Of a stretch of DNA of 64,000 nucleotides, positions 1 through 64,000 are shown piece by piece; positions within the stretch are counted from its first letter, which is position 1; each line of letters opens with the position of its first letter. The notes beneath the pieces were generated by a model. That model saw nothing but the letters and a program-made list of their open reading frames with translations. It was not told the DNA's origin and searched no databases. The DNA lies in assembly GCA_041654895.1 (NCBI GenBank), contig JBAZCR010000004.1, forward strand, positions 1,188 to 65,187. The letters run 5' to 3'. The translations under genes and the position numbers were made by a program. The stretch is from Candidatus Pacearchaeota archaeon. GTDB lineage: Archaea > Nanobdellota > Nanobdellia > Pacearchaeales > GW2011-AR1.

Positions 1-79
1 AATTATGGTTTGTCATTATTAAAATCGAAGTAGAATGGGAGAGACAAGATTAAAAGAAAAGAAAAGTTTAACTTCAGAC

Positions 80-108
80 TTGACTTCACTGTCTACATGA
101 TGTATATT
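80..108 (+). promoter_or_regulatory. early promoter cassette copy 1
   Basis: TTGACT (80-85), 17 nt spacer, TATATT (103-108), then conserved leader AGTACTAGAGATTAAG...AAGGAG. Confidence 0.75.
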
Positions 109-151
109 AGTACTAGAGATTAAGGAAAACATTCAACACAAGGAGTACCAA

Positions 152-991
152 ATGTCCAGATCAATGATAACCAACACCAAAGTAAAATGTGAGATTGAGA
201 AACTCATTGAGATGTTCAAGAGCCCAGAGTCGTTGGAACTTGTTGCCAAAGGTATGTTCTCACGTGGTGCTAATATTCCATCTGATAATTGGTCATATCT
301 CAATCGCATTATTATGTTGTCTCATGGGTATACTGATGCTAGAGGCTTCAAGGCTTGGGGCAAGGTAGGTAGACAATGTAGTAAGGGTGGTTGTTTTTAT
401 ATTCTTGCTCCTAATCTGTTCAAGAAAAAGGTAGTCAACAAAAAGACTAATATTGAGGAAGAAAAGACTATCCTTGCTGGTTTCAGACCAATCCCTGTCT
501 GGCCTTTGGAAAATACTACTGGCAAAGAAGTCACTTATAAAGATCAAGATAAGATGCCTGACTTTATGGGAATTGAGATTGCAGAAAAATGGGGAATCAA
601 AATCACACAAGGATTTCAGAATCCATCATACTATGCTTACTATTCACCAATAAGAAAAGAAATCAAGATGGCTACTGCATCTCAGCAGACGTTCTTTCAC
701 GAACTTGCTCACGCTGCTGATGATAGATTGAATAAGAATCTCAAGGGTGGTCAGGACCCTATACAAGAAATTGTAGCAGAGACTTCTGCTGTTGTCCTTA
801 TGTCAATGTTAGGACTCAAGGCAGGAACTAAAAATGCTTATGATTATGTAAAACGCTATGCCAATCAGAGTGGTAAAGACCCTGCTGATTCCATCATTCC
901 ACTTATTAGTAGAATTGGTAAGATCATCAAGCTTATCCTTGATGAATCCGATTCATTGCAGAAGACCTATAAAAAGGTTGCTAAGAAATAA
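152..991 (+). CDS. ArdC-like antirestriction protein (ssDNA-binding-like N-terminus + HExxH metallopeptidase motif)
   Basis: AAGGAG RBS upstream; FFHELAHAADD contains HExxH; N-terminal YLNRIIM...GFKAWGKVGRQCSKG resembles the ArdC N domain (from memory). Confidence 0.5.
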   Translation: MSRSMITNTKVKCEIEKLIEMFKSPESLELVAKGMFSRGANIPSDNWSYLNRIIMLSHGYTDARGFKAWGKVGRQCSKGGCFYILAPNLFKKKVVNKKTNIEEEKTILAGFRPIPVWPLENTTGKEVTYKDQDKMPDFMGIEIAEKWGIKITQGFQNPSYYAYYSPIRKEIKMATASQQTFFHELAHAADDRLNKNLKGGQDPIQEIVAETSAVVLMSMLGLKAGTKNAYDYVKRYANQSGKDPADSIIPLISRIGKIIKLILDESDSLQKTYKKVAKK

Positions 992-1033
992 TCTCTGGGA
1001 AGTTTCGTTGAATGTACTTCCCACCCCCGAGGT

Positions 1034-1072
1034 CCGGAGAGTTTCGTTGAATGTACTCTCTGGATCTTTTTA
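1034..1072 (+). terminator. rho-independent terminator (second of two tandem hairpins)
   Basis: 9-bp stem CCGGAGAGT/ACTCTCTGG (one G-U), 12-nt loop, then ATCTTTTTA; first hairpin is at 997-1022. Confidence 0.55.
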
Positions 1073-1081
1073 TATATTCGC

Positions 1082-1110
1082 TTGACTTCACTGTCTACAT
1101 GATGTATATT
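1082..1110 (+). promoter_or_regulatory. early promoter cassette copy 2
   Basis: TTGACT 1082-1087, 17 nt, TATATT 1105-1110, same leader as copy 1. Confidence 0.75.
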
Positions 1111-1156
1111 AGTACTAGAGATTAAGAGAACAAACATTTAACATAAGGAGTTTTAA

Positions 1157-1393
1157 ATGACTAAGAAAATCGATATACATATAACTAGATTTTATAATCT
1201 TAATATCCCTGAGGCTTGGATTGAAGTGACGGATAGAAAGACTTTTGATTCTTTTATCATTACCATTAAAAAAGATGGTGTTGATATAGAGTTCTCTAGT
1301 GACTCAGGGTCTAGGTCTTATTTCTTCTTTAATGATTTTGAACTACTTGATACTATTGCTCTACTCAGAAAAGAAATGTCAGAACTTGCTTGA
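1157..1393 (+). CDS. hypothetical early protein
   Basis: AAGGAG RBS; follows promoter copy 2; a degenerate copy of its 3' part lies at 2272-2400. Confidence 0.6.
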   Translation: MTKKIDIHITRFYNLNIPEAWIEVTDRKTFDSFIITIKKDGVDIEFSSDSGSRSYFFFNDFELLDTIALLRKEMSELA

Positions 1394-1418
1394 CTTCACT
1401 GCTACCAAGATGTATATT
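1390..1418 (+). promoter_or_regulatory. early promoter cassette copy 3
   Basis: TTGACT 1390-1395, 17 nt, TATATT 1413-1418; overlaps the stop of the preceding ORF. Confidence 0.75.
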
Positions 1419-1463
1419 AGTACTAGAGATTAAGAGAACAAACATTTAACAAAGGATTTAAAG

Positions 1464-1751
1464 ATGAGTTTTTTTGAAATGTTCATAATGGTTTTGGTTG
1501 TTTTCATAGTAGGACTATTTATCATAAGGACTCTTTGGTCACTGCTTCCCCTGTTGATTGTACTGACTCTGGTTGTCCTTGTTGCCTGGGGATTATATAA
1601 GGCACCCTCGGTATATAATGGCATTGTGAACTGGAGTAAGAATACTGTTAAGGGAACAATAGAATTTATAGAGACTAAACATAATGAGACTACAGAAGAT
1701 GATATCATAAATCTTATTAACTCCACAAAAGAAAGATTCCCAAAGAAATAA
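1464..1751 (+). CDS. small membrane protein
   Basis: Two long hydrophobic stretches (MVLVVFIVGLFII, LLPLLIVLTLVVLVAWGL); follows promoter copy 3. Confidence 0.6.
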   Translation: MSFFEMFIMVLVVFIVGLFIIRTLWSLLPLLIVLTLVVLVAWGLYKAPSVYNGIVNWSKNTVKGTIEFIETKHNETTEDDIINLINSTKERFPKK

Positions 1752-1873
1752 TCATCATGGACAACCAAGATAAAATCAAACATGCAAAATTAAGAGGTGG
1801 TAGACCAACTACCCCACACAAAAATAAGAAACAATACAACAGAAAAAAAGAAAAGAAAAGACTAAATTCAGAC

Positions 1874-1902
1874 TTGACTTCACTGCTTGCATAATATATA
1901 TT
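1874..1902 (+). promoter_or_regulatory. early promoter cassette copy 4
   Basis: TTGACT 1874-1879, 17 nt, TATATT 1897-1902. Confidence 0.75.
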
Positions 1903-1947
1903 AGTACTAGAGATTAAGAGAGTAAACATTCAACAAAGGAAGTATAA

Positions 1948-2256
1948 ATGGAAACCAAAGATGTAAACCTTGATACTGCTATTTTTGTCGCTGAATTGGT
2001 GATTGACATCTTTGAAAAAGAGTTCCCAGAAGACAAACGGCCTCGGAACGCAATCAAGGCAGCACGAGAATATTTATCTAATAAAGATAATACGGCTGCT
2101 CGTGCGGCTGTTGATGAGGCGACTGATATGGCGGCTGATGCGGCACGTGATGTGGCTGCTTATGCAGTTTGTGCGGCTGATCCGGCTCGTGTGAATGATG
2201 CGGCTGACGCGGTGGCTTATGTGTCTCGGTTGATGCGGATTATACAAAAATCATAA
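1948..2256 (+). CDS. Ala/Asp-rich helical protein, Imm-5-like; paralog of 9669..10043
   Basis: EDKRPRNAIKAAREYL followed by an ARAAVDEA...AADAARD helix pattern; local GC far above the genome (37/60 in 2101-2160); family name from memory. Confidence 0.5.
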   Translation: METKDVNLDTAIFVAELVIDIFEKEFPEDKRPRNAIKAAREYLSNKDNTAARAAVDEATDMAADAARDVAAYAVCAADPARVNDAADAVAYVSRLMRIIQKS

Positions 2257-2271
2257 ATTATGGCCTGTCAT

Positions 2272-2400
2272 CATTAAAAAAGATTGGGTTGGTATAGAGT
2301 TCCCAAGTGTTCAGGGTCCAGGGCTTGTTTCTTCATCGATGATTTTGAACTAATAGATACTATCAATACCCTGAAAAAAGAAGTACAAGAAATTGCTTGA
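2272..2400 (+). pseudogene. degenerate partial duplicate of the 3' part of ORF 1157..1393
   Basis: Aligns base-for-base by eye with about 1264-1393, with substitutions and a 1-nt deletion; no start codon; ends in promoter copy 5. Confidence 0.6.
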
Positions 2401-2425
2401 CTTCACTGCCACCAAGATGTATATT
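2397..2425 (+). promoter_or_regulatory. early promoter cassette copy 5 (short-leader variant)
   Basis: TTGACT 2397-2402, 17 nt, TATATT 2420-2425; leader is AGTACTACATTCAACAAA. Confidence 0.7.
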
Positions 2426-2499
2426 AGTACTACATTCAACAAAAGATGTTATTGATAATGTTATTGAACACCCAACATATTCTAACAAATGAGGTATTG

Positions 2500-2967
2500 A
2501 TGAAAACCGAAATAAGAAAAGTTCCTAAACAGAAAGTAATTGAGGATGGATTTGAAGATAAAGAAATTTATATTGCTTATGATGGAAGAGAATTTGATTC
2601 AAAGGATCAAGCAATTAAATATGAAGATGTTTTAAATTTTAAAAAGGAATTTATAAAAAAATATTCATATTCAACAATGGAACTAGATGATCGATATCAC
2701 ATACTTCACATGGATAATGATTCACACTTAAATAGAAATAACAGATTGATTCGGCATGAATTAAGAAACGAATTGAGACAATTCTTTGGGAATTATACAG
2801 GATCAAGGTTTGACATTGAAAAACTAAAAAAAGGATGGAATTTCATTGTTGACAATGAAACTTATGTTAGTATTACATATCCAAGTGAATTAATTACATT
2901 ATATGAAAAAGAAATTAAATTGAATAAAAAATACATTGAACAGATATCCAATCATATTAATCAATAA
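2500..2967 (+). CDS. hypothetical protein
   Basis: ATG at 2500 preceded by GAGG; the track ORF starts earlier at 2446. Confidence 0.55.
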   Translation: MKTEIRKVPKQKVIEDGFEDKEIYIAYDGREFDSKDQAIKYEDVLNFKKEFIKKYSYSTMELDDRYHILHMDNDSHLNRNNRLIRHELRNELRQFFGNYTGSRFDIEKLKKGWNFIVDNETYVSITYPSELITLYEKEIKLNKKYIEQISNHINQ

Positions 2968-2977
2968 TGGGAGTTAA

Positions 2978-3103
2978 ATGAAGGTATCACAAGATATATA
3001 TAAAATGTGTAAACAGATGTTTAGTGTTTTGGAAATAGAATCTTTTGATTGTCTTGATGAATTAGTAATTGATAATATAAAGGAGGTAAAATGTATATCG
3101 TAA
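2978..3103 (+). CDS. small hypothetical protein (41 aa)
   Basis: Hand-translated; GGGAG RBS; below the track length cutoff. Confidence 0.3.
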   Translation: MKVSQDIYKMCKQMFSVLEIESFDCLDELVIDNIKEVKCIS

Positions 3104-3234
3104 TCGAAACTTTCCCCATACAATACGCTCATATAGTACTTGATGAAGACGGAGAACCAAAACTATTCCTCACTCTTGAAGAAGCTGAGAAAGAAAAATC
3201 AGAACTTCACGATGGAAAGATTGTTGAACTATGA
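3091..3234 (+). CDS. small hypothetical protein (47 aa)
   Basis: Hand-translated; strong AAGGAGG RBS 5 nt upstream of the ATG. Confidence 0.4.
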   Translation: MYIVIETFPIQYAHIVLDEDGEPKLFLTLEEAEKEKSELHDGKIVEL

Positions 3235-3423
3235 AACATACAAAAGATAAACAACAAAAGAAACTCGCTATACAGATCATATAAGCAAAGAGTCTACACC
3301 AAACGATCTCATCTAGATAATGCTCATATAAAGAATGTGTGGATACAATATATTATAATATTACACTGATAGAAAGATGTATATTATAGTACTACACTGA
3401 AAAAAAGATGTACTAGAAATTGC

Positions 3424-3452
3424 TTGACTTCACTGCCACCAAGATGTATATT
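3424..3452 (+). promoter_or_regulatory. early promoter cassette copy 6
   Basis: TTGACT 3424-3429, 17 nt, TATATT 3447-3452; partial degenerate promoter fragments lie just upstream (3370-3420). Confidence 0.75.
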
Positions 3453-3481
3453 AGTACTAGAGATTAAGAAAGGAGTTTGAT

Positions 3482-4540
3482 ATGTTTATTACGTTTACTA
3501 AAATTAGAGATTATAAGTCTATTATTGGGGATATCATTCATACAGCAAGATTTGTTGGAATTGATGAGTCTGGTGAACCTATGTATGATAATGATAAAGA
3601 ACTTCCAACACTTACTTTTACTGGCACTTGTAAGCTTCATGGTACTAATGCCAGTGTAGTTCGTTCTCCTAATGGAGACATTTATTTTCAGAGTCGTAGG
3701 GCTGTAATAACACCAATGAAGGACAATGCTGGATTTGCTTTTTTTGCAAAGAGTAATGAATCTATTTTTAATGATTTTTTTGATAAGATCGTTGATAGAT
3801 ATAAAGATTCGAGTGACAAACACATTGCAATTTTTGGTGAATGGTGTGGTGGTAATATTCAGAAGGGAGTTGCAATTTCTGGATTACCTAAGATGTTTGT
3901 AATCTTTGCAGTTAAACTTTCCGAAGAAATTGATGGAGAGATGGTATCTGAATATTTACCAAATCAGTTTTGGAAAGATTTAAATTTTCCAGAATTTAAT
4001 ATTTATAACATTTATGATTTTAAGACTTATAGTATTGATATTGATTTTAATACTCCAAAATATTTTATTAATAAGTTAGTAGAATATACACTTGAAGTCG
4101 AAGATAAGTGTCCTGTTGGGACTCATTTTGGTCGTAGTAGTATTAATGGAGACAATGTAACTGGAGAAGGGATTGTTTGGGAGACTTGGTATAAAGGTAA
4201 TCGGATTATCTTTAAGACTAAGGGTGAAAAACATTCTAGCTCTAAGGTCAAGAAGATTGTTTCAGTAGATACCGAAAAATTAGATTCTATTATGGAATTT
4301 ATTGATTATTCAGTTACCGAGAATCGTTTAAACCAGGCAATTGAACAGGTATTTACTATTAGATCAGTTGAGCCTCATAAGAAACATACTGGGGATTTTA
4401 TTAAATGGATTCATAATGATATTATTGAGGAAGAGTCTGATGTTCTGAATGCAAATGGTTTAGAGTATAAGGATGTTAATAAGGAAATATCTATTAAAGC
4501 AAAAAATTGGTTTTTCAAATATCTCGATTCATTAATTTAA
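3482..4540 (+). CDS. RNA ligase (Rnl2/DraRnl-type nucleotidyltransferase)
   Basis: Motif I KLHGTN, FGEWCGGNIQKG, motif IV EGIVWE, motif V FKTKG. Confidence 0.7.
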   Translation: MFITFTKIRDYKSIIGDIIHTARFVGIDESGEPMYDNDKELPTLTFTGTCKLHGTNASVVRSPNGDIYFQSRRAVITPMKDNAGFAFFAKSNESIFNDFFDKIVDRYKDSSDKHIAIFGEWCGGNIQKGVAISGLPKMFVIFAVKLSEEIDGEMVSEYLPNQFWKDLNFPEFNIYNIYDFKTYSIDIDFNTPKYFINKLVEYTLEVEDKCPVGTHFGRSSINGDNVTGEGIVWETWYKGNRIIFKTKGEKHSSSKVKKIVSVDTEKLDSIMEFIDYSVTENRLNQAIEQVFTIRSVEPHKKHTGDFIKWIHNDIIEEESDVLNANGLEYKDVNKEISIKAKNWFFKYLDSLI

Positions 4541-4596
4541 AGGAGTATTCATACGATGGAACAAGAAAAGAAAATATATAAAATAAAATAAAAGAC

Positions 4597-4625
4597 TTGA
4601 CTTCACTGTCTACATGATGTATATT
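4597..4625 (+). promoter_or_regulatory. early promoter cassette copy 7 (short-leader variant)
   Basis: TTGACT 4597-4602, 17 nt, TATATT 4620-4625; only a 7-codon ORF follows. Confidence 0.7.
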
Positions 4626-4910
4626 AGTACTACATTCAACAAAGGAAGTTCAAGTATGTATAAACCATTATCAGTTTAAGAGGTACTACCCATCTGATCT
4701 TAAATAAAAGGTATTAGTAATTGACTACGGGTATCTGATATCTAATATAAGGAATCCTGTAGTCTCTTCTGTTCTCTCATATGTATATAGAGTAATATAG
4801 GGCAGTACTAAGGGAACTGGTATATGATTATAGGGGACTAGGGGTATATTTGAAAAGCTTGGGATATGTATATATGGGGGACTTTAGGGTATTATCGTAG
4901 GGGGTCATGA

Positions 4911-5083
4911 AAAATTTCCAGAAAATTTTTTGAGTCTTCTGAGAATGAGGTTACATATTTTTTGTTTTTTGATTTTGTTTAAATTTGGGAAAGGTAAAAA
5001 GTTTTGGAAAATAGTGATATAAACGTATATTATTACGTGCATAAAATTTCCAGAAAAATTTTTTTTACTTCTAAGAATGAGGT
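4911..5083 (+). repeat. two 41-bp direct repeats (4911-4951, 5043-5083)
   Basis: AAAATTTCCAGAAAA(A)TTTTTT..CTTCT.AGAATGAGGT occurs twice; each copy contains an A/T-only 8-bp palindromic arm pair. Confidence 0.7.
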
Positions 5084-5403
5084 ATGTATTTGTAGGGAGA
5101 GTGATCGAATTGTTTCTCGTATAACAGATTCATTGGTTAATTCTTTTCACATGTGAGTATATCGGGATTATATATTGGATAGATTCGTTTAGGTATCAGC
5201 CCTATATAGTGTGTGTCGGACTCTTTTGTTTGAGAAGAGTACTCGTAGGATAATATCTAATATATTGCAGAAGAGTTTATGGATAAGGTATATTATTTAG
5301 TTTTATATTTGGACAATGATGATAATATGGGTATGTTGGGATAGTATATATGTCAACTATACTGAAAAGAAGATTTAGTAAACCTATACGAAAAAGAGGA
5401 TAT

Positions 5404-6120
5404 ATGATATATTTAACTGGAGATATACACGGAAGTTTTGATATACATAAATTAAGTTCTGATTATTTTCCTGATGGAAAGAATTTAACTAAGTCCGATT
5501 ATCTGATTATTTTGGGTGATTTTGGATTAGTATGGAAGAGATATCCATCAGATGACGAAAAGTATTGGTTAAATTGGTTAAGTAATAAGCCTTGGACTAC
5601 ATTAGTGGTGCCTGGGAATCACGAAAATTGGGATTTGATTTATGAATTGCCTGAGGAGGAAAAATTTGGTTCAAGGATTCGTAAGGTCAATGATTCTGTA
5701 TATATGTTTAATCGTGGAGAAATTTATACCATAGATGGTTCTACTTTTTTCACAATGGGTGGAGCTTATAGTATAGATAAGTTGCAACGAACCGCAGGTA
5801 TGACTTGGTGGGATCGGGAGCAGCCATCATATTCTGAATATATGTATGGTTTAGATAATTTGGAAAAGAATGGATGGAAAGTGGATTATATTTTAGGTCA
5901 TACTTGTCCAAAGAGTGTAGCGAATGAGTATTGTAATATTCATACATTAAGCAAAGATTTATTACATAAGTGTTTTGTAATGAAATATTTTGATGAAGTG
6001 GTGAGTAAGACTAAGTTTAAAGCTTTTTATTTTGGTCATTGGCACGATGATATGGAGTTATCCTTAAATGATAACCGATATATTATGATGTATTATGGGA
6101 TTAAAAAATTAGGGGATTAA
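5404..6120 (+). CDS. calcineurin-like metallophosphoesterase
   Basis: GDIHG, GDFG, GNHENW and GHWH motifs; ATG at 5404 preceded by AGAGGA (track start is 5350). Confidence 0.75.
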   Translation: MIYLTGDIHGSFDIHKLSSDYFPDGKNLTKSDYLIILGDFGLVWKRYPSDDEKYWLNWLSNKPWTTLVVPGNHENWDLIYELPEEEKFGSRIRKVNDSVYMFNRGEIYTIDGSTFFTMGGAYSIDKLQRTAGMTWWDREQPSYSEYMYGLDNLEKNGWKVDYILGHTCPKSVANEYCNIHTLSKDLLHKCFVMKYFDEVVSKTKFKAFYFGHWHDDMELSLNDNRYIMMYYGIKKLGD

Positions 6121-6127
6121 AAAATGC

Positions 6128-6156
6128 TTGACTTCATTAGTTCCATTAATTATATT
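6128..6156 (+). promoter_or_regulatory. early promoter copy 8 (divergent leader)
   Basis: TTGACT 6128-6133, 17 nt, TATATT 6151-6156. Confidence 0.65.
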
Positions 6157-6201
6157 AAAGGTATGAATTGAAGTTAAAACCTTAAACATAAGGAGTCACG
6201 T

Positions 6202-6465
6202 ATGGATGAAAGAGAAAATAATGATGAATTATGGCAGGATATTCGATATTTTATGGAGAAGCTCGCCAAGATGGGATTTGGTAACATTAATCATCCCAGT
6301 AATAGTTGTCCTGATATACCATATCATTTTACTCAGCAGGAATTAGATATTAGGGAAAGAAGAGACACCGTTATAAATGGTGATGATATTCATAACTTAA
6401 AAATATCTCTTGGTTTGTATGAGAGCAATAAAATTACATTTGAAGAAATGTTAAATTCCATTTGA
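6202..6465 (+). CDS. hypothetical protein
   Basis: AAGGAG RBS. Confidence 0.55.
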   Translation: MDERENNDELWQDIRYFMEKLAKMGFGNINHPSNSCPDIPYHFTQQELDIRERRDTVINGDDIHNLKISLGLYESNKITFEEMLNSI

Positions 6466-6509
6466 GATATTAATAGTTGCAACACATTATTACTTGAATA
6501 AAGGAGTAT

Positions 6510-6965
6510 ATGTTTATGTTTGTGTACAAGGGTGTTGAATACAAGTCTAAGGCAGAGGCAGTTAGAGTTTTTTATGATAATGGTAAGTTGTTAGATACTC
6601 CTGAATCTAAGAAAAAGTATGCCAAAGAATTTGGGATGACTGTTCAATCCGTTCACGGAAGGATACGGAATCATTTATCCAAGACTAATAAGTCGGTAAA
6701 GAAAACAAATCTTAAAAAGAACATTGAGAAAAAGATAGCAGAGAATCTTGTTACTAAGAGATATGATGGAAAGAGAGCAGTATATCCAAACAACACCAAG
6801 TCTGATTCAAAAAAGGAGATACACAGTTCAGACCCACATAAGATATATGTAACTTGGGCACCTAATCCTTGGGGATTGCCTATTACTACTCCTCCTATTC
6901 CAGTAATTGATCCAAAATTTAAAAACGAAGAAGAAGCAAGAGAATTTAACACCATTGAAGATTAA
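6510..6965 (+). CDS. putative DNA-binding protein
   Basis: N-terminus (GVEYKSKAEAVRVF...MTVQSVHGRIRNHL) is similar to the next gene; basic centre. Confidence 0.45.
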   Translation: MFMFVYKGVEYKSKAEAVRVFYDNGKLLDTPESKKKYAKEFGMTVQSVHGRIRNHLSKTNKSVKKTNLKKNIEKKIAENLVTKRYDGKRAVYPNNTKSDSKKEIHSSDPHKIYVTWAPNPWGLPITTPPIPVIDPKFKNEEEAREFNTIED

Positions 6966-6997
6966 TTTTTCACATTTAAAAAGGAGTAAGGTTTATT

Positions 6998-7366
6998 ATG
7001 GCAAAGATTGAATTTGAAGGAAAAGAGTACAAGTCAAGAGCAGAATTGGCAAGAGAATTACTTATGAGAAATACTATGAGAAAATCAGAAATTTCAAAGA
7101 TAACAGGTATTGCAGCTCAAACAGTACATGGAAATTATAAGAGACTTGTTGCATCTGGTAAGATGGAAGATGTTTATCCAGAACTTATTGAAAGATTAGA
7201 TAAAGAAGAGATGGATAAGAGAAATGCTAAGGCGAAAGCAAAAGAGGAAGAGAAGAAGAAAAGAAAAGATGCAAAACTAAGCATTAGAGCAAAAAAGAAA
7301 GAAGCTATTAAAAAGGCGATCTCTAAAACCATTACCAAAAAAGAAACGGTAGAAGAAGTCGAATAG
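6998..7366 (+). CDS. putative DNA-binding protein with Lys-rich tail
   Basis: GKEYKSRAELAREL...IAAQTVHGNYKRLV parallels the 6510 gene; AAGGAG RBS. Confidence 0.45.
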   Translation: MAKIEFEGKEYKSRAELARELLMRNTMRKSEISKITGIAAQTVHGNYKRLVASGKMEDVYPELIERLDKEEMDKRNAKAKAKEEEKKKRKDAKLSIRAKKKEAIKKAISKTITKKETVEEVE

Positions 7367-7392
7367 TATTCAATTTACATTTATGCAATATG

Positions 7393-7422
7393 AAAGGATT
7401 ATAATTAATTTTATAATCCTTT
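7393..7422. terminator. bidirectional terminator hairpin between convergent genes
   Basis: 12-bp stem AAAGGATTATAA/TTATAATCCTTT with a 6-nt loop and a T-run after it. Confidence 0.65.
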
Positions 7423-7423
7423 T

Positions 7424-7948
7424 TTATTTGAATATTAAAAAATTACTGTGAATTATTTCAGAATGGTTATATTTGGTAGCAAGTGTTGAATTGAAGGAAG
7501 TATTGATACTATGCTTATATATGATGTTATCTGATAGGAAAAACCCCCCATATTGAAAGACTTGTTTAACTTCAAAGGTTCCCAATAGTCTTCCTTTGAT
7601 TCGGAAGTCATTAGCTTTAACTATAATAATCCCATTATGATTTTTAATTTTTTTGAAGGTTTTAATTTTCTCTTTAATATCATTAAGATATGAATTATTT
7701 TTTGGAGTTTCATATATAATAACATCATATTGTTTATCTTTAACAAATCCTGACAAGTTCCTTGTTTTATCAATACTGAATCGAATATTATCCGAGGTAT
7801 TCCAACACAAAAAAGATGTCATATCTAGAAGACTTGGTTTATAATTTTTATGTGAATCACCCACATATGTTTCTAGTATAGACAACATTGCTAAGTTAAT
7901 ATTTTTATTTTCTATTATTGATTTTAATTGAGTGTGATAACCTATCAT
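7424..7948 (-). CDS. hypothetical protein
   Basis: ORF only; no confident motif. Confidence 0.5.
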   Translation of the reverse strand: MIGYHTQLKSIIENKNINLAMLSILETYVGDSHKNYKPSLLDMTSFLCWNTSDNIRFSIDKTRNLSGFVKDKQYDVIIYETPKNNSYLNDIKEKIKTFKKIKNHNGIIIVKANDFRIKGRLLGTFEVKQVFQYGGFFLSDNIIYKHSINTSFNSTLATKYNHSEIIHSNFLIFK

Positions 7949-8007
7949 ATGAAGATATTCTCTAGTCCTTTTACTACGTTTATATTTTTGTTTTGTTCAG
8001 AAAAATA

Positions 8008-8406
8008 TTAAAGAAGCACTCCCCGAAGAAAACGAAAATGTCCGGCATCATCTACGAATACATCAATATTTTCATTTACTAAGGTTTGTTTCTTTTCTTT
8101 ATTTGAAACTACAATCACTTTATCTACTACAGGAAATAATCGTTTAACCATATCAATAGTATCTTTTTCTATTTCAGAAGGTCTTGCAGTAATTACTATT
8201 AATTTATAACCAAGTCTTTTCCATATATTTAGTGATCTTTTAACACCTTTAAGTGCAGGAACATAGCAATTGTATTCGGGAAGTTTAAATCGTCTGAGGA
8301 TTTCTGTTCTTACCTCAGATGGAAGTTCTCTGCCATACTCATCTAATGTATCTTGTACTATATTAGTATAGATTAATGTATTATCTAAATCAAGTCCGAT
8401 GTTCAT
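8008..8406 (-). CDS. HAD-superfamily phosphatase / nucleotidase-like
   Basis: N-terminal LDLDNTL (DxDxT) motif; later VFVDDA. Confidence 0.6.
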   Translation of the reverse strand: MNIGLDLDNTLIYTNIVQDTLDEYGRELPSEVRTEILRRFKLPEYNCYVPALKGVKRSLNIWKRLGYKLIVITARPSEIEKDTIDMVKRLFPVVDKVIVVSNKEKKQTLVNENIDVFVDDAGHFRFLRGVLL

Positions 8407-8418
8407 AAATAGTTCCTT

Positions 8419-8679
8419 TTAATATGGGTCTTTTTCTCCTAGAAGAACTTTAGCACTATCACTAACAGATAAATTTTTCTTCCAAGCTTTTTTTCCATAA
8501 TCGTTAATATAGAATCCTGGTCCAATCAAGTCAAATGCAGTAGGTGGAGAGAATTGTTTTTCTAATTTACCTATATTACATTTGGGACATACTTCTGGTG
8601 GTTTTTCGTAATTAAGGGTATATTCATTTACAAAATCACAATTATCACATTTAAACGAATGAGTTCCAATCTCGGACAT
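8419..8679 (-). CDS. FmdB-type zinc-ribbon protein
   Basis: CDNC...CPKC pairs; ATG at 8679 preceded by AGGAGG (track start 8721 is less likely). Confidence 0.6.
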   Translation of the reverse strand: MSEIGTHSFKCDNCDFVNEYTLNYEKPPEVCPKCNIGKLEKQFSPPTAFDLIGPGFYINDYGKKAWKKNLSVSDSAKVLLGEKDPY

Positions 8680-8692
8680 CCACAACCTCCTA

Positions 8693-9091
8693 TTATTTCG
8701 ATTTTTTCTGTACATACTCATGGGGAATTGCTTTAAGATTTTTTAGTTGATTCTTTAATTGTGCATTAATAGATTCGATATTTTTTCTTGTTGCTGATTC
8801 CATTTCAGATTCTAATTCTTTATTAATATTTATACTTTCTTGAATATCAGAATGTATTTTCAATAAATCTTGTTTAAGTATTACTAAATGTTGAGAAGTC
8901 TTATGGATTTTTTCTATATTCTCAGACAACCGTTTAGTAATATTATTTTGTCTATCATAAATTGTTTGATTTACTTGAGCAAATTTACCAATTAAATATC
9001 CTAAAGAATTAATCGATTGATTAAAATGTCTAAGTATAAAAAACAATACCAAAATTAAAACAGAAAGTAATGCAACTCCAACATAAAACAT
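8693..9091 (-). CDS. membrane-anchored coiled-coil protein
   Basis: N-terminal hydrophobic helix; AAGGAG RBS. Confidence 0.5.
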   Translation of the reverse strand: MFYVGVALLSVLILVLFFILRHFNQSINSLGYLIGKFAQVNQTIYDRQNNITKRLSENIEKIHKTSQHLVILKQDLLKIHSDIQESININKELESEMESATRKNIESINAQLKNQLKNLKAIPHEYVQKKSK

Positions 9092-9366
9092 TATAAACTC
9101 CTTTCAAACACCAAACGGGTCTTGTTCATTATATATTTTTTCAATATCTTCTTTTGGAATGGTTTTAACTTTATCTTGCTCTGTTCAATACCAATTGGAG
9201 AAAAATCTGTTCCATCAAATATTGATGCAAGAATAGCTGGAGAGAATCCAGAAACCAATGCAACATTATTCTTTAATGCAGTTTCAGGAGAACCTGTTTT
9301 AGAGAAGAGTTCTATTGCGTGATTTTTTGAATGTTCGTGTTGAGTAGTGCCTTCGTGAGTATACAT
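9091..9366 (-). CDS. hypothetical protein
   Basis: GGAGG RBS. Confidence 0.45.
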   Translation of the reverse strand: MYTHEGTTQHEHSKNHAIELFSKTGSPETALKNNVALVSGFSPAILASIFDGTDFSPIGIEQSKIKLKPFQKKILKKYIMNKTRLVFERSL

Positions 9367-9441
9367 AATAAACCTCCATAATTTTTAATTCTCAATGTCA
9401 CGTATATAATATAATAAATCTATATAAAAAACAAGTCTTTT

Positions 9442-9648
9442 TTATTTATTTTTATAATATTGCAAAACTGCTTTTTCGAAATTTGGAATTTTTTTATTAT
9501 CATAAAAAGGATCATTTTCTGTTCCTGTTATTTTATCATAAAGTTCTTTATTAATTCCGTTTAATACAATCATCATTGCTTGACCTTTTCTAAGATCAAA
9601 TCTACGTCTACGTATTAGTTCTTTCGAAGCATCTCGAATATCTAACAA
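9442..9648 (-). CDS. hypothetical protein
   Basis: ORF only; TTG start in the track. Confidence 0.35.
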   Translation of the reverse strand: MLDIRDASKELIRRRRFDLRKGQAMMIVLNGINKELYDKITGTENDPFYDNKKIPNFEKAVLQYYKNK

Positions 9649-9668
9649 TACCGTAGATATATCTATAT

Positions 9669-10043
9669 TTATGATTTTTGTATAATCCGCATCAACCGAG
9701 ATACATAAGCCACCGCATCAGCCGCATCATTCACACGAGCCGGATCAGCAGCACAAACTGCATAAGCCGCCACTTCACGTGCCGCATCAGCAGCCGCATC
9801 AGCAGCCGCATCAACAGCCGCACGAGCCGTCGCATCGTCTTTATTCAATAAATATTCTCGCGCTGTTTTGATTGCATCTCGTGGACGTTTATCTTCCGGA
9901 AACTCTTTTTCAAAAATGTCAATCGCCGAATCGGCGATCGCCAATTTGGTGACAAAAATAGCAGTATCAAGGTTTACATCTTTGGTTTCCATCTCATTTT
10001 CAAAAAGACTTGTTTTTTCTGTTAAATATTTAATATAAGACAT
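9669..10043 (-). CDS. Ala/Asp-rich helical protein, Imm-5-like; inverted paralog of 1948..2256
   Basis: Protein nearly identical to 1948..2256 over about 100 aa; same GC-rich DNA on the opposite strand; AGGAG RBS. Confidence 0.5.
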   Translation of the reverse strand: MSYIKYLTEKTSLFENEMETKDVNLDTAIFVTKLAIADSAIDIFEKEFPEDKRPRDAIKTAREYLLNKDDATARAAVDAAADAAADAAREVAAYAVCAADPARVNDAADAVAYVSRLMRIIQKS

Positions 10044-10198
10044 TTAGATTCTCCTAATATTTATATTTTATTTTTAATAAAGTGTAAGACATTAATAATT
10101 TCTGATTTATTGATAAAACCATCATTAATGTCTTTAATAACTTTATTAATATCATCTTTAGAATATAGTTACAAAAAGTATTGAAAAATGTGAAATAT

Positions 10199-11248
10199 TC
10201 ATTTTACATTTTCTTTCGTGGTAGAGGGACTATAAACTCCTCGATGTAGTATATTAACTGAGGCATTAAAGTCTGCATCAGTTTTATATCCACAATTTAG
10301 ACACAAGAATTTTTCGTTTGAGCGATTATTCCTATGAACAAATCCACATTTACTACAGGTCTGTGATGTATATGCAGGATTTACCGTAAGGTAATTAACT
10401 GCATTTTCTTCACAGTGATGTAATAGTTTATTCAAAACCTTTGAATAAGACCATCTTTGTAATTTATTATTGAATTTTTTATTTATTTTACCTTTAGATT
10501 TATGTTTAACATTTTTTAAATCTTCGACGACAATAGTTTTTATGTTGTCAATATCAAGTTTATTTACGGATTCATTTATTTTATTATCTCTTTCTATAAG
10601 GGTTCTTTTGAATCTTTTACTTCCTTGTTTCTTTCTTGATATCTTTTCATAAACTTTTTCAAGACCTGTATCATAAACTTTATTCTCTGAGGATATTAGT
10701 AACTTTTTATATCCACAATCCAAACCAATATCTTTTCCCTCTGTTTTTGTTTCTGGAGATTCCTTTTCAAAGTAAAAATCAACATAATAATTATCCTCAA
10801 ACTTCCTCAATCTTATTGATTTCTTTAAGGACCAATCATTGTATTTGTGATAATGTTTATGTTTCTTTGAAGGTAACTTTAAGGATATTTTGTTGCCTAT
10901 TGAGGATAACTTAACCCAAACATCAAAACTGTTATTGTTAAATTGAATATCAACAAACCTCGAATCAAGATTTATAACATCCGATTTAAATATAGGCATT
11001 GTCTTTTTCTTCTTCTTTCTTTGTGACTTTACTATCTCCAATGCCTGTTTACCCAGACATTGTTGCATCCTTGAGGATAACCACGTCTCAACCTTAAAAT
11101 CAACAAACTTAGATACAAAATTCTTCCGTTTCCATAATGACTCTATATAAAGATTAACTACTCTTCTTGATTCCTCAAATACAGAATCAAGAGATTCTAA
11201 TTTACCTCTATTACCGTAAGATATATTCATTTGACTTCTACGTATCAT
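10199..11248 (-). CDS. tnpB: TnpB-like RuvC nuclease (compact, about 350 aa), no adjacent TnpA
   Basis: RuvC-I GLDCGYKK, VVEDLKNV, zinc ribbon CSKCG...CLNCG, DADFNASVNIL; first ATG at 11248 (track TTG at 11275). Confidence 0.8.
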   Translation of the reverse strand: MIRRSQMNISYGNRGKLESLDSVFEESRRVVNLYIESLWKRKNFVSKFVDFKVETWLSSRMQQCLGKQALEIVKSQRKKKKKTMPIFKSDVINLDSRFVDIQFNNNSFDVWVKLSSIGNKISLKLPSKKHKHYHKYNDWSLKKSIRLRKFEDNYYVDFYFEKESPETKTEGKDIGLDCGYKKLLISSENKVYDTGLEKVYEKISRKKQGSKRFKRTLIERDNKINESVNKLDIDNIKTIVVEDLKNVKHKSKGKINKKFNNKLQRWSYSKVLNKLLHHCEENAVNYLTVNPAYTSQTCSKCGFVHRNNRSNEKFLCLNCGYKTDADFNASVNILHRGVYSPSTTKENVK

Positions 11249-11460
11249 TATGTCATCCAAATAAAAAAAGGTCAATTAAAGAGATAACGGTGAGCAACGA
11301 TACTCGACTCTTTAATGACCTATAATATTCTTCTTCATTTTCGTTGATGGGACCGTTATATCCCTCAATTGTATTTATATATTGTCTATTCATAATTACC
11401 AAACTTTTTAAATTATTTTAACATATTCTTTACATATTTTTCAATAAATATTTAAATCTT

Positions 11461-11586
11461 TATAATACTATTTTTACATCCTTTAAGTATTCATTTCTTG
11501 CAGTATTTAGAATTTTTCTTGCTTCCGAAATAGTTATTTCGTCAGGGTCATCTTCTAAATCATCTAGATATTCTAAAAAACTCATA
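11461..11586 (-). CDS. small acidic hypothetical protein (41 aa)
   Basis: Hand-translated; GAGGTG RBS. Confidence 0.35.
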
Positions 11587-11596
11587 GCATCACCTC

Positions 11597-12055
11597 TTAG
11601 ATAATTTCTTCCATTTCTTTTATTGTAGGAAGAATATTTTTAATTGCTGTTTCTACTTTCCAAGCAAGTTCTACTATTTTAGCATCTTCGTGTTCTGATA
11701 ATCCATCTGCCCATTTAGCAACTTCTTGTGCCATTGTATAATGCTTTGCCCAATCTGGGTCAACATCCATTGCCTCTGTTGCATCTACGTCATCCGTTTC
11801 TTCATCTTCAACATCTTCTTCTTCATCTTCAACATCTTCTTCTTCATCTTCAACATCTTCCGACATATATTTAGATGCTGATTCAATCATGTGTTTTGTT
11901 GCAACAGTATGTGGATTTAACATATCAAAAGCTTCTCCCTCAGTGATACAAAGATCATTTGCAAGTCTAGTTGTAGCTTGAGATAAATTAATAGATTTTT
12001 CTTGAACAAGAGAAACATAGTAATTCAAATATTCTGTTTTCTTTTTGTCATTCAT
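11597..12055 (-). CDS. acidic repeat protein
   Basis: EDVEDEE x3, encoded by a 21-bp tandem repeat at 11801-11863; AAGGAG RBS. Confidence 0.55.
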   Translation of the reverse strand: MNDKKKTEYLNYYVSLVQEKSINLSQATTRLANDLCITEGEAFDMLNPHTVATKHMIESASKYMSEDVEDEEEDVEDEEEDVEDEETDDVDATEAMDVDPDWAKHYTMAQEVAKWADGLSEHEDAKIVELAWKVETAIKNILPTIKEMEEII

Positions 12056-12392
12056 CGTTATTCTCCTTTTTATTTTTACGAGGTCTTCCTCTTCTATGTG
12101 TTACTTTAGGTTTTACATCTTCAATTTCCTCGGAAACTTTTTCTTCAATGATTTCTTCTTTTACATCTTCAATTTCCTCGGAAACTTTTTCTTCAATGAT
12201 TTCTTCTTTTACATCTTCAATTTCCTCGGAAACTTTTTCTTCAATGATTTCTTCTTTTACATCTTCAATTGGTTTTACTTTTTTATAATTTCTATCAACA
12301 ATACCCAATCTTTTTTTAAGAATTTCTAATTTATCAGAACTCATCCCTTTGTTTTTATAGTGATTAAATATTTTCATATTTTTTTTATTCAT
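12048..12392 (-). CDS. repeat protein with basic GRP (AT-hook-like) C-terminus
   Basis: 16-aa unit EEIIEEKVSEEIEDVK x3.4; C-terminal HRRGRPRKNKK. Confidence 0.55.
   Translation of the reverse strand: MNKKNMKIFNHYKNKGMSSDKLEILKKRLGIVDRNYKKVKPIEDVKEEIIEEKVSEEIEDVKEEIIEEKVSEEIEDVKEEIIEEKVSEEIEDVKPKVTHRRGRPRKNKKENNDE
12111..12272. repeat. 48-bp tandem repeat, 3 full copies plus a partial one
   Basis: Identical units at 12111, 12159 and 12207, partial from 12255. Confidence 0.9.
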
Positions 12393-12405
12393 TACAACTC
12401 CTTTT

Positions 12406-13671
12406 TTAATATCTACCCATTCCTAAAATAGCATTTACTGGAGCAAATGTACCAGTAAGTTTATATACTTTATTTCCGAACATAAAAGTAATACCTTCTG
12501 TCGGAACTATATTCTCTAATCCACCTATTTGTTCTAATCTATTTAGTTCATATTCTAATTTATCTATATCTTTTTGTGATAGATCATCTCTATCCTTTAA
12601 TGTATTTATATGTTTTGATAAATTATCCTTAATTCTTTTAAGTGATTTATCAGGATTTAATGCTAAAAACTGTTTCATATTTTTCAATATAGTAACACCT
12701 AAGTCAAGAAATAATAATTCAAAAGGTTTAACTGAAGTTTTTTGCATAGACGCTAATTTATTTTTATCAAAGTTATCCATCCAAACAACAAACTCATTTG
12801 AATCTATTAATTCTTTAATCATAGAAATAGTTATAGATTTTTTATTTTCTGACCATCTATCTACTAATAATTGTAATGCTTCATCTGACAATTTCGTCTC
12901 AAACTCAGATGCAATTTTAGTAATATAATTTCTCCACCATTCTTTTTTATAATCTAATAATGTATTGGTATCTGATAAATCATACTTATTTAATACCCTA
13001 TTAATTTTATTAAAAAATTTATCTTGTTGTTCTTTAAAATCTACTATCTTTAATCCTTGGATATCGTGTGGAGGTCTTAATCTAAAATGTGATTGAACTG
13101 CATTATTAGTTTCTTGAATTATTTTAAACATTTCTCTTGCAGAATCTTTATCTTCTCCAATAGCATTTCCATCCATATCATATTCAATTACTCCGTGTGG
13201 GACTAACAATGATGCATCGTAAGGTATTACATTTTCTGTTTGTGGATAAATTACCTCAACAGACATAAATTTCTTACCATCTTCAAATATATTATTTACT
13301 GTTTCATCAGGCAATGCCCCAATAGCAGATTGTAAATCTTTAAATGCGTATGTAAACGCATCTTGTATTTCACCTCTACCATCAAACATTTTAGTGATTC
13401 CATCTAAATCTAAAGAATTTGCTCCTTGATTTTTAATATGACCTTTATTTCTAGCAGCTCTTAGTTTACCATTTTTCCAAGTAATCATAATATTTTGACC
13501 ATCGGTTTTTTCTTGTGTGGTTTTAAGATCGCCTGTTAGTGTTTTTGTTATCATCTCTTTCATCTCACCAAAGGTTAAATCATTATCCTCAAATGGATGT
13601 AACAAATGACCATATCCTCCACCCTCAACCAATAAAGAATCTTCAATATGATAGTATTCATAAAATTTCAT
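12406..13671 (-). CDS. putative ligase-like nucleotidyltransferase
   Basis: EKTDGQN fits the covalent nucleotidyltransferase motif I (KxDG); the rest is unassigned. Confidence 0.4.
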   Translation of the reverse strand: MKFYEYYHIEDSLLVEGGGYGHLLHPFEDNDLTFGEMKEMITKTLTGDLKTTQEKTDGQNIMITWKNGKLRAARNKGHIKNQGANSLDLDGITKMFDGRGEIQDAFTYAFKDLQSAIGALPDETVNNIFEDGKKFMSVEVIYPQTENVIPYDASLLVPHGVIEYDMDGNAIGEDKDSAREMFKIIQETNNAVQSHFRLRPPHDIQGLKIVDFKEQQDKFFNKINRVLNKYDLSDTNTLLDYKKEWWRNYITKIASEFETKLSDEALQLLVDRWSENKKSITISMIKELIDSNEFVVWMDNFDKNKLASMQKTSVKPFELLFLDLGVTILKNMKQFLALNPDKSLKRIKDNLSKHINTLKDRDDLSQKDIDKLEYELNRLEQIGGLENIVPTEGITFMFGNKVYKLTGTFAPVNAILGMGRY

Positions 13672-13685
13672 AATATAATCTCGCT

Positions 13686-14300
13686 TTAAAATTTATCTGT
13701 TATTAATTCAAATATTTCTTTGTTTAATTTTTTATATAAAGTAATAAATAATCTTTTTTGTTCTTCTTCATTACCCGATCTAAAAACTTCTCTTACTAAA
13801 GTACCACTAATTTTTTCATCTCCATAATAATTCGTATTTGGTGGTGTAACGAAAACATATCCACCATCAGCATATCCAACTTTATCTTCAATATTATCTT
13901 CATCATAATCAGAAAAATATTTTCCTTTAGTTAATCTATCAGCATCTTTCTCTCCAACAGCAGTTATATAAACAGTATTTTCATCAAAATTTTCAAGTAT
14001 CTCTACGGGTGCATATGGATTTTTAATTTTAATTACTTTATCTTCATCAACATCAAACATCGTAGTAATTATTTTCTTTTTTTCTTCAAAATTAAAAGGT
14101 GATTTTTCTGGTTCTACTTTATCGGATGTTGCTATTACGACATTATTAACTCCAAATTCATTAACAAGATTTCTATATGTTTCATAATGATTTATATGAA
14201 ATGGTTGAAACCTACCAGGATACACAACTATATAATTTTTATTGGATGTTCTAATAGATTCTAATAAAACTTTTTCTTTTTTGTATTGAATAAATGACAT
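13686..14300 (-). CDS. nicotinamide/nicotinate mononucleotide adenylyltransferase-like
   Basis: GRFQPFHINH (HxGH-type) and ISGTLVR (SxTxxR-type) motifs. Confidence 0.7.
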   Translation of the reverse strand: MSFIQYKKEKVLLESIRTSNKNYIVVYPGRFQPFHINHYETYRNLVNEFGVNNVVIATSDKVEPEKSPFNFEEKKKIITTMFDVDEDKVIKIKNPYAPVEILENFDENTVYITAVGEKDADRLTKGKYFSDYDEDNIEDKVGYADGGYVFVTPPNTNYYGDEKISGTLVREVFRSGNEEEQKRLFITLYKKLNKEIFELITDKF

Positions 14301-14320
14301 TTATTATCCTTTAAATTATG

Positions 14321-15829
14321 TTATTCTTCTGTTTCTTCATCTTCATAATCTGGAACTAACATAAACTCTTCATCTTCAAAATCAATTCCAAAAATTTCTT
14401 CTAATTTTTTCCCAACTTCATCGGTTATTATTATATCATATTCAACAGCATCATCTTCCATTTTTATTTTAACTACTGAAAAATGCAAATCTCTTTCATC
14501 ATCTTCGATTTTCAATTTTAATTTAATACCCTCTTCGATATTTAAATTAAATTTCTTTTTCAATGTATCTAATTCTGTATTTGTATATTTTTTAACAAAA
14601 GATAGATGTTGTTTTATTTTTTCTTCATCTAACAATTCATCTTTTTCATTTTCTTTTAGTAACGATACATATCTACTAAAAGATATAGACTCTAATTTTT
14701 TAGGTGACATAATATTTATAATTTTTTCCCAATCTACTGATGTAATAGGAATTTTTTTATATTTATCTTCTACCTTATCGGTTTTAATATCACCCATATC
14801 TTTTTTTATTTTTTCTCTCGTATCTAAACTCAATGACAATAAATCGTCAAGAGAGATAGAATCTTGCCATTCTACTTTATATGAATGTCCTAAATATTCA
14901 GTATCTATTCCAGCATCCAATGCTTTTTCAAAAGAAGATTCACCATCGAATACTATTAAATAATTATCTAATGATTCATCCCTATCTTCTGCCACATATT
15001 CCAAAACAAAAACTCTATCAAATTCTTTACCTTTAAAAGTAAACATCATACCATCAAAGTCTTTATGTAGATTAAATTCTTCTCCTCTAGTCTTTGCATT
15101 TGCATTTAATTTTTGTATAAAATCGTGATATTGAGGTTCCGAAATAATTTGATATCCAAATGATTGTTTTGTTTTCAATTCAATTTTTTTTGTTGGTGAT
15201 TTCTTTTTAGGAATATCTCTTCCCATACGTGAATATGTTTTTCTTTGTCTTACAAATTCTTTAAATGGCATACCGTGTACATCTTTATAATAATTTTCTG
15301 CTGTTTTACTAATACCTATAAATGGAGCAGTCTTACCATCTTCGGTATATAAATCAATTAAAAATATTTTACCCCATCCACCAGTAATTAAATCAAGTTC
15401 AAAAACAGTAATAACATCGTTCTGTGTTAAAGGAACTAAATCATTTTTATCTAATGTTTTAATTTCTACTATCTTATCTTTTAATCTTTCAAAATCATTT
15501 TCATCACCTTTGTATATTGCTCTTGTAACTCTTTTAGGGTATGGTTTTGCCTCATCTTTTAATGCTTTATTATTAATTAAGTTATTAGATAAATCTTGTG
15601 AGATATTCTGATAGGCATATTCATCTACTTCTCTTAATTCTTTTATATCATTAGATTTCCAATTAATAGGTCTAGAATCCAATGCCTGTTTAATCTTTCT
15701 ACCAGCCAATTTTGTAGCCTTAGACATTGCACCCTTAATAACACCACCCAACCATCTATCAAATGGATGACTTTCATTCAAACCGATAAGGTCTGGATCA
15801 TTCTCATAATAATAATTTTCAAATCTCAT
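14321..15829 (-). CDS. hypothetical protein (502 aa), acidic C-terminus
   Basis: Long ORF with AGGAG RBS; no motif recognised. Confidence 0.6.
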   Translation of the reverse strand: MRFENYYYENDPDLIGLNESHPFDRWLGGVIKGAMSKATKLAGRKIKQALDSRPINWKSNDIKELREVDEYAYQNISQDLSNNLINNKALKDEAKPYPKRVTRAIYKGDENDFERLKDKIVEIKTLDKNDLVPLTQNDVITVFELDLITGGWGKIFLIDLYTEDGKTAPFIGISKTAENYYKDVHGMPFKEFVRQRKTYSRMGRDIPKKKSPTKKIELKTKQSFGYQIISEPQYHDFIQKLNANAKTRGEEFNLHKDFDGMMFTFKGKEFDRVFVLEYVAEDRDESLDNYLIVFDGESSFEKALDAGIDTEYLGHSYKVEWQDSISLDDLLSLSLDTREKIKKDMGDIKTDKVEDKYKKIPITSVDWEKIINIMSPKKLESISFSRYVSLLKENEKDELLDEEKIKQHLSFVKKYTNTELDTLKKKFNLNIEEGIKLKLKIEDDERDLHFSVVKIKMEDDAVEYDIIITDEVGKKLEEIFGIDFEDEEFMLVPDYEDEETEE

Positions 15830-15880
15830 TATATTCTCCTAGTTATAAATACCAATTTAATAATAGTATTTATAAATTTA

Positions 15881-16456
15881 TTATCTTTTCCCTACTTTCC
15901 ATCTATTAATAAGTTTTATAATTTTATCAGTATATGTTACATATATTCTTCCTCTACCTTGAAGATCGTCTGCAATTACACCACTAATCCCACATTTATA
16001 TAAAAATTCAGAAGTTTCTCTATCAGAGTCAAATATTGCAGTTAAAAAAGCATATAAGCTTTCTATTGACCACCTATCACCATAATCTTCATAGTCTTGT
16101 TCTATTTCATCAGCATCATCTTCATATTCAAGACTTCTTAGTTTTCTTATCACACAATCATATATATCAGGAGGTGTTTCTTGTTCCCACTCATAAAAAT
16201 TATCCAATTCAAATAATCGAACTTGATATATATTTAATCCTGTTTGTTTTTTATCACCAATAGAACCATCTATTGCATAATAATTTGCTAATTCTTCGGA
16301 GTCTGTAAAATATAAACCAAATCCAAATTTACTTAATCCATCCCCAGTTCCAACTTTGTCTATATCAAAAGTATCAAAATCATACGGAGAACCGTGATAA
16401 AATTCATTAACAGTTTTCGATTCCATAATTATATTTAAATGATCTAATATTGACAT
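15881..16456 (-). CDS. hypothetical protein (possible H-Y-E ADP-ribosyltransferase-like fold)
   Basis: FYHGSP...GFGLYFTDS pattern; weak, from memory. Confidence 0.35.
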   Translation of the reverse strand: MSILDHLNIIMESKTVNEFYHGSPYDFDTFDIDKVGTGDGLSKFGFGLYFTDSEELANYYAIDGSIGDKKQTGLNIYQVRLFELDNFYEWEQETPPDIYDCVIRKLRSLEYEDDADEIEQDYEDYGDRWSIESLYAFLTAIFDSDRETSEFLYKCGISGVIADDLQGRGRIYVTYTDKIIKLINRWKVGKR

Positions 16457-16506
16457 CCACCCTCCTTCTATGTATTTATATAAAAAAAGGAGAGTAAAAC
16501 TCTCCT

Positions 16507-17094
16507 TTAATTATTTTCTAATTCAACATTCCAATAAATATAACTTCTCCATTTTTCATTACTCATTATCAATGGAATAGTTTTCAATCTTTTTATACAT
16601 CCACTCAAGTAATCATCCGAAAAAGCAGGAGCTACTGGTTTATTGATTAATGTCAAATTAGCTTCAGCCGGTGTTTTGTTTCCTTTTTTACTATTACATT
16701 TAACACAAGAACACACAATGTTAGTCCAAGAAGTAGAACCTCCTCTTGATTTTGGTATTACGTGATCAAGAGTCATTGTTTTCATAGTAAGAGTTTTACC
16801 ACAAAACTGACATATTCCATTATCTCTTACATAGATATTTCTTCTTGTGAACGGTTGATAGAATCTCATATTTTTTTTAGGTATAACAAAATGCAACAAT
16901 CTAACAACCGCAGGCATTTCCATAACTGTTTTCCAAGTATTTAAATGCCTGTCAAATCCGGCGTGAAGAATTTTATCTTCATATGTTTCGATTATTTCAA
17001 CCTTCCCATTGTACCAGTCACATATAGCTTCTTGCCAAGTATAAATTCCAATAGGAGCATATCCAGAATTCAATTTTAATACGCAAGCCATCAT
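16507..17094 (-). CDS. HNH endonuclease
   Basis: CQFCG...LDHVIPKSRGG...WTNIV..C..CNSKKGNK; ATG pair after GGAG (track TTG start is 17166). Confidence 0.8.
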   Translation of the reverse strand: MMACVLKLNSGYAPIGIYTWQEAICDWYNGKVEIIETYEDKILHAGFDRHLNTWKTVMEMPAVVRLLHFVIPKKNMRFYQPFTRRNIYVRDNGICQFCGKTLTMKTMTLDHVIPKSRGGSTSWTNIVCSCVKCNSKKGNKTPAEANLTLINKPVAPAFSDDYLSGCIKRLKTIPLIMSNEKWRSYIYWNVELENN

Positions 17095-17175
17095 TTCTCC
17101 AATTTTAATAGAAGAATAGATATTTTTTAATTGTCGTGTGTTGTACCCTAAATAGGTGTACAACACACATAAAAA

Positions 17176-17649
17176 TTATTTTTGTTTAATTTCTATTTTT
17201 TTCTTCTGAGTCTCTTCTTTAAATGGAATCACAATATGAAGTAATCCCCTTTCAAGTTCAGCATTAATAGATTCTAAATCACATTTAGTTGTATTAATTT
17301 TCCAAGAAAAATCGAAAGATTTATGAGTAATTCCATTTAAGATATATGATTTTTCATCAGTATCTTCTTTTGGTTTCTTGTTGTCATACAAAACTCTCAA
17401 GATATCATCTTTAATTGTAATATCAATATCTTTAATATCAATATTAACAGCAGCTATATCTATACATAATGAATCTTCATTTAACATATATAGATCAACT
17501 GGATATCCTAAATCTTTCTTTTTAGGAAAACAAAATGTTTCATCAAATGCTCTTTTAAACATTAAGTCTGAAAATGGATCAAAAAAAGAATTAAACGAAT
17601 CAACTGTAATTGGACCTGTACTTTTTGTTGTTACTCCATAAGTAAACAT
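17176..17649 (-). CDS. small heat-shock protein (Hsp20/alpha-crystallin family)
   Basis: alpha-crystallin-like core ending AELERGLLHIVIP; AGGAGG RBS. Confidence 0.65.
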   Translation of the reverse strand: MFTYGVTTKSTGPITVDSFNSFFDPFSDLMFKRAFDETFCFPKKKDLGYPVDLYMLNEDSLCIDIAAVNIDIKDIDITIKDDILRVLYDNKKPKEDTDEKSYILNGITHKSFDFSWKINTTKCDLESINAELERGLLHIVIPFKEETQKKKIEIKQK

Positions 17650-17764
17650 ATAAAACCTCCTTTAGATGGTTAAATTGGAGCCCTTACGGTGCTCCGTGAA
17701 TAATTTAAAAATAATACTAAAATATCTACTCTTCTAAGATGTAGCGTTTTACATATTTATATTT

Positions 17765-18088
17765 TTAGTTAGTAGAATCGATTGCAATAATATCTCTTTC
17801 TACTATAATAAAATAGTCTTTTCCTTTGTATTTAATAGGAATAGCAGCTGCTCTATTATAGATTACTGTATCTCCTACCTTCGCTTCCAAGACTGTTCTT
17901 TTAATTCGTGTATTATCGGGATTTGGATCGGTAATAGGAAAACCTTCACCAATATCAACAATTCTTCCAGATATATACGGTTTTTCATCCGTAGATCGGA
18001 TTGAGGTTATAATACCAGATTCAGATACTTCTTCCTGTTCATCAATAGGTTGAACAAAAAATTTACCAATGAAAGGTTTCAAACTCAT
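17765..18088 (-). CDS. groES: GroES-like co-chaperonin
   Basis: About 107 aa; LKPF..K..V, ESGII, GDTVIY pattern; ATG at 18088 after AAGGAG. Confidence 0.65.
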   Translation of the reverse strand: MSLKPFIGKFFVQPIDEQEEVSESGIITSIRSTDEKPYISGRIVDIGEGFPITDPNPDNTRIKRTVLEAKVGDTVIYNRAAAIPIKYKGKDYFIIVERDIIAIDSTN

Positions 18089-18327
18089 AATCAAACTCCT
18101 TTTTTAAGTTAAACAGATTTACGTTTACATTCTACTTTAGTTTTTGGAACTAAAAATTTTGCTTCTTCTGGATCTTCTGTTGTTTCATCATCTTCTCCAA
18201 GTTCATCTAAAAAAAATAATATGTAATTTTTTCTTTACTCCACATTTTGTATTTATAGTTCTAATAACTTCATAATTATCATCATAATCTTTTCTATTAC
18301 ATATTATTCCATCAACAGTTAGATATT

Positions 18328-19677
18328 TCATGTACAAATATACAACATGATGTTGCTATTGACAGAAAATAACCTTAAAGAATTCCCAGAGAATTTATCT
18401 TTGGAAAAAAGAAACCTATAACTGGATTTAGATTTCTTAAAAACATTATATAGGTCAATCCATGATTTAATATTGTTTAGGTTATTCTTTAGTGTTTTCT
18501 TCCAATGATCATCTAAAGAACCAATATTAAATTCTGGGAAAACTATATCTTGTTTTGGTAATGATTTTTCTTTATATATTTTGTTAAATAAATATCCTCT
18601 TCTTGATAACTCAATTGATGCACCAACAGAATCAATATCTTTAGGATTATTAATTTGACCTATAAAAGATGAATATTGAGGTGCAACCTCCTGATGCCTT
18701 ATGTTCTCTATGTTACATCTCTTAATTAAGTTCTGAATAAAAGGTTGTCTTAACCAATTATTATTTACTAATTTATTAAACCTCTTGCCCTTTTTATGAT
18801 TTTGACTCTTCATGTTTAACTTCTCAAAACATACAAGATCACAATTATAATGTTTAACAAGATTGATAATATATTTGGAAACATTAAAAACCTCATGTTT
18901 TCTTTTGTTGTTTACCTTAATCTTTCTTTTGTCCGTTGATGGTAATCCACGAACATCTATATCATTTATGTCCTTAAAGGATATTATTTCCTTATGTATA
19001 ACTTCTTTATTGTCTTGATCCCTCCAATCTATTATGGATAAACCAATATAGTTTGGATTTAAATCAAATGACAAAATCCTATCCTTAATAACTTCTCTCT
19101 CTTCTTTACAAACTAAAGTTTCATCAATGATGATATAAACATAATCATTATTGATTTCTATTGAAAAACAACCTTTATTCTCCTCAGATAATATCTGTAC
19201 CTTACTTAATATTGACTTCTGATTCTTATTCATTCTTGGTAATTGAACCCGTATATGAGTCTCTTTATTTAACTTTAGTAATATTGAATTGTCCTCTATG
19301 ATTCTTAATTCACATTTTCTATTACCTTTATTATCTGATTTGGAACCCCTCAACATTAATGGTTCATTCCTTAACTTCTTATATTCATCTTTAGATATTA
19401 AATTCCTACATCTTTTTATGAAGTTACCATAACCACCAAAAACTATTCCTTTATCATTACTCTTACCTTTGGCCTTATTTACTGCAACCTTTATTAATGA
19501 GGCATCAAGAAAATTTATATTATTCATTTTTGACTTAACCAACTTCTCCACATCAGACAAGGATAATGTTTTATCATCTATAAATCTATTATAGGAAAAC
19601 CTTATTACGTTATTAAACTCCCTTACGTAATCTCCTATATCAATATCATTCTGTATCTTAAATTTATATGTTACCAT
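18328..19677 (-). CDS. tnpB: TnpB-like RuvC nuclease, IS607-type, lacking the CxxC zinc ribbon
   Basis: SFDLNPNYIG (RuvC-I), VCFEKLN, PQYSSFIGQ...DSVGASIELSRRG; no cysteine pairs near the C-terminus. Confidence 0.7.
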   Translation of the reverse strand: MVTYKFKIQNDIDIGDYVREFNNVIRFSYNRFIDDKTLSLSDVEKLVKSKMNNINFLDASLIKVAVNKAKGKSNDKGIVFGGYGNFIKRCRNLISKDEYKKLRNEPLMLRGSKSDNKGNRKCELRIIEDNSILLKLNKETHIRVQLPRMNKNQKSILSKVQILSEENKGCFSIEINNDYVYIIIDETLVCKEEREVIKDRILSFDLNPNYIGLSIIDWRDQDNKEVIHKEIISFKDINDIDVRGLPSTDKRKIKVNNKRKHEVFNVSKYIINLVKHYNCDLVCFEKLNMKSQNHKKGKRFNKLVNNNWLRQPFIQNLIKRCNIENIRHQEVAPQYSSFIGQINNPKDIDSVGASIELSRRGYLFNKIYKEKSLPKQDIVFPEFNIGSLDDHWKKTLKNNLNNIKSWIDLYNVFKKSKSSYRFLFSKDKFSGNSLRLFSVNSNIMLYICT

Positions 19678-20239
19678 TATCAATTTGTTCCTTAATTTTT
19701 TTCGCCTTATTGTATCCTCTTCGTAATCCATATAATCTACAACAAAAAGAAGTTATAATTGAAACTAAATCTTTTAGTAAATCCTTTTCATCTTCTTGAT
19801 CTTTATTCATAACCTCAATTTGACATCCTATTTTATTAAGTAATCTTTCAATATAATTAAAACCAAATCTTGTTAATCTATCCTTATGTTCTATAATTAT
19901 AATAGAAGGATTTGAATCTATCATTTTCCATAATTCTTTTCTATTATCATTCATTCCAGAGGCAACTTCTTTGTAAACCTTTTCTATTGAATATCCTTTT
20001 GTATTAGAATACTCTATACATCTATTAACTTGATACTCCATTTCTTCTTTTCTTGAATGATTACTTACCCGACAATAAACAACTATCTTATTTTTAATAT
20101 CTTTAGATTCTTTATCTACTAATATAGTACCTGTCCTTAATTGTCTTGAGTTTGGTATTAACCCTTCTTTAAACCATCTATACGCGGTTCTATAACAAAC
20201 TCCCTGTTCTTTAGCATAATCTGACAATTTCATATTCAT
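19664..20239 (-). CDS. tnpA: IS607-type serine recombinase TnpA
   Basis: N-terminal HTH (YRTAYRWFKEG), catalytic VYCRVSN, IIEHKDRLTRFG. Confidence 0.8.
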   Translation of the reverse strand: MNMKLSDYAKEQGVCYRTAYRWFKEGLIPNSRQLRTGTILVDKESKDIKNKIVVYCRVSNHSRKEEMEYQVNRCIEYSNTKGYSIEKVYKEVASGMNDNRKELWKMIDSNPSIIIIEHKDRLTRFGFNYIERLLNKIGCQIEVMNKDQEDEKDLLKDLVSIITSFCCRLYGLRRGYNKAKKIKEQIDNGNI

Positions 20240-20447
20240 CCATCTCCTTTATATGTATTTATATAAATTCTGGGACAAAAGTACATATTTTTTACAAAAA
20301 GTTCAAATTTTCTTTAATTAGTTATTACACAAGTATACTTAATAAACAACTTTTCACCTTCTGGTATAAAAATAAACCTCTTATCATTTAGATGAATTAT
20401 TCCTTGATGCTTCCATTTATTTTTCAGAATTAATCTCCTTTGTTAAA

Positions 20448-20523
20448 TGGTACTCCCAGAAGGACTCAAACCCTCATTTTTTCGTTCGTAGCGAAATGTT
20501 CTATTCATTTGAACTATAGGAGT
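20448..20523 (-). tRNA. tRNA-Arg (ACG)
   Basis: Hand-folded cloverleaf; loop CTACGAA; CCA encoded. Confidence 0.85.
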
Positions 20524-20561
20524 ATTTTATATAGTAATCTCCATCATTTTTTGTTTATTGT

Positions 20562-21059
20562 TTATTGTTTATCCGAAAACCTAACATCTCTATCATTACT
20601 TGATGCTGTAACAGTATAGATTATTTTATTATACATTCTATCAAGTCTTGAATCAAGTAATGCTTTTATTTTTATCTCAAACTCGTCAACATCCTCACAC
20701 ATTTTATTCAACCGATTTTGTACTTCATCATTATTTTTTTCAAATTCTAATTTGGATTTAGAAAAACATTCCAACATATCTTTTGATAACTCTTGAACCA
20801 TTGTTTTTATTTTTCTATTATCGGTGTTCATTTTCTCGTATACCGATCTAATTTCATCATCAATTCTAATCGTCAATGAATTTGACTCGGTATCTATATA
20901 TTTATATATGTCATCGATATCTTTATATATGTCATCGGAACAAGTAGTTATCCTTTCGTTTGTTAGCCTTAACTTATCCCTGAAATACATATAAAACAAA
21001 CATCCAGACACACCAAAAAGTATCCCAAAAATAACCCAAAACATAGTTATAAAATTCAT
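20562..21059 (-). CDS. membrane-anchored protein
   Basis: N-terminal hydrophobic helix; AAGGAG RBS. Confidence 0.5.
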   Translation of the reverse strand: MNFITMFWVIFGILFGVSGCLFYMYFRDKLRLTNERITTCSDDIYKDIDDIYKYIDTESNSLTIRIDDEIRSVYEKMNTDNRKIKTMVQELSKDMLECFSKSKLEFEKNNDEVQNRLNKMCEDVDEFEIKIKALLDSRLDRMYNKIIYTVTASSNDRDVRFSDKQ

Positions 21060-21144
21060 AATCATTCTCCTTTTATTAGGAGATTACTATATATGTCAAA
21101 GAACTTATAATCAATATAGTATTTTTATACTATCAAATCAAGAA

Positions 21145-21903
21145 TTATCTTCCCATTGAAAAAATAATACCAACTCCAATACCAAGACTAACATCATTTG
21201 TAAATGGATTATAAATACCACCTACTAAAAATCCAGGTCTCATATTAATATAGGGTCTTGATTTTTCATCGTGTTTAGTCCAACTATCTATATCATTAAT
21301 AATAAATCGTTCATCATTAGTAGTAACAGAAATTATATATTGTTCATCTCTTCTAAACAATCCTTTTCTTCTATACCCAGTAATTATATTTACTTTTAAT
21401 CCATCAACTTTAAATGTTGATTCAATATCAGAATTGATTATATCGGATGAATCCATAAAACATAATACATCTAAAGATGCTGTAACAAATGTAGTTACTA
21501 TACTGTCTTTCTGTTCAGACTTTAATGTGAATCTATTTGTGTTTGAATCAAGTATATCCTTATCAATTATAACAGTATCGTATTTGGTATTTACAATCCC
21601 CTGCATACGTAATCTCTGATAAGCATTCGATATTATATTTAATTCTTTTTCTAAGTTTTTCTTTTCGTTGTATAAATCAGAATTGAGAATTTTTAATTCT
21701 TTGTTTGTAGATGATATTGCCATCTTTTCAGATACCAATAAATCATTTTGTGTTCGATATATATTAATAGTATCATTGATTGCTTCAATATTAGAATTTT
21801 GCCTTTGTATATTTCTTTTTAACATATTATTAGTATTGCAAACCATACCTAATGATAACACCAAAATCACAATAGTTATTATTAAATATTTAGATTTAAT
21901 CAT
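21145..21903 (-). CDS. membrane-anchored protein
   Basis: ATG at 21903 after AAGGAG (the track start would overlap tRNA-Trp); N-terminal TM helix. Confidence 0.5.
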   Translation of the reverse strand: MIKSKYLIITIVILVLSLGMVCNTNNMLKRNIQRQNSNIEAINDTINIYRTQNDLLVSEKMAISSTNKELKILNSDLYNEKKNLEKELNIISNAYQRLRMQGIVNTKYDTVIIDKDILDSNTNRFTLKSEQKDSIVTTFVTASLDVLCFMDSSDIINSDIESTFKVDGLKVNIITGYRRKGLFRRDEQYIISVTTNDERFIINDIDSWTKHDEKSRPYINMRPGFLVGGIYNPFTNDVSLGIGVGIIFSMGR

Positions 21904-21921
21904 ATAAACTCCTTTTAAAAG

Positions 21922-21995
21922 TGGCAAGGGCAAAGAGAATCGAACTCCTATCTACAGTTTTGGAGACTGTTATGTTACCATTACAACATGCCCCT
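21922..21995 (-). tRNA. tRNA-Trp (CCA)
   Basis: Acceptor AGGGGCA/TGCCCTT, loop CTCCAAA, discriminator G, CCA encoded. Confidence 0.85.
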
Positions 21996-22900
21996 TTTAA
22001 AATATTTATATAATTGAATTAGGTTGAGATTACGCCTTTTGTGTTGATCCTTTTGATTCCGTACCATAACGATGCAACTCATTATGTTAAAATCTTATCC
22101 ACTTTCTCTTGAAAGTAGACCAACATTGCTGCCTTTTTTAAAGTGTAGCGGTTCACTTGTCGTATGCAACTATTCAACATTCAAATTACCCTCTATCTTG
22201 CGGACAGTTCACGGTCGCTAAACCATTAGGTGCATTTTCCTATCAACAGATTCTTTCCTTGCGAGAAATCATCTACCTACATTCAATACTAATTGTGCAG
22301 GATTAAGCAACTTTCATCACATACCGGTTCGGTCTTTGCATTTTAGTTAGGTCTATTCAAGGATTTGAACCTTAAACATTCAGATTGACGATCTGACGCT
22401 CTACCATTGAGCTAAATAGCAACCGATTGAGATGTGCCGAACCAGTGACTTCATAATATTTTGTACTACGAAATATCACACACCTCGTAAGTTTCATCTT
22501 GCGGATTACTTCTCGGATTTTCAAGACTAATGATACCTATAATTATAGATGTACCAAAAACCTTTCAATCTGATATAAAGCTCTTGTTTGCAGGACTCGA
22601 ACAATATATCTACTCTTTTCCCTCATAATTGGATGCTGGATAGGTGAAAAATATGTATCCCTACATATTTAACAGATGCTTTTGGTTATTACACCCTTTA
22701 CCGTCATCTTCCTTACTCAATTCCAACTTGTAATTGAAATTTGCAGGGATGAGCTTGCTTAATTAGACCATTTTATTGGTGGTGGTTAATCGGATACCCA
22801 CCTTTATATGTTTCACAACATACTATCTTTTATGTCAAATCTTTATGATTTGACAAACCATTTCAAGCAACGGTTATTTTTTTCTATATTTTCAAAGAAC
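21996..22900 (-). ncRNA. large ORF-free structured RNA candidate (about 0.9 kb) with an embedded tRNA-like domain
   Basis: Own promoter at 22907-22935; no ORF of 60 aa or more on either strand; GNRA-capped hairpins at 22649-22670 and 22807-22822; hairpin at 22834-22854; repeated motifs. Confidence 0.55.
22350..22421 (-). tRNA. tRNA-like, Asp-type (GTC) with C33 and a mispaired acceptor end
   Basis: D, anticodon and T arms fold; loop TCGTCAA; the first 2 acceptor pairs are mismatched; enclosed by a 9-bp helix (22437-22445 with 22324-22332). Confidence 0.45.
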
Positions 22901-22906
22901 AATACT

Positions 22907-22935
22907 AATATAATTTAAATCAAAATCAAAATCAA
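22907..22935 (-). promoter_or_regulatory. promoter for the large ncRNA
   Basis: Minus strand TTGATT, 17 nt, TATATT, then AGTATTGTTCTTTGA. Confidence 0.65.
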
Positions 22936-22960
22936 GTCTTTTTTTATTTATTTTAAAAAA

Positions 22961-23308
22961 TGGAGATAAGGGGAGTCGAACCCCTGTCCACAATTACATC
23001 CTAATAAATTTCTACAAGTTTAGTTTGTATTTTATATTCATCTAATAAGCATCTACAAACAAATTCTAATTAAATATATGTTCATTTTTCTAATCCTATT
23101 ATTGGAACAACCAAATAGGAATGCGTTATCTTATTTATTCATTCTACAATCGATAATTTATTATAGAATATAGCAACTTTTAGTTAAGCTGCTACAGCAA
23201 AAGAATAATCTTCAGCATTTATAATTTAGTAGATTTTTAAGAGGCCAACTACTATCCTCTACTTGCAATTCATTATTCCACAATCATGTCGAAACCAAAT
23301 ATATCCCC
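22961..23308 (-). ncRNA. ssrA: tmRNA (SsrA), tag AEDYSFAVAA
   Basis: 5' GGGGATATATTTGGTTTCGAC; G3-U70 acceptor; tag frame GCTGAAGATTATTCTTTTGCTGTAGCAGCTTAA; 3' GGACAGGGGTTCGACTCCCCTTATCTCCA. Confidence 0.9.
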
Positions 23309-23322
23309 TGTAAAATTTCAAA

Positions 23323-23395
23323 AAGGAGATTCCCGATTCGAACGGGAATTGTCATACTCAGAATATGAGGTTCTGACCAATTGAACTAATCTCCT
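23323..23395 (-). tRNA. tRNA-Gln (CTG)
   Basis: Acceptor AGGAGAT/ATCTCCT; loop TTCTGAG. Confidence 0.85.
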
Positions 23396-23401
23396 ACAAA
23401 A

Positions 23402-23478
23402 TGGTCTGGAATGAGGGATTTGAACCCCCGTGATCTTGGCCCCAAACCAAGCGCATAACCAAACTATGCTAATTCCAG
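23402..23478 (-). tRNA. tRNA-Pro (TGG)
   Basis: Acceptor CTGGAAT/ATTCCAG; loop TTTGGGG; CCA encoded. Confidence 0.85.
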
Positions 23479-23486
23479 ATAAAAAT

Positions 23487-23576
23487 TGGAAGCGGGGGCA
23501 GGATTCGAACCTGCGCTTCCATTTCTGGAAGATGAGCTTATGAGACTCACGAGCTAGACTACTACTCGACCCCGCA
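23487..23576 (-). tRNA. type II (long variable arm) tRNA with CAT anticodon, T1-T72 mismatch
   Basis: Loop CTCATAA; 18-nt variable arm with stem CTTCCA/TGGAAG; Tyr-like D arm; CCA encoded. Confidence 0.6.
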
Positions 23577-23583
23577 ATATATT

Positions 23584-23668
23584 TGGTACGTGAGGAGGGA
23601 GTCGAACCCTCAATCCCGAAGGCATGTGGGCTTAAACCACATGTGTATTCCAGTTCCACCACTCACGT
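23584..23668 (-). tRNA. tRNA-Leu (TAA)
   Basis: Loop TTTAAGC; long variable arm; CCA encoded. Confidence 0.85.
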
Positions 23669-23692
23669 ATTTATCTATCAAAGAACAATACT

Positions 23693-23721
23693 AATATAAT
23701 TTAAATCAAAATCAAAATCAA
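23693..23721 (-). promoter_or_regulatory. internal tRNA-array promoter
   Basis: Minus strand TTGATT, 17 nt, TATATT. Confidence 0.65.
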
Positions 23722-23740
23722 GTCTTTTTTATTTTTTTTT

Positions 23741-23816
23741 TGGAACCCCCCACAGGATTCGAACCTGTATATAATAGTTTAGAAGACTATTTCATTTCCA
23801 ATTATGATAGAGGGGT
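23741..23816 (-). tRNA. tRNA-Arg (TCT)
   Basis: Loop CTTCTAA; CCA encoded. Confidence 0.85.
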
Positions 23817-23842
23817 ATATTTATATTTCAAAGAACATTACT

Positions 23843-23871
23843 AATATAATTTATATCAAAACCAAAGTCAA
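23843..23871 (-). promoter_or_regulatory. internal tRNA-array promoter
   Basis: Minus strand TTGACT, 17 nt, TATATT. Confidence 0.7.
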
Positions 23872-23891
23872 GCTCTTTTTAATTAAAAAAG

Positions 23892-23973
23892 TACCCAGAG
23901 AGAGACTCGAACTCTCAATCCCGAAGGCAACAAGGTTTGAGCTTGTCGTGTATTCCAATTCCACCATCTGGGT
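23892..23973 (-). tRNA. tRNA-Leu (CAA)
   Basis: Loop CTCAAAC; long variable arm. Confidence 0.85.
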
Positions 23974-23979
23974 GTTAAA

Positions 23980-24054
23980 TGGTACTACTCCAGGGAATCG
24001 AACCCTATTTAAAATGGATATGAGCCATTCTAAGATGCCAACCTACCGAGTAGT
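23980..24054 (-). tRNA. tRNA-Met or Ile2 (CAT)
   Basis: Loop CTCATAT; canonical cloverleaf; CCA encoded. Confidence 0.8.
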
Positions 24055-24060
24055 ATAAAA

Positions 24061-24151
24061 TGGAGGAAGGAGAGGGACTTGAACCCCCATAACCGGTTAA
24101 GGTATACATTAGTTTTCAAGACTAATCTCTTACCAATTAGAGTATCCTTCC
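24061..24151 (-). tRNA. tRNA-Ser (TGA)
   Basis: Loop CTTGAAA; long variable arm; CCA encoded. Confidence 0.85.
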
Positions 24152-24308
24152 GAATCATTCCACTCTTGACCTAAACCACAGATATCACAAACATTGTTTT
24201 GTCTCTTTAATATATATTTTCTTATAGAACTTCTTGGACTACCTACAATATTTATTCCACCCGACAACCATTTTGAATATAATTATTATAAAGTGTGCAA
24301 TATATCGG

Positions 24309-24394
24309 AGGAGAGGAAGGGACTCGAACCCCAAGACACACGAAGTGTCTATACTGCTTCCGTAGTGTGACTATTCCCCACTGTCAACCTCTCC
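24309..24394 (-). tRNA. type II tRNA-like gene with a non-canonical anticodon arm
   Basis: Acceptor GGAGAGG/CCTCTCC, D arm, variable hairpin GACAC/GTGTC and T arm all fold; the anticodon region has only 3 bp and a GGAAGCA loop. Confidence 0.4.
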
Positions 24395-24401
24395 TCAATA
24401 A

Positions 24402-24478
24402 TGGTAGGACTGCCCGGAATTGAACTGGGGACCTTTGATGTATCAGATCAATGCTCTAACCAACTGAGCTACAGTCCT
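24402..24478 (-). tRNA. tRNA-Ile (GAT)
   Basis: Loop CTGATAC; CCA encoded; one A-C mismatch in the T stem. Confidence 0.8.
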
Positions 24479-24485
24479 ATAAAAT

Positions 24486-24560
24486 TGGTGGAGCATATCG
24501 GTACTGATCCGATGGTCTGTAGATTGCAAATCTACGGCTTTCCCATTAAGCTAATGCCCC
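24486..24560 (-). tRNA. tRNA-Ala (TGC)
   Basis: G3-U70 pair; loop TTTGCAA; CCA encoded; unusual T loop ATCAGTA. Confidence 0.8.
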
Positions 24561-24650
24561 ACATATTTAAAAAATTTCAGATTGACTTTTTTTCTATTGA
24601 AGGTAGAATTGTTTTTTGTTGCTGAAATCAATCTTCTAATTTTTTATTTC

Positions 24651-24734
24651 TGGTGGGAATGGTGGGGTATGATCCCACATTTTCAATTACCAGTTACGAC
24701 TATACGCATTATGAGTGCGCCTCGATACATTCCC
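24651..24734 (-). tRNA. tRNA-like gene, CAT loop, no D arm, 25-nt extra region
   Basis: Acceptor GGGAATG/CATTCCC; hairpin GCGCA-CTCATAA-TGCGT; T arm GTGGG/CCCAC; CCA encoded. Confidence 0.4.
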
Positions 24735-24762
24735 AAAAATGTTTATGATGTCAAAGAACAAA

Positions 24763-24837
24763 TGGTGGCTGCTGTCGGTATCGATCCGACCTCTCCTGCT
24801 CTTCAGGCAGACGCTAATCCATCTCAGCTAAACAGCC
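24763..24837 (-). tRNA. tRNA-Phe (GAA)
   Basis: Loop CTGAAGA; CCA encoded. Confidence 0.85.
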
Positions 24838-24944
24838 ATTAAATTTAAAGTTAATCTTTTAAGAATTATATAAATAAATTTAAGTGGGTTGAGTATTACC
24901 AGTACCCAACCCTATCCAACACAACTTAACCGAGGAGAAAAGTC

Positions 24945-25697
24945 ATGTCAGACAGAATTATTTATTATCTTTATAAAACCACAAATTTGATCAATAATAA
25001 AATTTACATCGGTGTTCATCAAACTAAAAATCTTAATGATGGTTATCTTGGTTCTGGTCTAAATCTTCAAAGAGCTATTAAAAAATACAGTAAACATAAC
25101 TTCAAAAAAGAAATCCTAAAATACTTTGACAACGAAATCGATATGTTTACCGAAGAAATTAAAGTTGTTAATTCTGATTTCATTAAACGTAAAGACACCT
25201 ACAATATAGTTGAAGGTGGACGTGGTGGTAGTAAACAATTAGTGAAATTAGCACAACAAGCATTACAAGAAAAATATGGTAGTGATTGGAGAAAAGAACA
25301 CATTAAAAACGCAACCCAAGCATTACAAGAAAAATATGGTAACGATTTTATGAAAATCCTCAATAAAAAAAGTGTAAAATCTCTTCAAGAAAAATACGGT
25401 GATGATTGGCATAAAATAATCGGTTTAAAAGGTCAAGAAACTCTCAAACAAAAATATGGTGATGATTGGCACAATATAATTAGTAAAAGAGGCCGACAAA
25501 AAGCATTATCACCCGAATCTAGAGCCAAACGTATAAATTCCTTTAAAAATGTCAACCACCAACAAGGTTCAAAAAATTCACAATATGGAACAATGTGGAT
25601 TTACCATACCGACACGAATCATAACATGAAGATTAAAAAAGATGAACCAATTCCTAAAGGTTACATCAAAGGTCGTAAATGTCAAAGAACAAAATAA
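24945..25697 (+). CDS. GIY-YIG homing endonuclease
   Basis: IYYLYKTTN...KIYIGVH...GYLGSG; four LQEKYG(D/S)DW repeats; opposite strand to the flanking tRNAs. Confidence 0.8.
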   Translation: MSDRIIYYLYKTTNLINNKIYIGVHQTKNLNDGYLGSGLNLQRAIKKYSKHNFKKEILKYFDNEIDMFTEEIKVVNSDFIKRKDTYNIVEGGRGGSKQLVKLAQQALQEKYGSDWRKEHIKNATQALQEKYGNDFMKILNKKSVKSLQEKYGDDWHKIIGLKGQETLKQKYGDDWHNIISKRGRQKALSPESRAKRINSFKNVNHQQGSKNSQYGTMWIYHTDTNHNMKIKKDEPIPKGYIKGRKCQRTK

Positions 25698-25720
25698 ACT
25701 TCACTACCCGTGAATTTATA

Positions 25721-25811
25721 TGGAGGAAGAAAGGGGACTTGAACCCCTATAACCAGTTAAGGTGTACATTAGTTTAGCAAACTAACCTCTTACCAATTAG
25801 AGTATTCTTCC
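25721..25811 (-). tRNA. tRNA-Ser (GCT)
   Basis: Loop TTGCTAA; long variable arm; CCA encoded. Confidence 0.85.
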
Positions 25812-25832
25812 AAAATTATCAAAGATCAAATG

Positions 25833-25904
25833 GGTGAGGTACGAGATTTGAACTCGTCCTAACAGAGTCACAGTCTGTCGTGCTACCACTACACTAATCT
25901 CACC
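25833..25904 (-). tRNA. tRNA-His (GTG) with encoded G-1
   Basis: Loop CTGTGAC; extra 5' G opposite C73. Confidence 0.85.
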
Positions 25905-25911
25905 ATAAAAA

Positions 25912-25985
25912 TGGTAGCCCATCCCGGAGTTGAACCGAGGGTTACTGATAGAAAGTCAGTCGTGTTACCACTACACTAATGGGCC
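25912..25985 (-). tRNA. tRNA-Glu (TTC)
   Basis: Loop CTTTCTA; CCA encoded. Confidence 0.85.
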
Positions 25986-25999
25986 ATAACTTAAAAAAA

Positions 26000-26085
26000 T
26001 GGTGGGTAGAGGAAGATTTGAACTTCCAAGCCCCGAAGGGACCGGATTTACAGTCCGGAGAGCCAGACAATTGCTCAACCTACCC
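26000..26085 (-). tRNA. tRNA-Tyr (GTA)
   Basis: Loop CTGTAAA; bacterial-type long variable arm; CCA encoded. Confidence 0.85.
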
Positions 26086-26091
26086 AAAATA

Positions 26092-26165
26092 TGGCGGGAT
26101 GACGAGTTTCGATCTCATTACCTCTGACTTGTGGGCCAGTGCTCTCCCGATTGAGCTACATCCCC
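26092..26165 (-). tRNA. Val-like tRNA with a 6-nt anticodon loop (CCACAA; CAC if U33 is absent), G1-G72 mismatch
   Basis: D arm TAGCTCAATCGGGAGAGCA; stem CTGGC/GTCAG encloses only 6 nt; CCA encoded. Confidence 0.45.
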
Positions 26166-26189
26166 ATAAATTTTATCAAAGAACAAATT

Positions 26190-26265
26190 TGGCAGGGGTG
26201 ACGGGTTTCGATCCCGCTACTTTCAGATTGACAATCTGACGTTCTCCCAATTGAACTACACCCCT
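26190..26265 (-). tRNA. tRNA-Asp (GTC)
   Basis: Loop TTGTCAA; discriminator G; CCA encoded. Confidence 0.85.
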
Positions 26266-26271
26266 ATATAA

Positions 26272-26348
26272 TGGCTGGTGAGGAGGGAATTGAACCCCCA
26301 ACCTTCTGGTTAACGGCCAGATGCTACTGCCAATTGAGCTACTCACCA
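26272..26348 (-). tRNA. tRNA-Asn (GTT) with C33
   Basis: Loop CCGTTAA; otherwise a canonical cloverleaf; CCA encoded. Confidence 0.75.
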
Positions 26349-26373
26349 ATAAATTTTATCAAAGAACAATAGT

Positions 26374-26402
26374 AACATAATTTATAATAAAGTTAAAGTC
26401 AA
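26374..26402 (-). promoter_or_regulatory. internal tRNA-array promoter
   Basis: Minus strand TTGACT, 17 nt, TATGTT. Confidence 0.6.
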
Positions 26403-26438
26403 GTTTTATTTTAATTTCAAAGAATAAATAAAATAGGT

Positions 26439-26513
26439 TAATTATAAACAGATTCGAACTGTTATTACTCAAGCGATCAACTTGCAGTGCTTTACCAATT
26501 AAGCCATATAATT
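26439..26513 (-). tRNA. tRNA-like gene with an aberrant anticodon arm and extended AT-rich acceptor
   Basis: D arm GCTT/AAGC and T arm AACAG/CTGTT fold; anticodon region CAAG-TTGATCG-CTTG; flanks extend the acceptor to 11 bp (26435-26517). Confidence 0.35.
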
Positions 26514-26530
26514 AACCTAAATAAAAACGG

Positions 26531-26604
26531 AGCCGGTGAGAGGAATCAAACCTCCAAATCTTCCCATTACAAGTGGGTGGCTTTATCAATTTAGCTACAC
26601 CGGC
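26531..26604 (-). tRNA. tRNA-Thr (TGT)
   Basis: Acceptor GCCGGTG/CACCGGC; loop CTTGTAA. Confidence 0.8.
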
Positions 26605-26610
26605 ATAAAA

Positions 26611-26655
26611 TACCCCCACAAGGAATCGAACCTTGCTCTATAGATTATTGGGGTG
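26611..26655 (-). other. acceptor/T-arm minihelix (tRNA 3'-half-like remnant)
   Basis: CAAGG-TTCGATT-CCTTG T arm plus TGGGGGT; only a 5-bp partner and no D or anticodon arms. Confidence 0.4.
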
Positions 26656-26689
26656 AGATATTTCAAAGATCATTTTTACTTACCCTACT

Positions 26690-26718
26690 AATATATATTC
26701 TGAATTTATCAAAATCAA
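26690..26718 (-). promoter_or_regulatory. internal tRNA-array promoter
   Basis: Minus strand TTGATT, 17 nt, TATATT. Confidence 0.65.
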
Positions 26719-26737
26719 GTCTTTTTTTATTTTTTTA

Positions 26738-26822
26738 TGGTACTCTTGGAGAGATTCGAACTCTCAATCCTTTCGGCATTAGTTTCTAAAACTAACGTGT
26801 ATTCCATTTCCACCACAAGAGT
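26738..26822 (-). tRNA. tRNA-Leu (TAG)
   Basis: Loop TTTAGAA; long variable arm; CCA encoded. Confidence 0.85.
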
Positions 26823-26825
26823 ATT

Positions 26826-26912
26826 TGGTACTGGAGGAGAGACTCGAACTCTCAATCCACAATGGACAATGGCTTCTTAGACCATTGTGTATACCAGTTC
26901 CACCACTTCAGT
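26826..26912 (-). tRNA. tRNA-Leu (AAG)
   Basis: Loop CTAAGAA; long variable arm; one A-C acceptor mismatch; CCA encoded. Confidence 0.7.
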
Positions 26913-26921
26913 ATGAATACT

Positions 26922-26950
26922 AATATAATTAATGTTCTTATTCAGGTTAA
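26922..26950 (-). promoter_or_regulatory. upstream-most tRNA-array promoter
   Basis: Minus strand TTAACC, 17 nt, TATATT. Confidence 0.55.
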
Positions 26951-27314
26951 GTCTTTTTTTAAAAGTTTCTTACCTCATAAATCCATCGAAATTTCAAAGA
27001 ACTACATATATCTTAAAACAGCAAAAGTCAAGCCAAAAAAAGGAAGATTCTTTTTGTAGTCAGAATCTTCCCTTAATAATATATATGAAATCTTCTAACT
27101 ACATTTTATGGACACCTCTAGGATCATTTCTATATGATGTTTCTATATTTTGGAGTCCACTGATAATAAAAGACTCAAATAAGGCACACATATCATTGGT
27201 AATGATATTACATTTGGAAATGTGTTTCAAATTATGTAGAGTCAAAATTATCATCCTTTGTCAGAAGTTATTTGTATTTATATATTTTCTTACTAGAAAA
27301 ACCAATTTTTTTAA

Positions 27315-28058
27315 TTAATTTAATTTTTCTAGCTTTTTAATATTATCATATATATTATCTCCAAAGGTATTGGATTCATAGTTAGTATTAATAATATCTT
27401 GTACAATAACCTCAGCAGAATCTCTCAAGTCATCAATACTACCATTATTATCAATAATATAACACCATTCATTCCAATTATCCAAAGCAGTTTCTGAATC
27501 GTGCTGTGCAATATTTAATTGAGTATTTATAACTCTCTCAATTCTAATGGGAATTACTCTAATATTATCATCATTAATATCATTAAAACAGGAAATTTCA
27601 TTTGGAAATCTAGTATCAGTAACAATATATACATCAGAATCGGATTCTAGCGCTCTTTTTTTAACTTGGTTTGCCCAATAATTATTATCAACTCTGTTAC
27701 GGAATATTTCAGTTCCATATAATTGAAGTATTAATCTTGTTATTTCTGTTTTATTTTCAAACCAATTATCATCAATAATATTCAATTCTTCTATAATATT
27801 GTTTATATGTTTTAATTTATCTGGTGAATTATATTTAATATCAAACAATACACCAACCTCAGATTTGAGTCTATTAACAAAAGAATTTAAATACGAGGAT
27901 AGTTGTTTAAAATCGTCCCTTGCGCCATTTTTGAGATCATTAGCAAACAAGTCGAATTTTACATCAAGCGTTTTTCGATTAAATTCTTTTCCTAACATAG
28001 AGGAGAATACATTTTTACCAGAATTAATTTTACCAGATGTTAATATAATATACTTCAT
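27315..28058 (-). CDS. deoxynucleoside monophosphate kinase (T4 gp1-like)
   Basis: P-loop SGKINSGKN; LQLYGTEIFRN..NYW; VTDTRFPNE; HDSETAL; NNGSIDDL; parallels T4 gp1 from memory. Confidence 0.75.
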   Translation of the reverse strand: MKYIILTSGKINSGKNVFSSMLGKEFNRKTLDVKFDLFANDLKNGARDDFKQLSSYLNSFVNRLKSEVGVLFDIKYNSPDKLKHINNIIEELNIIDDNWFENKTEITRLILQLYGTEIFRNRVDNNYWANQVKKRALESDSDVYIVTDTRFPNEISCFNDINDDNIRVIPIRIERVINTQLNIAQHDSETALDNWNEWCYIIDNNGSIDDLRDSAEVIVQDIINTNYESNTFGDNIYDNIKKLEKLN

Positions 28059-28084
28059 TCAATACCTCTTCTTTAAAATATAAA

Positions 28085-28261
28085 TTATTCATTAAGTAAT
28101 TTTGCAGAAACATCAATATAATCTTTTCCCAACATACCTTCAGTTACACATTCTCCTGATATTGTTACTTTACCACACGAACATTTACTAATACATCTAA
28201 ATTCATTACATTCAACAATTGTACCACAATGAACACATTTTACTTTTTTGTTAATTTTCAT
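28085..28261 (-). CDS. small zinc-ribbon protein
   Basis: CVHCG...CSCG; ATG at 28261 after AAAGGAA. Confidence 0.45.
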   Translation of the reverse strand: MKINKKVKCVHCGTIVECNEFRCISKCSCGKVTISGECVTEGMLGKDYIDVSAKLLNE

Positions 28262-28277
28262 AATTAATTCCTTTCTG

Positions 28278-28760
28278 TTATCCATCGAAATCAAATTCCG
28301 AATCATCTATATTGGTATAATCTATTAATAATCTTCCACAATGAACACAATAAAATTTATCATTAGGAATATCATAAACATTATTCCAAGAATAATATCC
28401 CAAATTACATAAACATTCTATTGATAAAACAGAGTCATCATCTATATTATTTTCCACATGTGGATCGTTTATTTTTTTTAGTTTATTATCAACTAAATCC
28501 ACTAACATTTGTTTTTTTTCATCGGGTTTTAATTCTGATTCTCTTCTCCCATCTTGTAATATATCATTAAATCTTAATGAGTCAAGAAATAATTCCATAG
28601 AATCTATATTTACGTCTATTCCATTTTGATATAGAGCATCTAAAATCATATCTTCCATTATTTTCATACCTTCAAGATATCCTACAAGATGGTCTTTATT
28701 TTTCACAACAACAGGAACCCAATATTTTTTTCCGTTAATAGTTGGTGCCTTATATTTCAT
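28278..28760 (-). CDS. hypothetical protein
   Basis: ATG at 28760 after GAGGAGG (track start is 28844). Confidence 0.45.
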   Translation of the reverse strand: MKYKAPTINGKKYWVPVVVKNKDHLVGYLEGMKIMEDMILDALYQNGIDVNIDSMELFLDSLRFNDILQDGRRESELKPDEKKQMLVDLVDNKLKKINDPHVENNIDDDSVLSIECLCNLGYYSWNNVYDIPNDKFYCVHCGRLLIDYTNIDDSEFDFDG

Positions 28761-28809
28761 AAATAACCTCCTCATAATAATATTTTTATTACCGGAAGTA
28801 TTTATATAT

Positions 28810-29208
28810 TTACATATCAACTTTACTATTTGTACCATACACATATATTTTAAGTATTTCTTTTATTTCATCTTCTGATAAAATATTAATATACTGTTCT
28901 GCTTCTCTTAATCCTACTTCAAAATAATTAGCAATATATTTTTTTTCTTCCAAATTTAAATCTTTAGTTTTTTTGATGTATGGGAAAAACAATTTTCTTT
29001 TTGGTAAAATAGATTTGTAAATATTATAATGTGTCTCCTTTGGTAAATCATATTTATTCAATTCATTAACAAATTCAGAAAACACATCAATCATAGAAAC
29101 ATATCTATTAATCATATAAGGTCGATACCCTTTTGAAACTTCATCATTAGAAAAATCAAGTTCTTCTTTATCTTCTGTCATACCGTTTAAATAATCAAAT
29201 ATATTCAC
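28810..29208 (-). CDS. clamp-loader small subunit (T4 gp62-like)
   Basis: YRPYMINRYVS...THYNIYKSILPKRK parallels the gp62 pattern Y..FM.N..LS...HFNYL..VP.GKR; lies near the gp44-like gene. Confidence 0.6.
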   Translation of the reverse strand: MNIFDYLNGMTEDKEELDFSNDEVSKGYRPYMINRYVSMIDVFSEFVNELNKYDLPKETHYNIYKSILPKRKLFFPYIKKTKDLNLEEKKYIANYFEVGLREAEQYINILSEDEIKEILKIYVYGTNSKVDM

Positions 29209-29960
29209 AATTTTACCTCAATTATTTCTGGTGTATTTAAATCGAAACTGTTAATAGTAATAGGAAATTTCATATCCTTATATTTTTCTACAAATATTTT
29301 TTGAGATTCTGTCCATTCATTAGAAATTTCAAAATGTTCCGTAGAATGATGATATATTAATATATCAGCAACAACCACTTTATATTTATTAAGTAATGAT
29401 TGAAAACATAAGTCATTACAATAAAAATGATTGTCGTTTATCATATTAGTAATATCAAAATTAATACGATTTAATAATGTTCCTCTAACAACAAAAAAAC
29501 AATTGTCAACAGATACTACATTATCATAAAATCCAACATTACTAAATTCAATCAACGTCCCCATACCCCTTTTAATATTCCTTTTAATATTCCTTTGTAG
29601 GATTCTACCTTTCGGGTTATTCCGAGTATCTAACCACCACCCGTCCATTGATATTTTTTCAGAACCAACTATTCCAACTATTCCAACATCAGGTCTAGAA
29701 TTAAATAGATATGTAATTTTATCAAAAAACTGAGCATCAATAATACTAACATCTTCGTGAGAAAATACAACAAGTTCATCCTCGGATATAGTTGCATTTC
29801 TCAATATGTTTACTGCAAGATTATACTTATGTGTTATAGATTTAATAGAACTATCATTTGCTATTTGAATAGCCTGACATCCTATTTTTTTAAGAGAATT
29901 ATATAAATGGGATTCAAATATCTGATCATCATTTCTTGGAATAACAAATTTAATTTCCAT
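29205..29960 (-). CDS. hypothetical protein (possible glycosyltransferase fold)
   Basis: ORF with AGGAG RBS; weak resemblance only. Confidence 0.3.
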   Translation of the reverse strand: MEIKFVIPRNDDQIFESHLYNSLKKIGCQAIQIANDSSIKSITHKYNLAVNILRNATISEDELVVFSHEDVSIIDAQFFDKITYLFNSRPDVGIVGIVGSEKISMDGWWLDTRNNPKGRILQRNIKRNIKRGMGTLIEFSNVGFYDNVVSVDNCFFVVRGTLLNRINFDITNMINDNHFYCNDLCFQSLLNKYKVVVADILIYHHSTEHFEISNEWTESQKIFVEKYKDMKFPITINSFDLNTPEIIEVKL

Positions 29961-29969
29961 CAATAACTC

Positions 29970-30923
29970 CTATAAAATTCTAGCAAGTTCTATCAAACAA
30001 GCAAAAAAGTTAATTTCTTTATCAATAACAAAAGAATCTCTATACATATATTCAGCAACCGTTATGTATGCCTCACCTTGAGATGATTGGTCTATCCTGG
30101 GTATTACATTATCATACAGAGCTCTGTATAATTCTGAATAATTATAATTCTTTTGTATTACATACTCTCTTGCTTTTCTCATCTTCTTATTAAGAACTAA
30201 TTCAAATAATTCAGAATCTATTCTTTGATAATTAAAAATTTCAGCATTGATGATTCCTGTTTGTTTAGAATATTGTTGCAATAATCCTAACATTTTTCTC
30301 ATATCAGGATAGAATGTTTTGACAATTTTAATAATAGTAGATTTATCATATTCTATTTTTTCATTGTCTAATATTTCCAATATTCTTTTACCAATTTTAG
30401 GCATCATAGTTTTAGACATACGATTATCTGAAAAATTAAAATCTAACATTTGACATCGAGACTTTAATGGTTCTATAATTTTGGTAACATAATTACAAGT
30501 CAATACAAATCTACAAGTGTCGTGAAATTCTTCTATAGCTGCTCTTAATCCTTGTTGCAGGTTAATACTAGCACCATCAAACTCGTCAAGGATAATTGCT
30601 TTCTTTTTACCATCAAATGACATAGTAGATGCAAATTTTGATATTTTATCTCTAAGGGTATCAATACCACTTTCAGACGATGTATTAATATACAAATAGT
30701 CCATATCAAGATCAGAAACAAGTGCTTTCGCTGTAGAAGTTTTACCATTACCAGGACTAGAAGCATATAACAATAGATTAGGTAAATCCTTTTCTGATAT
30801 AATTTTATCAAAAAAATTCTTATATGCTTTTGGTAAAATTACATCTTTAATTGTGGATGGTCTGTATTTCTCCACCCACAATGTATAATTTAATTTCTTA
30901 TTATTATTTTCTGTAATACTCAT
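29970..30923 (-). CDS. clamp-loader large subunit (RFC/gp44-like AAA+)
   Basis: WVEKYRP, SPGNGKTS Walker A, ILDEFD, SRCQ. Confidence 0.85.
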   Translation of the reverse strand: MSITENNNKKLNYTLWVEKYRPSTIKDVILPKAYKNFFDKIISEKDLPNLLLYASSPGNGKTSTAKALVSDLDMDYLYINTSSESGIDTLRDKISKFASTMSFDGKKKAIILDEFDGASINLQQGLRAAIEEFHDTCRFVLTCNYVTKIIEPLKSRCQMLDFNFSDNRMSKTMMPKIGKRILEILDNEKIEYDKSTIIKIVKTFYPDMRKMLGLLQQYSKQTGIINAEIFNYQRIDSELFELVLNKKMRKAREYVIQKNYNYSELYRALYDNVIPRIDQSSQGEAYITVAEYMYRDSFVIDKEINFFACLIELARIL

Positions 30924-30930
30924 AGAATTA

Positions 30931-31416
30931 TTAATTCTCCTTTACATCAACAATATTTTCAACATCTTCGGATTCATTTTCCATATTTTTTAATAATTGT
31001 TCTCTTATGGATTTATTATTCAATAATTTCTTATATAGTTTTTTTCTATATTTTTCTTCTCTTCTTCTCTGTTGTCTATTTAATTTGTTACCGTAATTCA
31101 TTTGTCGCCATGTAAAATTTTCCGATTCTTTCTCATTTGTAGTTTTTGGAATATTAATACAAGTACAAGGAATTGGTTGTTTAGTAAAAGAATCTCGTCC
31201 AATATATCCACGACCATAACAACTTTTACAAGATTTTCTTGGGTCTCTAATTTCAACACCAGTCTGTTCAGCAACAGTTTTTATAACATCAAATGGAGAT
31301 AGATTTTTAGTATCTATAACTTCTCCAGTATTCTTATCTAGAATACCGGATTCTTCTTTTGGTGATTCATAATCGTGACCATAAAATTGTTTCTTATTTT
31401 CCATTTTGTTCTCCAA
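30931..31416 (-). CDS. protein with a DnaJ-type CxxCxGxG zinc finger
   Basis: CKSCYGRG...PCTC. Confidence 0.45.
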   Translation of the reverse strand: MENKMENKKQFYGHDYESPKEESGILDKNTGEVIDTKNLSPFDVIKTVAEQTGVEIRDPRKSCKSCYGRGYIGRDSFTKQPIPCTCINIPKTTNEKESENFTWRQMNYGNKLNRQQRRREEKYRKKLYKKLLNNKSIREQLLKNMENESEDVENIVDVKEN

Positions 31417-32109
31417 TTATTTCGTAAGTGCAGAATAAATTTTCAAATTAATATCATCATCAATAAGAGCAAATTCAAGGTATCCAGGATTTTTAATACT
31501 TACTCTATAATTTCTCTTCGATGGAATTTTAGTAATAGTTTCCGAGAAAATTTTGAAATCCAATTCATCAGAACAATCTGAAATTCTATCAAGAGGAAGA
31601 ACTTTTTCAAATGAATTATCCTTATCATTATTGAAAATCTTTAATGTAATTTCATCTTTATCCGTAGTAAACACACATCTTTTTGCCTTAATCAAAGAAT
31701 GCATTTTGTTCAATTCATCAATTGTAGATGTATCAAGATTAAATCCGAAATCAACATTACTAAAATTGATCTTTCTAGGACCTGCTTTAATAGATTCAGG
31801 ATTAGAAAGTAAATAGTTAATTTTAGTCTTACCTTTAGTCAAAATAATTTTATTATCTTTAATACTCAAATCAGGGGAATCCATCGTATTAAAAAATTGA
31901 TAAAATTCCATATAATTATAAAATGCAATTTTATCGGTATTAAGATCGAAATAATCTTTAGACACCTCAAGAATATAAGCAATCGATTCATCGGGATCAC
32001 TTCTCTTTATAGAGATATTCTCGTCACAATCAATAATTATAGATTTATTAATTGTAGTCAAGTCATTTAATAGGCTAAAAAATTCAGATTTGTAGTTAAT
32101 TTTTGACAT
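31417..32109 (-). CDS. sliding clamp (T4 gp45-like)
   Basis: 230 aa; position upstream of the clamp-loader genes; N-terminal L..L..IN pattern; synteny-based. Confidence 0.55.
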   Translation of the reverse strand: MSKINYKSEFFSLLNDLTTINKSIIIDCDENISIKRSDPDESIAYILEVSKDYFDLNTDKIAFYNYMEFYQFFNTMDSPDLSIKDNKIILTKGKTKINYLLSNPESIKAGPRKINFSNVDFGFNLDTSTIDELNKMHSLIKAKRCVFTTDKDEITLKIFNNDKDNSFEKVLPLDRISDCSDELDFKIFSETITKIPSKRNYRVSIKNPGYLEFALIDDDINLKIYSALTK

Positions 32110-32174
32110 AAAACAGACTCCTTTTTAAATTATAAACATTTATAGTATAAACATAATATTTTCTAATAAATTAG

Positions 32175-33875
32175 TCAAATCTTTTTAAAAATAAATATGG
32201 GTTCATATTTATTCATACCCATACCTATTACATTTGTGACGTTTTGCATTTCTCTTTTTGTTTGTTTGCTTATATCATTTCCTATCATTTTAGACATTAT
32301 CATTTTTTTCTTACCAAGATATTTAAATCCTATCTTTTCAGCATAATCAATACTGTCTTGTTCTAATGGATATATTAAAGTTTTAGTTATTTTAATATCA
32401 GCAATATTTAAATAAAATAATCCATCTTGTTTAAGTAAAATATAAACTTCTCGAATTAACTGATTTAAAAAATCTTCTCTCCATTGATCATAAGTACCAA
32501 GTTTGTATGATTGAGAATCATCATTTGAATAAACTTCTCTGTTAAAATATGGAGGAGAAGTCATTGCAAAATCTACTTTACCAATATAATCTTTATATAC
32601 CGTACTCAACTCTTGAGCAGGTCTAATAGATTTATATACTTTAACTCTATCTTCGATTGGTATAACATTCTTATTCCAAAATTCATATATCATGCCAGTT
32701 TTAGATAAATCACCTTCAGGATCAGTACCAAATCTATAATTACCATTTAAAGTATGAGTTTTAGAATTAACATCAGTTCCTAAATATGTTATTTTTTTAT
32801 CATAATATTTATCTGAAGCAGCGCCCAAAAATCCACACAATCTTCCACCCCACCCAGAACAAGGGTCAAGTATAACTATTTCATCCAAATTATTCCAATT
32901 TTTAATAGAATTTTCATAGATATATTTAGCAATAACAGGTGGGAAATTTACCGCTGTTTGGTTAGAATATCCTATTCGTAATATTTGAACTAATCCAGGA
33001 TACAATCTAGTTTCCTTTAATGTATCTACCCATTTTTTATGTATGTATCTATATCCTACATCTGTCCAATATTCAGATTCATAAAACCATTTATGAAAAT
33101 TAACATATACATCTCTACGAGCAGTAATTTTTTCGTGAAATCCAGTTATATTTTCATTTTCTATTTTCTCTTTAATCAATCTATATAATTCTTTTTGAAG
33201 ATTTTTAACTCTCTTAGAATACATTTTATTATCTTTTCCTGTAAATTTATATTTGTTTAAAAACACAGGAAAGGTACTTGGATAAAATCCCATTCTGTTA
33301 AGTTCCGGTAATGTCATAATATCCATCATTCTATGAAATCTATCTTTATCAACAATTGAATCAATAACACTTTTAGATTTACCAATATCTGTTTTTGAAG
33401 CTTTAGTTATTTTAGTCTCATACATTTCAGGAAACCAATGATTAATTACATTACCATATTTATTTAAATTAAATAATACATCCTCTAAAACATTACCAAC
33501 ATCATCAATAGATTTTCTTGTTGTAGAAGAAACATCCAATTTACAAAAAGATTTTAAACTTCTAATTATATTAGTTAAATCTTTACCATTAACAAATGGA
33601 TGATGATATACAAAATAACAATATTTTAAATATCTTCTAATTCGTTCAATAGTATTAATATAATTAGATAATTCATCTTCATTCCAATCACAGGAAGACC
33701 TAACATCAACCTTATCAGTAAGATCATCAATCGATATATTTAACAAATCTTTAACTAAAACATTTACTCTTTCATTTTTTAAAGCTTTATTTTTAGTGTA
33801 CAATGGATCATACCATTGCACACTATTTTCATCTTTATCAAATTCAATAAAATCATTTAAGAAATTCAATGACAT
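32175..33875 (-). CDS. DNA N6-adenine/N4-cytosine methyltransferase with a large N-terminal extension
   Basis: ILDPCSGWGG (SAM motif I) followed by TSPPYFN (motif IV). Confidence 0.7.
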   Translation of the reverse strand: MSLNFLNDFIEFDKDENSVQWYDPLYTKNKALKNERVNVLVKDLLNISIDDLTDKVDVRSSCDWNEDELSNYINTIERIRRYLKYCYFVYHHPFVNGKDLTNIIRSLKSFCKLDVSSTTRKSIDDVGNVLEDVLFNLNKYGNVINHWFPEMYETKITKASKTDIGKSKSVIDSIVDKDRFHRMMDIMTLPELNRMGFYPSTFPVFLNKYKFTGKDNKMYSKRVKNLQKELYRLIKEKIENENITGFHEKITARRDVYVNFHKWFYESEYWTDVGYRYIHKKWVDTLKETRLYPGLVQILRIGYSNQTAVNFPPVIAKYIYENSIKNWNNLDEIVILDPCSGWGGRLCGFLGAASDKYYDKKITYLGTDVNSKTHTLNGNYRFGTDPEGDLSKTGMIYEFWNKNVIPIEDRVKVYKSIRPAQELSTVYKDYIGKVDFAMTSPPYFNREVYSNDDSQSYKLGTYDQWREDFLNQLIREVYILLKQDGLFYLNIADIKITKTLIYPLEQDSIDYAEKIGFKYLGKKKMIMSKMIGNDISKQTKREMQNVTNVIGMGMNKYEPIFIFKKI

Positions 33876-33937
33876 CTATTAGTCCTTTTCATAGGTTAAC
33901 ATCAATATAATAAATTTAATTAAAATAGACAATAAAA

Positions 33938-34363
33938 TTATTTTCCAGTGCTTCCAAATCCACCAACTCCTCTTTCAGATTCCGATAATTCATCCACTTC
34001 TTCAAATTCAATAAAAGGAATTGGAATAATCATAAGTTGTCCTACCCTATCACCTATATTATACATTGGAAATGGAGAATCTTTGTCCAAATTAAACTTA
34101 AACATAATTTCTCCTCTATACCCACTATCTATAACACCAACAGAATTACAAAGTCTTAGTTTAGTCTTAGATATAGAACTTCGTGGAAATATCAATCCTA
34201 CATAACCATGTGGAATCTCCATTGCAAGACCTGTTTTATATACCATAATCTCGCCATTCTCAACATTACACTCAACAGCAGTCAAATCTACACAAGCATC
34301 CCCATCTTTAGAATATTTAGGAATTACAGCATTTTCACTCAATTTTTTAAACTTTACTTTCAT
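33938..34363 (-). CDS. dut: dUTPase
   Basis: IFPRSS, GVIDSGYRGEI, RGVGGFGSTG. Confidence 0.85.
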   Translation of the reverse strand: MKVKFKKLSENAVIPKYSKDGDACVDLTAVECNVENGEIMVYKTGLAMEIPHGYVGLIFPRSSISKTKLRLCNSVGVIDSGYRGEIMFKFNLDKDSPFPMYNIGDRVGQLMIIPIPFIEFEEVDELSESERGVGGFGSTGK

Positions 34364-34384
34364 ATCAATCTCCTTTTAATTTTA

Positions 34385-36100
34385 TTAAGCACCACATCCA
34401 GCATATCCACATTCACAAGTAAAACATCCAGATTGCATTATTAATTTATCGCCACCACAAGAAGGACATTTCATACCCACTATTTCTTTTCCATCGTCAA
34501 TAGTCTCTGCTAAGAACTTTCTAACAGCTGTTAGTAAGGTAGAGATATTATCTCCTTCGATTCCTGTTAAAGAAACAAGTATATCTTCCCTTGGTATGTT
34601 ATGTCTTAAACACAATGATAACATTCTTCCAAGTCTATTATGAGGACTATCACCTAAGCATTTATCCCAAGTATCATCAATTAATTTATGTTTAAGTCCA
34701 CATTCTAATGCTAATTTTGAAAGAGATTTACAAGCTCTATTACAAGCAATAGCTTCACCTTTTTGGTTAGTATGTATCCACATTGCAATTGGATATTTCA
34801 TATTTGTATCTTCTTTCAAATAAGAAAAATGAATATAAAATTTCATACCTTCTTTTTTAATAATTTTAGTAGGTCCATTAATAAATTCGGAAGGTAATAT
34901 AACACCATCTTTAATTATTTCTTTCTTTTCTTCTACTTTCTCTAAAGTTTCAATAACAGATTCCATTGATCCAGTACGATAAGTAGTAACACCAACTAAT
35001 CCTCTTTTCCAAGCATCAATATATAAATTCTTAAAATTAGAAAAAGAATATTTATTTGGTAAATTAATAGTTTTACTTACCGATTGATTACAATAATATT
35101 GACACATTGATTGTATATTTAAATGATCTACTATATCAATATCATTTGCAGTAATTTTAGTGTTTATTTTCTCGTGTGGTTTATTATCCAATAACCATTG
35201 ATACCCATAATCTCTTAATATATAAACTTCACATATTCCTCTGTTATGTGGTTCGTAATAATAATGTTTACCATTATATTCTCCTTCCCAATATACAAAA
35301 TCATTTTCTTTTACTTCTTTGAATAATTTTTTAATATTATCAGAATTTAACCCTTCCGGCCATTTACACATAATTTTTCTTTCTGTTTCCAAAGAAAAAA
35401 TAGGTTCAATACCATTTGAAACATAATCACATATAATAGAACTGTTTCCAAGAGGAGGAGCAGTTGTTGTTTTAGCATTTCTAACACCATATTGTTTAAT
35501 CAAATCTTTAGTTTCTTCCCAAAGTCTATCAGATTTAAAATATTTTGTATTGGAATATAATTCATAATCAAAAAGAGGGAATGGTCCTTTTTCTTTTGCA
35601 AGTAAAGCAGATTCCTGCATTGTTAAGTTTTCTTTACATTCGTGTATTGTTTTAGTAAAAGTAACCGCATCAGGAGAATTATATGGAATACCTAACATTA
35701 ATAAAGTAGAACCCAAACCATTTACACCCATACCAAATTGCCTTAAATTCTGAACTGCCCATTCATATGAAGGTAAAGGCAATTTACTTAAATCACAAAC
35801 ATTATCTAACATTCTAGTAAAGACTCTAATATCTTGTTTATATGTATCCCAATCAAAATAAGAAACACCATCACTAATATATACATATTGAGTTAGGTTA
35901 ATTGACCCCAAAAGACAAACTGTTGTCATATCTGGATTACCTGGAATTTCTCCACAATTATGAACAAGAATACCGTTTGCAAAAAAGTTGTGATTATTTT
36001 CTGTTGTTATGTCATACACATCAGCATTTTCTTTAATATTAATTTTTTTTATTTTTATTTCTTTAATATTTGGATTTTTGTTTTTCTGACTTTTTTCCAT
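34385..36100 (-). CDS. nrdJ: class II ribonucleotide reductase, C-terminal fragment preceded by a split-intein C half
   Basis: Starts with IntC ...NHNFFANGILVHN, then extein CGEIPG...; C-terminal CxxC...CxxC. Confidence 0.8.
   Translation of the reverse strand: MEKSQKNKNPNIKEIKIKKINIKENADVYDITTENNHNFFANGILVHNCGEIPGNPDMTTVCLLGSINLTQYVYISDGVSYFDWDTYKQDIRVFTRMLDNVCDLSKLPLPSYEWAVQNLRQFGMGVNGLGSTLLMLGIPYNSPDAVTFTKTIHECKENLTMQESALLAKEKGPFPLFDYELYSNTKYFKSDRLWEETKDLIKQYGVRNAKTTTAPPLGNSSIICDYVSNGIEPIFSLETERKIMCKWPEGLNSDNIKKLFKEVKENDFVYWEGEYNGKHYYYEPHNRGICEVYILRDYGYQWLLDNKPHEKINTKITANDIDIVDHLNIQSMCQYYCNQSVSKTINLPNKYSFSNFKNLYIDAWKRGLVGVTTYRTGSMESVIETLEKVEEKKEIIKDGVILPSEFINGPTKIIKKEGMKFYIHFSYLKEDTNMKYPIAMWIHTNQKGEAIACNRACKSLSKLALECGLKHKLIDDTWDKCLGDSPHNRLGRMLSLCLRHNIPREDILVSLTGIEGDNISTLLTAVRKFLAETIDDGKEIVGMKCPSCGGDKLIMQSGCFTCECGYAGCGA
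35957..36100 (-). mobile_element. split intein 2, C half (48 aa)
   Basis: DVYDITTENNHNFFANGILVHN followed by +1 Cys. Confidence 0.8.
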
Positions 36101-36151
36101 GATTTTAGTTCCTCTTTGTATGATGTATTAGTGTAACCTGTGGTTATTTTC

Positions 36152-36892
36152 TTATATTTTTATCAATATATCATCTTCGGTTAATTCAGAAGCATTAACA
36201 TACCCTCTATTCTTTGTATATACTTTGTGATCAGGAGTTAATGTTACCGACGTTCCATCTTCCAATTCCAATTCTATAACATTAGTGTTATCTCTGGTTT
36301 TATCCCCAAATGTAACTTTTTCAAATTCAAATTTATTATTATTAATATTAAATGTTAAAACATTTATATCATTTCCTTCTCGAATTTCTTCTATTATTGA
36401 TCGAATAGTCATTTTCCCTTTAGTTGTATCAATTAAAGTATCACCAACTAAGCAAGGGTTGGTCGCGTTACATTTACCTAAATATTCAATAGGATTATTT
36501 TCAGAAATATTATCAACAAAAATAACACCTGGTTCTGCTCTATTATAAGTAGATTTCATTATCAAATCATATAAGTCTTTTGCCTTTACTCTTTTAATGG
36601 TTTTCCCTTCCCATTTCAAATCCCAAAAAGAATCATTTATTACACATTCCATAAAATCATTTGTAATAGCAACTGACAAATTAAATTTCGTCAATTTACC
36701 AGGTTGTTGTTTTATTTTAACAAATTCTTCAATATCAGGATGTGAACAATTAGATGTATAAAAAGCATTTTTAGACCTCTTATCCTTTGCTATAATTCTA
36801 TGTACATTTTCAACAGAAAAATCATAAGAGTTGTCAACTTTTTTCGGAGTAATACTTTTTAATTTCTGAAATTGTACTTTTAATTTTTGCAT
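36152..36892 (-). CDS. nrdJ: class II ribonucleotide reductase, middle fragment flanked by intein halves
   Basis: IntC (..NAFYTSN) + extein CSHPDIEEFV...NATNP + IntN (CLVGDTLI...ILIKI stop). Confidence 0.8.
   Translation of the reverse strand: MQKLKVQFQKLKSITPKKVDNSYDFSVENVHRIIAKDKRSKNAFYTSNCSHPDIEEFVKIKQQPGKLTKFNLSVAITNDFMECVINDSFWDLKWEGKTIKRVKAKDLYDLIMKSTYNRAEPGVIFVDNISENNPIEYLGKCNATNPCLVGDTLIDTTKGKMTIRSIIEEIREGNDINVLTFNINNNKFEFEKVTFGDKTRDNTNVIELELEDGTSVTLTPDHKVYTKNRGYVNASELTEDDILIKI
36155..36454 (-). mobile_element. split intein 2, N half (100 aa)
   Basis: Begins CLVGDTLI inside the NPCGE active-site motif; TLTPDHKVYTKNRGYVNASELTEDD; ends at a stop. Confidence 0.8.
36749..36892 (-). mobile_element. 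split intein 1, C half (48 aa)
   Basis: ATG after GAGGA; YDFSVENVHRIIA...NAFYTSN followed by +1 Cys. Confidence 0.7.
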
Positions 36893-37204
36893 TATTATCC
36901 TCACTTACTAATGTTATTATATATTGTTTTATTGTTTCCAAATCGTTATAAATATCCTTTTCCCAAAATCTCAATGTGATATATGGTCTTCCATCCATAT
37001 CCTTTTTATTTTTTAATAAATTTTCTTTTAGTTTATCAGCAACTCTATTATTTTTCTATCTTCAATATTAGAAAAAACTTTAGAACTTCTGTGCCAATAG
37101 TCCCCATCTATTTCAATGACAAAAATATAATTATTATGCCAAACAAAAAAATCCCATTGTTTATTTTCGGGTAGAAAATATGATGACTCCCCAACATAAA
37201 CCAT
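36834..37204 (-). pseudogene. Vsr/DUF559-like homing endonuclease between the intein halves, frameshifted
   Basis: VIEIDGDYWH in one frame; ADKLKENLL..GRPYITLRFWEKDI in another; the break is at the T5 run 37051-37055. Confidence 0.6.
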
Positions 37205-37220
37205 ATCCAGGATGTCGTAT

Positions 37221-38207
37221 TTACTCCGATATAATTATTTTTAATTCTTCATTTTCAACATCAATATCTTTAATTGCTTTTAAATATATTTCCCCAGTAG
37301 TAATATTTCTAACTTCAAATTTATGATCTTGAGTTACCTCAATTATAGAACCATCCTCGGTTTCAACCTCAAATATTTGTTCGGGTTCTTTTTCAAAAGC
37401 ATCATAAATTAAATTTAATTCTCCGGTATCGGAAACACATTTTATTTGTTTTCCACTAATAACATCATCAACAATATCAACAATATTTCTCCAACCAGAA
37501 TCGGTTAATATTAATGTATTTTTTGAAAAACAAGATAAAACACCCATCATAGCACCCTTTCTTGGCATCTTATTAATTACATCAATACATTCATCCATTT
37601 CTTTTTTAGATAAATAATTTTTTAATGTATCAACATAACCATCATCATGCCCTTTCACAATACATTCAGAAACAGAATCGAATATTTTCATATACGAAAC
37701 AACTCCTGGGTGTCCTACTCCCGTCCCTTTAATTAACGATCCTCTTGGTCTAATAAAATCGAAATTTATACCCCATCCACCCTCGGATGCTAATGTTTTT
37801 GCTTGTTCTAAAACAGTCAAAAATATATTGATTAAATCATCACCTGTATCTGGAGTTTTTATTTTAGTTGTGTTTTCGAAATTATCATTTTTTCTTGTGT
37901 ATTGTATTTTTGCATTTTTGACAGGTCCGGAGATAAAACAATTAATTAATGTTGCTCCATTATATTCTGTTCCAATGTTAGATGTAATACGACCACCAGT
38001 ACTACATTTAATTCCAATAGGTTCTGAACCATTAAATTTAAGTAATGTTTTTAAGAATACATCTTCCCATTGTTCGGGATTTTTTTCTTTTGATGCCAAT
38101 ACTTTAGCTATTCTTTTAAATGTTCCTAAAGGAGATTCATCATTATATTGATATTTACTCTTCCAGTTCTCATATCCTATTCTAGTCTTGAAAAAATTTT
38201 CACCCAT
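37221..38207 (-). CDS. nrdJ: class II ribonucleotide reductase, N-terminal fragment ending in a split-intein N half
   Basis: SEGGWGINFDFIRPRGSLIKGTG, KGAMMGVLS, then CFSKNTLILTD... to a stop. Confidence 0.8.
   Translation of the reverse strand: MGENFFKTRIGYENWKSKYQYNDESPLGTFKRIAKVLASKEKNPEQWEDVFLKTLLKFNGSEPIGIKCSTGGRITSNIGTEYNGATLINCFISGPVKNAKIQYTRKNDNFENTTKIKTPDTGDDLINIFLTVLEQAKTLASEGGWGINFDFIRPRGSLIKGTGVGHPGVVSYMKIFDSVSECIVKGHDDGYVDTLKNYLSKKEMDECIDVINKMPRKGAMMGVLSCFSKNTLILTDSGWRNIVDIVDDVISGKQIKCVSDTGELNLIYDAFEKEPEQIFEVETEDGSIIEVTQDHKFEVRNITTGEIYLKAIKDIDVENEELKIIISE
37224..37532 (-). mobile_element. split intein 1, N half (103 aa)
   Basis: Starts with Cys (TGT at 37532-37530) after GAMMGVLS; TQDHKF block; ends at a stop. 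Confidence 0.7.
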
Positions 38208-38228
38208 AAAACTGTCTCCATTTATATG

Positions 38229-38687
38229 TTAATTGTTCCACAAATCTTTTTCTGTTATTATTTTAAATTCCAATCCTTTTTTATTACAAAAATCCACGGC
38301 AGCTTTCCATTTATCTTGATTTTGTATATACATTTTTTGTTCATACAAATATCTATCTGTTCTCTTTTTTGATCTATTTTTTGGTTTGGATGGTGGTAAT
38401 GTACTTTTATATGGTTTTACTTCTATTAAGAATTTTTTGATACCATTGTTAGTTTTTATTTCCACATACGCATCAACATAGTATTGATGTACTTTATTAT
38501 CTACTGAATAAAAATAAGGGATTACTACACATTCAGAACACCATTTCAAAACATTTTGATTAAAATCTAGATAGTAAAATAATCTTCTTTCCCACGATGA
38601 TCTATATACGGGAGGTTTTGTGCTACAATATTTTTCTTTATTCTGAACTTCATATTTCCCTTTTAAAAATTCATTTCTTTTACTCAA
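38229..38687 (-). CDS. PD-(D/E)xK nuclease, TnsA-N-like
   Basis: SSWERRLFYYLD...YYVDAYVEIK...LIEVKP pattern. Confidence 0.5.
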   Translation of the reverse strand: MSKRNEFLKGKYEVQNKEKYCSTKPPVYRSSWERRLFYYLDFNQNVLKWCSECVVIPYFYSVDNKVHQYYVDAYVEIKTNNGIKKFLIEVKPYKSTLPPSKPKNRSKKRTDRYLYEQKMYIQNQDKWKAAVDFCNKKGLEFKIITEKDLWNN

Positions 38688-38693
38688 TTTAAT

Positions 38694-39713
38694 TTACCCC
38701 AAAGATTTTATTAAATCAGAAAAATTATTCCAACTATCGAGATGTTTAACCATTTTATTTTTAATAAAAAAATCAACTACTTTTTTACTATCAAGTTCCA
38801 TCAATTCGTATTCATTGAATGTATTTATTATTCTCTGTTTTATCTCAATTGGGATGTGATCAAATTTAATCAACTGAGTATTTAATTTATAATTATTCCT
38901 AATTCTATTTTCAACTTCTTTTCTAATAGCAGAAATATCCATACCTTCAAAAGTATCTCTCCATTGTTTTTTTACTTTCTCAACATCTTTAGAAGTAACT
39001 ATTTTATTACATTCCGTAATAATAAAATTATCCAATCCAGATTTTAGTATTTTTTCAGCAGTTACTTTACCAACACCATATTTAATACCTAAAATATTAT
39101 CTGATATATCTCCAGTTAAAACCTTCAATTCAATTTCTTTTTTTGGATCAATACATTTTACCAACTTTTTTCCATCATATTGTGATACATGATTCATAGA
39201 CGTTAATTGAATCATATCTGAATCATTTGTAATATTAATAACTCTCATACCTGGTTTTGAAAATACATCCCTACTCAATACTGCCATAACATCATCAGCT
39301 TCACAATTAGGTATTTGTAATACATACGTATTACAAAACACTTTCTTTAAATCTTCAACAAAAGAATTAAAAATAGGATACCAAGCATCAAAATCTATTG
39401 TCTGTTTTTGTTTTGCTCTATTTGCTTTTCTATTCGCTTTATAGTTTGGATAAATATCATATCTCCAACTTCTTTTTCCATCAAACGCAAACACAACTTT
39501 ATTAGGTTTAAATTTATCTATCGTATACAAAATAGAACCTATCATTTGATGTTTCCATAACCTAAATTCAGTATCATCTGGATTATGAAATGAAGCAGTA
39601 AATACTGTTTTATGTGCTAAATTATGACCATCAAAAATTAAAACAACTTCATCTTCATTACTAACTTTATCTTCTTCAAAAGCAAACAAATCTTTAACTG
39701 AATTACGAACCAT
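38694..39713 (-). CDS. 5'-3' exonuclease / RNase H (FEN family)
   Basis: IFDGHNLAHK, AFDGKRSWRYDIYPNYKANRK, CEADDV. Confidence 0.8.
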   Translation of the reverse strand: MVRNSVKDLFAFEEDKVSNEDEVVLIFDGHNLAHKTVFTASFHNPDDTEFRLWKHQMIGSILYTIDKFKPNKVVFAFDGKRSWRYDIYPNYKANRKANRAKQKQTIDFDAWYPIFNSFVEDLKKVFCNTYVLQIPNCEADDVMAVLSRDVFSKPGMRVINITNDSDMIQLTSMNHVSQYDGKKLVKCIDPKKEIELKVLTGDISDNILGIKYGVGKVTAEKILKSGLDNFIITECNKIVTSKDVEKVKKQWRDTFEGMDISAIRKEVENRIRNNYKLNTQLIKFDHIPIEIKQRIINTFNEYELMELDSKKVVDFFIKNKMVKHLDSWNNFSDLIKSLG

Positions 39714-39731
39714 AATTAACCGACCTTTCAA

Positions 39732-40391
39732 TTATTTTTTAACAATAAAATCCCTTGATAATATATTAACAGGATTCGATTTAGTACATCTATTAAAAAT
39801 TTCAATCTGTTTTACTGGAAGTGATTTCAAATCAACAATACCATATCTCAACATCAATTCTTTTTGTAATAACTTACAAATATAAAAAGCATCAATCAAA
39901 TCTTCTTTTGGTGATTTTAATTCAGGTAATTGATATAATTCCATTGGGTCGAACAATTTTTTATATGCTTCATTCATTTCTACCTTACCAGCATTTCCTT
40001 TACCGGTAGCAAACATTTTAACAACAGTAGGTTCATATATCCTAAAAGGAATGCCTTTCTCATATAACTGTATCTTCATTGTTGCAGTAGTTTCGGCAAT
40101 ATCAAAAACTTTACCTGAAGCACCAAAAGCATAACCCTCAAAAGCAACAAAATCAACATTTGATAATTTATCCATAATAGAATCTCTTATCCAAATATAT
40201 TGATCATAATCATTATTAAATTGATCTTTCTTATAATATAATATATTCTTATTAGAAGTTGCAATTTTTTTTACTGAACTAAAACCAATATAATCTGATG
40301 CTTTAGTATCAAAATTTTCATCTAATTCTAAAATAACAACACCTGGTGAATTTTTAGAATAATCTATTCCTGCAATTGTAAATTTATGCAT
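39732..40391 (-). CDS. RuvC-like Holliday junction resolvase
   Basis: IAGIDYS near the N-terminus, VAFEGYAFG; about 219 aa. Confidence 0.55.
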   Translation of the reverse strand: MHKFTIAGIDYSKNSPGVVILELDENFDTKASDYIGFSSVKKIATSNKNILYYKKDQFNNDYDQYIWIRDSIMDKLSNVDFVAFEGYAFGASGKVFDIAETTATMKIQLYEKGIPFRIYEPTVVKMFATGKGNAGKVEMNEAYKKLFDPMELYQLPELKSPKEDLIDAFYICKLLQKELMLRYGIVDLKSLPVKQIEIFNRCTKSNPVNILSRDFIVKK

Positions 40392-40403
40392 ATCTATCTC
40401 CTC

Positions 40404-41387
40404 TCAAATAAAATATATTTTATCGAATAAATTTTTAGTAAAATATGGTTTTAATTCATCAAATGTAAGATGATTAATACCATACTTATTGTGGATAATA
40501 AAATCATTTACATCTTTAATATCTTGTTCACAAGGAAACATTTTCAAAAATTTATTCCAATTAAAAACATATTGACCATCTAGTATTAATTTTAACGATG
40601 TTTCTTTTCCAGGGGTATCATTATCTAATAAATAATATTTCTGTTTAAATACCTCAAGCTTTTTGTCTTTAATTTTAAGTCCTGTTACTGCAATACACGG
40701 AGAAAGAAATATACTATCCAATGGTCCCTCTACTACAATTACAGGTTTATCTTTATCTACCAAATAGTAATTATATATATTATTATAATCCCCAAGTCTC
40801 GATTTGTATTTTGGAGACATCCACTTATAAATCGATCTACCTTGATAATAATATATCTTACCTTTATCATTATAAAAAGGTATAATTATTCTATTCTTAA
40901 ATTTTCCATTTGTACAAAAATACCATTTATCGTAAACTTTTTTTGGTATTTTTCTATTAATACAAATATCTAAAACTTTAGGATGTTTCCCAATTGGTTC
41001 AAAATACTTAGTATATTTTTTTTCTTTTTCAGACAAATTAATATTGTCGTGTTTACACCTTTTAATATTTTTAAAAACAGATTCGTCAACTTTTTTGGGA
41101 TTTTTATTTCTTCTTAATTCACTTCTATAATTTCTATAATTTAATGGAAAATATTGTCGCATCCATTTTTCAACAGTTGTCGAATATAAACAATTGTGAC
41201 AATAATAAACCATAGGTTCTTTGTTTCGTAAGATAAATCCACGTTTTTTTCTTTTATCAGTTTTACTATCACCACAAACATTACATTTAAAATTGTAAAC
41301 AGAACCAGAATCAAACACATTCTCAAAATATGAATTTAGTATATTTTTAATTTCTAAATCTAAAATAACATTATTATTAACATTCAT
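40404..41387 (-). CDS. DNA primase (zinc finger + TOPRIM)
   Basis: CNVCGDS...CHNC; VVVEGPLDS; LLDNDTPGKE. Confidence 0.8.
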   Translation of the reverse strand: MNVNNNVILDLEIKNILNSYFENVFDSGSVYNFKCNVCGDSKTDKRKKRGFILRNKEPMVYYCHNCLYSTTVEKWMRQYFPLNYRNYRSELRRNKNPKKVDESVFKNIKRCKHDNINLSEKEKKYTKYFEPIGKHPKVLDICINRKIPKKVYDKWYFCTNGKFKNRIIIPFYNDKGKIYYYQGRSIYKWMSPKYKSRLGDYNNIYNYYLVDKDKPVIVVEGPLDSIFLSPCIAVTGLKIKDKKLEVFKQKYYLLDNDTPGKETSLKLILDGQYVFNWNKFLKMFPCEQDIKDVNDFIIHNKYGINHLTFDELKPYFTKNLFDKIYFI

Positions 41388-41454
41388 ATTTACCTCATAT
41401 AAAAAAATTGGAGAAAAATTTCTCCAATTTTTACTTAGAAAAAATCAATACCTA

Positions 41455-42348
41455 TTATTCATCATCTTCAATTTCTTTAAAGAAAGAATCATCATCATCA
41501 TCTTCATCAAAAACAACAGAATCATCATCTGAATCAAAATCAGTATCTACTTCAGAATCATCATTTACATCATCAAAAATATTATCATTGTCAGATTCAG
41601 TATCGGGTTCAGTATCGGGTTCATCTTTTGTAGATGAGCTTCTTTTAAATTTTTCCCCAATTACTTTAAGTAATTTTTCTTCAATATTATCGTATGATTT
41701 AAATTTATCATCAGATACAAAAGGAGCAAGAGGAAATAAAGCCGAATTGATACTTTCAATTTCTTCATCAGTACCAATCGTAGATGAATCTTTAAATGCC
41801 GATGAATCATAGTTAGGCATACTTACACTTCCAACCTTAGTCATTTTTATTTTAAGATCAAAATTTGCACCATCATAATAATCAAATGGCATAATACCAT
41901 CATCTTCAATAAGTTCCATAATTTTTTCGTGAATTTTGACACCATATTTAAACAACATTATTTTTCCATTATTAGATGGATTTTTCTTATCATCAACAAT
42001 AAGAATATTGGCATAAAAACTTCTTTTTCTTTTTCTTTTTCTTGCAGTATCTTCATCAGAATCCCAAATTCTTGAATTCTCTTTACACACAGGACATTCC
42101 AATCCTTTTGTTGTTGGACAATTTTCTATGAACCATCCACCTACATCAGAAAAATAATGAGTATATAAATCCACATATGGAATATCTGTATCTGGTGATG
42201 GTAGGAATCTTATAGTAGCCCTAGCAATCCCATTCTCGTCAAATTCTGGTTTATAAATTCTTTCATCAGTAGTTTTTCTACCAGAATTCTGTTCTTTCAT
42301 CTTTTTAAATGCCGATGACCAATCTGTTTTAAATTTTCTTTTATTCAT
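41455..42348 (-). CDS. ssDNA-binding protein (T4 gp32-like)
   Basis: IRFLPSPD, zinc site CPTTKGLECPVC, strongly acidic C-terminal tail. Confidence 0.8.
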   Translation of the reverse strand: MNKRKFKTDWSSAFKKMKEQNSGRKTTDERIYKPEFDENGIARATIRFLPSPDTDIPYVDLYTHYFSDVGGWFIENCPTTKGLECPVCKENSRIWDSDEDTARKRKRKRSFYANILIVDDKKNPSNNGKIMLFKYGVKIHEKIMELIEDDGIMPFDYYDGANFDLKIKMTKVGSVSMPNYDSSAFKDSSTIGTDEEIESINSALFPLAPFVSDDKFKSYDNIEEKLLKVIGEKFKRSSSTKDEPDTEPDTESDNDNIFDDVNDDSEVDTDFDSDDDSVVFDEDDDDDSFFKEIEDDE

Positions 42349-42352
42349 ACTA

Positions 42353-42919
42353 CTAACCTCCTCTAAAGTGTTTATTAATAATATTCATATACTTTTCAAA
42401 CTTTAAATAATTTTCATTCTTTAATATGGTATTTTTTTCATTTATAGTCAAACATTTTTTTCTATACTGCAAAAATAATATAGGGGAAATATGTTTTTTA
42501 ATAATTAATGAATAAATGATATTTTCTCCATCATCATTGATAATCATATATTCAGATATATTCTTAAATCCAAGTTCTGCATTAATTCTCTTAATAAAAT
42601 CCTTATCTTTTAAAAAGCACTTCTTACTATACCTTTTCATATTTTGTTTTATGTTTTTATAATTAATCTTATTAAGAGCAACACATTTATTATCATATAT
42701 TGCATTTGTTAATATAAATATTACTATATCATTATGAGTGTAATAATTATTTTCAACATCATTAAAAATACGTTTACAGTTAGTTTTAATAAATTCATTA
42801 CTTTTATTATACCAAACAGCTGATACACTTTTGAATATTGTAGTATCATACTTTTCTTTTTCAATTACCTTTTTCACATTTTGATATATAGAAAATATAG
42901 CAAGTGATGAATTTTTCAT
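42353..42919 (-). CDS. possible helicase loader (gp59-like)
   Basis: Sits immediately upstream of the gp32-like gene, as in T4; weak pattern similarity. Confidence 0.35.
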   Translation of the reverse strand: MKNSSLAIFSIYQNVKKVIEKEKYDTTIFKSVSAVWYNKSNEFIKTNCKRIFNDVENNYYTHNDIVIFILTNAIYDNKCVALNKINYKNIKQNMKRYSKKCFLKDKDFIKRINAELGFKNISEYMIINDDGENIIYSLIIKKHISPILFLQYRKKCLTINEKNTILKNENYLKFEKYMNIINKHFRGG

Positions 42920-42921
42920 AT

Positions 42922-43311
42922 TTACCTTAATATTTTATAAAGTTTATTAGAGTCCATCTTAATATGATACTCATTAGAAATATGTTTTTTTAATAAGGAT
43001 TTACTGTCTCCGTCTAAAAAAGATAATATTTTCTTTAATTTTCCGAAATCATTTTCTAAAAATAAAACAATATCAACCATAGAAATATCGTATGTTTTGC
43101 TTATAGTTCTAAATATTTGATTAATTTCATTCTGTTCAGTTGTGCTATATGTTTCAGCATAAAAAATTTTATCAAAGATAGATTTATCCAATTTATATTC
43201 CAAAAAATAATCATATAGAGTCTCTTTATCAATATCATCGAATATTTGTTTCTCATTAGGTTTTTCTATCAAAGTATCTTTTGATATTAATTTTAATTTT
43301 TCTTCATACAT
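42922..43311 (-). CDS. hypothetical protein
   Basis: ORF only. Confidence 0.5.
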   Translation of the reverse strand: MYEEKLKLISKDTLIEKPNEKQIFDDIDKETLYDYFLEYKLDKSIFDKIFYAETYSTTEQNEINQIFRTISKTYDISMVDIVLFLENDFGKLKKILSFLDGDSKSLLKKHISNEYHIKMDSNKLYKILR

Positions 43312-43322
43312 AAAATTCTCCC

Positions 43323-45149
43323 TTACTCAAATTCAATAACTTTATTATCTCGTATCTTTTTATTCTTTTTTAATATTCCTTTAATGTCGGTTATTGCATT
43401 CTTTTCTTTCTCCTGTTCTTCTTTTTCTGTTGGAGGTGGAGGAGTTCCAATTGTATCAGAAATATTATCAGGATCATCTGATATTCTCATTTTTTCATAA
43501 TTAACACATACAGTAATTTTTCTTCTATTAAGACCATATCTATTTTTCAATAATTGCCAACAATATTTACCAACACTTCTTAATTCGTCTGATTGTGTCA
43601 TAGCAACAACAACATCAGCAATCTGAACAAAACCAATAGATTCTCCAGTATTATCCAAATCCAATTCTGTAGATGTCAATCCTTTTCTATCTGTTTGAAT
43701 ACCAGAAACCATAGGAACACCATATTCAGAACCGAGAGCACGAACTTCATTAGAAACCTTTTTCATTTCAGTATAGGTATTATCTCCACGACTTCTATGA
43801 ATAGGGTTCATATTTTCTATTTGATCGATATAAATGATATCGGGTTCAAATTTCATTTTAGTTTTTAAATCTTTTAACAAATTTCTAATAGCATTAGCAT
43901 TTATAGATTTACTTGGATATTCTTTAATAATAAATTTATCCTTAAATCCTTTTGATATTTTTTCATATTTTTCGTGAAATTTATCCCTTGACAATAATTT
44001 TAAATCATCCATAGGAACATCAAAAATATTTGCCAATATTCTTTGAGCAGTCATTTCTTCTGATAATTCACAAGAAACATACAATACTTTTTTATTCATT
44101 AACACATTAGAAACAGCAGAAGATGCCATAACCAAACTTTTTCCAACATTGGTATTATGACTACTAACACCATTCGTATAATATCTATGATTTGGATGGT
44201 TGATAGTGACATCAACAATATTATATTTTTTGTTTGATTTTTTTATTTGAAAATGCTTATATTTCCCATCTTCACATAATATCACATGTTTATTACTATC
44301 CAAATCTTTTGCATAAATCCAACCAATATTTGTTTCATACAAATGATTCCAACTTGATATTATTATTTTATTATCTATGTGTAATTCATATCCATTTAAC
44401 CTCCCCTTTTCAACATAATTAGTAACAGGAACCCATCCATCTAGAGATGTAATTTCAACATCGTGATGAAGTAATAATTTTTTAATTTCTTTTATTGATA
44501 CTTCCTTCTCAATCCACTTTTCCATATATCTCTTTTTATATCTAATTTTAACTTTGGTGTTTTCATCTACACATCCTGCAAGAAATAATGTTAATGATTT
44601 TGCGTGATATCCACCATTTATTAGATTATCAAAATCTTTCAATCCTGTAGGAACAATATGTTTCTTTTCGTGAAAGAAGTCATACAATCTATCCTCTTCA
44701 TTAGAGATATTCAACCCAATAGATGTATCAAATGAAAAAGAATGTGCCTCTCTAAGCTTATCAGGTATTTCACCAATTTCATCCATAGTATCATTATTAA
44801 TATTTTCAGCAATGTCTAAAGATAGATTCCAAATAATTTTCTTTTTTAAGAAACCTTCAATTTCATCCAATAAAAATTCATTATCATATTCAGAAGTATC
44901 CATTTGTGTTATTTTCATTAAATGATCGTGAACTTCTTTAGATTTAATATCTATTCTAGATTCTTTAATTGTAGGAAATCTTTCGTATTTATTATCAAAA
45001 GAAAATATATGTTTCATTAATTCTATATTATTTTTATCATCAAATATTTCAACATTGAGATAGGGCATAACCCTATCTCTAACTTTTTCATTTGTATATA
45101 AAAATTTTATTAGTATTTTTTCAAAAAACAATGGGTCTTTACTCGTCAT
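43323..45149 (-). CDS. DnaB/gp41-like replicative helicase containing a mini-intein
   Basis: Walker A split as LFLAG | intein | TNVGKS; SGIQTDR; ATG at 45149 after GAGGA. Confidence 0.85.
   Translation of the reverse strand: MTSKDPLFFEKILIKFLYTNEKVRDRVMPYLNVEIFDDKNNIELMKHIFSFDNKYERFPTIKESRIDIKSKEVHDHLMKITQMDTSEYDNEFLLDEIEGFLKKKIIWNLSLDIAENINNDTMDEIGEIPDKLREAHSFSFDTSIGLNISNEEDRLYDFFHEKKHIVPTGLKDFDNLINGGYHAKSLTLFLAGCVDENTKVKIRYKKRYMEKWIEKEVSIKEIKKLLLHHDVEITSLDGWVPVTNYVEKGRLNGYELHIDNKIIISSWNHLYETNIGWIYAKDLDSNKHVILCEDGKYKHFQIKKSNKKYNIVDVTINHPNHRYYTNGVSSHNTNVGKSLVMASSAVSNVLMNKKVLYVSCELSEEMTAQRILANIFDVPMDDLKLLSRDKFHEKYEKISKGFKDKFIIKEYPSKSINANAIRNLLKDLKTKMKFEPDIIYIDQIENMNPIHRSRGDNTYTEMKKVSNEVRALGSEYGVPMVSGIQTDRKGLTSTELDLDNTGESIGFVQIADVVVAMTQSDELRSVGKYCWQLLKNRYGLNRRKITVCVNYEKMRISDDPDNISDTIGTPPPPTEKEEQEKEKNAITDIKGILKKNKKIRDNKVIEFE
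44154..44573 (-). mobile_element. contiguous mini-intein (140 aa) in the helicase P-loop
   Basis: Cys1 (TGT at 44573-44571) ... YYTNGVSSHN, then +1 Thr; no endonuclease domain. Confidence 0.8.
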
Positions 45150-45165
45150 ATACAATAATCCTCAA

Positions 45166-46323
45166 TTATTTCTTTTCAGTTTTTTTATTAGTCTTTGGTT
45201 TTTCTACATCTTTTTCAACATCTTTTTCTATTGTATCACTTATTCGATCCAACATAACTTCATCCATATCTTTTTCGGATTCAGTAATATCAAATTTATT
45301 CTCAAATGTATACTTAGATTCCAAATATTTTTTGATGTCAGTATCTTTAAAAACAGGAGACCAAAAAGCAGAGTTATAAATATGTTTCTCTAACATAGGT
45401 TCATCACCCTCTATATGTGGTCTAATATATGCAGTAGACCTACCTTTAGTTGTTTTTTGAATATAACCACCCTCTATAGCATCATCAAGTATACCATAAA
45501 AAACATCCAATCCACCAGAGTTCTTTATTCTAAATTGCAATTTAGACAATTCTTTAGAATTTCTTGATTTATACGTCATAGCAGAAATTATATGACCATC
45601 AACAGAATTAGTAGTTTTATTTTTTTCTTTTGCTCTTGATGTACCCAAAACAATAGAATCTGAATTAAATATGATTCGTCTTCCACCTGGAATTTTTAAT
45701 GGATCACCAAAACCACCAGTATTATCATAAACGTGATTTATTACAAAAAATGATGCCTGTGTATTTAACAAAATGTTTGCTAAAGCATTTTTCTTTTTAC
45801 TTTCTGTCATATCAGAAACATCATTACCAGTTAAAGCATCTTTGATAGTTTTTGAAGTAACCAATGTTCCCCAAGAATCCAATAAGAAAAATGTATTTCT
45901 TCTTTCTTCAATTGTAAGATTATCACATATAGTCATAATAATAGATTTAACATCTTCAATACTGTTTTCTTGAAGAACAGCTAATTTTTCTCTAGAGGTA
46001 TCTATCCCCAATCCTTTTGCTAATTTAAAAGAGAATGACCTTTCAGTATCAATAATAATAGTATTCATCCCCAACTTTTGAGCACTTTTTAAAATCGATA
46101 ATCCAACAAAAGATTTACCTAACATTGATGGTGCAGATATCATAGATATCTTACCTTTAGGTATTCCACCATTAACTCTACCACCAAAAAGTAAATTTAA
46201 TGAAATAACATTAGTTGAAATAAATTCTAATGGTAAATCGTGCTCGATAATATAAGATGACAAAGCATTTCTTTCTTTAATTCCTTTATCTTTCGATATA
46301 ATATCATATATACTTTTTGTCAT
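45166..46323 (-). CDS. uvsX: UvsX/RecA-like recombinase
   Basis: Walker A APSMLGKS; FFLLDSWG; RecA-like length and position next to the helicase. Confidence 0.75.
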   Translation of the reverse strand: MTKSIYDIISKDKGIKERNALSSYIIEHDLPLEFISTNVISLNLLFGGRVNGGIPKGKISMISAPSMLGKSFVGLSILKSAQKLGMNTIIIDTERSFSFKLAKGLGIDTSREKLAVLQENSIEDVKSIIMTICDNLTIEERRNTFFLLDSWGTLVTSKTIKDALTGNDVSDMTESKKKNALANILLNTQASFFVINHVYDNTGGFGDPLKIPGGRRIIFNSDSIVLGTSRAKEKNKTTNSVDGHIISAMTYKSRNSKELSKLQFRIKNSGGLDVFYGILDDAIEGGYIQKTTKGRSTAYIRPHIEGDEPMLEKHIYNSAFWSPVFKDTDIKKYLESKYTFENKFDITESEKDMDEVMLDRISDTIEKDVEKDVEKPKTNKKTEKK

Positions 46324-46334
46324 ATAACATCTCC

Positions 46335-46868
46335 TTATTTGTAATATTGTATAAAATCAAAAACTTTTTTATTCCATCGTGCATCATCTAAAGCATTATG
46401 TATATTTTTTTGTGGAAAGATTTCTAATATAAGATTTTTATCAATTTCCCTATCATCAATTAATTGTTGTAAATCCCTACAATAAAAAGGAAAATGTTTT
46501 GGTAAATCAATCATCCTCCCAAACAACCAACAAAATACAACCCAATCATAATCGGCATAATAAGCCCAAAATTCAGGATTTTTATCATTTACAAGGAAGT
46601 CCATAATATTAATTCTAATTTGATTTTTGGTTAAAACATATCCTCCTGATGTTGGACTTGAATATTGTGAAAAACCATATTCGTTTTCAGGATCATATTC
46701 AAGCATCTTAGATAAAACATTTTCCTGAACCCAATCATCAGCTTCAGAAGTTTTACATTCCTTATTAACATAATAAGCTTCTTTACCTTCTTCACTAACA
46801 ATACCGATTGATATTAAATCAATCTTTTGTGGTTTTTCTATAAACTCGGTATCAAAAAAATATTTCAT
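46335..46868 (-). CDS. DEDDh 3'-5' exonuclease
   Basis: FFDTEF, ADYDW, HNALDDAR. Confidence 0.7.
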   Translation of the reverse strand: MKYFFDTEFIEKPQKIDLISIGIVSEEGKEAYYVNKECKTSEADDWVQENVLSKMLEYDPENEYGFSQYSSPTSGGYVLTKNQIRINIMDFLVNDKNPEFWAYYADYDWVVFCWLFGRMIDLPKHFPFYCRDLQQLIDDREIDKNLILEIFPQKNIHNALDDARWNKKVFDFIQYYK

Positions 46869-46903
46869 ATAATCCCCTTTTTAATAATATAATAAATTCA
46901 TAT

Positions 46904-47575
46904 TTAAAATGAAATGAAGCTACTCAATTCATTTGTTTCTAACTTAATTTTACCCCAATCAAGCACGTCAAAAAATCTCTGAATTATATCCTCAAAAGAT
47001 TTTTGCCATTGAACATCATAATCAATTTCAAACATATCATTGAATTGTTCAGGCCAAGTACCCAAATATCCAATTATATTAGAATGTATTATATTATTAG
47101 GTTTTATATATACAAATCCTATTTTACTACCATTAGAAATGTACTGCAATTTCATTTTATTAGTGGAAATAATATAATTATAACATATAGATGCTCTAAC
47201 GTGAATGGGAGTTGCACTTTTAAAACGTAGACCATTCTTAGTATATTCAGACATACTTAAAGAATATTTATCATAATCACTTACACCCCTTGGAAACGAA
47301 ATATTATCTACTTTAGTTTCTTTAAATTCTTCATAAATATTTCTCAAATAATCTAACGTCTTTTCCTTATCTTGATGTTTTAATAAAAACTTCATAACAT
47401 CAGTTATTTTATCTTTACAAAAAGATGGAGTTGAAGTTCTAACAACTTCTATTCCTGTTACTTGTAATTTAGGTTCTTCATATATTGTTCCTTCTTTATC
47501 AATACAAAGAACACAATATTTCTTTTTTGCAAGAACCATCATTTTAGTAATGATTTTTTCACGTTTAAAATTCAT
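46904..47575 (-). CDS. family B DNA polymerase, C-terminal (thumb) fragment
   Basis: FKREKI..VLAKKKYCV, VTGIEVVRTSTP; start overlaps the upstream stop as ATGA. Confidence 0.8.
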   Translation of the reverse strand: MNFKREKIITKMMVLAKKKYCVLCIDKEGTIYEEPKLQVTGIEVVRTSTPSFCKDKITDVMKFLLKHQDKEKTLDYLRNIYEEFKETKVDNISFPRGVSDYDKYSLSMSEYTKNGLRFKSATPIHVRASICYNYIISTNKMKLQYISNGSKIGFVYIKPNNIIHSNIIGYLGTWPEQFNDMFEIDYDVQWQKSFEDIIQRFFDVLDWGKIKLETNELSSFISF

Positions 47576-47877
47576 AACATTTGTAGTATTATATTTTTTT
47601 CACGAATATCAAGAATCTTATTAAAGAAAGGACTCAAGTAAAGTTTATCCATTTTATTTGCCCATTGTCTAAATTCTTCATTGTTTTCAAATTTAAATCC
47701 ACAATTTTCAATGATTTCATCAAAGCATAAGTATGATGAATTATGAACCAAAATATCATTACCAAAAAAATTATGATTATCTTCAACCTCAATATCATAA
47801 ACATCTAATTCTTGTTCACCTAAACATTCTATTTCAAATTCATCAGTTTCTATATATCCATCAAAAAATTCTTGCAT
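47572..47877 (-). CDS. split-intein C half + short polymerase extein segment
   Basis: ...DNHNFFGNDILVHN, then SSYLCFDEII; the frame ends 1 nt out of register with the next ORF. Confidence 0.75.
   Translation of the reverse strand: MQEFFDGYIETDEFEIECLGEQELDVYDIEVEDNHNFFGNDILVHNSSYLCFDEIIENCGFKFENNEEFRQWANKMDKLYLSPFFNKILDIREKNIILQML
47740..47877 (-). mobile_element. polymerase split intein, C half (46 aa)
   Basis: ELDVYDIEVEDNHNFFGNDILVHN followed by +1 Ser. Confidence 0.75.
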
Positions 47878-48070
47878 TTTTCAATTTCCTTTTTTTGTTG
47901 AGGTTATAATCATCTTCCCAAATATAATAAATTTCAAATCCCAAGTCACTAAAAAAATTCTTTTTATTTTGATCTTTTAAGATTTGGTTTTCTGCTGATA
48001 TATTACTAAAAGGATTTTTCCATTTCTTGATATATTTTTCATTGTCGGGATATTTTACAAATTTCCACAA
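47861..48070 (-). pseudogene. remnant of a Vsr/DUF559-like homing endonuclease
   Basis: Only the C-terminal KDQNKKNFFSDLGFEIYYIWEDD part; no ATG; the open frame runs back into the IntN end. Confidence 0.5.
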
Positions 48071-48113
48071 ATGCCTCCAATTGAATCGGTGTCTATTATA
48101 GTAACAGAAGTAT

Positions 48114-50261
48114 TCATATCTTTTTTGTTATAATTTTGTCTCCTTTTTGAATATTTTTTGGCTTAACATCCATATATTTACCATTTCTTTTAATAATTAT
48201 TGAATGGTCTTCGGTACATATAACTTCTTTTCCATTAACTTTAATTTTATACATATTTTTTTTCACATTATGTTTCATAACATATTTAATTTCTTTATTT
48301 TCTAATTGACCAGATTTTTTATTAATAGAATCCGTTGTATGCAAATCTCTTAATTTACCTATAAATTTAGAATCCCCATACTCATTAATCTCACTACAAA
48401 AATTAAATAATTCTTCAATTGTAAAAGTACCATTATTAGTTTTAATTTTTGTATCCCCAACAACACTATCCGTATCCACCAAAACCACCACATCTTTTTC
48501 AATAGGTTTTATTTCTTTTCCTTTCAATTCAGGAAAGTGTTTATGAGCAATTTTATGCCAATTTTGTTTCATATATTTGTTAATATTAGATGAAACATAA
48601 GTAATCATATCTCTTGCACCAATAGTAATTGCCATAGCATTTTTAATATTATAGAAAGAAAAGAATCTATTACCCAAAACACCATACATAGAATTAATTA
48701 AAATTTTTCGTATTTGTTCTTGGGAATGATAATATGAGGATGTATAACCTTCTTTATCTATTTCTTTAGATAATTCATAAACATAATTTTTTTCCATAAA
48801 AGTATTTCGAGAAATATCATCCAAAGTAAGATTACTTTCCAATCCTTTCTTAACTTTTGATTTATCCTTTAATCTTTTTCTTTCATTGAAAATATTTTCT
48901 ACTATTTCAGCAAGTAGTCCTTTTTTGGTTTTATCATAATAAATACCATCAACAGAAAATTTACCACTAGGAGTATCACATTCATATAAATTGGAAGCAG
49001 CTGTTTTAATTAAATTATCATCGACAATTCCAGGATGAAACCTAAGTGTTTCAGGAGATATGTTATATTGAATCATTATTTTTGGATATAGGGATTCAAA
49101 GTCATATGACATTAAATAATGATATATTCCAGGTTTTGCCATAACAAAACCACCAGGATACGATTCGACCTCTCCCCTTACAATATCAGGCATAACCATA
49201 TTTTTCTTATGTAGATATCTCATCATATATCCTGTAATTAATGATATTGATGAAAATATTCGTTCAAATGGAATTAATGCTTGATAACAAAAATTAATTG
49301 TAAGTTCTATATGTTTCATTTTATCTTCAATTTTTTTTGTCAATAAAACATCTTGAACATTATATTCAACATATCCATTCCAATCTCTTGCCCATAAATC
49401 ATTTATTTGACCATCATAATCCAATTTACCCTCATTAACTTCTATTTTTCCTATTGCCTGCAATGAATATGATACTCTTTTCTTAAAAACAAAATTTTTA
49501 TACAAGTCTTGACCATCTAATATAGATATACCGGCTACAGTATATCCACCCTCTGATATATGATATCCAGAATTTCCTTTCTTTTCCACATATATATTTA
49601 ATGGAGATAATGATAATTCTATTTTTAATTTGTTACATCTATTAATAATATATGTTACATCAAAATTACGACTATTCCAACCAGTAATAATATCTACTTT
49701 CTGTTTTCTAAAATGTTTAATGAATCTCTCTATCATAACTTTTTCATCTGCACAATAATGATAATTTTTTACTAAAGGACTATTACCAGTATAAGGTCTA
49801 ATACCAAACGTAAACAATTCATTAGTCTTAGAATAATGAATAGTTAAACAATTTATTTTATATTCTGCTTCTTTTACCATTTGTGGGAACGGTGGTGGAT
49901 TATCATCAATTTCAAGTTCTATGTCAATTGTAGCAACTTGAAAATCACCCATATCGACCTCAAGTGTTTCGTTTACATATCTTTTTTGTAAAAATTTAAT
50001 ATCTTCTGATATTGATGTTTCACAAGTATTAATACCAGAAGAATTAGCAAAATCTCTCATATCTTTAACGGATTTAGATGTTTGTTTTTTAACCGAAGTT
50101 CCCCAAATGTCGGTAATATTTGATTTATTAGTTTTATCAGGAAGATAATATTCTATTTCAGGTTTAATAGAATACTTACGATTACTACCATCATCATCTG
50201 TTTCCCATAAAAAAATTCTGTTAGTTTTATTATTATAATAGATTCTTCTAAACCCTTTCAT
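48114..50261 (-). CDS. family B DNA polymerase, N-terminal fragment ending in a split-intein N half
   Basis: Exo motifs (TIDIEL, NSRNFDV, YNVQDV), SLYPKI, KILINSMYG, LVDTD, then SVVGDTKI...; ATG at 50261 after AGGAGG. Confidence 0.85.
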   Translation of the reverse strand: MKGFRRIYYNNKTNRIFLWETDDDGSNRKYSIKPEIEYYLPDKTNKSNITDIWGTSVKKQTSKSVKDMRDFANSSGINTCETSISEDIKFLQKRYVNETLEVDMGDFQVATIDIELEIDDNPPPFPQMVKEAEYKINCLTIHYSKTNELFTFGIRPYTGNSPLVKNYHYCADEKVMIERFIKHFRKQKVDIITGWNSRNFDVTYIINRCNKLKIELSLSPLNIYVEKKGNSGYHISEGGYTVAGISILDGQDLYKNFVFKKRVSYSLQAIGKIEVNEGKLDYDGQINDLWARDWNGYVEYNVQDVLLTKKIEDKMKHIELTINFCYQALIPFERIFSSISLITGYMMRYLHKKNMVMPDIVRGEVESYPGGFVMAKPGIYHYLMSYDFESLYPKIMIQYNISPETLRFHPGIVDDNLIKTAASNLYECDTPSGKFSVDGIYYDKTKKGLLAEIVENIFNERKRLKDKSKVKKGLESNLTLDDISRNTFMEKNYVYELSKEIDKEGYTSSYYHSQEQIRKILINSMYGVLGNRFFSFYNIKNAMAITIGARDMITYVSSNINKYMKQNWHKIAHKHFPELKGKEIKPIEKDVVVLVDTDSVVGDTKIKTNNGTFTIEELFNFCSEINEYGDSKFIGKLRDLHTTDSINKKSGQLENKEIKYVMKHNVKKNMYKIKVNGKEVICTEDHSIIIKRNGKYMDVKPKNIQKGDKIITKKI
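48117..48467 (-). mobile_element. polymerase split intein, N half (117 aa, Ser1)
   Basis: Begins at Ser (AGT at 48467-48465) inside the DTDS motif; TEDHSIII block; ends at a stop. Confidence 0.7.
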
Positions 50262-50272
50262 CAACAAACCTC

Positions 50273-51163
50273 CTACTTTCTAATATCAACATAATCATTA
50301 TATAATTTTTCCTCTAAAGCTTCTATTTTACTTCGAAAGTCTACTAAAGAATCACAAAACATACCAGCAGAATTAGAATGACCACCACCCCAACCAAAGT
50401 CATCTAATACTTTACCAATATCTAATGATTCTAATTGACATCTAACAGAAGCTCTTTCTGTCTTTGGGTTTCTAACTACAACTAACGAATATTTTTCTTC
50501 TTCCATTAATTTATGTGCAATTTCATTAATGAAATGAAATGAATTAACAATACAAGCATTAATCCTTTCAAACTCATAAACATCTAATGTATCGTACATA
50601 TTATAAAATTTATCATCATATTCTTTTAACCATTTCAATTCATCATCTGTAAATTCTGTTCGACCATCTATAAATGATTGTCTAAACTTAACAACCTTAT
50701 ATTTGTGAAACATCAAATCATTTAGTTGTTTACTTCTTTTATCTTTCAAAATCCACATATCATAATCATTGACCAAATAAACAAATTCATCCAAATGAGA
50801 TAATTTTTCATTAAACATTTTTTCAAAAAAATGTTTCGTTAATGTAGTAGCACATACATTCTTATTATCTATCACAAAATGATTATTATTAGGATCGTGC
50901 ATATCTGATGGATGATGATCAATCAATATAATTTTATCAGATAAATATAATAAATTTTTATTCTCTGGATGAACATCAGTTATTATAACATAATCATATT
51001 TACTATAATCAATAGATTCTAATTTTTCATCTATATTATAGAAACTAGTACTGATAAATGTAACATTATCAAATACATTAGCAAGAACAATCTGACATCC
51101 TGCACCATCAAGATCATAATGTGATATGGATAATATCTTAGCATCCCTCGGTATTTTTAACAT
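50273..51163 (-). CDS. DHH-family phosphoesterase (RecJ-like)
   Basis: SHYDLDGAG, DHHP, GGGHSNSAG. Confidence 0.75.
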   Translation of the reverse strand: MLKIPRDAKILSISHYDLDGAGCQIVLANVFDNVTFISTSFYNIDEKLESIDYSKYDYVIITDVHPENKNLLYLSDKIILIDHHPSDMHDPNNNHFVIDNKNVCATTLTKHFFEKMFNEKLSHLDEFVYLVNDYDMWILKDKRSKQLNDLMFHKYKVVKFRQSFIDGRTEFTDDELKWLKEYDDKFYNMYDTLDVYEFERINACIVNSFHFINEIAHKLMEEEKYSLVVVRNPKTERASVRCQLESLDIGKVLDDFGWGGGHSNSAGMFCDSLVDFRSKIEALEEKLYNDYVDIRK

Positions 51164-51214
51164 TTAAACTCCATCCAAGTTAAAGTAATAATATTGTTTT
51201 AGTAATATGATAAA

Positions 51215-52438
51215 TTAAAATATCTCAGTCAACATCTTTATGTATTTTGGTGATTCTAAATACCAACCGCCCGTATACATATAATCATATTGTGCTTTAA
51301 TCACTTTATTATAATTATTAGGTTCACAGTATTCATCTATAAGAACATCAATATCATTAACCGAACAATCATACGGTAATTTTAACTCACAGATGTCATA
51401 GGGTGAAGTCTTTTTAAATCCATAAGGAGTATTCCCAGTATTAGGAAATATCGACCCAATAAATGCACTTCCTGAAGCACAAGCTTCTTTATATTTAATG
51501 TCGGATTTAGAATAATTAAAATAATTAGGCACTAATGGACCTATAGAAAAATCAGCAGATATATCTAAAACTGCTAAGTGATATTGGTATGAATTAATCC
51601 AAGGTATAATATTAATTTTATCTTTTATTGATTCAAACACAAATGGTAATCCACCCATACAATAAAAATCTATTTTATTAGAATTAACAGATTTAATAAT
51701 CCATTCAGTCCAAGCATTATCAAGATCACCTGCTAATTTTTTAGGATTATTATAATGTGTTGGACTTCCAGTATATATAAAAGATGGTTTTTTTATTCTA
51801 TCCATTATTGGTTCTTTTTCAGGTCTATTCCAAAAGTATCTTGGTACACAGTTAGGAACAACTCTTATTTTATTTTTATCTACACCTAAATGATGAATAT
51901 AATTTTTAAGAAAATCTGTAGACACACAACAAATATCCATCATTTTCATTATTTCAACTGATGCAGTTCTCATATCATCTGTTATTTTTTCTGAAGCAAA
52001 ATTATAATTAGGTAACGATTCTCCTTCATCATTTCCTAACCAAATAAAGTCATCTATGTCGTGTATCATTTTATATCTATATCTATCTTTCAAATCCATA
52101 TATTTCTTAATTGGTGGTATTTGTCTAGGAGACATAGATCGTTGAAAAAATATACTTCTTGTTCTTTGCAGTATATCTTGTTGATATATCATTACAGGAC
52201 TTAATAACATACTTAATTTTTTTGTCTTTCCAAACTCAGCATTTAAATATGTCATTGGAAATATATTTCTAATATTTCCACAACCAGAACTATCAGAAGG
52301 ATAACTCAAAACAATGTTTTTAAGTATTTTTATTTTTTCATGTATATTATCTTGATAACAATTATCAAACGGTTTATTTGGATTTTGAATTTGTTTTTTA
52401 AACATTTCAAAATTTGAAGTAGGTAATTTATTCATCAA
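51215..52438 (-). CDS. hypothetical protein (407 aa; possible DNA glycosyltransferase by position only)
   Basis: Position next to the Mre11-like gene recalls T4 alpha-gt; no motif support. Confidence 0.3.
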   Translation of the reverse strand: MMNKLPTSNFEMFKKQIQNPNKPFDNCYQDNIHEKIKILKNIVLSYPSDSSGCGNIRNIFPMTYLNAEFGKTKKLSMLLSPVMIYQQDILQRTRSIFFQRSMSPRQIPPIKKYMDLKDRYRYKMIHDIDDFIWLGNDEGESLPNYNFASEKITDDMRTASVEIMKMMDICCVSTDFLKNYIHHLGVDKNKIRVVPNCVPRYFWNRPEKEPIMDRIKKPSFIYTGSPTHYNNPKKLAGDLDNAWTEWIIKSVNSNKIDFYCMGGLPFVFESIKDKINIIPWINSYQYHLAVLDISADFSIGPLVPNYFNYSKSDIKYKEACASGSAFIGSIFPNTGNTPYGFKKTSPYDICELKLPYDCSVNDIDVLIDEYCEPNNYNKVIKAQYDYMYTGGWYLESPKYIKMLTEIF

Positions 52439-53484
52439 TACTCCCCTTTTGTTTTATTATAAACACCTATTAATATTTCAATAACTTTTTCCTTATTATC
52501 AATATCTAATGAATCAACATAATCTCTCATTAAATTTGTAATAGAACCAAAGTGACATTCTGAAATATTAAATTCAGATTCTAAATCTCCATTATTTAAT
52601 ATGAATGTGTATGGTCTAGTAATAGGATTATATGATTCTATTTTATTCAAATATTTTTCAATTTTACTTTCTTTATAAGAATCATCATATTTTATGTATA
52701 TATCAATAAGATTTCCCTCAACCATTTTCTTAGTAAATCTTTGTGGAAATTCTAACTTAATATATTTTAATGAAACATTATTGTCAATATATTTGTATCT
52801 TAAAGTATCTAAATCTAATACTACAAATCCTCTTTCTTCATCTATATCATTTCTACTCGTTTGATATGGAGAACCAACATAAACAAATTCAGTATTACCA
52901 ATCAACCTACTACTTCTTGTATGAAAATGTCCGGAAAAAACCTTTTTGTATTTATTTGAAAAAGTATCAACAGATATACCTTCATCACTTATTTTATATT
53001 TATTGAAATAAAATCCTCTAATATCAAAGTGACCAAATATTATATCAGCATCATATTCTTTTACAATATTATAAATTTCTTTTTGATCTACTAACCAAGG
53101 AACCATTAATATTTTTCTACCATAAACGTCAACAACAGTAGTAGTATCTATTACAGTAACATTATCAAACAATTTCAAAAATTGAATTGAATGAACATCA
53201 ATTGTAGAATTATAATATGTATCGTGGTTTCCTACTAATATATAAATGTCAAAATCCTTTAAATGATTACGGAATAACGAATACACTTCATTATGTATTT
53301 TGAGATGAACATTTATTCTATTATCAAACAAGTCTCCAAGAAATGCTATTTTTGTTATTCCATTTTCTTTTAAATAAGGAATAAATTGTTCTATAAAAAA
53401 ATTCATACTACTTTTTAAGAAAATCTCTGAATTTTTTCGTATTCCAAAATGAACGTCTGTTACTATTGCTATTGATTTATCCAT
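52435..53484 (-). CDS. Mre11/SbcD-like nuclease (T4 gp47-like)
   Basis: VTDVHFG, LGDLFD, GNHD, GHFH. Confidence 0.85.
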   Translation of the reverse strand: MDKSIAIVTDVHFGIRKNSEIFLKSSMNFFIEQFIPYLKENGITKIAFLGDLFDNRINVHLKIHNEVYSLFRNHLKDFDIYILVGNHDTYYNSTIDVHSIQFLKLFDNVTVIDTTTVVDVYGRKILMVPWLVDQKEIYNIVKEYDADIIFGHFDIRGFYFNKYKISDEGISVDTFSNKYKKVFSGHFHTRSSRLIGNTEFVYVGSPYQTSRNDIDEERGFVVLDLDTLRYKYIDNNVSLKYIKLEFPQRFTKKMVEGNLIDIYIKYDDSYKESKIEKYLNKIESYNPITRPYTFILNNGDLESEFNISECHFGSITNLMRDYVDSLDIDNKEKVIEILIGVYNKTKGEY

Positions 53485-53495
53485 TATAATCCACC

Positions 53496-53873
53496 TTATT
53501 CCACAAAATCGTCTATTTTTTCAAAATTGTCAATAAACGAAACATTTCGAAACCTTTCATTTAATTTTTTATAATTGTTAATATTATTCATAAAAGCATT
53601 AAATGCAAATCTAGTAAAATATGCAAATGGATTATCTCTTGATATATCATATTTATCTATATATCTACACATCGAATATACTGCATCCGAAATCATTTCA
53701 TCTTTCCTATCTTGTGAATAATTAATAAAACTTGTTTTGTTCAATAAATTAGTAGATATACTAATAAACAATTTTCCTATTTCATTATAAACTTTTTTAG
53801 ATTGTGTTTTTTTATATTCTATCAATAATTGTAAAAATTCTTGATTGCTAAAATAATGGGTTGTTTCTGCCAT
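53496..53873 (-). CDS. possible late sigma factor (gp55-like)
   Basis: NPFAYFTRFAFNAF resembles a sigma region-2-like segment; sits between the gp46/gp47-like genes. Confidence 0.4.
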   Translation of the reverse strand: MAETTHYFSNQEFLQLLIEYKKTQSKKVYNEIGKLFISISTNLLNKTSFINYSQDRKDEMISDAVYSMCRYIDKYDISRDNPFAYFTRFAFNAFMNNINNYKKLNERFRNVSFIDNFEKIDDFVE

Positions 53874-53884
53874 AAGTAACTCCT

Positions 53885-55651
53885 TTAATTAATACTAATG
53901 TTTGAAAAATCATTACTATTCTTCTCAACGTGTATTATATTTTTGAATTGAGAAAAATAATCCTGTTGTTGAAGTCTATGTGATATTATGTAAATACAAA
54001 TATTTGATTCGTGTGTCATATTCTTTAAACTTTTTATTAATTTTTCCAAACCATTTTCATCAATAGCACTGTCTAATAATTCATCAATTATAAGAAGATT
54101 ACAATTCCAATTTGTTAATGTCTTTGTTATTTTAATAAAAGATAATAAGATTGCCATATCAATTCTTTTCTTTTCACCCTCCGAAAAAGAGTAATACGAT
54201 AATTCCCCATCAGAAGAACTGATAGTTCTTATTTTTTCTTCCATCAATTCATTAAATTGAATATTGATAGGTAATTCAAATAATGTTATATAATCATTTA
54301 TATTTTTATTTAGGATTGGAATTAATTTCTTAAACAGATAAGATTTTATGCCATTTTCAGAAAGAATGGCAATTACTATATCATTATTTTTCATTCTTTC
54401 ATTTAATTCTTTCAATTCCTTATGTAAAATTTTATATTCATTAATTTTATCTTCACTCTCTCTTATGATTGATTTAATATCAATATTTAATTTTCTATCT
54501 TTTATTTCTTTTTTTCTTATCATTAAGTCATCTATATTAGAATTGTATAATTTAATTCTATCATTATATCTAATGATGTTATTATTATGGACGTTAATGT
54601 CATTGATTAAATCTTCATATTTAGTGATTTTATCTTCCAATTCCATCCGAATTTGTTTATACTCTTTGATCTTATCGTTTAATTGTTCAATTAACGTATC
54701 AAGTCTGATCAATTCATCGTTTTTATGTTCTTTTGATATGTTGGTATTGCATATAGGGCAAATGGTATGTTTATTTAAAGACTTGATCGTCTTGTTGGAA
54801 TTACTAATTTTGTATTCACATTCATTTATTTTTCCTATTACGAACTCTCTTTTTTCTTTGAGATCATCAATATCAGAAACATTATTATTAATTATTTCTA
54901 TTTCTTTTTTGATGTTTGTTATTGTATCTTCTAATTTTTTAATATCTGATTTTAACTTAGTTAGATTATTGTCTATGTTTTCTAAGTCTATTTTTTTATT
55001 ATTTAGAAAATTATCTTTAGCATTATTTAATTCGGATATTCTTTTCCTCAAACCTTTGATAGTTTCTTTTAAAATATTCAAACTTTTATTTCGTATCTCA
55101 ATATCCACTTTAATATCAGAATTTTCTTTTTTTACATATTTTAACATTTCACCAAATATTTTAATATTAAATATTTGTTCGATGATGTCTCTCTTTTTAT
55201 CTATTGGTTCTGCAAGGAATGGACGATTATGATTAATAGACAATGATATTATCTGTTTGAATAATTTATATTCTAAACCAATAATCTTATCTATCTCACT
55301 TTGATTTAATCGTTTAGATGACAATAATTGTAGTTCTTCATCATTTTTTAATACTTTAAGTGTATTGGGATTTAAATTTCTAATTATTTCGTATTTATCA
55401 TTATCACATTTGAAAACACAAGAAGTCTGCAATCCTTTTTTATTTTTTCTGTTTACAATTTCATTAATATTAATTTTTCTATATGGTCGTCCATATAAAC
55501 AAAACGATAATGTATCTAATATTGCAGATGACTTACCACTACCATTAACTCCTGTTACTAAGTTTAATCCTCGATTAAAATTAATAATAGTTTCTTTATT
55601 TCCGAATGATAAAATATTTTTAAATTTTAATGTTTGAAACTCTATCAGCAT
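53885..55651 (-). CDS. Rad50/SbcC-like ATPase (T4 gp46-like)
   Basis: GVNGSGKSS Walker A, long coiled coil with a CPIC hook, FSEGEKK signature, LLIIDE Walker B. Confidence 0.85.
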   Translation of the reverse strand: MLIEFQTLKFKNILSFGNKETIINFNRGLNLVTGVNGSGKSSAILDTLSFCLYGRPYRKININEIVNRKNKKGLQTSCVFKCDNDKYEIIRNLNPNTLKVLKNDEELQLLSSKRLNQSEIDKIIGLEYKLFKQIISLSINHNRPFLAEPIDKKRDIIEQIFNIKIFGEMLKYVKKENSDIKVDIEIRNKSLNILKETIKGLRKRISELNNAKDNFLNNKKIDLENIDNNLTKLKSDIKKLEDTITNIKKEIEIINNNVSDIDDLKEKREFVIGKINECEYKISNSNKTIKSLNKHTICPICNTNISKEHKNDELIRLDTLIEQLNDKIKEYKQIRMELEDKITKYEDLINDINVHNNNIIRYNDRIKLYNSNIDDLMIRKKEIKDRKLNIDIKSIIRESEDKINEYKILHKELKELNERMKNNDIVIAILSENGIKSYLFKKLIPILNKNINDYITLFELPINIQFNELMEEKIRTISSSDGELSYYSFSEGEKKRIDMAILLSFIKITKTLTNWNCNLLIIDELLDSAIDENGLEKLIKSLKNMTHESNICIYIISHRLQQQDYFSQFKNIIHVEKNSNDFSNISIN

Positions 55652-55850
55652 ATATCAATCCTCCTTATAATAATATTAATATGATATTTTCTGTATAATA
55701 GATCAAGTATTATTTACGTAAAATGTAATAAATCTAATCATTATAAACCATAAGCAAATTAAAAATTTTTTTTATTGACTATTATGTCAGAACATATCTA
55801 ATTTAAAATACATTAAAAAAATATTTTTTAAAATACAACTATAAGTAATA

Positions 55851-56010
55851 GTACTAGTACTTTAAGTTCTAGAGTACTAGTACTTTAAGTTCTAGAGTAC
55901 TAGTACTTTAAGTTCTAGAGTACTAGTACTTTAAGTTCTAGAGTACTAGTACTTTAAGTTCTAGAGTACTAGTACTTTAAGTACTAGTTCTAGAGTACTA
56001 GTACTAGTTC
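55851..56010. repeat. 23-bp iteron array: 5 perfect and about 2 degenerate copies
   Basis: Unit GTACTAGTACTTTAAGTTCTAGA at 55851, 55874, 55897, 55920 and 55943; variant copies run to about 56010. Confidence 0.9.
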
Positions 56011-56113
56011 TTTTTAACTTCGTTAAAAAGAAGGAAACCTTTACGATACAAAATGTCGAATCTGCGATTCGATACTTCGTAATTTTTAATTGTTAAATAT
56101 TAAGGAGTTTAAA

Positions 56114-56527
56114 ATGGATAAAGTTACATTTAAAAAATTAAAAGATTTTACTAAAGATCAGTTAGAATTAAATCCTGATAATGTAATGGAGAAATCTTTA
56201 AAATTCAATAATCTCTATATTCATTATCACAATTTATACGTAAAAGAAAAGAAAATATTGAAAGATATAAATAATAATATGAAGAAAATTTATTCGGAAT
56301 TGTACCATCATTACAAGTTTGGTGAATTTGATTTTAAGTTAGATAACAAACACGAAATCGAAACCTATATATTCGGAAATGATAAGTATTATGATCTTAA
56401 AGTAAAATATGACGAACAGGTAATTTACGTTGATTATTTATTATCTACAATGGAACAAATACAAAAGACTTCATTTCAAATAGGACATTATATAGATTTA
56501 TTAAAAATTAAAAATGGATTGGTTTAA
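56114..56527 (+). CDS. hypothetical protein
   Basis: ATG at 56114 after TAAGGAG. Confidence 0.5.
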   Translation: MDKVTFKKLKDFTKDQLELNPDNVMEKSLKFNNLYIHYHNLYVKEKKILKDINNNMKKIYSELYHHYKFGEFDFKLDNKHEIETYIFGNDKYYDLKVKYDEQVIYVDYLLSTMEQIQKTSFQIGHYIDLLKIKNGLV

Positions 56528-58029
56528 TGGACACGATTTTAGTCGAAAAGTATGATAATGTTTATTTTAAATTGCATTGTAACATAGAACAGAATATGGA
56601 ATTAAAATCCTTTTTTTCTTGTTATGCACCTAATTATAAATATCATCCTAAGTTCAAAGCGAAAATCTGGAATGGTAAAATTAGTTTTTATAATGTAAAA
56701 GAACAATTATTACCAATAGGATTAACATATCAATTGAAAGAATTTTTAAATAGATATGATTATAAAATCAAATTTCTATTTGATCCTAATGAATTAATAA
56801 ATGATATATCAATAGATCAGATAAATGATTTTTATGAAGCTATTTTTAGAAATACAGATTTCTTTCCAAGAGATTATCAACACCAAGCAATATATACTGC
56901 ATTAAAGAAAAAAAGAGGAATTATAGAAAGTCCAACAGCATCAGGAAAATCATTGATTATATATTCAATTATTAGATTTGTTCTTGGAGTTACAGAGGGA
57001 AAAATTTTATTGGTTGTTCCTTCAATATCATTAACTACACAAATGTTTAATGACTTTGTAGAATATGGTTGGTTTGACGCATATGATTACTCAAGTATAT
57101 TGTATTCAGGTAGTAAAAAATATGACAAAAATAAAAGGATATTAATATCTACTTATCAATCACTACATAGAAAAAAAGAGAATTTTTTTGAAGATTTTGA
57201 TTGTGTTATTATCGATGAAACACAACAGGCAAAATCTAATTCTATTAAAACAATACTGCAAAATTGTGTTAATGCTAATTATAGATTTGGATTGACAGGA
57301 ACATTACCTACCGACGTAGCAGACATAAATAATATTTATGGTTATATCGGACCTAAAATATTTTCTTTGAAAAGTAATACTTTAATTGATAAAGGTTTTT
57401 TATCAAAAATCAAAATAGTAAATATGTTAATACAATACTCAGAAGAAGAAAAAAAATTAAATAGGAAAAGAACATTTCCAGAAGAATCAAGAGCTATTGC
57501 AGAAAATACGGATAGAAATAAAGTGATTAAGTATATTGTAAAAAATATAAATAATAAAGATAATACACTAATTTTGTGTGAAAAAATAGATCATTTAAAG
57601 AGTATTAAGGAGTATGTAGATGAAAATTTTAGTGAAACACACGAAATATTTATGATATATGGTAATACTAATGTAGATGAAAGAGAAAAAATACGAAAAT
57701 ATATGAATGAAAATAAATCTGTTATTCTTGTTGCATCATATGGAACAATGTCAACTGGAGTAAATATTAGTAGGATTCATCATATTATTTTTGCATCATC
57801 ATATAAATCAAAAATAAAAGTTTTACAATCAATCGGTAGAGGATTACGTAAACATAAAGAGAAGAGTAAATTAATACTTTGGGATTTAATAGATGATATG
57901 ACTTGGGTTAAAAGAACAGGTAAAATAGGTAAGAATTATGTTTATCAACATTTTGAAGAAAGACTTAAATACTATAAAGAACAAGGGTTCAAATACATTA
58001 GTAAAAAGATAAATTTAAATAAACTTTAA
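56527..58029 (+). CDS. uvsW: SF2 DNA helicase (UvsW-like)
   Basis: SPTASGKS, IIDETQ, GLTGT, QSIGRGLR. Confidence 0.7.
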   Translation: MDTILVEKYDNVYFKLHCNIEQNMELKSFFSCYAPNYKYHPKFKAKIWNGKISFYNVKEQLLPIGLTYQLKEFLNRYDYKIKFLFDPNELINDISIDQINDFYEAIFRNTDFFPRDYQHQAIYTALKKKRGIIESPTASGKSLIIYSIIRFVLGVTEGKILLVVPSISLTTQMFNDFVEYGWFDAYDYSSILYSGSKKYDKNKRILISTYQSLHRKKENFFEDFDCVIIDETQQAKSNSIKTILQNCVNANYRFGLTGTLPTDVADINNIYGYIGPKIFSLKSNTLIDKGFLSKIKIVNMLIQYSEEEKKLNRKRTFPEESRAIAENTDRNKVIKYIVKNINNKDNTLILCEKIDHLKSIKEYVDENFSETHEIFMIYGNTNVDEREKIRKYMNENKSVILVASYGTMSTGVNISRIHHIIFASSYKSKIKVLQSIGRGLRKHKEKSKLILWDLIDDMTWVKRTGKIGKNYVYQHFEERLKYYKEQGFKYISKKINLNKL

Positions 58030-58041
58030 AGAGAGGTTATA

Positions 58042-58602
58042 ATGAAAGACTATAAAAAATATCTATTAGAAAAAGGTTTGGATATTAGTGTAAATCCTGA
58101 TGATGTTGACGCATTTAAAGCAGGGGCCCTTGATATTTCTAAACCTGTTAAATCATCAGATGATTTAATTAAACCAGACCCAAAATTTCCAATATTGGAT
58201 TATTATGGACAAGGGAAAAGATTCAGTATTGTAGATTCGGCAGACTTATATGAAATTACAAAATTAATAAAAGATTTAGTAGATAAACACATGTGGGTGC
58301 AATCATTTGGTTATGCTATTGACGTTAAGGATAATTCTGTTTCTTTTTCAGGAACAACAGAAACACAAGATATCAATGATGAATGTTTGGTGAAATTTAT
58401 TAATGATAATGTAAAAACATTAGTAGATAAAAGATATCCAGGAGGTTATAAATTTGAATCTAATGTGGTTAAATTAGATGGTGGATTAAATAAGTACCAG
58501 TTAAATATAAAGATATCTGGTAAAGGTGAAAATCCAACCAAAGATAGATACGGTAAAGAACAAGAGGATGATTTAATAGATAATTTAGTTAAAGATAAAT
58601 AA
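58042..58602 (+). CDS. hypothetical protein
   Basis: GAGAGG RBS. Confidence 0.5.
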   Translation: MKDYKKYLLEKGLDISVNPDDVDAFKAGALDISKPVKSSDDLIKPDPKFPILDYYGQGKRFSIVDSADLYEITKLIKDLVDKHMWVQSFGYAIDVKDNSVSFSGTTETQDINDECLVKFINDNVKTLVDKRYPGGYKFESNVVKLDGGLNKYQLNIKISGKGENPTKDRYGKEQEDDLIDNLVKDK

Positions 58603-58621
58603 CCAAAAAGAGGAAGTTATT

Positions 58622-59002
58622 ATGTCATTAGAAAACATAAAATCAAGAATAAGAGAATTGGTAACTTTTGATATTGAAACCGATTATTACGATAAAGAAA
58701 ATAAAGAAAAATTAGTCTCTATTTTTAGAGATATTTTATTTGAGGATGATGTTGTAGTTAGAAATTTCTTAGAAAGAATATTTAGTGATATAGAATCACA
58801 CGCAAGAGAATTGGATTTGATTGGAATACCTGATGATATTGAAACTGAACCAGAAGAAGAAATTGAGGATGATGAAGAAGTAGAACCTGAACCAGATGAA
58901 GAAGGTGAGGATGAAGGTGGTGAGGATGTAGATGATATTTTAGATCATAAACAATTTAATATTAATGATTATATGATAGAAAAGGCTAATGATTTTTGTT
59001 GA
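58622..59002 (+). CDS. acidic hypothetical protein
   Basis: Glu/Asp-rich centre; GAGGAAG RBS. Confidence 0.5.
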   Translation: MSLENIKSRIRELVTFDIETDYYDKENKEKLVSIFRDILFEDDVVVRNFLERIFSDIESHARELDLIGIPDDIETEPEEEIEDDEEVEPEPDEEGEDEGGEDVDDILDHKQFNINDYMIEKANDFC

Positions 59003-59011
59003 GGAGATAAT

Positions 59012-59527
59012 ATGGGATTTCTTGATTATTTGGATAAAAAACAAAATTTAAGGGAGAATGTGAAAATAAAAAAATCACATAATACAATAAAAGAAATCAA
59101 AGATACAAATGAATATATTATTACTGATTTGGGTGAAACTATTACTTTTACTGAAAATATAATGTTTAAGAGATATTGTGTATGGGATAATTCGACAATG
59201 ATTGATAGTTGTAATGACTTGGATGCATTGATAGAAAAATATGGTGATATTGAAGTCATAGGTAGAAATAAAAAATCAACAGAAAATAATTTTAAGATTC
59301 AAGAGAAAAAGATTAGAAGAAAAAAAGTAGATAATATAGAAGAATTAGAAGAAAATGAAACGGGATTTGGATTAGATAGAGCATCGTTAATATTAGAAGG
59401 TCTTCTAGAAGATTCGGAAATATCCATAACAAATACTGAAAATTCAGTTCCTAATTCAATACAAAAACATTCGGAAGACTTTACTCGTCCTCTGGATGTT
59501 TCTAACCACGCATCACTATTATTATAA
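59012..59527 (+). CDS. hypothetical protein
   Basis: GAGGAG RBS. Confidence 0.5.
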   Translation: MGFLDYLDKKQNLRENVKIKKSHNTIKEIKDTNEYIITDLGETITFTENIMFKRYCVWDNSTMIDSCNDLDALIEKYGDIEVIGRNKKSTENNFKIQEKKIRRKKVDNIEELEENETGFGLDRASLILEGLLEDSEISITNTENSVPNSIQKHSEDFTRPLDVSNHASLLL

Positions 59528-59539
59528 GGGGTGATATTA

Positions 59540-59959
59540 ATGTCAAGTTACGTATTTAATAACGCAAAAAATGAAATATCTATTGGTGGAATTGATTTTT
59601 CATCGGATACATTTAAGATAACTTTAGTAAAACCTTTTCCTGAAAGTGAAAAAGAAGCAATTGAATGGGAAGATATAGAAAGTTATGAAATTTCTGGAAC
59701 TGATGCAGATGGATATAAATCAGGGGGAGTAACTTTATCTAATGTAGGTATTTTTATGGATGGAGATAATGTTTTAGTTAGTGCTACAAATGTTGATGAT
59801 TGGGGTGAAGGGGTAATAACTACTATTAATGCTAATGGAGCTATTATTTTTAGGGAGACAGATGATTTATTAATATGTGCTATTGATTTAGGTGAAGTAT
59901 CATCGAGTAGTGGAAGTTTTACGGTTAGATTACAATCTGGATTTTTAAAAATTAAATAA
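59540..59959 (+). CDS. hypothetical protein, paralog-like with the next gene
   Basis: Shared pattern DF..D.F...L......YE..G....GY..GGV; ATG at 59540 after AAGGGG. Confidence 0.5.
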   Translation: MSSYVFNNAKNEISIGGIDFSSDTFKITLVKPFPESEKEAIEWEDIESYEISGTDADGYKSGGVTLSNVGIFMDGDNVLVSATNVDDWGEGVITTINANGAIIFRETDDLLICAIDLGEVSSSSGSFTVRLQSGFLKIK

Positions 59960-60411
59960 TGGAGATTTTGATGTCTGATATAATCAGTAATAAATTTATT
60001 ACTAATTTAGCATTTAAGAATATAGATTTTAATAACGATGTTTATAGATGTATTTTATGTATTGGAAATTTTGATGAAGATTTTTTGACTGATGTAAAAA
60101 AATATGAAGATGTTGCTCCATTTGAATTAGATCAAGGAAATGGATATACTACTGGAGGAGTTGTAGTTGATACAAGTGTTCATTTTGATTTAGAAGATAA
60201 AGTTACTGTATATGATTGTGAGAATCCAAGTTGGATTGCTACAGGTGGTGATATTGGTCCTGTTAGGTATGCTGTATTATATAATGAAACATTTGACAAT
60301 ACAATAGTATATATATTTGATTTTGAAGAACAAAGAAAAGCTATTAATGGTGCAAAATTTGAAATAAATATACATCCTAATGGACTAATGAGAGCTAAAC
60401 AAAAAATTTAA
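59959..60411 (+). CDS. hypothetical protein, paralog-like with the previous gene
   Basis: TAATG overlap with the upstream gene. Confidence 0.5.
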   Translation: MEILMSDIISNKFITNLAFKNIDFNNDVYRCILCIGNFDEDFLTDVKKYEDVAPFELDQGNGYTTGGVVVDTSVHFDLEDKVTVYDCENPSWIATGGDIGPVRYAVLYNETFDNTIVYIFDFEEQRKAINGAKFEINIHPNGLMRAKQKI

Positions 60412-60427
60412 ATAAGGATAAACTCTC

Positions 60428-61171
60428 GTGTCTAACATAGATTATACTAAAGCATCAGCCCTACCTAATGATTTCATTAGAAAATGTGGTCCTAAATATG
60501 ATAATGAAAGAGAAATTTTTAAACTTGCTCAAATGGAAGTTTATAATCAACGTGGGACTCCCTGCTTCTATTATGCAGTAGATTATAATAAAAAATATAA
60601 TAGAATATGGGGAGAGGATGGAGATAGATTAATTACTCATTATTTCCCGAATGTGATGGTATACTATCAATTTCAAAGAGATGATAAGTTATGGTCTAAA
60701 TTCGGAATTGAAGATATGTCTACTTTTTCTATGTATATATCAAAAGAACATTTTAAAGATATTACAAGATTAGAATATGTACTATCAACAGAAGATGGAT
60801 TTTTCTTAACAACAGAATCTGATGATTTATTACTATTAGAACAATCATTCCTAGACTTTCATATTCCACAACAAGGAGATTTAATACAAACAGAATATAA
60901 TAACTATATTTATGAAGTTGTAGAAAGAAAAGAAACTAATGGTATGTATTTGTTAAGTAAACAATATACTTGGGAATTAATTGTTAGAATGTTTAAAGTA
61001 GAATCTAATGTTAAAATTTCTACTGATGTTTTAGATTCACCAATTTCTAAATACATAAATACTAAAGATGTTTTCGATATAAGTTCCATTGTAGATTCCA
61101 AAAAAGAAGATATCATATATAAACCAAAACCTGGAGAAAAACCAGTAAATAACCCCTTTTCTAACTGGTAA
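60428..61171 (+). CDS. probable virion protein, tandem paralog A
   Basis: Shares YNQRG, YNKKYNRIWGEDG, KFGIE and C-terminal IIYKPKPGEKP.NNPF.NW with the next gene. Confidence 0.55.
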   Translation: MSNIDYTKASALPNDFIRKCGPKYDNEREIFKLAQMEVYNQRGTPCFYYAVDYNKKYNRIWGEDGDRLITHYFPNVMVYYQFQRDDKLWSKFGIEDMSTFSMYISKEHFKDITRLEYVLSTEDGFFLTTESDDLLLLEQSFLDFHIPQQGDLIQTEYNNYIYEVVERKETNGMYLLSKQYTWELIVRMFKVESNVKISTDVLDSPISKYINTKDVFDISSIVDSKKEDIIYKPKPGEKPVNNPFSNW

Positions 61172-61176
61172 TTATT

Positions 61177-61836
61177 ATGGGTAATTTCGATCATTTTTCA
61201 AGAGTAAAAAATCAAGAATTTTTTAATTATCGAGATAATTATGATAATGAAAAATTATTATTCGATCTTTGGTCTACGGAAGCATATAACCAAAGAGGTG
61301 TATGTACACAGTACTACGTAGCATCATATAATAAAAAATATAATAGAATATGGGGAGAAGATGGAAATAGAAGATTTATAAGATTCTTTGAATGTATGGT
61401 TTTTTATAATTTACCACTTGAAGATAAAATGTGGACTAAATTTGGAATAGAAGGAACAGATAATATTACTATGTGGTCTACAAAAAGACACTTTAAAGAA
61501 GCTTCTATGTATAATGATAATGAATACATCCCACAAATAGGAGATGTGATTAGATCGAATCACGATAATAATTATTTTGAAATAACTGAAGTAGGGGAAC
61601 AAGTAGCATTATTCTTACAAAGTAAACAACATGTATGGGAATTTTTAGTTAAACCATTTAAAGATGAACATATTAAATTATCCAATGAAACAATAGATTC
61701 TCCTATTAAAAACTTTACTGATAAAAATAAAGATATTTTCGATATCAGTTCTGTTGTAGATTCTAAAAAAGAAAATATTATATACAAACCAAAACCAGGA
61801 GAAAAACCAACAAACAATCCATTCGGTAATTGGTAA
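61177..61836 (+). CDS. probable virion protein, tandem paralog B
   Basis: See 60428..61171. Confidence 0.55.
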   Translation: MGNFDHFSRVKNQEFFNYRDNYDNEKLLFDLWSTEAYNQRGVCTQYYVASYNKKYNRIWGEDGNRRFIRFFECMVFYNLPLEDKMWTKFGIEGTDNITMWSTKRHFKEASMYNDNEYIPQIGDVIRSNHDNNYFEITEVGEQVALFLQSKQHVWEFLVKPFKDEHIKLSNETIDSPIKNFTDKNKDIFDISSVVDSKKENIIYKPKPGEKPTNNPFGNW

Positions 61837-61874
61837 TTATATAAATAAACAATATATTATTTTTAAATGAGGGT

Positions 61875-64000
61875 ATGATGAATAAAAAAAGAATAACTAA
61901 ATTAAATACCTTAACTTCTGCTGCTAATGATGATTTATTGGTAATTGTTGATATTGTTGATACTAATGGGGTTAATGTAACTAAAAATATAACTAACAGA
62001 AACTTATTTCAGTATGATAATTCACAAACACAATTATCTGCTAATAATATAAGAGATGCTATTGTAGAAATTGACAGTAAAATTGAAGATATTAATACCG
62101 AGTTTAATAATCATATAGATGATGAAGATATTCATTATGTTCAAGAAGATATTAATATTTCAGCAACACAAGTAATGTTTGATAATGTTGGGACAGATTT
62201 ATCTGCTACAAATGTTCAAGATGTTATTAACGAGATTGATAAAAAAATAGATGATTTAGACACATCTTCTTGGGAATCCGATGGTATTGATCATATAAAA
62301 CCTAAAGATAATAAATTAGTAAAAGTAGAACATATTGATGGTGTAGTAGATACTTCTGCTTTTAATAATCATATAGACGATGAAGATATTCATTATGTTC
62401 AATCAGCAATTGATCATACCTCAATTCAGAATATAGGTACATATACACACGAAGATATAGATAATCATATAGATGATGAAGATATTCATTATGTTCAATC
62501 AGCAATTGATCATACCTCAATTCAGAATATAGGTACATATACACACGAAGATATAGATAATCATATAGATGATGAAGATATTCATTATGTTCAAGAAGAT
62601 ATTAATATTTCAGCAACACAAGTAATGTTTGATAATGTTGGGACAGATTTATCTGCTACAAATGTTCAAGATGTTATTAACGAGATTGATAAAAAAATAG
62701 ATGATTTAGACACATCTTCTTGGGAATCCGATGGTATTGATCATATAAAACCTAAAGATAATAAATTAGTAAAAGTAGAACATATCGAAGGAGTTCTCAC
62801 TGAAGAACTCGATCCCACGGTTCCAGAGCATGTGAAAAGCATCACCTCAGCAGACATTGAGGAGTGGAACAGTAAATTAGACTCTGAAACCGATCCCACG
62901 GTTCCAGAGCATGTGAAAAGTATCACGGAATCGGACCTTGAGAATTGGGACACGGCCTATGATTTAAGGCACAGTCATGACAATAAAGACGTACTTGACA
63001 CAATCACACAAAATTTGCTGGATAGTTTCTTAACTGAGGAGACTGACCCTACAGTCCCGGCGCATGTGAAAGGTATCACGGAAATAAATATTGCCAATTG
63101 GTATGAAGCTTATGAATGGGGAGATCATGCTGATGTAGGATATCTCACCGGATCGATTTCAGAAAATTATCTGGCCATGGGTGGTAGCAACGGACTTGTT
63201 GACAGCCCGATGTACTTTGATCCCGACTTAGATTTGTTAGAAACGCTGTCAGGTATTCGTTCAAAAAAAATTAGTGTCGGTGGAGCGATTCCCGGACAAC
63301 CTCTGGCTGTTTTAGACAGTGTTGATAATGTAATCGGGAGACTTACGCTATACTCAGGGACAGTTCCGATGACTTTGCAACCGGTTGCAAATGGGTTCTT
63401 GCTGACCGGGGGCGGAGTTTATTCTTCTCCCAATCAGTTTGCAGGAAAATTAAGACTGCAAAGTAGTGCCGGTTCAGATGCCAGATTCGATATAGACACA
63501 CCCAACGGACCTCAGAGCAAGGCTCATATTCACAACCCCGTACTAAATGAACCCTGTTTTTTGCAGATATCAAATGTTTACACAGGCGGATCGCAACCCA
63601 CTCAAGGGCTATTGCTCGGCGTTGACAATCAAGGCAGATCAGTAATACGATCAGGAGGTTACGGCCGAGGTTTGCGCATCGAGCTGGCAGACGGGCTCGG
63701 AGGCTATAATGTAGTTGTCGAACATGCGTACTACACATTAACTGAGCTACTCGGAACTCGTTTCAACGGACATGTGGGGCTCGGCGTTGACCCGAACCCG
63801 GATATGCGTCTGGCTATTGGAGGTAACCTGGGCGTAGCTGGCAGTGTTGCTGCAAGCGCAGGGTTTTTCGGCTCGTTACTCGTAGACGATGGGAGCTTGC
63901 GGCCAGTTTGGCATGAGGGAAATCTTGATCCGGCGATGTTTATGACGCTCGGGGGACCAATACAATTCATTCCAGATAACCCTGATTTGAACACGTTCGG
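61875..64000 (+). CDS. tail fibre-like protein, 3'-truncated by the window end
   Basis: Hand-translated open frame from ATG 61875 (GAGGG RBS) to the window end; NHIDDEDIHYVQ modules x4; DPTVP.HVK.IT motif x3; absent from the track because it is not closed. Confidence 0.65.
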   Translation, partial: MMNKKRITKLNTLTSAANDDLLVIVDIVDTNGVNVTKNITNRNLFQYDNSQTQLSANNIRDAIVEIDSKIEDINTEFNNHIDDEDIHYVQEDINISATQVMFDNVGTDLSATNVQDVINEIDKKIDDLDTSSWESDGIDHIKPKDNKLVKVEHIDGVVDTSAFNNHIDDEDIHYVQSAIDHTSIQNIGTYTHEDIDNHIDDEDIHYVQSAIDHTSIQNIGTYTHEDIDNHIDDEDIHYVQEDINISATQVMFDNVGTDLSATNVQDVINEIDKKIDDLDTSSWESDGIDHIKPKDNKLVKVEHIEGVLTEELDPTVPEHVKSITSADIEEWNSKLDSETDPTVPEHVKSITESDLENWDTAYDLRHSHDNKDVLDTITQNLLDSFLTEETDPTVPAHVKGITEINIANWYEAYEWGDHADVGYLTGSISENYLAMGGSNGLVDSPMYFDPDLDLLETLSGIRSKKISVGGAIPGQPLAVLDSVDNVIGRLTLYSGTVPMTLQPVANGFLLTGGGVYSSPNQFAGKLRLQSSAGSDARFDIDTPNGPQSKAHIHNPVLNEPCFLQISNVYTGGSQPTQGLLLGVDNQGRSVIRSGGYGRGLRIELADGLGGYNVVVEHAYYTLTELLGTRFNGHVGLGVDPNPDMRLAIGGNLGVAGSVAASAGFFGSLLVDDGSLRPVWHEGNLDPAMFMTLGGPIQFIPDNPDLNTF
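62109..62785 (+). repeat. 227-bp perfect direct repeat (62109-62335, 62559-62785) flanking two 96-bp tandem units (62367-62558)
   Basis: Read directly: both 227-bp copies look identical; the 96-bp units each encode 32 aa. Confidence 0.85.

Follow-up and report, generated by a model that had tools for sequence, protein, structure and literature searches.

The 64,000-nucleotide stretch analysed here (the window) carries on its minus strand a gp43-like family B DNA polymerase (PolB) gene that is interrupted within motif C (Table 1). A first open reading frame (ORF) spans 48114..50267 and encodes 715 aa from an ATG at 50261, which is probably the true start of the N-extein. It reads ...VLVDTD, continues directly with the 117 aa beginning SVVGDTKIKT... 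and ends at a TGA, exactly as the initial annotation had described. The 715-aa protein occurs unchanged on other contigs as well. The next ORF begins at 47877 with MQEFF...DNHNFFGNDILVHN, followed by SSYLCF, and its ATG is preceded by a Shine-Dalgarno (SD) sequence, AAGGAAA, at 47885-47891. Between the ORFs of the two intein halves lies a gap of 236 nt (47878-48113).

Table 1. Features of the interrupted PolB gene (positions in the window)
Feature	Position	Strand	Description
PolB (gp43-like) N-extein	48468..50261	-	598 aa from ATG at 50261; exonuclease and polymerase domains to motif C, ...VLVDTD
N-intein half	48117..48467	-	117 aa; Ser1 (SVVGDT, block A), NX motif K65-H66, block B T85-x-x-H88; net charge +9
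TGA stop of N precursor	48114..48116	-	
Spacer and 5' stub of free-standing endonuclease gene	48050..48113	-	aligned to L012 8939-9003, 93.8% identity
Vsr-like endonuclease gene, 3' remnant	47861..48049	-	last 65 of 347 codons; motif 3 only (...ILKDQNKKNFFSDLGFEIYYIWEDD...)
C-intein half	47740..47877	-	46 aa (MQEFF...VYDIEVEDNHNFFGNDILVHN); blocks F and G, His45-Asn46; net charge -15
PolB C-extein	46904..47739	-	Ser+1 (SSYLCF...) through KKKY motif and thumb; 278 aa with missing C restored

The two intein halves thus have an ORF each, the first closed by a stop and the second opened by its own start codon where an endonuclease would be inserted. Such a stop and restart could in principle be an assembly or sequencing artefact of a contiguous intein gene, with or without an endonuclease domain, and the record does carry at least one private single-base deletion (see below). 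However, five independent contigs from other samples (L013, L014, L015, L016 and L018) are base-identical over 48480-47486 or further, through stop, gap and restart, so the layout is not an assembly artefact. None of them shows the contiguous intein ORF that the initial annotation had named as contradicting a split. On the contig of a sister phage, L012, the codon corresponding to TGA 48116-48114 is also a stop, namely TAA, and the endonuclease has an ORF of its own. All three frames of the gap contain stops, and cultured phages show the same three-ORF layout. An artefact is therefore extremely improbable. RNA splicing across the gap was also considered and rejected: an Rfam search of 46800-50400 at a permissive threshold returned no intron and no other RNA, the genome uses TGA as an ordinary stop (among 54 ORFs of 150 codons or more, 9 end with it), and further in-frame stops follow the TGA of the N precursor.

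The N-extein matches the Pfam families DNA_pol_B_exo1 (9e-17) and DNA_pol_B (3e-29) and is ~30-33% identical to gp43 of T4-like cyanophages and others. Compared with L012, Ka/Ks is about 0.09 for the N-extein and about 0.08 for the C-extein, which indicates that both exteins are under purifying selection. As recorded, the C-extein consists of two ORFs, a tail of 55 aa ending at 47572 and an ORF of 223 aa (47575-46904, with a Pfam DNA_pol_B match of its own), which overlap at ATGA. One C is absent between 47601 and 47600, about 25 nt upstream of this overlap, and the deletion is private to the source record. Six contigs of this phage, each from a different sample, have the C and a continuous ORF; once the C is restored in the window, the ORF from 47877 runs to 46904 (324 aa) and reads ...RAKKYNTTNVMNF... 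past the break. The end of the ORF at 47572, given in the initial annotation, is thus caused by this 1-nt deletion. An alignment with T4 had pointed to the frame ending ...NIILQML and a stop as the true one, with the deletion at the ATGA junction; this was overturned by homologues P0010-P0022 and the six contigs.

If the frameshift were real, the product would be truncated or in two chains. The polymerase would then come from three genes: either the spliced product lacks the thumb, and ribosomes that terminate at the ATGA overlap reinitiate there to make it as a 223-aa chain of its own, or slippage on an A7 run restores the frame. The deletion does make a TGA overlap exactly with the ATG of a native Met codon and adjoins the A7 run, the other ~17 kb compared with L012 contain no broken ORFs, so that the record is otherwise clean, and split gp43 chains exist in other T4-like phages. 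Yet the internal ATG has no SD sequence upstream, this frame is open across the site in every more distant relative (...RAKKYNT.NVMNFKREKII), and the six contigs of the same phage carry the continuous 324-aa ORF. We consider a three-gene polymerase improbable; the break at 47572-47575 is most likely an error of the record or a rare variant and not part of the design.

Both intein halves match the Pfam family Intein_splicing (PF14890), with E-values of 5e-11 for the N half and 7e-7 for the C half. When fused, they align over residues 2-162 with the closest solved structure, the Aes123 PolB1 intein (PDB 9HTH; E=4.4e-39, ~50% identity). The insertion between DTD and S of PolB motif C is at the same site as in Aes123 PolB1. 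Alignment with the inteins of Aes123, CC_R7 and PTm1 shows a complete catalytic set: Ser1, T85 and H88 of block B, H45-N46 of the C half and Ser+1. The NX motif, a conserved His after Lys or Arg that is specific to Ser1 inteins (PMC10189870), is present as K65-H66 (VMKHNVKK) and aligns with K67-H68 of Aes123; it is missing from the Cys1 NrdJ and helicase inteins within the same window. In an intein-free homologue (P0012), the corresponding junction is DTDSSY (...LIDTDSSYLCLDEII; in longer context ...VVLIDTDSSYLCLDEII), the very sequence that splicing was proposed to regenerate. For the spliced polymerase of the window, the predicted tryptic junction peptide is DVVVLVDTDSSYLCFDEIIENCGFK. The proposal of a family B polymerase split at DTD/S by a Ser1 split intein is therefore borne out by the 9HTH homology, the P0012 allele and the motifs. 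Homology to the trans-splicing Aes123 intein and the conserved residues likewise suggest that the intein splices in trans and that the replicase depends on it, as had been claimed.

Alternatively, the halves might not splice and might serve as high-affinity dimerisation domains that hold the polymerase fragments together non-covalently. Phage enzyme fragments can assemble via domains derived from mobile elements, as reported for Aeh1 NrdA (PMC3045599), and in T4-like Aeromonas phages gp43 consists of two separate chains, 43A and 43B. Here, however, the interruption falls within motif C, for which an unbroken backbone is expected to be important, and all catalytic residues (Ser1, NX Lys-His, block B Thr and His, His-Asn, Ser+1) are retained. 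Moreover, the closest relative, Aes123, splices, and the intein is near-identical between two phages whose exteins have diverged to Ks >1. Dimerisation without splicing is thus very unlikely. In a relative (L004), Glu replaces the block B His, so not every member of this intein family need be active.

Vsr-like (I-Bth0305I-type) homing endonucleases have three conserved motifs with catalytic Asp, His and Asp. The gap contains an 88-codon open frame without ATG, ending ...LGFEIYYIWEDDYNLNKK..., which weakly matches a Pfam family with restriction-endonuclease fold (PF18741). An intact free-standing endonuclease ORF is absent from the gap. In L012, such an ORF of 347 aa lies between the intein halves; by alignment, the window retains 19 nt from its beginning and ~200 nt from its end. 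The 824 nt of the endonuclease gene in between are missing, and the breakpoint coincides with the 10-nt direct repeat TGTAAAATAT (48050-48059), of which L012 has two copies; the loss occurred between these copies. Of the 347 codons, 6 + 65 are kept, the 3' remnant being out of frame with the 5' stub. Motifs 1 (Y.YDF) and 2 (IIEFNGD.FH) fall inside the deletion and only motif 3 is left. The 3' remnant is 98.3% identical to L012 9828-10000 at the nucleotide level, matches the L012 endonuclease in blastx (5e-37) and shares 17 nt with the start of the C-intein. No weight can be given to this overlap as a feature conserved with Aes123, because it is 28 nt in L012 through an indel in an A-run. The stub retains an SD sequence (GGAGG, 48074-48078), a start changed from ATG to GTG (48066-48068) and 9 codons (VEICKISRQ) before a stop; a -10-like TATAAT is found at 48095-48100 in the spacer. 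It had been stated that the gap holds only the C-terminal part of a Vsr-like endonuclease and no ATG. The remnant and the missing ATG are confirmed, but a 5' stub is kept as well. The string RFNWRHLW, a candidate for a decayed motif 2, was discarded since the L012 alignment places it in spacer and stub, in another frame. No hairpin above background was found in the 5' region of the stub (z = -0.37), and scans for sigma-70-like promoters and terminators gave nothing above shuffled expectation. Alignment with the Aes123, CP21, PTm1 and L002 homologues shows that the endonuclease family is common to all.

Comparison with L012 also revealed a sharp change in identity at the extein/intein borders. 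At the DNA level, the intein and endonuclease segments are 93.8-100% identical (N-intein half 98.9%, C-intein half 100%) versus 78.6-81.2% for the polymerase exteins. Correspondingly, Ks is 0-0.05 for the intein halves and >1 for the exteins. This jump points to recent lateral transfer, in which the intein/endonuclease element arrived or was exchanged recently relative to the age of the polymerase gene. No match was obtained when the region was searched by megablast against phage records, when viral_contigs was searched with peptide patterns and the junction DNA pattern, or when the junction DNA pattern was searched in JGI metagenome contigs.

Taken together, we assign a probability of about 90% to a fractured PolB gene with a split intein at DTD/S, in which two precursors are trans-spliced, the endonuclease is dead by deletion, the element was recently transferred and the break at 47572-47575 is incidental. 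A mini-intein together with a free-standing Vsr-like homing endonuclease gene would form a mobile element in motif C. Two precursors would be made, one of the N-extein (598 aa) and the basic N half (117 aa), the other of the very acidic C half (46 aa) and the C-extein (278 aa). By homology, the halves are expected to associate electrostatically into the HINT horseshoe fold and to splice by oxyester chemistry: an N-O acyl shift at Ser1, transesterification to Ser+1, cyclisation of Asn46 and an O-N shift. The predicted product is an 876-aa polymerase with the motif ...VLVDTD-SSYLCF... intact. The repeat-to-repeat deletion would have killed the endonuclease, once the driver of homing, by removing motifs 1 and 2 and shifting the frame, with the start now GTG. 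Within the surviving ends of its gene lie the stop-side spacer and, for the C-intein gene, the ribosome-binding site and start context.

This arrangement is not new; it is a clear further example of one described and tested in Aeromonas phages, and the window PolB intein reveals no new mechanism. A split PolB intein is annotated in Aeromonas phages Aes123, Aes508 and Aes516 and in Tenacibaculum phage PTm1. The Aes123 intein has been characterised biochemically: its natural fragments (120 + 39 aa) splice in trans, with an efficiency of only about 30% in vitro (PMC11923092). The Aes123 PolB1 system (Aes123 and Aes508; JN377899, JN377894; PDB 9HTH; parent of the CL and CLm inteins) shares with the window the gp43-type PolB, the DTD/S site, the Ser1/Ser+1 chemistry, the NX Lys-His motif, a split at the endonuclease site (120+39 aa there, 117+46 aa here), a basic N and an acidic C half and a homologous free-standing Vsr-like endonuclease between the halves, seen here in L012. 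In contrast, the window comes from a distant phage lineage (its PolB shares ~30% identity with known T4-like phages), and its endonuclease gene has suffered an internal deletion. Its intein also contains three non-catalytic cysteines, against none in Aes123, and the window shows neither the extra gp43A/gp43B split nor a group I intron. Aes516 (gp43B1/gp43B2, JN377905) has the same intein, also with the endonuclease deleted and its C-terminal tail left beside the C-intein start. There, however, the N-intein ORF is joined in frame to this tail of 27 codons, whereas the window remnant is separate, untranslatable and accompanied by a 5' stub.

Alignments show the three-part layout in Campylobacter phage CP21 too, although its record names neither intein nor endonuclease. 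The intein of CP21 (split, with a Vsr-like endonuclease ORF) and that of CC_R7 (a contiguous mini-intein) are homologous to the window intein at about 50-52% identity and also lie at DTD/S; between them they show one element in both its split and its unsplit form. Both belong to another phage group (Eucampyvirinae), and CC_R7 splices in cis. The 'fractured genes' of Dassa et al. (2009, PMC2677866) are phage-like metagenomic loci with a split intein and a free-standing GIY-YIG or Vsr-like endonuclease. The window shares their three-ORF layout, the Vsr-like family and an endonuclease gene whose 3' end runs into the start of the C-intein, and step III of their model, loss of the endonuclease gene, is seen in progress. 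It differs in that the endonuclease is a deletion pseudogene and that the hosts there are gp41, IMPDH, DnaE, NrdA, NrdJ, ligase and terminase, PolB not being listed (PMC2677866). Neither a significant 5' hairpin nor a TATAAATA element was detected at the window locus. An essential replicase is also rebuilt by protein trans-splicing in PolB16 OarG, Nanoarchaeum equitans (Neq) PolB and cyanobacterial DnaE. Like the window intein, PolB16 has Ser1/Ser+1 after ...DTD in a PolB gene, but its split is atypical (15-aa N half) and it matches the window intein weakly (E about 2e-3). In Neq and DnaE the halves are at unlinked loci, and DnaE uses Cys.

The initial annotation had noted a near-identity of the C half to that of the second ribonucleotide reductase (RNR, NrdJ) intein and raised shared ancestry or cross-reactivity. 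The resemblance itself was confirmed: in the 22-aa C-terminal block, 17/22 residues are identical to the second NrdJ intein (36022-35957). However, an unrelated cyanobacterial DnaX mini-intein reaches 16/22 over the same block, nucleotide identity between the pol and NrdJ blocks is 73%, the N halves are 25% identical, and the charge polarity is inverted (N half/C half +9/-15 in pol, -7/+2 and -14/+8 in the NrdJ pairs). The likeness is that of the generic intein F/G motif, and neither special shared ancestry nor cross-reactivity is indicated. Given the opposite charges of the halves, cross-reaction between the pol and RNR inteins is unlikely. Tentatively, and at slightly less than even odds, the phage may run three natural split inteins at once (one in PolB, two in NrdJ), beside a cis-splicing helicase intein, and inverted charge polarity may keep the three orthogonal in vivo, with the endonuclease ends perhaps kept as C-intein expression signals. 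If so, the genome would hold a natural set of mutually orthogonal split inteins, including a new Ser1/Ser+1 member.

Judged from its genes, an uncultured, very AT-rich T4-like phage would depend on protein trans-splicing for its replicase. Several steps of the homing cycle are represented among close relatives: one allele has no intein, one split intein is accompanied by a live endonuclease, and another by an endonuclease killed through repeat-mediated deletion. The window intein, a homologue diverged by ~50%, also enlarges the small set of split inteins of the Ser1/Ser+1 type, which are wanted by protein engineers for thiol-independent ligation.

The window has a G+C content of 28% and carries on its minus strand a T4-like replication module comprising SbcCD-like proteins, a gp55-like factor, PolB, a UvsX-like recombinase, a DnaB/gp41-like helicase, gp32 and NrdJ. 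The PolB of this phage lineage is only ~30% identical to those of cultured T4-like phages. In a domain search, family B exonuclease and polymerase domains were found in the first PolB ORF, followed by a terminal intein splicing domain: ...KDVVVLVDTD leads into 117 aa of intein (SVVGDTKIKT...GDKIITKKI) and a TGA stop. An intein splicing domain was also matched by the C-terminal blocks of the second ORF, which begins MQEFFDGYIETDEFEIECLGEQELDVYDIEVEDNHNFFGNDILVHN and continues with the extein SSYLCFDEII.... The intervening 236 nt carry stops in all three frames and contain one open stretch of 88 codons, which lacks an ATG, ends ...DLGFEIYYIWEDDYNLNKK... and weakly matches a restriction-endonuclease-fold family. 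Splicing is predicted to yield a polymerase of 598 + 278 = 876 aa. The initial annotation, which proposed a polymerase fractured at DTDS by a Ser1 split intein, described this sequence accurately. Between PolB and the UvsX-like gene lies an Rv2179c-like 3′-5′ exoribonuclease gene that is present in all contigs of the window's phage and absent at the syntenic position of L012, a contig from a sister phage.

Coordinates of the PolB, helicase and NrdJ features in the window
Feature	Position	Strand	Remarks
PolB-N/N-intein ORF	48114..50267	minus	likely ATG at 50261, 715 aa
C-intein/C-extein ORF	start 47877	minus	
223-aa ORF	46904-47575	minus	TGA/ATG overlap at 47572-47575
Rv2179c-like gene	46335-46868	minus	177 aa
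Helicase ORF	43323-45155	minus	610 aa
Helicase mini-intein	44154-44573	minus	~140 aa
NrdJ	34385-38207	minus	three ORFs
NrdJ ORF 1	37221-38207	minus	followed by 316-nt gap
NrdJ ORF 2	36152-36904	minus	followed by 51-nt gap
NrdJ ORF 3	34385-36100	minus	

The window's own proteins are recorded from a 65.8-kb contig. In contigs L013/L017, L014, L015, L016 and L018, which represent the same phage in other samples, every base from 48480 through stop, gap and restart is identical to the window. TGA is a normal stop in this genome, ending 9 of the 54 window ORFs of at least 150 codons, and the region gave no match to any Rfam family, group I introns included. Together, these observations establish that the DNA itself carries the split and that no repair takes place at the RNA level.

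A second break, unnoticed by the initial annotation, lies in the C-extein. In the window, the C-intein ORF ends 55 residues into the extein (...NIILQML*), and the stop codon shares bases with the ATG of a 223-aa ORF holding the KKKY motif and the thumb. This arrangement could be read as a biologically meaningful division, but we consider that very unlikely. Six contigs of the window's phage read CGTGCAAAAAAAT and encode a single continuous 324-aa protein, whereas the window reads CGTG-AAAAAAAT, with one C missing between 47601 and 47600; this loss gives rise to the TGA/ATG overlap and divides the C-extein ORF. All more distant relatives carry ...RAKKYNT.NVMNFKREKII in the continuous frame. Only this record has the break, which probably reflects an error or else a rare variant.

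To place the intein, the fused halves were compared with known inteins. They match PDB entry 9HTH, the Aes123 PolB1 intein (E=4.4e-39), and are ~50% identical to Aes123 PolB1, 52% to the mini-intein, contiguous in this case, of Campylobacter phage CC_R7 and 43% to the intein of Tenacibaculum phage PTm1, all of which share the PolB insertion site DTD/S. Ser1 (block A), Thr85 and His88 (block B), His45-Asn46 of the C half (block G) and Ser+1 are kept. Lys65-His66 aligns with His68 of Aes123, the NX motif, which is described as specific to Ser1 inteins (PMC10189870). The Aes intein resides in PolB of T4-like Aeromonas phages, is naturally split into 120 + 39 aa, lacks cysteine and is active in trans-splicing (PMC11923092). 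The proposal that splicing would regenerate DTD-SSY agrees with P0012, an intein-free homologue (64% identical) that reads ...LVVLIDTDSSYLCLDEIIKNSGFKF, the exact product of joining the window's exteins. In the gut-metagenome relative L004 (12-1205), the block B His of the N-intein is replaced by Glu (LTEDES) and only a 58-nt spacer, with no endonuclease, separates the halves; its intein may have lost activity or may work by an atypical mechanism. An in-frame TGA interrupts the C-extein at related PolB loci with split inteins in other metagenomes (L002, 1351-1353; L003, 985-987; L004, 1510-1512). Conserved polymerase sequence continues beyond it in the same frame, which suggests TGA recoding in these phages or their hosts.

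L012 is syntenic with the window (~79% nucleotide identity over 17 kb) and is ordered PolB-N/N-intein, 347-aa ORF, C-intein/PolB-C. The 347-aa ORF is homologous over its full length (31-36% identity) to the inter-half endonucleases of Aes123, CP21, PTm1 and L002, and the alignment of all five has three common motifs, Y.YDF, IIEFNGD.FH and IW..D..K...G...WE. The window aligns with this gene up to codon 6, and the alignment resumes at codon 279 and continues through the last codon, confirming the earlier claim that the gap holds the C-terminal part of a Vsr-like endonuclease without an ATG. Both alignments join on TGTAAAATAT, which has two copies in L012 (8994-9003, 9818-9827) and a single one in the window (48059-48050), marking an 824-nt deletion between direct repeats. 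This deletion removed motifs 1 and 2 and shifted the frame, leaving the stub VEICKISRQ*, which starts with GTG instead of ATG; in addition, the final 13 codons are changed by an indel in an A run. The endonuclease is dead. In Aes516 it is likewise reduced, to a 27-codon tail, and a step of endonuclease loss is predicted for fractured genes (Dassa et al., PMC2677866). In the 1268-nt contig L011, the first 114 nt match neither the window nor L012, while the rest is 99.8% identical to the window, starting at 48036; these 114 nt may come from a chimera at the contig end or from a further rearrangement within the endonuclease remnant.

Nucleotide identity to L012 is 81.2% in the N-extein and 78.6% in the C-extein, but 98.9% in the N-intein, 93.8% in the spacer and endonuclease 5′ stub, 98.3% in the endonuclease 3′ remnant and 100% in the C-intein. 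Synonymous divergence exceeds 1 in the exteins, compared with 0.05 and 0 in the N- and C-intein halves. Ka/Ks is ~0.08-0.09 in both exteins, indicating strong purifying selection. It follows that the two lineages came to share the intein-endonuclease unit well after their polymerase genes had diverged, and that the endonuclease subsequently decayed in the window's lineage.

The three ORFs of NrdJ, the class II ribonucleotide reductase, are linked through a pair of Cys1 split inteins; neither gap has a listed endonuclease ORF. L012 lacks intein 1 and carries a divergent contiguous mini-intein at the site of intein 2. The reported likeness of the pol C half to that of NrdJ intein 2 holds over the last 22 residues (17/22 identical), but a special shared ancestry does not follow. 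The unrelated Spl DnaX mini-intein (7CFV) matches 16/22, the block shares 48/66 nt with synonymous differences at common residues, and identity is only 25% between N halves (E=0.16) and 30% between whole inteins. The likeness is therefore that of the generic F/G motif. Net charges of the N and C halves are +9 and -15 for the pol intein, inverted in sign relative to NrdJ intein 1 (-14 and +8) and intein 2 (-7 and +2). Since split-intein halves reportedly associate electrostatically (PMC11923092), cross-pairing of pol with NrdJ halves should be disfavoured. The gp41/DnaB-like helicase contains a contiguous Cys1 mini-intein (CVDENTKVKI...GVSSHN/T) that is precisely absent from the 468-aa L012 protein.

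In GenBank, Aes123, Aes508, Aes516 and PTm1 each have an annotated split-polymerase precursor with an N-intein or intein and, downstream, a polymerase fragment, labelled C-intein in the Aeromonas records; a VSR endonuclease is annotated in all but Aes516. Campylobacter phage CP21 has the same three-part layout by alignment, without intein or endonuclease annotation. The window agrees with both the Aes123 PolB1 system and 'fractured genes' in the host gene and insertion site, in chemistry and split point, and in the charge pattern and the family of the accompanying endonuclease. Of the features that define the class, only an intact endonuclease is lacking, and its loss has been described as one of the stages that such genes pass through. 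The locus belongs to this already known kind, in a divergent phage lineage. Its value lies in a clean natural series of intein-free, live-endonuclease and dead-endonuclease states, and in one more candidate Ser1/Ser+1 split intein.

Follow-up and report, generated by a model that had tools for sequence, protein, structure and literature searches.

A palindromic repeat module of conserved position and variable sequence between gp46 and uvsY of uncultured T4-like phages as a candidate origin or control element

The window analyzed here, a 64-kb (64,000-nucleotide) stretch of contig C4, belongs to a T4-like phage of 28% G+C contained in a 756-kb bin. Its T4-like gene set comprises gp43, gp47, gp55, gp46, uvsY and uvsW. 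The contig probably entered the bin owing to its low G+C content and does not count as evidence of an archaeal host. The signals of the phage are bacterial sigma70-type promoters, Shine-Dalgarno sites and T4 late promoters. A megablast comparison of the control and early regions to annotated phage records returned no DNA similarity, a UvsY profile search of the species genomes yielded no relatives, and a close gp46 was absent from other genomes of the bin's genus.

A block of leftward genes reaching to position 55651 encodes a family-B DNA polymerase with an intein, a DHH phosphoesterase, a glycosyltransferase, gp47, gp55 and, as the first gene of this replication/recombination block, gp46. 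The rightward block consists of uvsY, uvsW and virion genes. The divergent gap between gp46 and uvsY measures 462 bp and harbors the repeat array, as the sequence-only reading had stated when it placed the repeats between a leftward and a rightward gene module. The features of this region are the following:

53885–55651, minus strand: gp46, SbcC-like recombination nuclease subunit (PHROG 77, E 1.5e-94; Pfam AAA_23, SMC_N)
55670–55722, minus strand: two overlapping weak sigma70-like promoter candidates for gp46 (TTTACG-16-TATTAT and TATACA-16-TATTAT; consensus matches only)
55775–55804, plus strand: P1, a rightward promoter-like site (-35 box TTGACT at 55775–55780; weak -10 box CTAATT/TAATTT at 55798–55804)
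55805–55849, no strand: very A+T-rich stretch resembling a DNA unwinding element by duplex free energy, ending in ACTATAAGTAAT
55850–55964, no strand: five perfect head-to-tail 23-bp units AGTACTAGTACTTTAAGTTCTAG (direct reading and Tandem Repeats Finder)
55965–56007, no strand: variant units, namely unit 6 with a 6-bp TACTAG insertion (55965–55993) and truncated unit 7 (55994–56007)
56008–56032, plus strand: hairpin 1, TTCTTTTTAAC-TTC-GTTAAAAAGAA, with an 11-bp stem and the loop TTC (from folding)
56056–56072, plus strand: hairpin 2, TCGAATC-TGC-GATTCGA, followed by TACTTCGTA and a T5 run
56114–56527, plus strand: uvsY, recombination mediator (Pfam UvsY, PHROG 231)
56527–58029, plus strand: uvsW helicase (Pfam UvsW_N, ResIII, Helicase_C)

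P1, a sigma70-type site without a MotA box that is preceded by an A/T tract, would function as the rightward promoter. Its -35 box and the neighboring CAGAACATATC are conserved between the window and a relative (L010, see below), and counterparts are present in L015, L016 and L018 (TTGACA-17-GATATT) as well as in L005 and L070 (TTGACA followed by a TATAT-type -10 box). The least stable DNA of the gap spans positions 55800–55859, at about the 99th percentile of the window, with a 40-bp duplex free energy of -38.0 kcal/mol at 55800–55839 compared to a window mean of -45.4 and a 99th percentile of -38.4. Within ACTATAAGTAAT, the octamer TATAAGTA (55840–55847) matches the T4-type late promoter TATAAATA, which is common upstream of genes in this phage, in seven of eight positions. 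ACTATAAGTAAT is conserved in L010, where each of its two copies adjoins a repeat block.

The 11-bp-stem hairpin that had been noted behind the array was recovered as hairpin 1. Its pairing is kept in L010 despite changes on both arms (TTTCTTTATTAC-TTC-GTAATAAAGAAA), and that of hairpin 2 is kept in L010 (TCGAACC/GGTTCGA) as well as in L015, L016 and L018 (GGATTC/GAATCC, GGATGC/GCATCC); between the window and L010 the hairpin stems exhibit compensatory changes. The uvsY ribosome-binding site comes last in the gap, after hairpin 2 and its T-run. In L013/L014 (TCGAACC-GAA-GGTTCGA), which encode the same UvsY protein as L010, hairpin 2 carries the loop of L010 (TCGAACC-TTC-GGTTCGA at 5940–5965) in inverted orientation, and this inversion is a signature of template switching at the hairpin.

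Tandem Repeats Finder reported a period of 23 with 6.0 copies and 99% matches at 55850–55987. The count of five perfect and about two variant copies given in the sequence-only reading was reproduced, its unit being the same sequence in another phase, and its description of a unit built of palindromes proved accurate: each unit carries the 12-bp palindrome AGTACTAGTACT, and TCTAGA arises at the unit junctions. The 158 bp of the array contain 15 of the 68 CTAG tetramers in the window. This total is itself a strong depletion compared to the 108–163 expected, and elsewhere CTAG was encountered zero times in 7 kb of L009 and three times in the 12 kb of L010 outside the gap, which suggests selection in the host against the word or against a longer site holding it. 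With a duplex stability near average (-43.4 vs. a mean of -45.4 kcal/mol per 40 bp), the array itself was rejected as an unwinding element. Its single strand is strongly self-complementary (z = -5.3); folding of the array gave no single dominant structure, the centroid being unpaired except for hairpin 1, and Rfam returned no family at gathering score, with sub-threshold hairpin-like matches only.

In the other intergenic regions of the 64-kb window Tandem Repeats Finder detected no similar array, only coding repeats. The 23-bp unit was not found in IMG/VR, and its single match in a Ruminococcus genome was located in coding sequence and attributed to chance. Parts of the unit (ACTAGTTC, GTTCTAGA and ACTTTAAG) are present in relatives at this locus, each in single copy; the array therefore grew in place, and an import of the unit from a promoter leader was rejected on the same grounds. 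The array may resemble TrpR-like CTAG-N4-CTAG sites; no TrpR-like protein was present among the 20 proteins scanned.

Six other assemblies encoding an identical UvsY protein were compared for the length of the array; three of their contigs break inside it. The window phage is represented in the assemblies ERZ27247346, ERZ27247361 and ERZ27247376 and in JGI 3300015214 and 3300014206. Between identical flanks the array measured 158, 112 or 66 bp, corresponding to five, three or one perfect units, and wherever a contig spans the array the upstream flank was identical over 198 of 198 bp in these independent assemblies. The variant units were the same in all assemblies of the window phage and only the number of perfect units changed. 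Judged from assemblies, this change in copy number is the behavior of a minisatellite (variable-number tandem repeat).

Contigs of relatives were reached through UvsY homologues. L010, a 46-kb contig of assembly ERZ27301260, has the gene order of the window and a protein identity to it of about 75% (gp46 74%, gp47 77%, UvsW 86% and UvsY 91%). In its 454-bp gap P1, ACTATAAGTAAT (twice) and both hairpins are kept. Its array follows the form (AAAGCT AAAGCT WT)n with AGCTTTAAAGCT palindromes and is unrelated to the window unit; a match of this unit in an IMG/VR contig was again in coding sequence and regarded as chance. CTAG occurs four times in the 454-bp gap vs. three times in the other 12 kb of L010. 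Array 9-mers were compared to the rest of the loci L010, L015 and G041, and none were shared beyond A/T-rich words.

The window array is one version of a conserved non-coding module of uncultured T4-like phages, mostly of low G+C. One architecture recurs in about 12 lineages in which gp46 and uvsY diverge: a sigma70-type promoter (in most lineages) is followed by about 45 bp of very A+T-rich DNA, often holding the late-promoter box TATAAATA, palindromic repeats, one to three stable hairpins and the next gene. A stable hairpin follows the repeats in every lineage examined. The gp46-like gene is located divergently upstream in 11 lineages; in two further contigs the sequence stops within the gap. 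The module keeps its position, flanks and hairpins, while the repeat unit is replaced between lineages and the copy number drifts in near-identical genomes. Unit length ranges from 9 to about 60 bp and the unit types include CTTAAG and GGGCCC. The palindromic words are rare elsewhere; CTAG is underrepresented in these genomes as a whole and clusters in the gap. In addition to those of the window and L010, the following repeats were recorded:

L015, L016 and L018 (UvsY identity to the window 69–73%): AGTTAGTTA, GTTTAAAACTA, ACTAGT and GAACTTTAG
L005 (gp46 identity 48%): twelve CTTAAG-type hexamers (two of them CTTAAA), mostly 10–11 bp apart, and the 16-bp palindrome CTTAAGGGCCCTTAAG
L059: AGCTTTTAAAAGCT and ACCTTAAGGT
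L060: GGTCC/GGACC runs
L065: TAACCTAGGTTA
L066: a unit of about 60 bp in 2.5 copies with CTAGGTACCTAG; also AGCTTTTAAAAGCT
L067: a 24-bp unit in five perfect copies, for which direct reading gives the consensus ACCCTGGGTTACTCTAGGTTTAAA
L070: palindromes of the GGTCCTAGGACC type, with a GC-rich hairpin and a T-run behind them
L072, within the complete 264-kb genome G042: three copies of TGACCGGTCA
L073: four copies of CTAGTACTAG

The sole GGGCCCTT site outside the L005 array was coding and was discarded. G042 (IMGVR_UViG_3300018080_000099) is a distant member of the clade with a UvsY identity of 42%, and three of the four copies of its local palindrome GACCGGTC are located in the gap. Long acidic coding repeats were also observed in this genome at 171–173 kb and 220 kb. 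In L067 an HNH homing-endonuclease-like gene (1300–2080) is inserted between the repeat-plus-hairpin module and uvsY, which indicates that the module stays with the gp46 side of the gap. Cyanophages such as S-PM2, the nearest cultured relatives, carry uvsY and gp46 on one strand and have no such gap.

We consider it possible, with a probability of roughly 40%, that the array module would be a cis-acting DNA element of an origin or control region, selected as a block of tandem palindromes. Selection would act on this block and not on the word itself, and the block would offer either a set of binding sites for a dimeric, rapidly co-evolving protein or DNA that easily opens or extrudes hairpins. 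The anatomy, the kept position, the turnover of units, the change in copy number and the missing co-variation are seen in the sequences themselves, whereas promoter activity, origin function and any protein binding are inferred. The common architecture with unrelated units, the conserved flanks with their compensatory stem changes, the rarity of the palindromic words elsewhere and the self-complementary single strand of the array speak for such an element. The cumulative GC-skew minimum of the window falls at 55839, where transcription diverges, and coincides with a change of gene orientation that confounds it; the gap of G042 is located at an interior skew minimum that is likewise confounded by gene orientation. 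As would be expected of an oriF-type origin, an A+T-rich element is found directly downstream of a promoter, the candidate P1. The alternative raised in the sequence-only reading, an iteron-type origin, stays viable: several direct repeats in the range of about 12–23 bp (five perfect and two variant 23-bp units) adjoin a putative A+T-rich unwinding region at a point of divergence, just behind a conserved promoter-like site, and equivalent blocks take the corresponding place in about 12 lineages. Its protein partner did not emerge: no initiator and no Rep-like family was found among the 20 proteins scanned from a genome represented by 66 kb only, and no co-varying DNA-binding gene was identified, the gap being flanked by gp46 and uvsY. 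Several points count against an origin or control element. The array itself is of near-average duplex stability, unit lengths of 9 to about 60 bp are incompatible with a common helical phasing, and the presence of one to five perfect units in near-identical genomes argues for weak constraint. Since cyanophages are without the divergent gap, the positional analogy to T4 oriF rests only on the adjacency to uvsY.

In T4, oriF, also termed ori(uvsY), consists of a middle-mode, MotA-dependent promoter and a downstream A+T-rich unwinding element of interchangeable sequence, is primed by an R-loop and, like other T4 origins, is located at a point of transcriptional divergence (PMC3016281). The module of the window resembles it in lying immediately upstream of uvsY and near uvsW, at a transcriptional divergence with a skew switch, and in that the gap's least stable A+T-rich DNA comes directly behind P1; an interchangeable unwinding element would also fit the rapid turnover seen in the phage clade. 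It differs from oriF in that its promoter is of the sigma70 type without a MotA box, in that it has an array whereas oriF is without tandem repeats, in the gene order, which differs in its nearest cultured relatives, and in being known from sequence alone. T4 oriE contains 12-nt iterons of unknown role that are present at the syntenic site in relatives (PMC3016281). Both loci have direct repeats at a putative T4-type origin that are syntenic in relatives and without a demonstrated binder. However, oriE adjoins repEA/repEB, and the window-type units are contiguous, palindromic, lineage-specific and not conserved. Operator and centromere arrays bound by dimeric proteins are comparable repeat systems. 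Together with plasmid iteron origins, of which the R6K gamma origin is an example (PMC3016281), they share with the module multiple repeats of 17–23 bp beside an A+T-rich region and sequences that differ between related replicons, but the window array has no adjacent Rep, ParR or repressor gene and its copy number is not fixed.

Among the rival explanations, a lineage-specific operator array is unlikely, though together with a neutral origin of the repeats the least unlikely. According to the operator explanation a co-evolving dimeric regulator would control the divergent gp46 and uvsY/uvsW genes through a roadblock or looping, with no role in replication. Three to 12 palindromic sites of lineage-specific sequence in a divergent promoter region, the twelve CTTAAG-type hexamers of L005 with most of them 10–11 bp apart, and words almost unique to the gap locus are consistent with such an arrangement, which resembles the immunity operators of lambdoid phages. 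On the other hand, no regulator gene flanks the site, the number of sites varies between identical genomes, the periods extend from 9 to about 60 bp, and the perfect identity of the tandem units (5 x 23 bp in the window, 5 x 24 bp in L067) points to recent slippage and not to maintained operators.

An equally unlikely explanation is a neutral minisatellite in an insertion-tolerant gap, in which hairpin DNA would provoke slippage and template switching and the turnover of units would be functionless. The lengths of 66, 112 or 158 bp between identical flanks, the complete turnover of units, the growth of the array in place from single-copy parts and the hairpin 2 loop inversion between L010 and L013/L014 are in keeping with it. 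Against it stand the recurrence of the blocks at one spot in about 12 lineages, the lack of any other intergenic array in the 64-kb window and the fact that the blocks are made of palindromes otherwise avoided by the genomes.

A function at the RNA level is clearly less likely still. P1 or the late-type TATAAGTA would drive a structured 5' leader or a short non-coding RNA, with the hairpins acting as stabilizers or as a partial terminator before uvsY. The promoter-like site upstream, the late-promoter box adjoining the array, the compensatory changes in the hairpin stems and the T-runs after the last hairpin, which occur on the plus strand only (window, L010, L016, L018 and L070), point in this direction. 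The RNA sequence, however, is not conserved, no Rfam family was reached at threshold, and the array has no single dominant fold, with hairpin 1 alone being paired in the centroid.

Just as doubtful is a bolder version of the origin reading, in which a clade-wide "palindrome cassette" between gp46/47 and uvsY/uvsW would be a programmed, sequence-independent and structure-defined initiation element. Its sole conserved property would be tandem palindromes of genome-avoided words. The SbcCD-like gp46/47 encoded next to it might cut an extruded hairpin or cruciform, or an R-loop might stabilize the displaced strand. In either case the cassette would start replication that depends on an origin or on recombination, or would load the sliding clamp used in late transcription.

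The remaining explanation concerns a possible link between the array and the early region of the window, which involves the following sites:

80–4640, plus strand: seven near-identical early promoter cassettes, gcTTGACTtcactg-N11-TATATT-AGTACTA
51045–51052, minus strand: isolated AGTACTAG, a chance site inside the DHH-phosphoesterase coding sequence

The -35 boxes of the cassettes start at 80, 1082, 1390, 1874, 2397, 3424 and 4597. TATATT followed by AGTACTA is present in all seven, with G as the next letter in five, so that AGTACTAG directly follows TATATT at 109, 1111, 1419, 1903 and 3453; the placement of this word behind the -10 box of five early promoters, as claimed from the sequence, was thus borne out. 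The eighth early promoter, at 6128, is without AGTACTAG. In a count over the window and the bin, AGTACTAG occurs 22 times in the window (16 in the array, five in early promoters and one in coding sequence) vs. 0.96 expected and only once in the other 690 kb of the bin. This excess is produced by two duplicated sequence families, the cassette and the array, and not by many independent sites. The genes behind the cassettes are typical early genes encoding an ArdC-like anti-restriction protein, an Imm5-like protein, RNA ligase 2 and a phosphoesterase. For the first of them (152–991, plus strand), an ArdC-like zincin/anti-restriction protein, Pfam MPTase-PolyVal was below cut-off and PHROG 7245 was assigned.

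The cassettes at 2397–2450 and 4597–4650 are without a 20-nt leader piece present in the other five (AGTAC[TAGAGATTAAGAGAACAAAC]ATTCAACA), and this short-leader form is the one conserved in the relative L042. A 31-bp tandem repeat at 3349–3412 resembles degenerate copies of the cassette -10 box and leader (TATATTATAGTACTACACTG). A search of IMG/VR with the early-promoter pattern returned coding matches only, which were attributed to chance. In T4-type phages near-identical early cassettes are known as PeSLs, strong sigma70-like early promoters that extend from the -35 box to the ribosome-binding site in a plastic early region and are kept alike by recombination (PMC2839356, PMC4122927). The window shares with them seven near-identical sigma70-like promoters in a plastic early region, and its cassette is conserved in L042; it differs in having its own conserved start-site word, AGTACTA. 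PeSLs are defined by a terminator stem-loop directly upstream of the promoter, and the window cassettes are PeSL-like candidates.

L042 is the early region of an L010-type phage and was found via RNA ligase 2 (75% identity) in assembly ERZ27301260; a second pair of array and early region was provided by L043 and L011, both from run SRR7083930. The early promoters of L042 read gcTTGACTtcacgg...TATATT-AGTACTAcattcaacaaagg and TATATT-AGTACTT, and the AAAGCT motif of the L010 array is absent from this region. Two paralogous small early proteins of the window (6510–6965 and 6998–7366, plus strand) are predicted to consist of an N-terminal beta-hairpin and a three-helix domain (pLDDT 81–92) that is weakly similar to homeodomain-type HTH folds (Foldseek E of at least 0.5). 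They have homologues in L040 and L042 and no Pfam or PHROG family, and as candidate array binders these predicted HTH-like proteins remain a lead, not evidence.

The sequence-only reading had proposed that a single DNA-binding protein recognizes AGTACTAG, represses the early promoters and is recruited to or titrated at the array. The word common to promoters and array with just one coding site elsewhere in the window and one in 690 kb, the AGTACT-containing palindromes also present in the L073 and L009 arrays, and the two early paralogs with their predicted three-helix HTH-like domain favor such a common operator. To assess the match, one cassette was aligned locally with the tandem unit against composition-shuffled units and random genomic 23-mers as nulls. 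The score of 17 was reached by 317 of 2000 shuffled units and 351 of 2000 random 23-mers, and since 16–18% of the controls attain it this single cassette-unit match is not significant. In the L010/L042 relative AGTACTA is kept at the early promoters while the array is unrelated; the promoter word is retained as the array word is replaced, which is the opposite of what would be expected of a common binding protein. Between the window phage and this relative the HTH paralog keeps its putative recognition helix, which hence does not track the array. Furthermore, the array begins about 45 bp downstream of P1 and not at a transcription start site, and in G042, with three of the four genome-wide GACCGGTC copies in one gap, the palindrome is a single-locus site rather than a global operator. 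With a match at chance level and promoter and array words that do not co-vary, the shared-regulator model was not supported and is the least probable of all explanations considered. The AGTACTAG match between array and early promoters looks like a coincidence and not like a shared protein-binding site; the word itself is not a functional link to the early promoters, where AGTACTA is part of a conserved duplicated cassette. As a caution, the striking enrichment of this word comes down to two duplicated families with one 8-mer in common.

What this comparison of sequences adds of most use is that the palindromic repeat module between gp46 and uvsY keeps its place across the clade while its sequence varies. 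T4-type origins are poorly defined outside T4, and the module would represent a testable candidate origin or control element of large uncultured T4-like phages from low-oxygen, sediment and freshwater-type metagenomes.

Follow-up and report, generated by a model that had tools for sequence, protein, structure and literature searches.

A tail-fibre gene of a T4-like phage with an abrupt step from AT-rich to GC-rich DNA, probably a recent swap of its distal host-recognition module

The window, meaning the whole stretch of 64,000 nucleotides analysed here, corresponds to positions 1188-65187 of a 65,845 bp contig, which continues for 658 bp beyond the window. It is part of the contig of an AT-rich T4-like myovirus (about 26-29% G+C), mis-binned in the metagenome-assembled genome (MAG) of a DPANN archaeon. 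The phage context is given by UvsY, UvsW and two neck-protein genes just upstream of the fibre gene (PHROG, Pfam). At its other end the contig carries further compositionally atypical phage genes, with a GC3 of about 0.36. The bin itself holds many GC-rich contaminant contigs, among them contigs with phage genes such as tape measure and terminase, and GC-rich phage DNA is therefore present in the sample.

The open reading frame starting at 61875 is a modular fibre gene (protein P0001), located directly 3' of the two genes for gp13/gp14-like neck proteins (Table 1). The first of these, a neck-protein paralogue, recurs with 100% identity in the contigs L010-L012, which come independently from ENA and JGI. 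The second has homologues with 50-57% identity in the viral contigs L007-L009, where a different long fibre-like gene comes after it. Within the fibre protein, residues 367-426 match the PHROG families 22284/9729 'tail fiber protein'. Residues 1-77, presumed to be the virion-attachment end, gave no family match in searches of PHROG, Pfam and phage GenBank.

Table 1. Features of the fibre gene and of the two genes upstream of it, in window positions.
Feature	Position	Strand	Basis or remark
Neck-protein paralogue (T4 gp13/gp14-like)	60428..61171	+	PHROG 460/679 'head closure Hc2', E 8e-8
Neck protein, directly upstream of the fibre gene	61177..61836	+	Pfam T4_neck-protein PF11649, E 2e-8, over curated cutoff; PHROG 679, E 3e-11
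Fibre ORF (P0001)	61875..64000	+	Open to window end and contig end, 928 codons; 3' end missing
AT-rich N-terminal region, aa 1-77	61875..62106	+	Read from sequence
Repeat copy 1: S motif NHIDDEDIHYVQ and R module ending in KPKDNKLVKVEHI	62107..62335	+	229-bp perfect repeat
Native continuation past copy 1, DGVVDTSAF linker	62336..62364	+	Fits family consensus [D/E]G[A/V][V/I/L] of P0160
Two 96-bp tandem S-U units NHIDDEDIHYVQSAIDHTSIQNIGTYTHEDID	62365..62556	+	Homologous S-U units in P0160
Repeat copy 2, S and R module	62557..62785	+	100% identical to copy 1
Composition junction, within the Ile codon ATC closing VEHI	62785..62786	+	G+C and GC3 step
Foreign-composition segment, part 1: GVLTEEL lead-in and three DPTVPxHVKxIT...W units	62786..63140	+	Repeat family D4; similarity to P0002, P0158-P0169 and others
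Foreign-composition segment, part 2: Gly-rich distal region	63141..64000	+	Runs 658 bp beyond window

The AT-rich proximal half of the gene is built as a super-repeat of three modules, in the order S-R, S-U, S-U, S-R. The R module comprises about 64 residues and terminates in the invariant KPKDNKLVKVEHI. The S motif NHIDDEDIHYVQ occurs at residues 79, 165, 197 and 229, and three of these four copies share an identical 38-nt coding sequence. This fourfold occurrence had been noticed in a preliminary description of the window, together with the two 96-bp tandem units, which were indeed found at 62365-62460 and 62461-62556 and differ from each other by one mismatch. The perfect direct repeat given there as 227 bp is also present, and extends two bases further to the left, making 229 bp.

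The only sequence matched by the AT-rich half of the fibre is P0160, a protein of a related phage (contig L013) with about 77% nucleotide identity. P0160 has the same S-R, S-U, S-U, S-R order, which indicates that the repeat architecture is native and ancestral, and its two R copies have diverged to 53% amino acid identity to each other. On the sequences compared, it is thus only the perfect identity of the repeat copies in the window that is recent, the order of the modules being ancestral to the family. The two R copies have been made identical recently, whether by duplication, by unequal crossing-over at the 38-nt S motif, or by gene conversion. Across the window phage and P0160, KPKDNKLVKVEHI is unchanged in all four R modules, and the 39 nt of the R-end motif are identical at 37 positions between the two phages, whereas whole R modules are only 67-70% identical. 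Back-translated, KPKDNKLVKVEHI had 0 matches in viral and genome contigs.

Immediately after the second repeat copy the composition of the gene changes, as stated in the preliminary description. Over 300 bp on either side of the junction, the G+C content is 0.273 on the left and 0.46 on the right, and it reaches 0.51-0.54 further on; the 33 G+C out of 60 bases reported earlier for 63361-63420 is exact. GC3 rises from about 0.10 to about 0.45 across a few codons, the phage core genes having values of 0.14-0.17. In the phage core, the codons ATC and CTC, which appear past the junction, account for 8% and 1% of the synonymous codons for their amino acids, and CTC, AGC and CCC, used in the distal part, are nearly missing there.

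After copy 1 the protein continues VEHI-DGVVDTS, and after copy 2 VEHI-EGVLTEELDPTVPEHV. A complete native R module (…KPKDNKLVKVEHI) is in this way fused in frame to a complete foreign DPTVPxHVKxIT unit (GVLTEELDPTVP…). At the join the R-module tail [D/E]-G-[A/V]-[V/I/L] coincides with the foreign lead-in x-G-[Y/V]-L-T, and there is almost no nucleotide homology, which counts against the swap. The residues EGVL had been considered as proof that the donor carried an R module; this was dropped, since alignment A1 shows G[Y/V]LTEEL to be a lead-in that belongs to the foreign repeat itself, and the residues fit both families.

The GC-rich piece forms the terminal 1,873 bp of the contig, lies on the strand of the fibre ORF and in its frame, and stays open for 624 codons. 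Its three DPTVPxHVKxIT units, already counted as three in the preliminary description, are at 62805-62871, 62886-62952 and 63039-63105, and in alignment A1 the residues D, P, T, V, P, H, V, K, I and W of each unit show no variation. The GC-rich half matches only DPTVP-repeat fibres; the PHROG tail-fibre matches, the similarity of its repeats and the weak knob match described below all mark it as fibre sequence in its own right. P0002, which carries a precomputed PF12789 assignment, aligns over all three units with an E value of 3e-27, and the lead-in 'G[Y/V]LTEELDPTVP' recurs in P0164/P0169. The Pfam family PTR 'phage tail repeat like' (PF12789) itself gave no match for the ORF or for its GC-rich part up to an E value of 10. 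Past the window end, residues 737-796 of P0001 weakly match the knob of the R2 pyocin fibre (6CT8/6CL6, E values 0.0016 and 0.0087, about 60 residues) with the pattern W..W..WH.G.FNP.DYL. In the fibres where DPTVP repeats occur elsewhere, G+C and GC3 are those of their own genomes (33-52%), and in AT-rich genomes the same repeat type is AT-rich; the mismatch found here thus marks an unameliorated acquisition. Relationships between the two halves were also considered and rejected: that the R module could be a linker of the DPTVP-repeat family which has diverged is not supported (E value above 1 in a BLASTP comparison of the AT half with P0002), nor is remote homology of S-U and DPTVP units (hhalign probability 0.3%).

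A close relative of the distal domain was found neither by blastn and tblastn against phage GenBank nor in viral, genome and metagenome contigs or 5.8 billion protein clusters, where matches are limited to the repeats or to a weak knob motif, and exhaustive HMMER searches of 1.84 billion representatives gave weak local matches only. The earlier proposal was to search phages and prophages of candidate hosts for the GC-rich part; none of these contig or protein collections yielded a donor or parental sequence. Gene fragments of at least 176 aa from samples containing this phage included none with the distal part. For the junction, a 53-mer had 0 matches in viral contigs, the first 35 nt past it had 0 matches in JGI metagenome contigs and GTDB genomes, and a short query spanning it found no match among gene fragments of the assemblies holding this phage. 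Within the bin, the fibre continuation showed no end overlap at k 21 to 127 and no blastn or tblastn match; there is no second contig with a composition step, no other contig overlaps or resembles either side of the junction, and none was found to carry the genes which lie downstream in relatives. The comparison with the fibre genes of relatives, likewise proposed earlier, shows that at this position related phages have other genes or AT-rich continuations, not the GC-rich part.

Taken on its sequence, the locus is probably the product of a real and recent swap of the distal host-recognition module. The distal part of a fibre of unrelated type would have taken the place of the native continuation past the second R module; it consists of the DPTVPxHVKxIT...W repeats, the Gly-rich region and a putative knob of the pyocin-fibre type (a weak match). 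The donor, either another phage or a prophage or tailocin of the host, would have had a genome of roughly 45-50% G+C, and the fusion is in frame, at a site where the R-module tail and the foreign lead-in encode similar residues, E-G-V-L. That the foreign DNA has undergone no amelioration indicates that such a swap was recent. We infer that both sides of the junction lie on one physical molecule, and that the exchange left the virion-attachment end unchanged and altered the receptor specificity. The preliminary description had seen in the locus a replacement of the receptor-binding end with the repeat as crossover point. The replacement is the part best supported, by an in-frame fusion of fibre sequences at a module boundary; the 229-bp repeat was probably not the crossover substrate with the donor, since the join lies just past KPKDNKLVKVEHI, the most conserved motif of the family.

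Three other explanations were weighed against a recent swap. It is very improbable that the GC-rich distal half is old and resident in the phage lineage, its composition being kept by constraint at the protein level. The distal part is rich in Gly, Ala and Pro, which raises GC1 and GC2, but GC3 jumps as well and CTC, AGC and CCC are nearly missing from the phage core, and these GC3 and codon data largely refute such a residence; the AT-rich or unrelated continuations of relatives, and the AT-rich form of the same repeat type in AT-rich genomes, also speak against it. An assembly or library chimera, in which the last 1.87 kb would come from a different, GC-richer phage or prophage and would have been joined artificially at the contig tip, is unlikely. 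The piece does sit at a contig tip, a typical site of chimeric joins, where the contig end cuts the ORF; GC-rich contigs with tape measure and terminase genes occur in the same bin; and the junction is in no other collection searched, whether of viral contigs, metagenome contigs, genomes or gene fragments. A random join, however, has only 1 chance in 6 of being right in frame and strand, and would very rarely hit a fibre gene at the start of a repeat unit exactly at the end of a native module. The foreign piece is fibre-type sequence starting at a repeat-unit boundary, and hence not unrelated in function, frame or strand. A join mediated by the assembly graph would need a shared k-mer, and a copy of the AT-rich repeat end within DNA of the distal codon usage is very improbable: even if the same peptide were encoded, at least 32 nt would be shared with a probability of about 7e-4, and at least 56 nt with one of about 3e-7. 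The chimeric join at the repeat which the preliminary description offered as its other reading is unlikely for the same reason, as the repeat lies within the phage's own sequence and a k-mer in common with the GC-rich DNA is implausible. Moreover, the contig passes the 229-bp perfect repeat twice, which simple k-mer assembly does not do (the contigs L010 and L011 break there), so that the assembly probably drew on links from read pairs or long reads.

That the junction between R module and foreign part is real, and the contig nevertheless a composite path through a mixed phage population, so that one molecule need not carry both the foreign tip and the 229-bp 'duplication', seems decidedly unlikely. 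The alleles of such a population would be A-R-foreign tip and A-R-X-U-U-... with an AT-rich distal part. Polymorphism is typical of fibre genes, the samples with the same phage gave no assembled distal part, and a graph with entry, R, a loop via X-U-U, R again and exit could be threaded once whatever the true copy number. Against this stand the contigs L010 and L011, from two independent assemblies, which match the window at 100% identity and stop within copy 1, after 128 and 123 nt of it. Such a break is expected of a de Bruijn assembler if the repeat has two upstream contexts, and it requires that in those samples R is also preceded by another context, U-S-R. The U-S-R junction spans the 38-nt S motif, and at a k of 55 or more it should have to exist in the reads. 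P0160 further shows that two R modules per gene are normal in the family.

The recent swap which we favour has counterparts among known phage fibres, with differences. Side-fibre mosaics are classic in P2, Mu, P1 and lambda. As in these and in other fibres with shared modules, the fibre described here would be an instance of host-recognition modules moving between unrelated phages. Distantly related Alteromonas phages share tail-fibre modules (PMC10579305). Alteromonas phage fibres are also among the few cultured-phage matches to the DPTVPxHVKxIT repeats; unlike a shared module, the similarity covers no more than 58 aa of the repeat (52% identity), with no whole module in common.

For T4-type phages, PMC3157838, citing Tetart et al. 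1996 and 1998, places fibre exchanges at the most conserved motifs. Like the gp37/gp38 mosaics of the T-even phages, the gene in the window is a fibre gene of a T4-type phage mixing conserved and hyperplastic segments, two segments of different ancestry share one frame (GC3 0.10 and 0.45), and the exchange point is at the most conserved motif, the KPKDNKLVKVEHI island with 37 of 39 nt identical. By analogy, the expected outcome would be a fibre of chimeric build whose distal, receptor-binding part is new. Unlike those mosaics, this gene adjoins neck genes and not the gp34-38 locus, its motifs are unrelated to the His boxes or glycine-rich motifs, its partner belongs to another fibre family and to a genome whose G+C is higher by about 20 percentage points, and nucleotide homology at the join is essentially lacking. 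Small-domain duplications in the T4 gp37 adhesin expand the host range (PMC3157838, citing Tetart et al. 1996). The recent, identical duplication of the 229-bp module and the tandem 96-bp units resemble these in occurring in a T4-type fibre shaft, and differ in that the duplicated modules lie in the proximal or shaft part and not at the adhesin tip.

It is possible, though we would not expect it on present evidence, that the phage took over its GC-rich distal half from the fibre of a prophage or tailocin residing in its own bacterial host. The S and R-end motifs would then act as standing 'docking sites', at which this phage group could splice in tips of unrelated elements of very different composition although nucleotide homology is almost absent. 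The pyocin-type knob fits a capture from the host, and DPTVP-repeat proteins are common in Bacteroidota genomes. If such a capture took place, the unameliorated segment would point to the host of this uncultured T4-like phage of 26% G+C, a bacterium of about 45-50% G+C.

If the join is real, the S/R/U modules also constitute a small, previously unannotated fibre-repeat family, so far seen in only two metagenomic phages. Should the join be an artefact, it would serve as a warning on contig tips in a MAG contaminated by a phage contig and many GC-rich contigs. If it is real, it represents a clean natural swap of host recognition, between two phages or between phage and prophage, across about 20 percentage points of G+C, caught before amelioration and with the breakpoint in a single codon at the border of two repeat architectures. 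It would then mark sites at which fusions of fibre modules are possible and are retained by selection, and the foreign segment could be used in the search for the host of this uncultured phage.

Contig C4 (65,845 bp), of which the window covers positions 1188-65187, is a T4-like myovirus contig. The frame of the fibre protein P0001 opens at window position 61875, directly downstream of UvsY, UvsW and two neck proteins of the gp13/gp14 type. The frame runs for 928 codons without reaching a stop before the contig ends, and the GC-rich DNA makes up the last 1,873 bp of C4. The two neck-protein paralogues have similar 3' ends and the common C-terminal pattern ...KPKP.EK..N.PF.NW. The direct repeat in the fibre frame, reported in the preliminary description as perfect over 227 bp, is perfect but measures 229 bp by direct extension; each copy combines a motif S, NHIDDEDIHYVQ, with a module R of about 64 residues ending in KPKDNKLVKVEHI. 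The copies are separated by a short linker and by the two 96-bp tandem units (S-U) noted previously, which differ at one base. The S motif does occur four times, and three of these occurrences share exactly the same 38-nt coding sequence; the protein reads VEHI-DGVVDTS past copy 1 and VEHI-EGVLTEELDPTVPEHV past copy 2, as had been read.

The AT-rich half has a single relative among database proteins, P0160 (local E 9e-76, 50% identity), which is encoded on the ENA contig L013 from a related AT-rich T4-like phage. This contig starts with the end of a neck gene, followed by three small genes before the fibre, one of which encodes an ART-PolyVal protein and has a counterpart of about 77% nucleotide identity in another part of the window. 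The apparent stop codon of P0160 lies in untrimmed Illumina adapter (AATCGGAAGAGCGTCGTGTAGGGAAAGAGTGT) at the end of L013 (ENA ERZ27301260 k141_30481), and the protein is artificially truncated as a result. Its module order is the same as here (S-R, S-U, S-U, S-R, S-U, S-U and on) and its two R modules are diverged (53% amino acid and 67% nucleotide identity); the super-repeat of about 150 residues is therefore the ancestral architecture. All four known R modules have the tail KPKDNKLVKVEHI-[D/E]-G-[A/V]-[V/I/L] in common, and the 39 nt encoding the invariant R end are identical at 37 positions between the two phages, compared to 67-70% for the R modules overall. The AT-rich half is a native, family-specific repeat fibre, whose only recent feature is the perfect identity of its two R copies, attributable to duplication, to gene conversion or to crossing-over between unequally paired 38-nt S motifs.

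The abrupt switch from AT-rich to GC-rich DNA at the repeat end is seen in both measures of composition. In the 300 bp on either side of 62785/62786 the G+C is 0.273 on the left and 0.46 on the right, later reaching 0.51-0.54 (the earlier count of 33/60 in 63361-63420 is exact), and third-codon-position G+C (GC3) rises over a few codons from about 0.10 to about 0.45, so that the change is more than one of amino-acid composition. After 62785, the last identical base, follow ATC GAA GGA GTT CTC ACT GAA GAA CTC GAT CCC ACG; since ATC, CTC, CCC and ACG are rare in the phage core, accounting there for 8%, 1%, 5% and 6% of the codons for their respective amino acids, the boundary is sharp. Reading the EGVL at the junction as an R-module tail in foreign codons was dropped, as an alignment of DPTVP-repeat proteins gives G-[Y/V]-L-T-E-E-L-DPTVP as this family's own lead-in (KGYLTEELDPTVP in P0164 and P0169; consensus GYLTxxTExDPTVP). 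The four residues are compatible with both families, and the join lies at a point of chance agreement between the end of the first module and the beginning of the second; its product is a complete R module and a complete foreign unit in frame. The opposite end of C4 has a GC3 of 0.35-0.37, against 0.14-0.17 in the core, and codes for Ala/Tyr-rich paralogous proteins ending in ...TKIINYGLSL, of which one is truncated where the contig begins.

The three DPTVP repeats noted earlier in the GC-rich part were confirmed. They match PHROG tail-fibre families, many metagenomic and Bacteroidota-annotated proteins, some carrying Pfam PF12789; phage fibres from Synechococcus and Alteromonas are weak matches. 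A Pfam search found no PF12789 in P0001 itself. A search for the GC-rich part among phages, proposed before, gave repeat-level and weak knob matches and no close relative. For the remaining 500 or so residues none was present in viral, genome and metagenome contigs or in clustered proteins, and an exhaustive HMMER search of the distal part returned local matches only (best E 2.6e-20) around the motif W..W.ELWHSGN...LPLTGG, which also gives a weak match to the R2 pyocin fibre in its knob domain (E 0.002). Neither the S-U and DPTVP units (hhalign, probability 0.3%) nor the AT-rich half alone and P0002, a database protein resembling part of this fibre, showed any kinship, which places the two halves in different fibre families. 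The GC-rich half is true fibre sequence, but of a different type.

The slot after the neck genes is hypervariable in this phage group. In the nearest viral-contig relatives, L007-L009, whose neck protein is 50-57% identical, an additional ORF of about 160-270 residues lies between the two neck paralogues, and past the neck genes is a different fibre-like coding region of a composition normal for those phages. The first 6 kb of the L007 locus also contain an ORF for a second very long protein, of more than 1,000 residues, made up of dozens of tandem SANNLDEVDISGQSV-type units and a further repeat-rich fibre candidate.

Coordinates of features of the fibre locus and of related contigs (window numbering unless prefixed)
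Feature	Position	Remarks
Neck-protein paralogues, 3' ends	61058-61175 and 61723-61840	118 nt at 83% identity
Perfect direct repeat, copies 1 and 2	62107-62335 and 62557-62785	
DPTVPxHVKxIT...W units	start of GC-rich half	three units
Fibre-like region	L007/L008:8673-12260	one ~1,200-aa ORF
Fibre-like region	L009:8683-11773	adjacent ORFs, 335 and 705 aa
Illumina adapter	L013:3034-3066	contig end
Opposite end of C4	1-2250 (C4 630-3440)	also C4 1-1220 (L003)

An exact search with the two neck-protein sequences retrieved three more contigs 100% identical to the window, two from ENA MEGAHIT assemblies (L010, L012) and one from JGI 3300015214 (L011). L010 and L011 end inside copy 1, at 62234 (128 nt in) and 62229 (123 nt in). 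Only when a repeat has two different upstream contexts does a k-mer graph assembler halt some k-1 bases inside it; with two exits alone the contigs would reach 62335, but they end earlier. The end of L011, at repeat start + 122, exactly fits a graph of k=123, presumably the last value in the JGI MEGAHIT list. Other samples therefore also contain the U-S-R context and, with it, a second R copy. No fragment of the fibre-gene interior of at least 176 residues, AT- or GC-rich, occurs in these three assemblies, which have no bearing on the R-to-GC-rich junction.

We regard it as probable that the swap is real and recent and that the molecule exists as assembled. That the contig is an assembly chimera joined at its tip is unlikely, although the GC-rich segment is the contig tip and the junction was not found independently in viral contigs, JGI metagenome contigs or GTDB genomes. 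The bin is also dirty: G000 (755 kb), a 26%-GC DPANN archaeal bin that includes this bacteriophage contig, is contaminated, and the sample also contained GC-rich phages and bacteria. At least 14 of its small contigs have 39-58% G+C (C11, C16, C18, C21, C22, C25, C26, C28, C33-C36, C38 and C40), GC-rich ones encoding a conjugation ATPase, a tape measure, a terminase, a SusC-like gene and a transposase; none of its other contigs overlaps, resembles or continues the fibre or belongs to this phage. Against a chimera, a random join would preserve both strand and frame one time in six and would almost never meet a unit boundary of a second fibre gene. A graph join needs a shared k-mer, and even for a donor encoding the same peptide its codon usage puts the probability of sharing 32 nt at about 7e-4 and that of sharing 56 nt at about 3e-7. 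Moreover C4, unlike a plain k-mer assembly, crosses the 229-bp perfect repeat twice, so that pair or long-read links were probably used.

Slightly less probable still is a real junction in a contig that is a composite path through co-existing alleles, and very little is left for all remaining explanations together. That the GC-rich half is an old resident domain of the phage lineage is argued against by the GC3 step and the codon data, and by DPTVP-repeat fibre genes elsewhere, which have the composition of their own genomes (33% to 52% G+C); in the comparison with fibre genes of related phages, moreover, the relatives have at this site either other genes or a continuation that stays AT-rich.

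The recent replacement of the distal end put forward earlier is thus supported by the module-boundary fusion, the GC3 and codon step and the difference from relatives, but the repeat was probably not the crossover site with the donor. The foreign side of the join is almost without nucleotide homology (GA.GG.GT over 8 nt), and the event would therefore have been illegitimate or microhomology-mediated. T4-type phages recombine efficiently, and their exchanges are reported to fall at the most strongly conserved motifs (PMC3157838, citing Tetart et al. 1996 and 1998). The native side of the join would be marked by the conserved R-end island, and selection may have kept an in-frame, module-complete product. 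The four copies of the 38-nt S motif and the 229-bp R copies would be substrates for unequal crossing-over, which could alter shaft length and shift the tip between alleles. The donor probably had roughly 45-50% G+C, and a host prophage or tailocin fibre is an attractive candidate source. Mosaic fibre genes are already classic; a little unusual here are the size of the composition gap, the breakpoint resolved to a single codon between two unrelated repeat architectures, and the small and undescribed S/R/U fibre family itself.
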